Assembly: GCA_028817775.1 (NCBI GenBank)
Contig: JAPPOW010000177.1
Location: 1-34,899 of the forward strand
Direction: 5' to 3'
Source of the DNA: Candidatus Melainabacteria bacterium
Lineage (GTDB): Bacteria > Cyanobacteriota > Vampirovibrionia > LMEP-6097
Length of the DNA: 34,899 nt
Positions within the stretch are counted from its first letter, which is position 1. The number at the start of each line of letters is the position of its first letter. A program made the translations under genes and the position numbers. The notes beneath the pieces are model-generated. The model had not been told where the DNA came from, searched no databases, and was given only the letters and a program-made list of their open reading frames with translations. Positions 1 to 34,899 of the stretch are shown here, piece after piece.

Positions 1-8809: not shown

Positions 8810-8858
8810 TTTTTGGCTTCCCGGGTACCCCAAATTGGGGTACCCGGGAAGCCAAAAA
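8810..8858. repeat. perfect 49-bp palindrome (23-bp stem, 3-nt loop) in the divergent flhA / ORF8892 spacer
   Basis: Bases 8810-8832 (tttttggcttcccgggtacccca) are the exact reverse complement of 8836-8858, with loop aat. T-run on the 5' side and A-run on the 3' side, so it is not a canonical intrinsic terminator in either direction. Confidence 0.95.
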
Positions 8859-8891
8859 GCTTTATCTTAATCCTCGCGAGTTGCTGGGAAG

Positions 8892-9350
8892 ATGCTATTA
8901 TTGTTAGTCATGTGGCCATCAGTAAGATTATACGAACCAAAAGGATTCCCTTGGGGAAAACCTATTGATAGAGACAATGTCACAGCAAACCATCTTGGGA
9001 AAGGCCAGGGTGGACAAGGTGACGCTGCTGTAATACAGGCACTTATTGAAAATAATGGCGGTATGTATTCTGTAAAATTAAGACAGACTAGAGACGGTGA
9101 GCTTGGTTTCAATGTCCATGATCAAGCATCAAACAAAAATATTAAATTTACAATTGAAGTAGATGCTGCAGACCCACAATTTAATTCTTCCTTCCTTAGA
9201 GCCTTTGATGGTGATAAGAAAGTAGCAAGTATTTGGCTAAATCTAATAGGACCACTGCAATGGAAGGCCATACAGTTTATGAGAGAACACCCTGAATTGA
9301 TAGGTCCTCTTCACCAAAAGCCAGAAGCTGCAGCTTCTGGTCAAAAATGA
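8892..9350 (+). CDS. hypothetical protein (152 aa), translationally coupled to secF
   Basis: ATG start. Its stop overlaps the secF start (ATGA at 9347-9350), which supports a real co-transcribed gene. No recognisable motif. The N-terminus and start codon are uncertain. Confidence 0.5.
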   Translation: MLLLLVMWPSVRLYEPKGFPWGKPIDRDNVTANHLGKGQGGQGDAAVIQALIENNGGMYSVKLRQTRDGELGFNVHDQASNKNIKFTIEVDAADPQFNSSFLRAFDGDKKVASIWLNLIGPLQWKAIQFMREHPELIGPLHQKPEAAASGQK

Positions 9351-10264
9351 TATCCTTTGAGGATATTATGACAGTGAACAGTGTGAAAAATTCTAGTATT
9401 TGGTTTGCTCTTTCAGGCATCTTGGTTGCCGCAAGTTTAGCTTTTATGCTCTTATCTGCGGTTAAATTAGGAGCGCCACTAAGACTTGGACTTGATTTCA
9501 CCGGTGGCACCAAACTTGAATATAGGTTTGCTGCGACCCAAGCCATCAACTCAGAAAAAGCACTTGTGTTGCTCAAAGCAGTGGGCCTAGAAAATAGCAC
9601 AGCAACCGTTACCAAGGATGAAAATCCTTTGCTCATTATTCGCACCAAAGCAATCTCAGACGCGCCAGAACTTGATGTACTCAACACCAAGCTTGAGCAG
9701 AGCTTTGGCAGCTTCACCATTAGTTCTATTGATACTGTCAGTCCTATCATTGGACCAGAACTCTTTCAAAGCGGCTTGATGGCACTAGCATTCACAGTAC
9801 TTGCAATCATTATATATATTTCAACTCGTTTCAAACGTGATTACGCTATTGCCGCAATCATGGCACTAGTACATGATGTGGTGATCTTGATGGGGGTCTT
9901 TGCCTTCTTAGGTTTATTCAAAGGTGTTGAAGTCAATAGTTTGTTTATCACAGCCATTCTGACTACCTTCGGTTTCTCAGTGCACGATACTATCGTGGTC
10001 TTTGACCGTATCCGCGAGAACCAAAAATTACAAACTCAGAAGTTTAGATTCACTGATGTAGCAAATCTAAGTGTTAACCAGGTTTCAACCCGCTCACTCA
10101 ATACTTCAATTACTACTTTGACTGTACTTGGTTTCCTCTACTTCTTTGGTGGCGCTTCAACTCAACTCTTTGTAGCTGCTTTATTCATTGGTCTGGCTGT
10201 AGGTACCTATAGTTCACTGTTTTTAGCTAGTCCAGTATTGGTTGCACTATCAGGGAAAAAGTAA
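9347..10264 (+). CDS. secF: protein-export membrane protein SecF
   Basis: 305 aa. N-terminal TM segment followed by LGLDFTGGT (SecF GIDFTGGT-type motif). C-terminal five-TM RND-like bundle. Typical SecF length. Confidence 0.88.
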   Translation: MISFEDIMTVNSVKNSSIWFALSGILVAASLAFMLLSAVKLGAPLRLGLDFTGGTKLEYRFAATQAINSEKALVLLKAVGLENSTATVTKDENPLLIIRTKAISDAPELDVLNTKLEQSFGSFTISSIDTVSPIIGPELFQSGLMALAFTVLAIIIYISTRFKRDYAIAAIMALVHDVVILMGVFAFLGLFKGVEVNSLFITAILTTFGFSVHDTIVVFDRIRENQKLQTQKFRFTDVANLSVNQVSTRSLNTSITTLTVLGFLYFFGGASTQLFVAALFIGLAVGTYSSLFLASPVLVALSGKK

Positions 10265-10407
10265 AAACTTCCCCTACCTAAGTTTTAAACTTGTTTAGAA
10301 ATGCCCAAGAGCAAGGCTTGCCAGAGTCCTGCAAGGACGTCCCGAAGTTGGCTGAAGCCAATGAGGGCTGGCCTAACGCAGCTATTGGGTATTTCCGGAC
10401 AAGTTTT

Positions 10408-10437
10408 AAAAAAAAGGACTCCCAAATTGGGAGTCCT
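10408..10437 (-). terminator. rho-independent terminator for the 83-aa RHH-like gene
   Basis: 10-bp stem aggactccca / tgggagtcct (10415-10424 and 10428-10437). On the minus strand the stem is followed by a run of T (A-run 10408-10415 on plus). It lies 26 nt downstream of the stop at 10463. Confidence 0.75.
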
Positions 10438-10462
10438 CACAAAACTAAAGTATCTATTGGGC

Positions 10463-10714
10463 TTATCTCTCAGCGCCAACAAGCTCTCTGTTGCCAGCAA
10501 TAGCTTCTTGAGCTTGGCTCTCAGTACCTTCACCGGCACCTTTAAACTGTCTAGCCCATCTTTCTAACACTTCTGCCTGGCTAAGACTATCTCTGTCAGC
10601 CAAACCCTTAATAATGGTAAGTGCCTCTGGACTAAGACGGAAAGAAACCATCTTCTTGGCTTCACCATATAATGGCTTCGGCCCAGTTTTTTTTCTTGTT
10701 TTTTGTTCAATCAT
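10463..10714 (-). CDS. small ribbon-helix-helix-like DNA-binding protein (83 aa)
   Basis: ATG preceded by AGGAG about 11 nt upstream. KKMVSFRLSPEALTIIKGLADRDSLSQAEVLERWAR has the strand-helix-helix pattern of CopG/RHH proteins. A canonical terminator follows. Confidence 0.6.
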   Translation of the reverse strand: MIEQKTRKKTGPKPLYGEAKKMVSFRLSPEALTIIKGLADRDSLSQAEVLERWARQFKGAGEGTESQAQEAIAGNRELVGAER

Positions 10715-10942
10715 TCTTGGATCACTCCTCTCGCTTTACGTATTCAATTATGTATTGTGTAATTATAACATAGCGCAGAAAGATTTGCACGACCACCCCG
10801 AACTGCACATAGCTTAACTAAACGCTGGGGATAAATTGTATAACATATAAGCAGTAAAGTAAAGTGCTATTACGCAAAATTAAAGTTTATTTTATAAATT
10901 ATGAGTAAATTATAAACAATAAGCAAAATATTAAGGCCAGGC

Positions 10943-11515
10943 CTAGCTTATTTGAGATAGCACAGAATCCAATTCTTGCTCTAAATGAGCCAAATCCCCG
11001 GAATTATCTAGTACAAAATCGGCTCGGCTGGCTTTTTCCCCCTGAGACATCTGCGATTTGATCCTTTTGAGGCAGTCTACTTTGCTCAAATTTGGATTTC
11101 GAGCCAATAATCGCTCAAGCTGCGTGGTCTCATCACAAGTCACAGTAATAATCAAATCATATCTATCCTCAAGGCCGGCCTCAAACAAAAGCGGCAGTAC
11201 ATTTACAATAATCGGTTCATTTTGATTTTTTTTGACCCATTCACGAAAACGGAACTCAACTTTGGGATGCAAAATCGCCTCGAGCCTTGCTCGGCGTGCT
11301 CGCTTAGCATCGTCATCACCAAAAACTAGAGCCGCAAGTTCTTGTTTATCAACAGTACCAAACTCTGCTTCTATCTCAGCGATTACATCTGCTTCACTAT
11401 AAAGCTGCTGCACCACCTCATCGCTATCAAGTACTGGAATATTACGAGCAGCCAAAAGTTCAGCCAAACTTGATTTGCCGCAAGCAATGTTTCCTGTAAG
11501 TCCAATGACTTTCAC
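10943..11515 (-). CDS. coaE: dephospho-CoA kinase
   Basis: 190 aa with a GTG start. P-loop IGLTGNIACGKSS and typical CoaE length and layout (LDSDEV, ILHPKV). Confidence 0.88.
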   Translation of the reverse strand: MKVIGLTGNIACGKSSLAELLAARNIPVLDSDEVVQQLYSEADVIAEIEAEFGTVDKQELAALVFGDDDAKRARRARLEAILHPKVEFRFREWVKKNQNEPIIVNVLPLLFEAGLEDRYDLIITVTCDETTQLERLLARNPNLSKVDCLKRIKSQMSQGEKASRADFVLDNSGDLAHLEQELDSVLSQIS

Positions 11516-11564
11516 AATAGTTATAATAAACCAATTCCAGTATCACAAAAAAGCTCCGGGCTCT

Positions 11565-11604
11565 GAGCTGAGGGCTCAGAAAAATTCCACCGAGCCCTCA
11601 GCTC
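11565..11604. repeat. 13-bp perfect inverted repeat with 14-nt spacer in the coaE / pilin-like divergent spacer
   Basis: gagctgagggctc (11565-11577) is the exact reverse complement of gagccctcagctc (11592-11604). Confidence 0.9.
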
Positions 11605-11626
11605 TAAACTCTACTATACTAGTCTT

Positions 11627-12367
11627 GTGCGTAATAGCCGAGGCTATACATTAATGGAGCTCATGGTTGCAATCAGTGTGATTGCAATTGTCTTGGGTTT
11701 GATTTATTCCAACTATAACAAGGGACTCAAACTCTTTACCAAATCCTTCCAATATGGGCGGCTACAATCCGATGCCCGGTCTGCCTTGGTCATGATGACC
11801 AATAGAATCAAACAAGCCAGCAAAGGACTAATTTATGTCGGGGATGGCTACAACTCCTCTGTGCCACTGCCACGTGATTATGCCTACGGCAAACCTTATA
11901 TATACTTTGCTGTACCAAGGATTAATCAGCTTAAAGAATCGACTGATCTCAAAGCCAAAGTTGCTGATCGTAGTGAGGATCCCTATGATTACTACCTTTA
12001 CTATATTGCTTTTGCTAAAGATCATGATGACAATTTGCTACTCGATAGAGCAAAACTCAAATTACTAACAATACCAAATCAAGATGGTATTTATACTAAT
12101 GACAACGCTGACCGCTGGCCAGTGATGGCACCTGAACTTTTGGGCAAAGCTTATTACGAAGAAGAACCTGGGGTAACCAAAACTGGTATCGGCTCCTTTA
12201 TTGAATTCTCCAACTTATCAGATGAATTCTCACTCTATCAATCTGAGTTCTCCTTCAATTACTACACTATTAATTACGATCATTTATTCAAGGTCAAAGT
12301 CAAACTGGTTGATCCTAAAACTAATTCAAATTTGAGTTTTGAAACAGCAGTGACACCACGCAATTAA
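11627..12367 (+). CDS. prepilin-type N-terminal cleavage/methylation domain protein (pseudopilin or type IV pilin-like)
   Basis: GTG start. Class III signal MRNSRG|YTLMELMVAISVIAIVLGL, i.e. G-(F/Y)-T-L-x-E followed by a hydrophobic helix. 246 aa. Confidence 0.75.
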   Translation: MRNSRGYTLMELMVAISVIAIVLGLIYSNYNKGLKLFTKSFQYGRLQSDARSALVMMTNRIKQASKGLIYVGDGYNSSVPLPRDYAYGKPYIYFAVPRINQLKESTDLKAKVADRSEDPYDYYLYYIAFAKDHDDNLLLDRAKLKLLTIPNQDGIYTNDNADRWPVMAPELLGKAYYEEEPGVTKTGIGSFIEFSNLSDEFSLYQSEFSFNYYTINYDHLFKVKVKLVDPKTNSNLSFETAVTPRN

Positions 12368-12368
12368 A

Positions 12369-12403
12369 GTCATTGCAAGGAGGAACGACGAAACAATCCA
12401 GAC
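12369..12403 (+). repeat. family B repeat, single arm (copy B1)
   Basis: gtcattgcaaggaggaacgacgaaacaatccagac matches the arm consensus GTCATTGC(G/A)AGG...CGA(A/C)GCAATCCAGA. It lies between the pilin-like stop and the OppA-like ATG. Confidence 0.8.
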
Positions 12404-12408
12404 ATAAG

Positions 12409-14001
12409 ATGAAGAGCAAAATTAACAACTGGATCACTTCCTCGCTCTGCGCGCTCCTCGTGATGACGATCTGCTCATGTAGCAAAATCAATGAGAGTGA
12501 TACTCTACGCATGAATCTTGGCACCGAGCCACCAAGTTTGGATTGGAATATTCTTAGTGATTACAATTCAATGGAAATCGTTGCCAATATCATGGTTGGG
12601 CTAAGTAGATTTTCAGTTAATGAAGAAGGTGAAGCGATCTCAGTGCCTGGCTGCGCCAAGAGCTGGCAGATCAGTAAGGATGGTTTGACTTATAGCTTCC
12701 AACTGGACCCAAAAGCCCGCTGGACTGATGGTAAACAAGTCACTGCCCAGCATTTCATTGATTCTTATACCAGGCTATTGGACCCAGCTACTGCAGCGCC
12801 CTATGCTGGTTTACTCTCAATGATTGATCTTAAAAATAGCAAAGCAATTAACGATCAAAACTTAATCATTAAACTAAAATACCCTGCACCATATTTTATT
12901 CATCTCAGTTCTTCAGTGATTACTTATCCCATCCGGCTTGATTTGATCAAGAAATATGGCAAACAGTGGACTGACCCCGAGAACTTGGTGAGCAACGGAC
13001 CTTATAAATTAAAACAATGGCAACATGAATACAAAATCCTACTTGAACGTAACGATGATTTTTTTCAAGAGCCTGCCAAAATCCAATACCTCAAATATTT
13101 CATGGTGGCAGAGCAAGCCAGCGCCTATACTTTATTCCTCAACAACCAGTTTGATTGGATAGATGGTCGTTCGATTCCTGCAAGTGAACACAAAAACCTA
13201 AGCAAGGAAGCCGAACGCCATCTACTCCTGCGCAATAGCTTTGTTGGTTTCAATCATCAACGCCAGCCACTTGATGATGAGCGAGTACGCCAAGCTATGA
13301 GTTTTGCAATTGACCGCAAACTCTTTGCCCAAATCAGATCCAAGGGTGATCTTGCCAATTCAACTTGGATCCCGCCAAGTCTAGGCACTTACTTGAATAT
13401 AGAAGATCTGGCACGCAGTTTCAAAGCAAAATATCAAACTGAATTTCGTCAAGATGGTTACTACCCTCAGCTCGCTCGCAAATTATTAGCTCAAGCTGGT
13501 TACCCTGATGGATACAACTTTCCTGAACTTGAATTAGCTGTACCTAGTAGAGAAGATGTCAAATTACAAGCTGAAGCTTTGCAAGCAATGTGGCGCAAAG
13601 AACTCAATATCCAGGTCCGTATCACAACTATGGAGTGGAAAGTTTTCCTTGCTCGCCTACGCAGTGATACACCCGATCTCTTTCGCTCCAATTGGGGTGC
13701 TGACTATCCTGACCCTGATACGTTTATGAATTTATTTTTGAGCACTAGTCCGTTTAACGATGTCAAATTTCATAATGCAAAATATGATCGACTAGTCAAA
13801 GCTGCTGCACGTAGCAACAAAATTAAACAAAGACGCAAACTCTATACTCAAGCTGAAATCTTGCTCACTCAAGACCAGGTTGCAATTGCCCCACTATATA
13901 TAGATAGGCAAACAATCATTAAAAAACCATGGTTGAAGGGGTTCACCTATAGTCCTATGGATTTAGTATTTCTCGACAAAGTCGAGAAATATGCTTTATG
14001 A
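12409..14001 (+). CDS. family 5 (OppA/DppA-like) solute-binding lipoprotein, orphan
   Basis: Track ORF 12373 (TTG) trimmed to ATG 12409, because 12369-12403 is repeat sequence. Lipoprotein-type signal MKSKINNWITSSLCALLVMTICSCS. 530 aa with SBP_5-like strings (WTDG, NGPYKL, ADYPDPDTF). No permease or ATPase genes adjacent. Confidence 0.82.
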   Translation: MKSKINNWITSSLCALLVMTICSCSKINESDTLRMNLGTEPPSLDWNILSDYNSMEIVANIMVGLSRFSVNEEGEAISVPGCAKSWQISKDGLTYSFQLDPKARWTDGKQVTAQHFIDSYTRLLDPATAAPYAGLLSMIDLKNSKAINDQNLIIKLKYPAPYFIHLSSSVITYPIRLDLIKKYGKQWTDPENLVSNGPYKLKQWQHEYKILLERNDDFFQEPAKIQYLKYFMVAEQASAYTLFLNNQFDWIDGRSIPASEHKNLSKEAERHLLLRNSFVGFNHQRQPLDDERVRQAMSFAIDRKLFAQIRSKGDLANSTWIPPSLGTYLNIEDLARSFKAKYQTEFRQDGYYPQLARKLLAQAGYPDGYNFPELELAVPSREDVKLQAEALQAMWRKELNIQVRITTMEWKVFLARLRSDTPDLFRSNWGADYPDPDTFMNLFLSTSPFNDVKFHNAKYDRLVKAAARSNKIKQRRKLYTQAEILLTQDQVAIAPLYIDRQTIIKKPWLKGFTYSPMDLVFLDKVEKYAL

Positions 14002-14002
14002 A

Positions 14003-14120
14003 GCCTTCGGCTTCTGCACATGGCACTTCGTGCCTGCGTATGGGCTTAACGCCCTGCTTCTACAGCGAAGCATAAGCAGGAGCAGAGCTCCATGTGCAGC
14101 TTGCAAGGCAAGCATATGCC
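14003..14120. repeat. family A nested-palindrome repeat, copy A1 (degenerate right arm)
   Basis: Shares the leading hairpin gaagcc-ttc-ggcttc and the core GCAGGAGC-aga-GCTCCATGTGCAG. It also shares a 24-nt identity (ctgcacatggcacttcgtgcctgc, 14014-14037) with copy A4 (28984-29007). Confidence 0.8.
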
Positions 14121-14164
14121 ACAATCAATAAGACTGGCTATCTGTGGTAACATGTACCCAATAA

Positions 14165-14830
14165 ATGAAGCTTGCTTCCACAATTAAAGACAAAATCAAA
14201 AAAGGTATTGACCGTGGCACGGATAAGGTGCTCTCAGCCAAACTTAAGGACGAATTAGGGCTAAATCAACCTAGTCTAGCTACCTTGCAGACTCTTAGTC
14301 AGACCAGTGATGTTGATGCTAATCTCAATTCTTTCTTCAAGCCGGTCAGCTCTACTTTCCTTAGTAGCCGTGACTACAAAAGAATCCAAAACTGGGCTGT
14401 GACCTTTATTGTAATTGTTTCAGTTGCACTAATGATTTTGTTCTTTTCATTGATTCTACCTAATAAGGATTATTCCAATGCCTTGGCAGGTTCTCAAGTC
14501 ATAGTCAAGGGTAAAAAAATCAATGCCAACAAAGTTGTTGAAAGCAAAGCTGATGAGGACGTTAAACAACCAAATGAGGAGCTTGGCATTGAGAATATCG
14601 TTCTAGCCAACGCACCGACTCAAGAGCTAGCACGCCGCTCACCACTAGTTAATAGTGGTAGTGTCACTTTGATGGAGTATAAAATCCGCTCTGGTGACAC
14701 ACTAGAAAGAGTTGCTTCTAAGTTCTATGGTTCAAGCAGCTACGAAAATGTCCAAAAAATCAAAACTGCTAACAAAATTGCCAATGCTAGATTAATTCAG
14801 ATTGGTCAGAATTTGATTATTCCTATGTAG
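14165..14830 (+). CDS. LysM domain membrane-anchored protein
   Basis: 221 aa. Single TM at about aa 76-97 (WAVTFIVIVSVALMILFFSLIL). C-terminal LysM (YKIRSGDTLERVASKFYG...ARLIQIGQNLIIP). Confidence 0.8.
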   Translation: MKLASTIKDKIKKGIDRGTDKVLSAKLKDELGLNQPSLATLQTLSQTSDVDANLNSFFKPVSSTFLSSRDYKRIQNWAVTFIVIVSVALMILFFSLILPNKDYSNALAGSQVIVKGKKINANKVVESKADEDVKQPNEELGIENIVLANAPTQELARRSPLVNSGSVTLMEYKIRSGDTLERVASKFYGSSSYENVQKIKTANKIANARLIQIGQNLIIPM

Positions 14831-14835
14831 GCTAA

Positions 14836-14935
14836 GTCATTGCGAGGAACGCAGTGGCGAAGCAATCCAATCCACAGACTTAAACAATCCACTAGATTGC
14901 TTCCCGCCACGCCTTTGGCTCGCGGTCGCAATGAC
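14836..14935. repeat. family B repeat, full two-armed palindromic copy (B2)
   Basis: Left arm is gtcattgcgaggaacgcagtggcgaagcaatcc. The right arm ends in ggtcgcaatgac. The copy fills the convergent spacer between the LysM gene and the 247-aa gene. Track ORF 14840-15082 is merely its translation. Confidence 0.88.
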
Positions 14936-14944
14936 AGTTCTAGT

Positions 14945-15688
14945 CTATACTTCTTTCAAACCCTCTGGGACCTGGTCTGGCTCAAGAACTTCAGCTTGCT
15001 GAACTTCCGGCAAAATATTATTGATGATATTCAAGTAATCATCCATTTGTCCAAGATACATCAAACTTTGTTCATCATCTAAGTTGAGTAATTGTGCTCT
15101 TTCAACAACAACCGCTTCACGCAATGCAGCCAGGCGATCCATTGCAGCAGAATAATCAGGATGATGCTTTGGCATATCTTCTATTGCCTGAATAATTTTA
15201 AAAACATGATTTGGATTTTCTCTCAGGTAATGAACCTTGTGCTCAAGCACGTCATTCAAAGCTTTGACTGGTTCTGTTACAAGAGCGGTATCTTCTTCTT
15301 TTTTGGTTGATTTGGCTAGGTTAGTTGCAGTGAAGAAGAACAAAGCTGCAGGCACTGCAAACATCATTCCAAGCAGTTTAATATTCAAGAAGAACATGGA
15401 GAGAACTGCAGCTGTAGAACAGCCAAAACCACCAAGCAAACAAGCCGCACGTCCGATTTTTTTACCAAAGTTAAAAATACTATCCAAAACTGAAAGTCCA
15501 CGTAACTCTCGTGTCGTTTGACTCGAATTGACCTCCTGGTTTCTACTCATACGCTCAGCTGCTTGCCTCCTAGTCTGGGCGCTAGCTCCGTTACCATTTA
15601 CTTGCTCGTAATGCGACGGCTGCGGCCCTTGAGCTTCGTCAGGCTGCGTAGTATTTTGATATGGAGAACTATTCTGGACTGCTTCCAT
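14945..15688 (-). CDS. hypothetical membrane protein with bilobed hydrophobic hairpin (Inc-like topology)
   Basis: 247 aa with an ATG start. About 75 aa of Q/N/S/P-rich N-terminus without a signal peptide. Two hydrophobic segments, AACLLGGFGCSTAAVLSMFFL and LLGMMFAVPAALFFFTATNL, are separated only by NIK. About 120 aa helical C-terminus. Confidence 0.65.
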   Translation of the reverse strand: MEAVQNSSPYQNTTQPDEAQGPQPSHYEQVNGNGASAQTRRQAAERMSRNQEVNSSQTTRELRGLSVLDSIFNFGKKIGRAACLLGGFGCSTAAVLSMFFLNIKLLGMMFAVPAALFFFTATNLAKSTKKEEDTALVTEPVKALNDVLEHKVHYLRENPNHVFKIIQAIEDMPKHHPDYSAAMDRLAALREAVVVERAQLLNLDDEQSLMYLGQMDDYLNIINNILPEVQQAEVLEPDQVPEGLKEV

Positions 15689-15900
15689 TGGTCGATCCGT
15701 AATTACATATTATAACAGGTCAAGACCCTTTGTTTTATATACCCCCCAATGGGTATGCAGGGTATCATGTAAATACTAGGTTTTCTTTATTTTTTAAAAA
15801 AGCTTTGCTGATATTATAAATCCTACTTGTTTCGGCAGGTAATAGTGCAGGCTATGCAATTAAACTACGGTTAGCGTCAATAAATAAGGAGGTACGGTTT

Positions 15901-16338
15901 ATGTTTGGCCCACATTTAATCATGGAAGCAAATGGTTGCAGTTACGACAAACTCAATAACGAGAAGCTATTAACCGATCTCCTAGATCAATTACCAGAAA
16001 AAATGAATATGACCAAAATCATGGCTCCTTATGTCTTTGAATACAAAGGCGGAGTTGAACCTGATGATTGGGGTCTAAGCGGTATTGTCATCATTGCAGA
16101 AAGTCACCTAGCTTTCCATACTTTCCCTGACAAAGGTTTCCTTACTGTCGATATTTTTAGTTGCAAAGATTTTGATGTTGCTCATGCAGTTTCAGAGATT
16201 GTCAAAGTTTTTGAACCAGAGACCTGGGATCAACAACTCATTCAGCGTGGTAGAGAATTCCCTAAATCAATGACTAGAGCTAAACTAGTGCTTGATAACG
16301 AGCGCACACAATTTAGTCAACTTGCTTACGCAAGCTGA
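15901..16338 (+). CDS. speH: S-adenosylmethionine decarboxylase proenzyme, class 1B (SpeH/SpeD-type)
   Basis: AAGGAGG 8 nt upstream of the ATG. 145 aa. Pyruvoyl self-processing motif IIAESHLAFHTFPD followed by TVDIFSC. Confidence 0.85.
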   Translation: MFGPHLIMEANGCSYDKLNNEKLLTDLLDQLPEKMNMTKIMAPYVFEYKGGVEPDDWGLSGIVIIAESHLAFHTFPDKGFLTVDIFSCKDFDVAHAVSEIVKVFEPETWDQQLIQRGREFPKSMTRAKLVLDNERTQFSQLAYAS

Positions 16339-16349
16339 CTGGCAGTGTA

Positions 16350-16466
16350 AAGCCTACGGCTTCTGCAGAATGGTCACTTCGTTCCCTGCAATATGCTACG
16401 CTGCTGTCAGCAGGCGGAGCCATAAGCAGGAGCATAAGCTCCATCTGCAGGGAACGAAGTGACCAT
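16350..16466. repeat. family A nested-palindrome repeat, copy A2 (best preserved)
   Basis: Perfect 21/21 terminal inverted repeat: atggtcacttcgttccctgca (16370-16390) versus tgcagggaacgaagtgaccat (16446-16466). Leading hairpin aagcc-tac-ggctt. Inner stem ggagc-ataa-gctcc. The copy ends 5 nt before the TrpD-like ATG. Confidence 0.92.
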
Positions 16467-16471
16467 TTGCC

Positions 16472-17452
16472 ATGACCCCAAGTAGCCTATTTCATTCACT
16501 ACCAACCATGCCAGAAGCTGAGCTGCTGGAGTTCATTGAAAGCTCGCACAATTTTAGTGTTAATCAAATTCTTGATTACTTAGACTATATCTATGAGCAA
16601 GCGCCGCCAATTGATATTGGTGAGAGTATTTATGACTGCTGTGGCACTGGTGGTGATGCAGCCAATACTTTTAATATCTCAACCACTACTGCAATAGTAG
16701 CTGCGGCCGCTGGAATCAAAGTTTGTAAAAATGGCGGTCGTTCAAGTAGCAGTACTACTGGTTCAGTTGATGTGCTTGAAGCTCTAGGCTTAAATCTTGG
16801 TGCCAAGCTGGAAACGAAACTTATCGGGCTTGAAAAATATAACTTGGCTTTCTACTCAAGCAATGTTTCAGCAGAATTATTAGCACCAATCAAACAAGTT
16901 TGCCGCAAACACAAACTTACTAGCTTCTTGTCATTGCTTGGACCAATAGCTAGCCCAGTCAAGCTTACCGGACAGATAGTAGGCGTGGGGCAAGAAAACT
17001 GGTTTGGCACCATGGTTGATTTACAGACTAAATTAATAGAACGAGGCTTACGCCAAAAAGCAGCTGTGCTGATTTCAGAATTTGCCGATGGCGCTAAACT
17101 CGATGAATTAAGTAGCGCCTCGCGCTCCAAAATTGTTTTGCTAAATAAAGAAGGCTCTAAAGAATTTCAGTTTGACCCCAAAGATTTTGATCTTGACGAT
17201 AAGAAAGAAGATTTGCAGGGCGGTGCCGATCATCAAGCCAATGCTCAAATTATCCTAGAGACTCTCGGTCATTGCGAGCCCCTGCCAAGCAATCCAGATC
17301 CAAAAATTAGAACAGTCGCTCTCAATGTAGCCTTGTTACTTTACCTGCAAGATCAAAGCCAAGAATTAAGTCAATACTTCCAAACAGTGATTGAAATAAT
17401 AAGCAGCGGCAAAGCCCTAGAAAACTTTGAGAGATTTAAAGGTATTGTATAA
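16472..17452 (+). CDS. anthranilate phosphoribosyltransferase family (TrpD-like, glycosyltransferase family 3) protein
   Basis: 326 aa. PRPP-binding CCGTGGDAANTFNISTTTA, and KNGGRSSSSTTGSVDVLEALG (compare KHGNRxxSSxxGSADVLE in TrpD). No other trp genes in the window. Confidence 0.75.
   Translation: MTPSSLFHSLPTMPEAELLEFIESSHNFSVNQILDYLDYIYEQAPPIDIGESIYDCCGTGGDAANTFNISTTTAIVAAAAGIKVCKNGGRSSSSTTGSVDVLEALGLNLGAKLETKLIGLEKYNLAFYSSNVSAELLAPIKQVCRKHKLTSFLSLLGPIASPVKLTGQIVGVGQENWFGTMVDLQTKLIERGLRQKAAVLISEFADGAKLDELSSASRSKIVLLNKEGSKEFQFDPKDFDLDDKKEDLQGGADHQANAQIILETLGHCEPLPSNPDPKIRTVALNVALLLYLQDQSQELSQYFQTVIEIISSGKALENFERFKGIV
17268..17298 (+). repeat. family B repeat arm embedded in frame in the TrpD-like CDS (copy B6)
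   Basis: gtcattgcgagcccctgccaagcaatccaga, read in the CDS frame as G-HCEPLPSNPD. It has the GTCATTGCGAG head and AAGCAATCCAGA tail of the intergenic copies. Confidence 0.75.
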
Positions 17453-17459
17453 TGAAGCT

Positions 17460-17939
17460 ATGTTCAAAAAAGTACTTGTTTTAGCATTGTTATTTTCAGT
17501 AGGTTCTTTATCTGCAGTCAAAGCAGAGGACAGGCAGGGTTATGCGCTTGATAAATTAGCCAACGCGCAGGCCCAGCTTGATAGATTGCTTGCTCAGAAA
17601 GACGCACTTAATAAATTAATCAAAGCTGTCAAGAAAGACTTGCGTGCTGCAAAGATCAGAGCTAAGGCTGAAGAAATTCAACTCAAAGCGGATACTGAGC
17701 GCCAAGATGCTGCAGTGATGGTTGAACAAACTGGTGTTGCTGTTGACTTGCCAAACTTGATGGCAACCAAAGGTGTCAAAGCTGGTCTTGTTGAGTACGA
17801 CAAAGACAATGAAGTTGAGATGATGTTTGAAGACAATGCCAAAGAGAAAGCAGTCTTCTTCCCAGGCGGTGATGCTGGCAAAACAGTTAACCCAAGTGGA
17901 ATCTCTAACGACGCCGATCTACCTGACTACATCAAGTAA
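17460..17939 (+). CDS. secreted coiled-coil protein (159 aa)
   Basis: Track ORF 17427 trimmed to ATG 17460, which gives the Sec signal MFKKVLVLALLFSVGSLSAVKA|ED. Heptad-like, Lys/Ala/Gln-rich central region. Its stop overlaps the next start (TAATG). Confidence 0.6.
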   Translation: MFKKVLVLALLFSVGSLSAVKAEDRQGYALDKLANAQAQLDRLLAQKDALNKLIKAVKKDLRAAKIRAKAEEIQLKADTERQDAAVMVEQTGVAVDLPNLMATKGVKAGLVEYDKDNEVEMMFEDNAKEKAVFFPGGDAGKTVNPSGISNDADLPDYIK

Positions 17940-18376
17940 TGTCTATTAGTCGCAGTGAAATCTTTAAACTAGCAGCACTTGCTCTAGTGATCACCTTGCT
18001 GCAAACTTCCTTGCTAAGCAGCTTTGAAGCTCTAGCAATCAATTTACCAGTCGTAGCTATTTTTATTAGTTCAGCATTATTGCCTGCAGCGAGTAATCTA
18101 ATTTTTGCTACTTCGCTTGCAATCATAGTTTCATTAATGACCTATGGAGATACTATATTTTGGACCTACCCTCTACTAGCTTTAATTGCCAGCAAAATTA
18201 ATCCTGAGCAAGTCAGATCTAAGTTTTTGGTTGCAATAGTCTTTAGTATCATGTTCACACCAGTCTTTGAATTTATTTATGCTGGCAACATGGCTAATAT
18301 AACTACAGCAAGCATTACTAACCTAGTTAGTTCTATAATTTTGTTCTGGAGCTTAAAGCCCTTTTTTAAACAATGA
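17939..18376 (+). CDS. small polytopic membrane protein (145 aa, 4-5 TM)
   Basis: Hydrophobic throughout. Translationally coupled on both sides (TAATG at 17937 and ATGA at 18373). Size and topology are reminiscent of MreD, but no diagnostic motif was seen. Confidence 0.55.
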
Positions 18377-19062
18377 CAACAACAATCGATACAGTAGCAG
18401 AAAAACTATCCAGTGACTGGGCTGCAGAACTCAAAACCGAGTTCAAGCAAGATTATATGCGCTCACTCAAATCCTTCTTGGATCAAGAAGTTTCTGATCA
18501 TATAATCTATCCTCCTGCTGATGACACTTTCAACGCTTTTAAATATTGTCCTCTATCACAAGTTAAGGTTGTGATCTTAGGACAAGATCCTTATCACGGA
18601 CCAGGTCAAGCTCATGGACTTTGTTTCTCAGTGCGTGAAGGTATAGCCAAGCCACCTTCATTAGTGAATATTTTCAAAGAACTCAATGGAGACCTTGGAT
18701 TAGAAATTCCTAATCATGGTGATCTAAGTGCTTGGGCTAAACAAGGTGTGTTTTTACTCAACACTTCACTAAGTGTGCGCGCGCATCAGGCAGGCTCACA
18801 CTTTGGTCAGGGTTGGGAAACCTTCACTGATAAAGTAATTGAAACCATTAACAAAAAATCTGAAAACGTGGTCTTTATGCTTTGGGGCGCGCCCGCTCGC
18901 AAAAAAGCCTTGATGATAGACAAAGGCAAACATCTAGTATTAGAGGCGCCGCACCCTTCACCACTCTCAGCCCATAGAGGTTTCTTAGGTTGCAAACATT
19001 TTTCTCAGGCTAATGAATACTTGGAGTCTAAAGGCAAGCAAGCTATAGACTGGGTTTTATAA
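18373..19062 (+). CDS. ung: uracil-DNA glycosylase, family 1
   Basis: 229 aa. Water-activating loop [18 protein letters not shown] and DNA-intercalation loop [11 protein letters not shown]. Confidence 0.92.
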
Positions 19063-19064
19063 CC

Positions 19065-19155
19065 GTCATTGCGAGGAGACGAAGTCGACGTGGCAATCCA
19101 ATGCATCGACTTGGCTGGTCCACTGGATTGCTTCGTCGTACCTCCTTGCAATGAC
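19065..19155. repeat. family B repeat, full two-armed palindromic copy (B3)
   Basis: Left arm is gtcattgcgaggagacgaagtcgacgtggcaatcc. The right arm ggattgcttcgtcgtacctccttgcaatgac is the reverse complement of gtcattgcaaggaggtacgacgaagcaatcc. The copy fills the convergent spacer between ung and the S8 peptidase. Confidence 0.9.
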
Positions 19156-19164
19156 CGATAACTT

Positions 19165-21063
19165 CTAATTATTTATATTAATGAGTGCTTCGTCGTAGAC
19201 TTCCTCGCCAAGACTATTAACAGCAGTAAGTCTTAAAGTATAAAGTCCATCTTTATAAGCCCGGCTATCAAAGCCTCTGAGCAAGGTACCCTTTTTCATA
19301 AAGCGCAAAGTAAAATTACCCAGTGTATCCCAAGTGCTTGGCTTAACACCTGAACCAATCTCTATGCGGTAGGACATGATATCAGTACCAAGAATTGAAC
19401 CTTTGATATTGACTAAACCGTTAATGAATTTGAGACGTGGGTATTGAAACTCTTTGACTTTCAAAGCAACTCGTGGCAAGCGATTACTAGCATCAATTGC
19501 ACCATTGAGCTGAATCAAACCTGCTCCAAGATTTTGAGAGGATTCAATTTCTAATGAATCAAGCCGCAGACGATTGACAATCTCATCCACTTTTAGTTGC
19601 GGCGATTTGGAAAGTAAGACTGCAGCTGCTCCAGCTACATAAGGAGCTGCCATTGAAGTTCCAGCTCTGACCCTATAACCAGAACTGGTTAAATCAGAAG
19701 AAAGAATATTAGGTCTACCATAACGGGTACTACCAGGTGCTACAAAATCAATATTGTAACCATAGTTGGAGAATTTTGATTTGGTCCTGCGGTTACTCAT
19801 TGCTCCAACCGCAATAACCCCTGGAAGACCAGCTGGACTAGCAATAGTACCAGCACTGACATTAGAAATATCTCTATCATCATTACCAGCAGCTGCAACC
19901 AAAACCATTTTCTTAGAGACTGCTTTAACAGTGCGCTCCAAAGCTTTACTATAAGTACTACCTGTAAATGACATATTAACCACATCGGCTCCCTTACTTG
20001 CTGCATAGAGTAATGCCTTGATCAATAAAGTAGTTTTAGTTTGTCCCGAAGTAGAAAAAACATTAATCGGCATAATTTTTGCTCTTGGTGCTGCACCAGT
20101 AATACCAATGCCATTACTCGATTCGGCTGCAATAATGCCAGCCACATGAGTGCCATGTCCAATCTTGGAGTCTAATGGATCAAAGTCCTTATGAAAGAAA
20201 TCATAACCAATTGAGCCTGGAGTAATTTCATGTTTATCTAGTTTGCCGTTGCCGTTAGAGTCCATATCCTTGAGACTCACAATGCCATCACGATTACGAT
20301 CAGGGACTATACTTGGATTAACCCAAATATTGTTATAAAGATCTGGATGATTATAATTGACTCCTGAATCAATCACGGCAACCACTATACCTTCGCCTTG
20401 AGATTGGCGCCAAGCTTGATCAACCCCAATTTCATCCAAACCCCAAAGCGCTGAATAATCTAGCTTCCAACCTGGTGTATCCTCTACTGTCTGAATCTCA
20501 GTAGCAAAATCAGCTAGCCCAGCTAATTTGTAATTTAAATTCGGTTCCACGAATTCTACCTCAGGATCAGCTTCAAGTTCTTTGATCATTAGTTTGAGCT
20601 TTTCGCACTTGGCAAGTTTCACTCGCCCTTGAGCCTGGTCAAGCCAATCAGTGAACATATTAGCTTTGGGTTCAACATTCATTAAATAAATATCTTCAAG
20701 TTCTTCAGCCATACCGTAACCCAAAACTTCCTTACGGCGTTTCTTGAGTTTAGCGTTTGGAATTAATTCACGCTTAGCAGCCTTACTGTAGTTATCAAGG
20801 TTAACCAAGGAGTGAAAAGAATTAACTCTGTAGTTGGTCGTACGAGCCCGCAAATGTTTTTCTGATTTGGCGCGGTGAAATCCTGGTGCTCGTTTTTTAC
20901 CGTGTCTGTTTTTATACTTGATGATTAATTCACCACTCGCTAAATCATCACAACTATATTGAAGTTCTTTGACTTCATGATTTACAGGCGCGTGCTCCTG
21001 GGCCGCCACTGAACTAAGCAATAGCAGCATCGAGAGCATCAAAAATATGCTTCGACGAATCAT
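19165..21063 (-). CDS. secreted subtilisin-like serine peptidase (S8 family)
   Basis: Start moved from 21108 to ATG 21063, which gives the signal MIRRSIFLMLSMLLLLSSVAA|QE. The 21108 start cannot be excluded. Catalytic triad contexts VVAVIDSGV (Asp), HGTHVAGIIAA (His) and GTSMAAPYVAGAAAVLL (Ser). N-terminal propeptide-like region and a C-terminal ~110 aa beta-rich domain. Confidence 0.88.
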   Translation of the reverse strand: MIRRSIFLMLSMLLLLSSVAAQEHAPVNHEVKELQYSCDDLASGELIIKYKNRHGKKRAPGFHRAKSEKHLRARTTNYRVNSFHSLVNLDNYSKAAKRELIPNAKLKKRRKEVLGYGMAEELEDIYLMNVEPKANMFTDWLDQAQGRVKLAKCEKLKLMIKELEADPEVEFVEPNLNYKLAGLADFATEIQTVEDTPGWKLDYSALWGLDEIGVDQAWRQSQGEGIVVAVIDSGVNYNHPDLYNNIWVNPSIVPDRNRDGIVSLKDMDSNGNGKLDKHEITPGSIGYDFFHKDFDPLDSKIGHGTHVAGIIAAESSNGIGITGAAPRAKIMPINVFSTSGQTKTTLLIKALLYAASKGADVVNMSFTGSTYSKALERTVKAVSKKMVLVAAAGNDDRDISNVSAGTIASPAGLPGVIAVGAMSNRRTKSKFSNYGYNIDFVAPGSTRYGRPNILSSDLTSSGYRVRAGTSMAAPYVAGAAAVLLSKSPQLKVDEIVNRLRLDSLEIESSQNLGAGLIQLNGAIDASNRLPRVALKVKEFQYPRLKFINGLVNIKGSILGTDIMSYRIEIGSGVKPSTWDTLGNFTLRFMKKGTLLRGFDSRAYKDGLYTLRLTAVNSLGEEVYDEALININN

Positions 21064-21116
21064 CAATTTATTTGGCTTCAAAAGAAGCTTAGTAAATAAA
21101 AACGGCATTTTAATTA

Positions 21117-21167
21117 GAAACTAGAGGGGGTAAATACCCACATGGGGTATTTACCCCCTCTAGTTTC
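21117..21167. repeat. 51-bp palindrome (perfect 23-bp stem, 5-nt loop) in the S8 / acyl-CoA dehydrogenase divergent spacer
   Basis: gaaactagagggggtaaataccc (21117-21139) is the exact reverse complement of 21145-21167. Loop is acatg. Confidence 0.95.
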
Positions 21168-21175
21168 CGCATTAT

Positions 21176-21290
21176 GGTTGCTACGCAACCTGCATATGGT
21201 CATTTCATTCCCTGCAAATGCTTCGCTGCCAGTACAGGCGGAGCCGTCCGCAGGAGCTTTAGCTCCATATGCAGGGAACAAAGCGACCAT
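21176..21290. repeat. family A nested-palindrome repeat, copy A3
   Basis: Leading hairpin ggttgc-tac-gcaacc. Arms are atggtcatttcattccctgca (21196-21216) and tgcagggaacaaagcgaccat (21270-21290), pairing 17/21 plus one wobble. Inner stem ggagc-ttta-gctcc. Confidence 0.88.
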
Positions 21291-21325
21291 ATGCTAAATC
21301 ACAAAACGGGCATATAGTATAGGTT

Positions 21326-22474
21326 ATGGACTATAGCTACACAGAGGATCAGAAAATGCTGCAGAAAATGCTGCAGGATATTGGCGAGAAGGAGCTCAAA
21401 GAGCGTGCCAAGGAAATCGACCAAAGTCATAGATTTCCGCGTGAAAATGTCGAACTGATGGCAGAGGCTGGCTTGATGGGGCTTACTGTCGACGAAAAAT
21501 ATGGCGGTGGCGGCATGGACTATATCTGCTACTCACTAGCAGTTGAAGAATTGTCTAAAGCTTGTGCCAGCACCGGTACTATTTTTTCTGCTCACTTATC
21601 ACTTTGTACTATGCCAATTCAAGATTGGGGTAGTGATGAACAAAAAGAAAAATTCCTCAAACCATTAGCTAGTGGTGAGAAGCTTGGTGCCTTTGCACTT
21701 TCTGAGCCGGGCAATGGTAGTGATGCTGCTGCCATGAACACTACTGCAGTTGAAGATGGTGATAACTTTGTGCTCAATGGTAGCAAGGCTTGGATTACCA
21801 ATGGCGCTGAAGCTGATATCTACTTGGTTCTAGCGCAGACCGATAAAGAACTTAAACACAAAGGTGTTACTGGCTTTATTGTTGAGAAGGGCACTGAAGG
21901 TTTTAGTTTTGGCAAGCCAGAAGACAAACTTGGTATCCGAGCTAGTTCAACTACCCAATTACATTTTGACAATTGTAAAATTCCTAAAGCTAATGTCTTG
22001 GGGCAAGTAGGTGATGGTTTCAAAATTGCCATGAAGACTTTGGATGGTGGTCGCGTTGGTATGGCGTCCCAGGCTATGGGTATTGCTCGAGCTGCCTTTG
22101 AAGAATCAATTGCTTATGCCAACGAGCGTGAAGCCTTTGGTCAAAAAATTCTAGACTTCCAAGCAATTCAATTTAAATTAGCGAATATGTCTACTGACAT
22201 CGATGCCGCTCGCTATTTGATTTACGCAGCAGCAACAGCTCACGACCGTGGTGAGCAATTCTCAAGATTATCAGCGCAAGCTAAAGTATTTGCTTCAGAG
22301 ATGGCAATGAAACATACGGTAGAAGCGGTGCAAATTCATGGTGGCTACGGTTACACCACTGAATACAATGTCGAGCGTTATATGCGTGACGCTAAGATCA
22401 CAGAGATCTATGAAGGTACTTCTGAGATTCAAAGAATTGTAATCGCTAAAGCTTTACAAAAAGAAATGCTCTAA
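21326..22474 (+). CDS. acyl-CoA dehydrogenase (short-chain/butyryl-CoA dehydrogenase-like)
   Basis: 382 aa with the three-domain ACAD pattern. ALSEPGNGSDAAAM, WITNG and C-terminal YEGTSEIQRIVIAKAL with the catalytic Glu position typical of short-chain ACADs. Confidence 0.9.
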   Translation: MDYSYTEDQKMLQKMLQDIGEKELKERAKEIDQSHRFPRENVELMAEAGLMGLTVDEKYGGGGMDYICYSLAVEELSKACASTGTIFSAHLSLCTMPIQDWGSDEQKEKFLKPLASGEKLGAFALSEPGNGSDAAAMNTTAVEDGDNFVLNGSKAWITNGAEADIYLVLAQTDKELKHKGVTGFIVEKGTEGFSFGKPEDKLGIRASSTTQLHFDNCKIPKANVLGQVGDGFKIAMKTLDGGRVGMASQAMGIARAAFEESIAYANEREAFGQKILDFQAIQFKLANMSTDIDAARYLIYAAATAHDRGEQFSRLSAQAKVFASEMAMKHTVEAVQIHGGYGYTTEYNVERYMRDAKITEIYEGTSEIQRIVIAKALQKEML

Positions 22475-23631
22475 GACTTAAATTCTACAAGATCAGCTAG
22501 TTCTGGAATTGCTGGAATAGTATGGTATTCATTCAAACCATATTCTTTTCTCAACTCATACTCATCCTTGCTCAATAGTGGCATTAATTCTTCAACAGTG
22601 GCTGAAACAATTTTTCTTGGCATAGTGCCCTCTTTCAAATCTAAACCAAGACGCTTGGCAATAGCTTCGACCAAAGTGAAAACATTTTTAATAGCATAAT
22701 AAGCCCTCTGACTAGTTAGATCTCCACCACCTAAACCCAGTGAACTGTTATAAGCAAAAGCTGATCCTTCATCAGACTCTAGCTTTTGAGTTATGGCTTG
22801 CTTCTGATAATCAAACAAACCTCTTTCATCTAGGATATCTGCTATCTCTAGGATACGCTCTCTAGCAGAGTTCAAATTAGTGAAAACTTGAGAATCTGGA
22901 TCAATATCTACTATCTTGTGCTGCTGCAATTTTACTTCTCTATTCCTATTGTTAAAAAACGGCGCGAAGTAATCATCCCTAGTATATTCGGTCTTGAGAG
23001 GGCTAGTAAAACAAGCCATATGGTAAACAGACAAAGTCAATAAATACATAAGCTCATCTGTAGCAAGATCACTATCTATTGCATCCATATCTGCAATCTT
23101 TGTTTTTACCTGGTCTAAATCTATGTCTTTAGTCTTTCCTTCTGCTATAGACTGCATAGGAAATTGCTTCTCATCATCCAAGTTAGAACCAAAAACATAA
23201 TCCTGTAAGGCATGCCTCAAACTTTCTTGTCTTTGTTTTAACTCACTAGTTGCGGCAGCCTCTATCTCATTGAAACTTGCAGCCCTATCAATAGCAGAGT
23301 CGGTGTCCCAGTCTCTAATCGCTTCGACTGCAGCTCTTGCTGTAATTCCATCTGGATCTAGTCTGACTGCACTAGCTACCAAATTATCTAAGAACTCAGT
23401 CACTGCAGTATTAGTCAATCCTGCTTTGTCAGGATTAGTCTCTGACCTAATTGCACCAAGCTCTCGTGCTCTAGTGCGAGCCTCTGGATCAGCAAATAGT
23501 GCTGCTTTGTCGTGAACGTCCCTTACAAGCTCTCCAGCTGAAGCACCGGGACTAAGTGAAGTCTTTCTCATTGACTGGTATAAAGGAGTTGATCTAAATA
23601 GATTGCTATAAGCAAAACGAGTTTCATTCAT
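22471..23631 (-). CDS. hypothetical protein (386 aa), last gene of the six-gene ORFan operon
   Basis: ATG start. No signal peptide, TM segment or recognisable motif. Its stop codon overlaps the acyl-CoA dehydrogenase stop (CTAA at 22471-22474). Confidence 0.6.
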   Translation of the reverse strand: MNETRFAYSNLFRSTPLYQSMRKTSLSPGASAGELVRDVHDKAALFADPEARTRARELGAIRSETNPDKAGLTNTAVTEFLDNLVASAVRLDPDGITARAAVEAIRDWDTDSAIDRAASFNEIEAAATSELKQRQESLRHALQDYVFGSNLDDEKQFPMQSIAEGKTKDIDLDQVKTKIADMDAIDSDLATDELMYLLTLSVYHMACFTSPLKTEYTRDDYFAPFFNNRNREVKLQQHKIVDIDPDSQVFTNLNSARERILEIADILDERGLFDYQKQAITQKLESDEGSAFAYNSSLGLGGGDLTSQRAYYAIKNVFTLVEAIAKRLGLDLKEGTMPRKIVSATVEELMPLLSKDEYELRKEYGLNEYHTIPAIPELADLVEFKS

Positions 23632-23670
23632 AAGATAAGATTAGCATACAAGGATGAGTAATACGGATTG

Positions 23671-24087
23671 CTAATCAAATATTATAGAAAGCAAAAGCGC
23701 AAGAGCCTTATAAAAATCACCCACAAGATAGAGCCTATGTTGCAAAGCAATATTGGGTGTTTCTGAGCCAGCAGTCATAGCAACTAGATACTGGTGTAAA
23801 TCAGGTAAGAGATAGAAGCTATCCATAGCCAGTACGGCAGCAAGTGAGACTAATAAAGCAATCGCTAGTTTATTACGCAAAAAGCCAATGGCAATGATAA
23901 GCAAAACCAAACATAGTCCCCATTCTATATAGTTGAAGTATCTGAAACTCAAATCACCAATTTCAAGTGCTACTGGCTTAGTTAAACTAGGCGCGAGAAA
24001 CTTTACAGGAGCCGAGAAAAATGAAACCCCAAGCAGCATGCCTAGCCAGAGTGTTGTAAAGAAATGAAATAATTTACTTGCTTGCAA
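23671..24087 (-). CDS. small four-TM membrane protein (possibly DUF4149/TMEM205-like)
   Basis: 138 aa with a TTG start (alternative ATG at 24039). Four hydrophobic segments. Only an 11-bp gap to the upstream gene. The family assignment comes from memory of topology only. Confidence 0.55.
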   Translation of the reverse strand: MQASKLFHFFTTLWLGMLLGVSFFSAPVKFLAPSLTKPVALEIGDLSFRYFNYIEWGLCLVLLIIAIGFLRNKLAIALLVSLAAVLAMDSFYLLPDLHQYLVAMTAGSETPNIALQHRLYLVGDFYKALALLLSIIFD

Positions 24088-24098
24088 TGCAAGGCTAA

Positions 24099-24725
24099 TT
24101 ATAACGCACGAGCGATGCCTTTGACTTGGTCGTCAGCATCAGCAGAAAGCAAGACCACTTCGCTACCTGGCTTAAGGTTCAAACGTTTAGATTTTAAAAC
24201 CAATTGAGGCAGTGGAAAGAGAGCGCCCTTGATAAAACCTTTGGCTCCTTCCTTGATAGCACTTTGATCCTCATCTTTCTCATGAATATTGTAGCCAGCA
24301 TTCCATAGTGCTAGACCACCACGAGCAACGGGTAAACCTACAGCAAGAAAATCGATGGTGATTCCAAGTACCAGACCAGTAGTACCAATCACCCCATTAC
24401 CAATTGCACGCCTACCACCAAAACGTTTGGTACGAACTTTAAGTTTGCGATTCAAATTTTTGGAAGTACCATTAGGAAAAACTGCTTCGGTCAAATCAGC
24501 CTTGATATATTCTGAACGCATAAACCTACGATTAGGTTTATGTTCAAAAACTTTAGCGTAAAGAACTGTTGACTTCGGCAAGTCATCATCACCCTCGGTA
24601 ACTTTCATACTTAAAGTTTTGCCATCATAATTCAAAACTTCTAAGTGCAATCTTTCATCAAATGGTCTTGCTTGAACTGCAAATGCATTAAAAATTAAAA
24701 CTAAAGCCAATAAAATTTTTCTCAC
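24099..24725 (-). CDS. secreted protein with glycine-zipper-like hydrophobic segment (208 aa)
   Basis: GTG start. Sec signal MRKILLALVLIFNAFAVQA|RP. Central IGNGVIGTTGLVLGITIDFLAVGLPVARGGLALWNAG is rich in small-xxx-small repeats. Confidence 0.62.
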   Translation of the reverse strand: MRKILLALVLIFNAFAVQARPFDERLHLEVLNYDGKTLSMKVTEGDDDLPKSTVLYAKVFEHKPNRRFMRSEYIKADLTEAVFPNGTSKNLNRKLKVRTKRFGGRRAIGNGVIGTTGLVLGITIDFLAVGLPVARGGLALWNAGYNIHEKDEDQSAIKEGAKGFIKGALFPLPQLVLKSKRLNLKPGSEVVLLSADADDQVKGIARAL

Positions 24726-24770
24726 CTAGACTTTATACCCAGGTATCAAAAAACTAGCTAAATAGGTCCT

Positions 24771-25304
24771 TTATTTACCGGCTGTCTCAATAGGTCTAGA
24801 ACCATAAAGGAATATATCTGCAAGCCTCTCATCTGGGCTCTTGGCATCAACTACTCTAAAATCAACACCCAGCTGTCTCAATGCTCTACGGATCCTTGAT
24901 TTACCAGGGAAATGATTGTACTGCGCAAGTTCTGATTCCACTGTGGCTTCACCAGTCTTTGGTGAATCATCGACGCAGCTTGGTCTATAGACTGGCTTTA
25001 AACCAAGGGCTCTAAGCTTGTCAAGAAATTCAGCTATACCTTGTCCCCAATCTGTATTAGATTCTTCTCCACGTTTTAATTTAACAATACTGCCGTCATC
25101 TTGTCTTACGGCACTAAAATCATTCTCTTCTCTATCTCCGCTGATCTCATGAGACAAAAGTGCAGCTGACCGATCTCTACTAGCCTCAGAGTCATGAGTA
25201 TCCACAGAGCCATCCTCTCTATAAGGATTACCCTCCTCATCAGTGGCGTAGAGTGCCGGTTCTGAACATAGGGGTTGCTGAATACTTATAAATGCTTCTC
25301 TCAT
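24771..25304 (-). CDS. hypothetical protein (177 aa), acidic N-terminal half
   Basis: ATG start. No signal peptide. The C-terminal half has two similar L-R-x-L-G-(L/V) helix motifs (KLRALGLKP and ALRQLGVDF). No family recognised. Confidence 0.55.
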   Translation of the reverse strand: MREAFISIQQPLCSEPALYATDEEGNPYREDGSVDTHDSEASRDRSAALLSHEISGDREENDFSAVRQDDGSIVKLKRGEESNTDWGQGIAEFLDKLRALGLKPVYRPSCVDDSPKTGEATVESELAQYNHFPGKSRIRRALRQLGVDFRVVDAKSPDERLADIFLYGSRPIETAGK

Positions 25305-25346
25305 ATCTCAAGGATCATATCTTACCAGCATCTTTATTGTCAATAG

Positions 25347-25865
25347 CTATACAGATTGTTGATAACTAAATTGACCACCAGCAATAGAAACTATTCTACC
25401 ATCATTATTTTTGACCACGGCTCCAATCTTGCGGAATCCGCCACCCATACCAAAATCTTGTGCATGAACTGTTAATTTCTCTCCAGGCTTAACTGGCAAG
25501 TTAAATCTTTTGTATATCTCTGCCGATACAGCGTCATGCCCCTCCGGCGCTAGGGTCTGAGCCGCTGCTGCCATAGCTGAATCACTCATGGTGGTAGTGT
25601 AACCTCCATGCACAGTACCATAGGAGTTATTATGCTCACCTGTTTCAGCAGTTTGTACCTCCGCTCTGATATAGCCAGGTTTCGCTTCAACAAGTTCCAT
25701 ACCATTACTAGTTGCAAAGGGATGATGTAGTTTTTTGAGATCAAGAAGAGAGACCTGACTGCTTGAATCGTCATCTTTAAACTGAGCCAGTGTTCTCTTG
25801 ATTTTACCAAACAAACCTTCAAGTCCAATAGCTGGGAATTTAATAATTGAAGACAAACCACTCAT
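25347..25865 (-). CDS. PaaI/YbgC-type hotdog-fold thioesterase
   Basis: 172 aa. GTVHGGYTTTMSDSAMAAAA matches the hotdog thioesterase G-x-V-H-G-G...D-x-A motif. It carries a ~45 aa N-terminal extension relative to typical family members. Confidence 0.72.
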   Translation of the reverse strand: MSGLSSIIKFPAIGLEGLFGKIKRTLAQFKDDDSSSQVSLLDLKKLHHPFATSNGMELVEAKPGYIRAEVQTAETGEHNNSYGTVHGGYTTTMSDSAMAAAAQTLAPEGHDAVSAEIYKRFNLPVKPGEKLTVHAQDFGMGGGFRKIGAVVKNNDGRIVSIAGGQFSYQQSV

Positions 25866-25913
25866 GGCTCAAAAGTATAACATCAAGAAAAGAACTTAAT
25901 AAATATCGCTGTA

Positions 25914-26822
25914 CTAATTTTCAGTCGTACCAGGCTCCAGCTCCATCCACTCAATAAAATCGTGATGGTCCCGCTTGGTGCTCTTGATTGTCTCATCTTT
26001 AACAGCCTGACCAACTAGGAAACTTATAACAGGCATAATCAAATGTCCATATTTGGCTTGGTTTATGTCATTCCATTGATGACTCACTGAAGCATTTCTG
26101 GGATGCTTATAATCCTTGAATCTAATCTGCAGAGTATTACCAGAACGACCAACTAGTTCACTATGCCCAAGCATGCCCTGCACTGCTCTATTAGCAAGAA
26201 TCCGCTCTATCATCCGACTATTGCGCTTACCAAGATCAATAGAATTTAGCCACTCCATAAGCATCGGTATCATTGGCAGCGCAAAGTCGACATTCTCATC
26301 AATATAATGTGGATTCTGGCTTTGAGTTGGTAGTTCTTTGGAAAGCTTTAACTCAGATTTTGCCCTGTCCTGTCCCAAACGATAATTGGCATAGAAATAA
26401 GCACAGCGCAGCAAAATCTCAATCACAAAACGGTAGTCTGGGCTCCGATTAGCATCTCTATTATTGTCTTCAGACAAGGGGTCATCTTTCAGTCTCAGCT
26501 TTTCCAAAACAAAATTATTAGCATCAAGAAATTCAATATATTCCAGCGGCTGATAACGACTAAATCTAGTAACCAGAGGACTTTCGTTAAGTAAACCAAG
26601 ATTATTTCTTGTGATTCTCAGCTGCTCCTCTCGATCGGCACTTGCTAATAATCTTTGAATTTGACCATCTTGCTCGATAGCTCTAGAGCTGTAACGAAGT
26701 TCATCAGACAAGCCATTGGCGTAAGCCTTATGACAACCGACATTATTGATAGTAGTGCTAGCTGCTGCTGCAAATGCTGGCAGAGCTATGGATAAAAATT
26801 CTCTTCTTGTCGACTCAAGCAA
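25914..26822 (-). CDS. Tat-signal secreted hypothetical protein (302 aa), first gene of the six-gene operon
   Basis: TTG is the only possible start, directly after an in-frame stop. Twin-arginine motif STRREFLSIALPAFAAAAS with AYA|N cleavage context. The mature part has no recognisable family. Confidence 0.62.
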   Translation of the reverse strand: MLESTRREFLSIALPAFAAAASTTINNVGCHKAYANGLSDELRYSSRAIEQDGQIQRLLASADREEQLRITRNNLGLLNESPLVTRFSRYQPLEYIEFLDANNFVLEKLRLKDDPLSEDNNRDANRSPDYRFVIEILLRCAYFYANYRLGQDRAKSELKLSKELPTQSQNPHYIDENVDFALPMIPMLMEWLNSIDLGKRNSRMIERILANRAVQGMLGHSELVGRSGNTLQIRFKDYKHPRNASVSHQWNDINQAKYGHLIMPVISFLVGQAVKDETIKSTKRDHHDFIEWMELEPGTTEN

Positions 26823-26990
26823 AGCTCATTAATGATAACATCCCAGTCGCTGCGTGACATAGCACACTTTCCAAATAATCTCAGTCAACCAAGGAACAAA
26901 GAAAGCTAGAATTACTTCTTATGTACAGCGGCCACTCTATGGCCTAGTTTCATTTTAAGATCAAGATGGAATAAAATAGGAAAGCTATCA

Positions 26991-27803
26991 ATGGATTACA
27001 TTGCACTAAACCACCAAGCACCTTCCCCTCATGGCGTCTTTTATAATTCGGAGCGCAAAATTGGTGGCATCCGTTATTACCAAGAATCAAAATCTCAAGT
27101 CAAAGAAAGCAAGGACAAAACAATTGTCAAGGTTGACCCAGAAAAAGCGAAACGTGAGAAAGAAAAAAATCTTGAGCGTAGATTAAGTTATCGCAAAGCA
27201 AAACGTGAAGCTAGGCGTCAAGCTAAAGAAGCAAAGAAATTAGCCAAGCAAGAAGAAAAACGCCTTGCTAAACTAGCCGAAGAGAGAGACCGTTACTCAG
27301 TACTAATCAAAGGTCAAGAGGTAAGCTTCTCAGAGATTGGCATTGAGCCAGCTCGCTTCAGCGAATCAGATCGCGAGTGGATTGAACATGCTCACGATTA
27401 CTTTATTACAGTGAGGGAAAACAATAAAGCTATCGGCAGTTCCAAAGACTACACCACCATTGGGGTGCTTGAAGCTCTCTGGTCAACAGCCCAAACTGTT
27501 GGTATCGACCCTAAACGTTATATAGTTCAGGTGTTCAACGAATCACGTTTTGATCCATTTGCCAAAGGTAGAGCTGGTGAACGCGGTATCGGTCAATTCA
27601 AGCACAGCACTGCAAAATATCATGGTTATGATTGGGAACAGATGACCAGTGGTATTGAAGGCTTTGCTTATCAAGCCAAGGCTGCAGCTGAGTTCGTCAA
27701 ACAAGTTGGTGAAGTCTCCTACAACGGCAAAGGGCCAAGAGCCCAACGTTACCAAGGCAAAATCAATTCTCGATTAGCACAAATTGATACTTTAGAAACT
27801 TAG
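26991..27803 (+). CDS. lytic transglycosylase (SLT) domain protein with Lys/Arg/Glu-rich N-terminal region
   Basis: 270 aa. The SLT catalytic context VFNESRFDPFAKGRAGERGIGQF corresponds to the E-S...AGA.GLMQ pattern. aa 38-100 is a KREK-type charged coiled-coil region. No signal peptide seen. Confidence 0.72.
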   Translation: MDYIALNHQAPSPHGVFYNSERKIGGIRYYQESKSQVKESKDKTIVKVDPEKAKREKEKNLERRLSYRKAKREARRQAKEAKKLAKQEEKRLAKLAEERDRYSVLIKGQEVSFSEIGIEPARFSESDREWIEHAHDYFITVRENNKAIGSSKDYTTIGVLEALWSTAQTVGIDPKRYIVQVFNESRFDPFAKGRAGERGIGQFKHSTAKYHGYDWEQMTSGIEGFAYQAKAAAEFVKQVGEVSYNGKGPRAQRYQGKINSRLAQIDTLET

Positions 27804-27809
27804 TTTATC

Positions 27810-27874
27810 GTCATTGCAAGGAGCTTGCGACGAAGCAATCCAGACTAGATTGCTTCACTTACGTTCGCAATGAC
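27810..27874. repeat. family B repeat, compact two-armed copy (B4)
   Basis: gtcattgcaaggagcttgcgacgaagcaatccagac followed by tagattgcttcacttacgttcgcaatgac. It fills the SLT / mrp convergent spacer, and its right arm overlaps the last 10 codons of mrp. Confidence 0.9.
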
Positions 27875-28936
27875 CGTTTGATCTAACTTAGCAACTAGGT
27901 TCTCAGCGATCTTAGTAAATGCTTTGGAAACATTGTGCTCTGAATCCATTGCGGTAATTGGTTCACCATTGTCACCACCCTGACGAACTTTAAGTTCAAT
28001 TGGGATAGCACCAAGGAAGTCGATACCAAGTTTCTCAGCTGCTGCTTGCGCTCCACCATGAGAGAAGATCTCAGAACGCTCATTACAATGCGGGCACTCA
28101 AAGAAACTCATATTCTCAATCAAACCAAGTACTGGTACTTGCATCTTCTGGAACATCATGAAACCTTTGCGAGCATCAAGCAAGGCTACATCTTGAGGAG
28201 TTGAGACAATCACAGTCCCTGAGAGTGGTACATTTTGACATAAAGTCAACTGCGCATCACTAGTACCAGGAGGAAGGTCTACTACTAGGTAATCAAGCTC
28301 ACCCCACTCAACATCACGCAAAAATTGTTTAATGACTCCATCAAGCATCGGACCACGCCAAATAGTTGGTTTATCCTCATCAACTAAAGTACCCATAGAA
28401 ATCAAGCGCACTCCATGCGCCTCTAAACTTTGAACTTTTTTGTCTTCAGTAATATGAGGCTTCTCGCTGATACCAAGCATCAAGTGCACATTAGGACCAG
28501 TGACATCAGCATCAAGTACTCCAACTTTATGACCAAGTTTACTCAAAGCAATAGCTAAGTTAATTGAACAAGTGGTCTTGCCCACTCCACCCTTGCCTGA
28601 GTTAACAGCGATGATATGCTTAATTCCCTCAACTGGCTGCTTCGGGGCAATATCACCCCTATTGGCAAGACCAGCAATTGGAGTATGCCCGCCACCATTA
28701 GCCGCAGCTGGTGCTTGAGTAGTGTAAACATCAAGCTCCTCAAAACCTTCTGACTTTAATCTAGTCTCAAGCTCAGCAATAATTTCTTGTTTCTTAGCCT
28801 GATCATTTGGATTAGTCAAAACTAAATTGAAGACTACCTTCTTATCATTTTGTACTGAAATATCTTTGAACTGATCAGCACTAAGTACTGAGGCTATGAT
28901 TTTTGTGGCTTTTTTGACTTTATTATTTCCGAACAT
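27845..28936 (-). CDS. apbC: Mrp/ApbC/NBP35-family Fe-S cluster carrier ATPase
   Basis: 363 aa. N-terminal DUF59-like ~75 aa. Deviant Walker A AVNSGKGGVGKTT. CxxC motif FFECPHCNERSEIF. Confidence 0.9.
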   Translation of the reverse strand: MFGNNKVKKATKIIASVLSADQFKDISVQNDKKVVFNLVLTNPNDQAKKQEIIAELETRLKSEGFEELDVYTTQAPAAANGGGHTPIAGLANRGDIAPKQPVEGIKHIIAVNSGKGGVGKTTCSINLAIALSKLGHKVGVLDADVTGPNVHLMLGISEKPHITEDKKVQSLEAHGVRLISMGTLVDEDKPTIWRGPMLDGVIKQFLRDVEWGELDYLVVDLPPGTSDAQLTLCQNVPLSGTVIVSTPQDVALLDARKGFMMFQKMQVPVLGLIENMSFFECPHCNERSEIFSHGGAQAAAEKLGIDFLGAIPIELKVRQGGDNGEPITAMDSEHNVSKAFTKIAENLVAKLDQTVIANVSEAI

Positions 28937-28967
28937 GAGAATGAATTATAACATTTTGGATTAGCAT

Positions 28968-29084
28968 ATGGTCACTACGCTCCCTGCACATGGCACTTCG
29001 TGCCTGCAAATGCTTCGCTGCTTGAGCAGGGCGCAGCCCATATGCAGGAGCATCAGCTCCATACGCAGGGAGCAAAGCGACCAT
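28968..29084. repeat. family A nested-palindrome repeat, copy A4 (extra internal arm)
   Basis: Arms are atggtcactacgctccctgca (28968-28988) and cgcagggagcaaagcgaccat (29064-29084). It carries a second left-arm variant, catggcacttcgtgcctgc, identical to that of A1. Inner stem ggagc-atca-gctcc. Confidence 0.88.
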
Positions 29085-29095
29085 AAGCCCACAAA

Positions 29096-30241
29096 TCAAA
29101 TCTCCAGAAAAGCAGTAATCGCCAAGGTCTGATTATGCAACTGACAAGGATTACTACTATCCAAGGCTCCAATCTCCCCGCAAGCATAGAAACCAGTCAT
29201 CAAAGTATGATCACCAAAACCAGCCCGAACAGCTTTGACTTCTTTATAACTATCTTTGCCCATCAAACCCTTACGCCCAAAACAACTGACAATAAGTGCA
29301 AAGTCTGGATAGAAACTGCGGCGCAACATGTTAACAGTCGCCCGAGCTGCACTTTCTACCAGATGCTCTGTATCTGTTTTCATCAGACGCATACGATAAC
29401 CCACAGGCACATCACCAGCAAAATGCAAAGCACTTTTAGAACGATCAACCTTGACAATACTACGAGTCAACCAATCATCAGTATGTTTAGACCTCAAACT
29501 AATTGGATATTGAAAACTAGAAGCCGGCACTTTATTAATTGAATCACCCAAATAAAGTTCAAAAAATGGCAAGGCTGGACCTTTGTCTAATTGGTACATA
29601 ATGTTCTTGTCAGACTTAGTAATAGTCTTCTCACCGCCAAATTCAAACCAACCTGCCTTGAGACTAGTCATCACCTTAAGTCCCTTGCCATAAAAAGCAA
29701 TCACCGAGATAGTATTCTCGCAAGCCATTACATCAGCAATCACACAGGCATCATGAAACCTAAAAGCATCAGCAGCCAATGCACCGCTTACGCCAACCTT
29801 CTTGGGTGCTTGCTTACGCAGTCCTGCTACCACATCACTAGCATTGATATCGTCACCACCAGCAAGTACTAACAAGTGAACCAGATCAGGTGCTAATAAT
29901 TCATCAACCATCTCTCTAGTCACTTGCTCGATACTAAGCCCTGGATATTTATCCATAAAAATATGTTTAGCTTTGACCCTGGAATGCTCAAACTCAATTG
30001 CAGTACAAACCAAAGAATTATCCCCCACTTCATCACCACAAATATCACCAGCTGTAGAACAACCAGTCACAATTGCATTAGGAAATTCATCATAGACATT
30101 CTTATAGAGATCTACACTCTTGAGCAAATCACTAGCACCAAAAATCAAAACTAGCTGCACTTTAGCGTAACGACCAGCAAGATCATCGCGCAAAGTCCGC
30201 CACCCATCTTTAACTGTCCACTGTCTTTGAAGCAGTTTCAT
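29096..30241 (-). CDS. FIST (FIST_N + FIST_C) sensory domain protein
   Basis: 381 aa with an ATG start. C-terminal GFYACGEIGALDSSNPCQLHNQTLAITAF matches the FIST_C end motif (GFYxYGEI...HNQT). No output domain. Confidence 0.78.
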   Translation of the reverse strand: MKLLQRQWTVKDGWRTLRDDLAGRYAKVQLVLIFGASDLLKSVDLYKNVYDEFPNAIVTGCSTAGDICGDEVGDNSLVCTAIEFEHSRVKAKHIFMDKYPGLSIEQVTREMVDELLAPDLVHLLVLAGGDDINASDVVAGLRKQAPKKVGVSGALAADAFRFHDACVIADVMACENTISVIAFYGKGLKVMTSLKAGWFEFGGEKTITKSDKNIMYQLDKGPALPFFELYLGDSINKVPASSFQYPISLRSKHTDDWLTRSIVKVDRSKSALHFAGDVPVGYRMRLMKTDTEHLVESAARATVNMLRRSFYPDFALIVSCFGRKGLMGKDSYKEVKAVRAGFGDHTLMTGFYACGEIGALDSSNPCQLHNQTLAITAFLEI

Positions 30242-30265
30242 CTAGAACTCAGTATACTCCAATGA

Positions 30266-30299
30266 GGTCCTGACGTCGTCTTCGACTCCTCAGGATGAC
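30266..30299 (-). repeat. family C repeat arm (copy C1)
   Basis: The reverse complement reads gtcatcctgaggagtcgaagacgacgtcaggacc. It lies in the 65-bp spacer between HDOD and FIST. Confidence 0.8.
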
Positions 30300-30306
30300 A
30301 GACCTT

Positions 30307-31251
30307 TTAGCGTTGATATAAAGCATATTCTGTTTCTAATAACTGGATATAAATCAAGCGGATCTGATCACTCCAAGTGTCAATGTCCATCTTGACATCA
30401 AGCTTGCCAAGATATTCATAAGCCTTGTCCCACATCGCATGAGGGCCAGATTGCTTATCAATCAAAGCATCGTTTACAAATTCAGCAAACTTCATCAAGA
30501 TTGCAAACTTAGCATTAGGAGCTTTGACATCCACCACACTACGATTATGACGAACCACATTAACTACATGGTCTGGCATCAACCACTCTTCAAGTTTACG
30601 AGCAGCAAGCTCACCACTATCAAAACCAAGTATATTGAGCTCAGCAGTACGTTTATCAGCACCCTGTCTTTGCATTTTATTAATTTCAGAATGTGACTTA
30701 GGGTCACGCAAAGCTAGAATCATTTCACCGAGATGGAAATTAATACCAGCACAAAAACACTGAGCTTCATTATCATGCTTAACCATCTTGGCAATGCCTT
30801 TGGCAACATAAGCAAGACGGATAGATTTCTTAATCAAAGATTTTACTGTTTGACTTTCAACTTTATAGTAAGCACCAACATACTGACGCGCAAAACGATT
30901 TTGCACTTCGTTATGCACAAAGCCATAGCCCAAACGTTTAATAGATTGTTTGAGTTGTTTGGCACTGATAATCATGCCGGTCTTGGCACCAAGTTTTGCT
31001 TTTTGCACTAGCAAGCTCGCAAGCTCGGTATCCTCAGCCAAGTAATTAATAAGTTCAGTGTCAAAAGTTTGCACATCATTGGTGATGCGCATCAAATTAT
31101 ATATAAGTAGTTGTTTTGGCGGAAACTCCTTGGTTTCTGTGGCCATTTCTTGCAACTTCTTGAGTGCATTGGGTGATTTTTGTAAAAATGAATCAATTTT
31201 GCGATTAGTGGTCTGGTCTAACATATAGGTTAAAATCGGCAATTTGCTCAA
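30307..31251 (-). CDS. HDOD domain protein
   Basis: 314 aa from TTG 31251 (alternative ATG 31224). All-helical, with KHDNEAQCFCAGINFHLGEMILAL resembling the degenerate HD region of HDOD domains. Standalone, with no receiver or GGDEF/EAL domain. Confidence 0.65.
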   Translation of the reverse strand: MSKLPILTYMLDQTTNRKIDSFLQKSPNALKKLQEMATETKEFPPKQLLIYNLMRITNDVQTFDTELINYLAEDTELASLLVQKAKLGAKTGMIISAKQLKQSIKRLGYGFVHNEVQNRFARQYVGAYYKVESQTVKSLIKKSIRLAYVAKGIAKMVKHDNEAQCFCAGINFHLGEMILALRDPKSHSEINKMQRQGADKRTAELNILGFDSGELAARKLEEWLMPDHVVNVVRHNRSVVDVKAPNAKFAILMKFAEFVNDALIDKQSGPHAMWDKAYEYLGKLDVKMDIDTWSDQIRLIYIQLLETEYALYQR

Positions 31252-31372
31252 AAATCTTGATAGTCCATATGGAGGAGAGGGCTATTTAGCATATATAAAT
31301 TGTTATTTTTTATTAAAAAACCAAGAAATACGGGGATTTTTGCTAAGATTGTTGCTTCATTAAGGAGCAATT

Positions 31373-31555
31373 ATGGCGAAGAAAAAAGGCGATCTAGTAA
31401 CAGCAATTCTTGAATGTACCGAGTCAAAGGACCTGGGCCTTGCTCCAAGTCGTTACTACACCAAGAAAAACAAGAAAAAACATCCTGACAAATTAGAATT
31501 CAAAAAATATAACCCTAAACTCAAGAAGTACACAGTGCATCGTGAGATCAAGTAG
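31373..31555 (+). CDS. rpmG: 50S ribosomal protein L33
   Basis: AAGGAG 5 nt upstream of the ATG. 60 aa and Lys-rich. L33 pattern ILECTE...SRYYTKKNKKK...LEFKKYNPKLKKYTVHREIK. Only one Cys is retained, which suggests the zinc-free type. Confidence 0.8.
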   Translation: MAKKKGDLVTAILECTESKDLGLAPSRYYTKKNKKKHPDKLEFKKYNPKLKKYTVHREIK

Positions 31556-31558
31556 TAT

Positions 31559-31593
31559 GTCATCCTGAGGAGCGCTCGCGCGACGTAAGGATC
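31559..31593 (+). repeat. family C repeat arm (copy C2)
   Basis: gtcatcctgaggagcgctcgcgcgacgtaaggatc occupies nearly the whole 41-bp spacer between rpmG and the aminotransferase gene. Confidence 0.8.
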
Positions 31594-31596
31594 TTA

Positions 31597-32718
31597 ATGT
31601 TTACAAACTTCAGACTAGAAGATTTATACAATCAAGTTGAAGCTGAAGTCAAGCTTGATATGAGTTCGGCTTGTATGCCCGCAATTTCATTACAGGAATT
31701 GGCTGCATTGAAGCCTGAGCTTGAAAATGAAATTGTCGCAACAATAATGAAGACCAAACTTGGCTATTCAAGCCAATATGGCTCAGAAGCAAGCCTTCAA
31801 GCAATCCGCAATCTCTATCGACTGGATTACTTCACTGACCTTCGCAATGACATCATGCTGACCAGTGGTGCTTCTGAAGCCATCTTCTTAGTGATGTCGA
31901 CTTTGTTTGAAGCAGGTGACAGCATCATAGTCCAGCAACCTATTTATCAATCTTTATATCAAGTTGCTGCTGATCGCGGCGTGAAAATCATTGACTGGAA
32001 CCTTGAATGTCATTGTGAGGAGAGCGGCAGCTCGACGTCACAATCTCACTGGAGCATCACCAAATTAGAGAACTTGATCAAAGCAAATCCTAAGTGCAAA
32101 GCACTAGTCATTAACAATCCAAACAACCCTGCTGGACTTGGCTTCAATGCTGATGACTTAAATCAAATTTCCAAACTACTTGAAGATAGAATTTTAATCT
32201 CTGATGAAGTATTTTTGTTCATCTCACAATCACAATTACCATCGGCTCTAGAGCATCATCACAAAGCAATAGTTATTAGTGATCTAAGCAAAAGTTTTAA
32301 TATGCCTGGTTTACGTTTAGGTTGGATACTCTGCAGCAAAGCCACGAGCCATGAGCTATCAGCCATGAGCTCGTTTAAAAACTATCTCTCACTTAGAACA
32401 AATACTCTCTCTGAAGCACTGACACCATTAGTTCTAGAATTAGCCCCCGAGCTTTGTAGGCGCAATCGAGAGCTAGTAAAGAATAATATTGATTTGATTT
32501 ACTCTCAAGAACAAGAAATTTTTGACTTAAGTCAAATAACAAGGGATAAGATAGAGGGTTTGTGTGTTTTTCCACTAGTTAAAAACCCTGAACTGGTCGA
32601 TCATCTGTGGCACAAAAATAAAACCTTCCTAGTTAAAGGTGAATATTTTGGTCATAACTGGTCAAAACACCTAAGGGTTGGACTCAAGAAAATTCCTGAG
32701 CTTGCGTTGTATACCTAG
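31597..32718 (+). CDS. PLP-dependent aminotransferase, class I/II (fold type I)
   Basis: 373 aa. NNPNNPAG, and SDLSKSFNMPGLRLGW carrying the Schiff-base Lys. Substrate specificity is not assignable. Confidence 0.85.
   Translation: MFTNFRLEDLYNQVEAEVKLDMSSACMPAISLQELAALKPELENEIVATIMKTKLGYSSQYGSEASLQAIRNLYRLDYFTDLRNDIMLTSGASEAIFLVMSTLFEAGDSIIVQQPIYQSLYQVAADRGVKIIDWNLECHCEESGSSTSQSHWSITKLENLIKANPKCKALVINNPNNPAGLGFNADDLNQISKLLEDRILISDEVFLFISQSQLPSALEHHHKAIVISDLSKSFNMPGLRLGWILCSKATSHELSAMSSFKNYLSLRTNTLSEALTPLVLELAPELCRRNRELVKNNIDLIYSQEQEIFDLSQITRDKIEGLCVFPLVKNPELVDHLWHKNKTFLVKGEYFGHNWSKHLRVGLKKIPELALYT
32009..32045 (+). repeat. family B repeat arm embedded in frame in the aminotransferase CDS (copy B5)
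   Basis: gtcattgtgaggagagcggcagctcgacgtcacaatc, read in the CDS frame as CHCEESGSSTSQS. Closely parallels the B3 left arm gtcattgcgaggagacgaagtcgacgtggcaatcc. Confidence 0.78.
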
Positions 32719-32719
32719 T

Positions 32720-33811
32720 ATGACCGTATCAGCAAACACAGCAGCAATATTTCATAATCTCGACATTGCACAACACAAGCAAACTTGTGACACTCACAAT
32801 GAAACTAATAAACTTAGACATGGCGTCCCAACTGAAGGACTAGTCACCAGATTTGAACAAACTGAAAGTCCACAAGCAATCAAAGAAAAACTTGAGCTAT
32901 TACTGAAACAACATGGACTAGATGATGATTATAAAGTTACTTTAAATGAAAGCGACGGTGAAGGAAACAAAGCGCTGCCAGTTCTGATTAATGAAGCTCA
33001 CTTAAACCCACACTCGCAAGGACTACATGGGAAATTAGCCTCTTTTCTTTTAGAGGCATATATCAATGCTGAAACCTTCAACTCTGATCTTCTAATTGAA
33101 GGTTGTAGAAGTTTTAAGGGAAGTAGTCACCTTGGTTTTGAAGATACTGTACTTAGGCAAATACCAGGTTTAATTGCAAGATCGACGGAGTCACTATCCG
33201 ACTTCTTTGATTTTCTAATTGCTGATTCATTACATTATCAAGCTAGAGCACGCATTCTACATTACAATGCTTTCGCTGATCCAATGAATGCATTGCAATA
33301 CCAAGCAGCAGCTCAAATATCTACAGCAAGAACTCAGCAAGATATAAATATGATCGGCAGATTTTTGCTCAACGAGGCTAGTAGTCCTACTCTTAGTCAA
33401 GAACAAAGAACAGAATTAATACAAGCTTGTAATCAAAGGATGGTACAAAAATTAATTGAGCTTGCTCCTGGCATAGAAAATCAACTGTGCAACATAGAAG
33501 TGGGAAACGAAGTAGCAGGTTTTTCATTTATTGGTTTTAAGATGGTAGAGCCAGAGGCAATTACCCAGAATACAGGTGCTGAACTAACATCAATACTTCA
33601 TGCTACTGAACAAATAACTGATGATGCGTTTAACCAAAGAAACGCTGGTATAAAAGACAGCATTGCCAAAGCAGGTCCACACTGTTTTCCAGTCAAAATT
33701 GGATTATTACATAAACCAGGAGTAGAAACTGAACTTAAAGGATCAGGAATAAGCTACATAGCAATAGAGCCTAAGGACCTAGAAGACTTTCAAAAAAAAT
33801 ACGTAAGTTAA
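32720..33811 (+). CDS. hypothetical protein (363 aa)
   Basis: Track ORF 32678 trimmed to ATG 32720, one nucleotide after the aminotransferase stop. No signal peptide, TM segment or known motif. Its stop overlaps the DUF1805 stop (TTAA at 33808-33811). Confidence 0.6.
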   Translation: MTVSANTAAIFHNLDIAQHKQTCDTHNETNKLRHGVPTEGLVTRFEQTESPQAIKEKLELLLKQHGLDDDYKVTLNESDGEGNKALPVLINEAHLNPHSQGLHGKLASFLLEAYINAETFNSDLLIEGCRSFKGSSHLGFEDTVLRQIPGLIARSTESLSDFFDFLIADSLHYQARARILHYNAFADPMNALQYQAAAQISTARTQQDINMIGRFLLNEASSPTLSQEQRTELIQACNQRMVQKLIELAPGIENQLCNIEVGNEVAGFSFIGFKMVEPEAITQNTGAELTSILHATEQITDDAFNQRNAGIKDSIAKAGPHCFPVKIGLLHKPGVETELKGSGISYIAIEPKDLEDFQKKYVS

Positions 33812-34086
33812 AACTTCCTCAAAGCTTGAGCACCTGTCATCCCAACTTCAACCCCAAGCTCTCCAGCAGCAGTGCTAAATCTAACCACTTCAGCATCAAG
33901 CATATCCTGGTAAGTTTCAACACCAGTAACGATAGCAACTGCCTCGCCTAAAATTTCTGCTGTTGCAATATCGAAGTAACCACAACCAAGGAAACCTTTC
34001 TCACCTTTGATCAAAAGTATATTAGCTTTGGAGCTCGGAATAGTGCTCGCTTCAAAACTGATACCGTCAACTTCAACTCTGTCCAT
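33808..34086 (-). CDS. DUF1805 (YunC-like) protein
   Basis: 92 aa. VEVDGISFEA...LLIKGEKGFLGCGYFDI...VTGVETYQDMLDA aligns by eye with the B. subtilis YunC-type family as I remember it. Confidence 0.72.
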   Translation of the reverse strand: MDRVEVDGISFEASTIPSSKANILLIKGEKGFLGCGYFDIATAEILGEAVAIVTGVETYQDMLDAEVVRFSTAAGELGVEVGMTGAQALRKF

Positions 34087-34123
34087 GACCTGTATTATAT
34101 CGCGTGCTAGAATTGGGGATTCA

Positions 34124-34899
34124 ATGGGCTACCTTAAACATCAATACGGCGACAACTATCACATAATTGATGATGTTTTTTTGCATACTCACCTAGCTAA
34201 TTTAAGCAAGGACAAAACCAAACAACCAATAATTAACTATATAGTTCGTGATCTATATACACACCTTATTAAAGAAGTCATCAATCATGAATTCCCAAGC
34301 AAGACTGATACCGTACGCAGCCGTATGGCAAACCTTGATGAACGCGGCTACTGGACTGGTGAAATTATTGAACCTGAGACACGGGCGATTGTGGTTGACA
34401 TTGCTCGTGCTGGCACCTTACCAAGTGAACTCTGTTTCACCACTCTCAATCAAACTCTTAATCCTGAGCTTGTACGTCAAGATCATATCTATATGGCAAG
34501 GGAAACCAATGAAGCTGGTGAAGTAACTGGTGTCTCATGGGCAGGTTCTAAAATTGGTGGTGATAAAGAAGGAGCAATCGTCGTGATTCCTGATCCAATG
34601 GCTGCTACTGGCTCATCTATCTCAGCAGCACTCTCTCATTACCAAGATTCTGTTGCTGGCAAGGCAACTAAATTTATCTCAATCCATTTGATTGTTACCC
34701 CGGACTATATCCGTAAGGTCAAAGCTGAACATCCGGAATTGATTGTTTACGCTTTACGCTTGGATCGCGGTGCTAGCTCTGAAGCTGCCCTCACTGCTGA
34801 GCCTGGTGAGTTGCTTGATGAAGAGAGCGGGCTGACAGATATTCATTACATCGTTCCTGGGGCTGGTGGTCTTGGGGAGATTATGAATAATAGTTACTG
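34124..34899 (+). CDS. upp: uracil phosphoribosyltransferase family protein, 3' end beyond the window
   Basis: The frame is open from ATG 34124 to the window edge, so it is not on the ORF track. PRPP loop AIVVIPDPMAATGSS and C-terminal YIVPGAGGLGEIMNN correspond to UPRT motifs. Track ORF 34248-34526 is out of frame and spurious. Confidence 0.8.
   Translation, partial: MGYLKHQYGDNYHIIDDVFLHTHLANLSKDKTKQPIINYIVRDLYTHLIKEVINHEFPSKTDTVRSRMANLDERGYWTGEIIEPETRAIVVDIARAGTLPSELCFTTLNQTLNPELVRQDHIYMARETNEAGEVTGVSWAGSKIGGDKEGAIVVIPDPMAATGSSISAALSHYQDSVAGKATKFISIHLIVTPDYIRKVKAEHPELIVYALRLDRGASSEAALTAEPGELLDEESGLTDIHYIVPGAGGLGEIMNNSY

Follow-up and report, generated by a model that had tools for sequence, protein, structure and literature searches.

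The window, the whole 34,899-nt stretch of Candidatus Melainabacteria DNA analysed here, carries an aminotransferase gene next to rpmG and 13 copies of one REP-type hairpin repeat family, five of which overlap coding sequence (Table 1). The aminotransferase has a PF00155 domain, fold type I and a catalytic Lys in the S-x-S-K-x motif region, which places it among the class I/II PLP-dependent enzymes. Its closest solved structure is PDB 3op7 (E 2.7e-31; Foldseek TM 0.84). Catalytic Lys232 (SKS motif), D203, N176/N177 and R360 are conserved in the orthologue alignment, where K232, D203, N177 and R360 form invariant columns. An AlphaFold (AF2) model of the protein reached a mean pLDDT of 91.2, and the gene is apparently working.

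Table 1. The aminotransferase gene and the repeat copies of the window
Feature	Position	Strand or parts	Details
Class I/II PLP-dependent aminotransferase gene, 373 aa	31597..32718	+	PF00155 E 2.5e-31, 109.6 bits
In-frame REP copy	32009..32045	+	Exact 37-nt match; single occurrence in window
Second in-frame REP copy, short subtype, antisense to gene	31820..31851	-	Leave-out covariance model 28.8 bits, E 1.4e-6
Intergenic REP, ATCCT/AGGAT stem, rpmG - aminotransferase gap	31559..31593	+	Ends 3 nt upstream of ATG
Intergenic REP, TCCTGA/TCAGGA stem, FIST - HDOD gap	30266..30299	-	Repeat family, covariance model
Head-to-head REP dimer	27810..27874	27810-27843 (+), 27845-27874 (-)	Repeat family
Head-to-head REP dimer, intergenic	19065..19155	19065-19101 (+), 19123-19155 (-)	Between convergent UDG-like and subtilase genes
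In-frame REP in TrpD-like gene (16472-17452)	17268..17297	+	Repeat family; encodes GHCEPLPSNPD
Head-to-head REP dimer, intergenic	14836..14935	14836-14870 (+), 14892-14935 (-)	Repeat family
Head-to-head REP dimer	12369..12467	12369-12401 (+), 12429-12467 (-)	Repeat family

Architecture of the repeat family

Each element, 26-45 nt long, begins with an unpaired 5' tag, (C/T)GTC, and ends in a 3' tail, CCA. Between them lie an outer stem of 5-7 bp whose first two pairs are A-T and T-A, an internal loop conserved as GAGGAG (5') and CGACG (3'), and a variable inner stem with a loop of 3-4 nt, mostly a G-N-A triloop. All 13 window copies carry an unchanged GTC, with C or T before it in eight of them (25 of 32 when all copies are counted). 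The first outer-stem pair is A-U in 31/32 copies and the second U-A in 32/32, while the tail reads ATCCAG, ATCCAA or ATCCAC in most copies. All four dimers in the window are head-to-head with the tags outside.

The case for a hairpin relies on covariation, because most single copies fold weakly and no better than shuffled sequences (z near 0). The copy at 32009-32045 alone reaches z -3.2, at -9.4 kcal/mol when folded as DNA. In an alignment of 32 copies, taken from this window and from related loci and itself fitted to the hairpin model, pairing in the outer stem reached 97.5 %, and 31 cells showed double changes. All 500 shuffles fell short of this, and slid controls gave a maximum of 56 %. 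Inner stems show free covariation, as in CGCG/CGCG, CCTGC/GCAGG and CAACC/GGTTG.

Several copies contribute to proteins. The minus copy of the dimer at 27810 forms the last nine codons and the TAG stop of an Mrp/NUBPL-like ATPase gene (27845-28936, minus strand), and the minus copy at 12429-12467 encodes the hydrophobic core of a predicted lipoprotein signal peptide (MKSKINNWITSSLCALLVMTICSC) in an SBP_bac_5 protein. At the position of the copy in the TrpD-like gene, PDB homologues of TrpD are 4-5 residues shorter. The consensus repeat contains a stop codon in only one of its six reading frames.

The repeat also has near-identical copies in Alphaproteobacteria, Legionella and Nostocales plasmids. 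Those on Novosphingobium and Methylosinus plasmids are 100 % identical (31/31 and 36/36), and copies in N. aromaticivorans match at 92-93 %. Pfam scans of 30 window ORFs detected no Y1_Tnp and no other transposase, and an Rfam scan of the whole window returned no family at the gathering threshold. A full-text literature search with the repeat string and its translations (GTCATTGCGAG, VIASEA, VIARSEA, CHCEE, SLRGA and FARNDG) found nothing relevant.

A repeat copy within the aminotransferase gene

The copy at 32009-32045 lies inside the aminotransferase ORF and introduces neither a stop nor a frameshift, as the preliminary description had stated. The 13 codons at 32008..32046 (+) translate as CHCEESGSSTSQS, residues 138-150. 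That description had also recognised the head, middle and tail of the repeat family in this string. Head GTCAT, inner motif GAGGAG...CGACGT and tail CAATC are indeed shared with the family, and the remaining architecture follows: an unpaired GTC preceded by T (TGTC), a 7-bp outer stem (ATTGTGA/TCACAAT), an internal loop GGAG / CGACG and an inner stem AGC/GCT closed by a GGCA loop. The 3' tail, ATCTCA, is degenerate relative to CCA and reads ATCCCA in the L081 orthologue. A covariance model trained on the 11 other window copies, with both copies in the aminotransferase gene excluded, scored the string at 32.6 bits (E ~1e-7), and the top non-family match in the window reached 13.5 bits. Judged by its sequence, the copy is a true member of the 13-copy family.

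In the AF2 model, residues 138-150 are all coil and lie between a strand (130-135) and a helix (154-163) assigned by DSSP. This agrees with the earlier placement of the site after the VKIIDWNL strand and before the KLENLI helix, and with the suggestion that related aminotransferases have a short loop here: 3op7 is 8 residues shorter and orthologues are 10 shorter. The only internal segment with pLDDT <50, residues 141-146, falls within the insert. The insert thus appears in the model as a floppy loop of 13 residues, and its coil state, low pLDDT and tolerance of indels suggest that it is exposed at the surface. That it is translated is suggested by the uninterrupted reading frame and by the purely synonymous divergence described below. 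One example of a predicted tryptic peptide for this segment is IIDWNLECHCEESGSSTSQSHWSITK. When sequencing runs were searched for the insert sequence, the hits were DNA runs from coral-reef metagenomes only, with no RNA runs.

The same gene holds a second in-frame copy, at 31820-31851, which the preliminary description does not mention. It encodes (R)LDYFTDLRND(I), at residues of about 75-86, belongs to repeat family D12 and is 88 % identical to the minus copy at about 27843-27874. The stretch 31817-31851 is also matched by metagenome contigs whose flanks are unrelated. Orthologues L081 and L086 read ...SNLEPQTSN... at this site instead. From the sequence comparison, this copy replaced an ancestral loop of similar length, with no net addition.

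Filled and empty sites among orthologues

In syntenic orthologues (gene order HDOD - rpmG - aminotransferase) that lack the repeat, IYQSLYQ and INNPNNP are 39 residues apart, and in the window gene they are 49 apart. The site is empty in L085, L001 and L088, with sequences such as ...CGT CCT GAC TAT CAT TGG, relative to which the window gene gains 10 codons. A gap of roughly 10-13 aa had been proposed as a check on the insertion, and the alignment contains a 10-aa gap exactly at the insert. We also looked for the peptide in orthologues from genomes lacking the repeat and found none. Besides the window, CHCEESGSSTSQS occurs only in P0001 (99 % identical) and P0002 (66-70 % identical), and both genomes contain the same repeat family. 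A metagenome scan for nearer relatives yielded two loci, one already known and one P0003-like with an empty site.

Other lineages have unrelated peptides at the site (VIASEAKQS, RHCEPPQAAWQS or RHPEGAKRPSGSTQA) or no insert. L083, L084 and L087 carry other REP subtypes in other frames, which differ in stem (ATTGC vs ATCC), loop, length (26 to 37 nt) and head frame. Each of these copies is closer (85-96 %) to REPs elsewhere than to the other copies at the site. P0004 and P0005 retain degenerate, old-looking remnants. All filled sites end at the same position, before CAT TGG (native His-Trp), and filled and empty states are interspersed on the orthologue tree. The aminotransferase orthologue family contains at least three such insertion hot spots.

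A comparison of filled and empty sites for a target-site duplication gave no clean one. The CATTG that flanks the insert on both sides is partly native, and the L083 lengths misfit a simple duplication. The insertion was not a clean cut-and-paste event: the 37-nt element produced a net gain of 30 nt, which means that codons on its flanks disappeared or that some of the "element" belongs to the native gene.

Age and constraint of the insert

Outside the insert, the window protein and P0002/L081 are 66 % identical, and all 13 insert residues are conserved between them. The two insert sequences differ at four nucleotides, all four changes being synonymous. The chance of such an outcome without constraint at the protein level is ~0.0015. 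Among 344 thirteen-residue windows, the insert segment takes 22nd place in nucleotide identity. An orthologous intergenic REP in the same two lineages, upstream of the gene (31559-31593; copies also in L083 and L084), has diverged in its loop, an indel included. Considering that every residue is kept and only synonymous changes occur relative to an orthologue of 66-70 % identity, we conclude that the insert is old and probably under purifying selection, the latter reading being based on one sequence pair and partly confounded by REP-level conservation of the tag and internal loop. One stem pair, T8-A32 (C8/T32 in L081), was considered as a sign of selection for pairing within the gene; this was discarded as non-significant, since either position can change freely without altering the protein.

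Origin of the insert

We consider it very probable that a dispersed REP-type hairpin copy became fixed in the aminotransferase gene, was kept, and is translated as a constrained loop. The copy would have been fixed in the coding sequence in the common ancestor of the window and P0002 lineages; its 13 residues would then have been translated within the enzyme and come under purifying selection. Mobilisation presumably involved ssDNA hairpins, by analogy with REP/RAYT elements. The insert was likely kept because the repeat is stop-free in five of six frames, the frame was preserved (+10 codons) and the strand-helix loop of the PLP-binding domain tolerates changes in length. In other Melainabacteria lineages, the codon boundary just 5' of the native His-Trp is taken by other REP subtypes in other frames.

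The filled sites could alternatively descend from a single insertion in the ancestor of the subclade P0002 to P0013, followed by vertical inheritance with precise losses and divergence but without repeated insertion. This would account for the identical end point before CAT TGG and for the old appearance of the P0004/P0005 remnants, and, as filled sites alternate with empty ones across the tree, gains and losses are about equally parsimonious. We nevertheless find this history doubtful. The L083, L084 and L087 copies differ from one another in stem, loop, length and frame, and their closest relatives (85-96 %) are REPs at other sites and loci. Maintaining a perfect hairpin through compensatory changes would moreover require REP-level selection within the gene.

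In another alternative, the peptide is no longer simply tolerated but was co-opted, for instance as a Cys-His-Cys...His metal- or redox-sensitive loop or as a contact surface. Its conservation (13/13 residues kept vs 66 % elsewhere, with synonymous changes only) and its high rank among the thirteen-residue windows fit such a role. Yet that conservation is backed by two independent sequences only, other lineages have unrelated peptides or nothing at the site, and the loop has no defined structure in the model. We therefore regard co-option as improbable.

Two further alternatives to fixation of a repeat copy are barely credible. The site is a length-variable loop across aminotransferases, and a native loop might resemble the repeat by coincidence, or the family might have been born from the gene segment. 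The former is opposed by an E-value of ~1e-7 from a covariance model naive to the copy, by the presence of all three family modules in the correct order and by the empty syntenic orthologues; the repeat did not derive from the aminotransferase gene, since 100 % identical copies exist in other phyla. Finally, repeats do cause metagenome misassemblies, and metagenome contigs show a depth spike at the adjacent intergenic REP (31559-31593), indicative of a multi-copy variant, but a chimeric assembly or a decaying pseudogene is extremely improbable given that contigs of four independent metagenome runs cross the site with no indel or joint and none has an insert-free allele, that the insert is also present in P0001 (ENA) and P0002 (Logan), which were assembled independently, and that the ORF is full-length with conserved catalytic residues, a pLDDT of 91 and synonymous-only divergence.

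Implications

In-frame repeat insertion has precedents in Rickettsia and other bacteria, where selfish DNA adds peptide segments to essential enzymes without being lethal. The present case brings the phenomenon to Melainabacteria, a non-photosynthetic cyanobacterial lineage. By sequence comparison, the occurrence of different REP copies at exactly the same spot in related species is a feature beyond these known insertions. We tentatively raise the possibility that different REP subtypes inserted at the boundary 5' of the native CAT TGG on four or more independent occasions, with two more hot spots in the same gene, that this reflects site-specific integration, and that at least one insert became constrained. 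If so, CGTC-type REPs (see below) integrate site-specifically, possibly through microhomology between a CATTG target and the GTCATTG head of the element, and the series of filled and empty orthologues would allow the integration rule to be deduced from natural data. As a natural experiment, it offers at least three hot spots, filled and empty sister alleles, three frames, both orientations and one old insert. Because the repeat is conserved nearly base for base across Melainabacteria, Alphaproteobacteria, Legionella and Nostocales and has no known mobiliser, loci such as this one could help define its target rule. For annotation, VIARSEATKQS, CHCEE..., SLRGA...SNP and L(D/L)..F...RND in MAG proteins mark REP-derived segments, which include starts, stops and signal peptides.

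Comparison with known repeat systems

Rickettsia palindromic elements (RPE), reportedly described by Ogata et al. in 2000, are selfish palindromic repeats that lie in frame in housekeeping genes and are translated, occupying loops while the fold is kept. The classic case, RPE-1, is about 100-150 bp long and adds about 30-50 residues; RPE-4 and RPE-6 are short. The aminotransferase insert resembles RPE in being in frame, in corresponding to a gap in orthologues, in its coil state with low pLDDT and, judging by its pattern of divergence, in being translated. Several insertions in one gene are possible in both systems. Unlike RPE-1, the present element measures 26-45 nt and adds about 10 residues, and its host is free-living or environmental rather than an obligate intracellular alphaproteobacterium.

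In-frame insertions of MITEs and other small repeats have been described in other bacteria, for example Coxiella QMITEs (PMC5896051; review PMC10969869). The repeats of the window are likewise non-autonomous and tolerated, and extend or modify ORFs. MITEs, however, span 70-300 bp and combine target-site duplications with terminal inverted repeats of 15-30 bp (PMC5896051; PMC10969869), whereas the window element is a single 26-45 nt hairpin without terminal inverted repeats, and filled vs empty sites show no duplication.

GTAG REPs and REPINs carry a 5' GTAG tag and are mobilised by RAYT (TnpA_REP, Y1 HUH) transposases (PMC3116915, PMC2817692, PMC6006769). They share with the window family short tagged hairpins, inverted doublets, a high copy number, dispersal, compensatory stems and a presumed ssDNA-hairpin substrate. 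The tag of the window family is instead GTC(A), and the window contains no RAYT gene.

The closest match is the CGTC-tagged REP superfamily, and the window family fits most of the features given in its published description by Di Nocera, De Gregorio & Rocco in 2013 (PMC3733652). According to that description, these REPs have an unpaired terminal tag CGTC (often TGTC or CCTC), a stem of 8-9 bp that starts with complementary A-T and T-A, loops of 4-5 nt and a tail with the consensus CCA. They occur mainly as head-to-head dimers with spacers of 1-35 nt near the 3' ends of ORFs, a minority being intragenic and translated as short hydrophilic peptides (VIPAKAGI, CHSRESGDP, DSRFRGND). No transposase lies adjacent to them, no RAYT gene is known to flank them, the mobilising enzyme is not known, and Novosphingobium aromaticivorans is a host of CGTC-2 (PMC3733652). 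The 5-7 bp outer stem of the window family, which encloses an internal loop and a further stem of variable sequence, may depart from this layout, which the source draws as modular. The window family differs from this account in its high share of copies that overlap coding sequence (5/13) and in its occurrence in Melainabacteria/Cyanobacteria, outside the five phyla listed there. It agrees in the tag, the A-T/T-A start of the stem, the CCA tail, the head-to-head dimers, the location of copies near the 3' ends of ORFs, the lack of an adjacent transposase and the short peptides from intragenic copies, here VIASEAKQS, CHCEES... and DYFTDLRND. The same source includes RPE-4 (= CGTC-4) and RPE-6 (= CGTC-1) in the superfamily (PMC3733652). 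The resemblance to Rickettsia insertions that the preliminary description had noted is thus closer than it supposed, through a CGTC architecture reported to be shared with RPE-4 and RPE-6, which is the basis of the link.

The repeat family in the window

The 35-kb window holds 13 copies of a short dispersed hairpin repeat (REP), as found with a motif scan and a covariance model. Each copy scored at least 31 bits, against 12.3 bits or less for all other hits. To avoid circularity, we built the model again, using just the 11 copies that are not in the aminotransferase gene. The 37-nt string that the preliminary description had assigned to the family, and that occurs exactly once in the window, scored 32.6 bits with this model (E about 1e-7), which confirms its membership. 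A second, antisense copy in the same gene scored 28.8 bits (E 1.4e-6), and the top background match 13.5 bits. Eight of the 13 copies form four inverted doublets with outward tags.

We derived the anatomy of the repeat from an alignment of 32 copies in the window and related Melainabacteria loci. All copies share the 5' GTC, with a C or T in front of it in 25 of them. The outer stem always starts with A-T and T-A pairs, while pairs 3-5 covary (TGC/GCA, CCT/AGG, CGC/GCG, CAC/GTG). Of its cells, 97.5 % are paired, with both sides changed in 31; this covariation was matched by 0 of 500 shuffles and slid controls reached at most 56 %, in an alignment itself fitted to the model. The outer stem encloses an asymmetric internal loop that is conserved, with GAGGAG in its 5' strand and CGACG in its 3' strand. 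The inner stem is free in sequence (CGCG/CGCG, CCTGC/GCAGG, CAACC/GGTTG, GCCGC/GCGGC) and mostly capped by a GAA, GTA or GCA triloop, and the 3' tail is CCA(G). The repeat matched no Rfam family.

G-N-A triloops of the d(GCGAAGC) type form exceptionally stable DNA mini-hairpins, and those of the repeat fit a putative single-stranded-DNA form. By analogy with REP/RAYT and IS200/IS605 systems, copies may spread as single-stranded DNA hairpins recognised via the tag and internal loop.

An in-frame insertion in the aminotransferase gene

The product of the ORF around the 37-nt string (31597-32718) has 373 aa and carries an Aminotran_1_2 domain (PF00155, E 2.5e-31). Codons 32008-32046 are read without stop or frameshift as CHCEESGSSTSQS, residues 138-150. 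The copy carries every module of the family: a 7-bp outer stem (ATTGTGA/TCACAAT), the internal loop GGAG...CGACG and the inner stem AGC/GCT. It is among the most stable copies (-9.4 kcal/mol folded as DNA, z -3.2). The window sequence is present in DNA runs from coral-reef metagenomes, and contigs of four independent metagenome runs cross the site with no indel.

Related proteins occur in Melainabacteria/Vampirovibrionia/Caenarcaniphilales MAGs. Seven related contigs share the gene order HDOD - rpmG - aminotransferase with the window, so we regard their aminotransferases as orthologues. Aligning 32 sequences showed that most orthologues are gapped precisely at the insert; the catalytic and PLP-binding residues K232, D203, N176/N177 and R360 are invariant. 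At the codon level, the distance from IYQSLYQ to INNPNNP is 39 residues in alleles lacking the insert and 49 in the window, in line with the predicted gap of about 10-13 residues. The nearest solved structure, 3op7, has 8 residues fewer here. No orthologue from a genome lacking the repeat carried the same peptide.

An AlphaFold2 model built on the orthologue alignment (mean pLDDT 91.2, pTM 0.91, TM 0.84 to 3op7) places residues 138-150 in a coil that links strand 130-135 to helix 154-163, agreeing with the proposed position between the VKIIDWNL strand and the KLENLI helix. Residues 141-146 are its sole internal segment with pLDDT below 50. The orthologue gap, the modelled coil, the invariant residues and the contigs spanning the site support the original interpretation of an in-frame insertion, and the insert would be translated and exposed.

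The insertion added a net 30 nt, fewer than the 37 nt of the element, so this was not a plain cut-and-paste event: it either removed flanking codons, or some of what looks like the element (e.g. the tail CA, or CATTG) is native.

Orthologue P0002 (locus L081) has the same 13 residues; the rest of its sequence shares 66 % identity with the window protein. The two inserts differ at four nucleotides, each time at a third codon position and without altering the amino acid. Since 23 of the 117 single changes possible there are synonymous, four out of four has a probability of about 0.0015, although this argument is partly confounded by conserved positions of the repeat itself. The intergenic REP upstream of the gene is orthologous in both lineages, yet it has diverged in its inner loop and acquired an indel there. 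For this one sequence pair, these observations indicate that the in-gene copy predates the lineage split and evolves under protein-level constraint.

Recurrence at the site and other coding copies

At the same boundary, orthologues in other lineages carry other versions of the REP, and every site copy stops just short of the native CAT TGG or the corresponding codons. Among site copies, only those of the window and L081 form a pair of mutual nearest relatives (92 %). Those of loci L083, L084 and L087 each resemble REPs elsewhere, at different positions or in different loci, more closely (85-96 %) than any other copy at the site. Filled and empty states are intermingled in a neighbour-joining tree (P0003 empty versus P0004 filled, P0012 empty versus P0013 filled). 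One hot spot was probably occupied several times independently; the alternative is a single old insertion followed by losses and overwriting.

Two additional hot spots in the aminotransferase family were confirmed at the DNA level by the covariance model. The antisense copy lies in a fourth variable loop, where it replaced the ancestral segment nearly length for length rather than extending it. It is 88 % identical to the copy ending the P-loop ATPase gene and is matched by unrelated metagenome contigs with differing flanks. In L081 (about 1640-1670) and L086, the loop corresponding to residues 75-85 of the window protein instead consists of an in-frame (CCTCGAA)x3-4 heptamer repeat encoding ...SNLEPQTSN..., reminiscent of cyanobacterial STRR heptamer repeats.

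The 3' arm of the upstream intergenic REP, AAGGAT, occupies the Shine-Dalgarno position, so this hairpin could mask the ribosome-binding site. Orthologous copies are conserved in four lineages, and the annotated GTG start of L083 lies within the repeat.

Five of the 13 window copies overlap coding sequence. The repeat consensus has a stop in just one of six frames. Translation of the three sense frames and of one antisense frame yields hydrophilic peptides, and the remaining open antisense frame gives the hydrophobic LDCFVASLLAM. Solved TrpD structures (PDB) have 4-5 residues fewer at the position of the TrpD-like copy. Selection may spare only insertions that are in frame, avoid the stop-containing frame and land in loops.

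REP copies, hot spots and other features of the window and related loci
Feature	Locus	Position	Strand	Description
REP under study	Window	32009-32045	+	Aminotransferase gene
Second in-frame REP	Window	31820-31851	-	Short subtype; encodes LDYFTDLRND
Intergenic REP	Window	31559-31593	+	Stem ATCCT/AGGAT; ends 3 nt upstream of aminotransferase ATG
Orthologous intergenic REP	L081	1305-1338
Orthologous intergenic REP	L083	9979-10018
Orthologous intergenic REP	L084	4120-4153
REP, hydrophobic antisense frame	Window	12429-12467	-	Core of predicted lipoprotein signal peptide MKSKINNWITSSLCALLVMTICSC; SBP_bac_5 protein, ORF from ATG 12409
REP in frame	Window	17268-17297	+	TrpD-like (PF00591) gene; encodes GHCEPLPSNPD
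REP at gene 3' end	Window	27845-27874	-	Last nine codons (VIANVSEAI) and TAG stop of Mrp/NUBPL-like P-loop ATPase gene 27845-28936 (-)
Degenerate REP remnant	Window	19187-19217	-	13.5 bits; within 3' end of subtilase gene 19165-21108 (-)
Site copy	L083			GTC ATT GCG AGC GAA GCG AAG CAA TCT, 26 nt; head in different frame; VIASEAKQS
Site copy	L084			CCGCCGCAGGCGGCG inner hairpin; encodes RHCEPPQAAWQS
Site copy	L087			Stem ATCC/GGAT
Site remnants	L086, L089			Degenerate
Empty allele	L085/L001			CTA CGT CCT GAC TAT CAT TGG
Empty allele	L088			TTA GAA GAA AAT TAT TCT TGG
Hot spot	Orthologues	Loop between helices 32-38 and 42-52		Filled: P0002, P0005, P0009, P0013; degenerate: P0003/P0004
Hot spot	Orthologues	Loop after strand 242-246		Filled in ~12 sequences; CHPE..., CHCEPQRGAAIQ, SLRG...SNP, VIARS...QS
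Second intergenic repeat family, unrelated to REP	Window	14014-14119, 16369-16470, 21192-21294, 28964-29088		Units ~100 nt; inverted repeat of 22-30-nt arms (GCATATGGTCAC...CCCTGCA), 45-65 nt apart; one pair 100 % complementary
Perfect palindromes, intergenic	Window	8810-8858, 21117-21167		Arms 24 and 23 nt, loops 1 and 5 nt; look like candidate terminators
1836-aa ORF	Window	1124-6634	+	Adjoins flhA (FHIPEP) and proC; no Pfam match found

Comparison with known repeats

A MITE identity was rejected for the repeat, as was a GTAG REP/REPIN identity, given the different tag and no RAYT found in the window. CGTC-tagged REPs, as outlined by Di Nocera et al. (2013; PMC3733652), have a terminal CGTC, often TGTC, stems starting with complementary A and T, and a CCA tail. 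Head-to-head dimers with outward tags predominate, there is no dedicated transposase, and a minority of copies are intragenic and translated. Compared with that description, the window family shares the tag, the AT start, the tail and the dimers. Its two-tier hairpin has no obvious fit to the stem and loop dimensions published there. The peptides VIASEAKQS, CHCEES... and DYFTDLRND encoded by the present family are direct counterparts of VIPAKAGI, CHSRESGDP and DSRFRGND from CGTC REPs (PMC3733652). The same source equates the Rickettsia conorii repeats RPE-6 and RPE-4 with CGTC-1 and CGTC-4, and Cyanobacteria are absent from the hosts that it lists.

We also compared plasmids by BLAST with a short consensus and with a long consensus, the latter derived from Melainabacteria. 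The short consensus matched 31/31 at 40 or more places on one Novosphingobium resinovorum megaplasmid, and also matched plasmids of N. aromaticivorans, a CGTC-2 host (PMC3733652), Methylobacterium, Methylosinus, Legionella lytica and Nostocales. The long consensus matched 36/36 on the Methylosinus trichosporium OB3b plasmid NZ_CP023738.1 (100183-100264; H7/H18), where a long copy and an inverted short-type copy about 20 nt apart form a long-plus-short heterodimer. These matches mark the element as an ancient, cross-phylum REP, and such near-identity implies a conserved partner or horizontal spread. The copy in the aminotransferase gene is a real, well-supported instance of a known phenomenon, in-frame REP insertion, in a new lineage. 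Of most interest is the recurrence at hot spots, which might reveal how CGTC REPs integrate.
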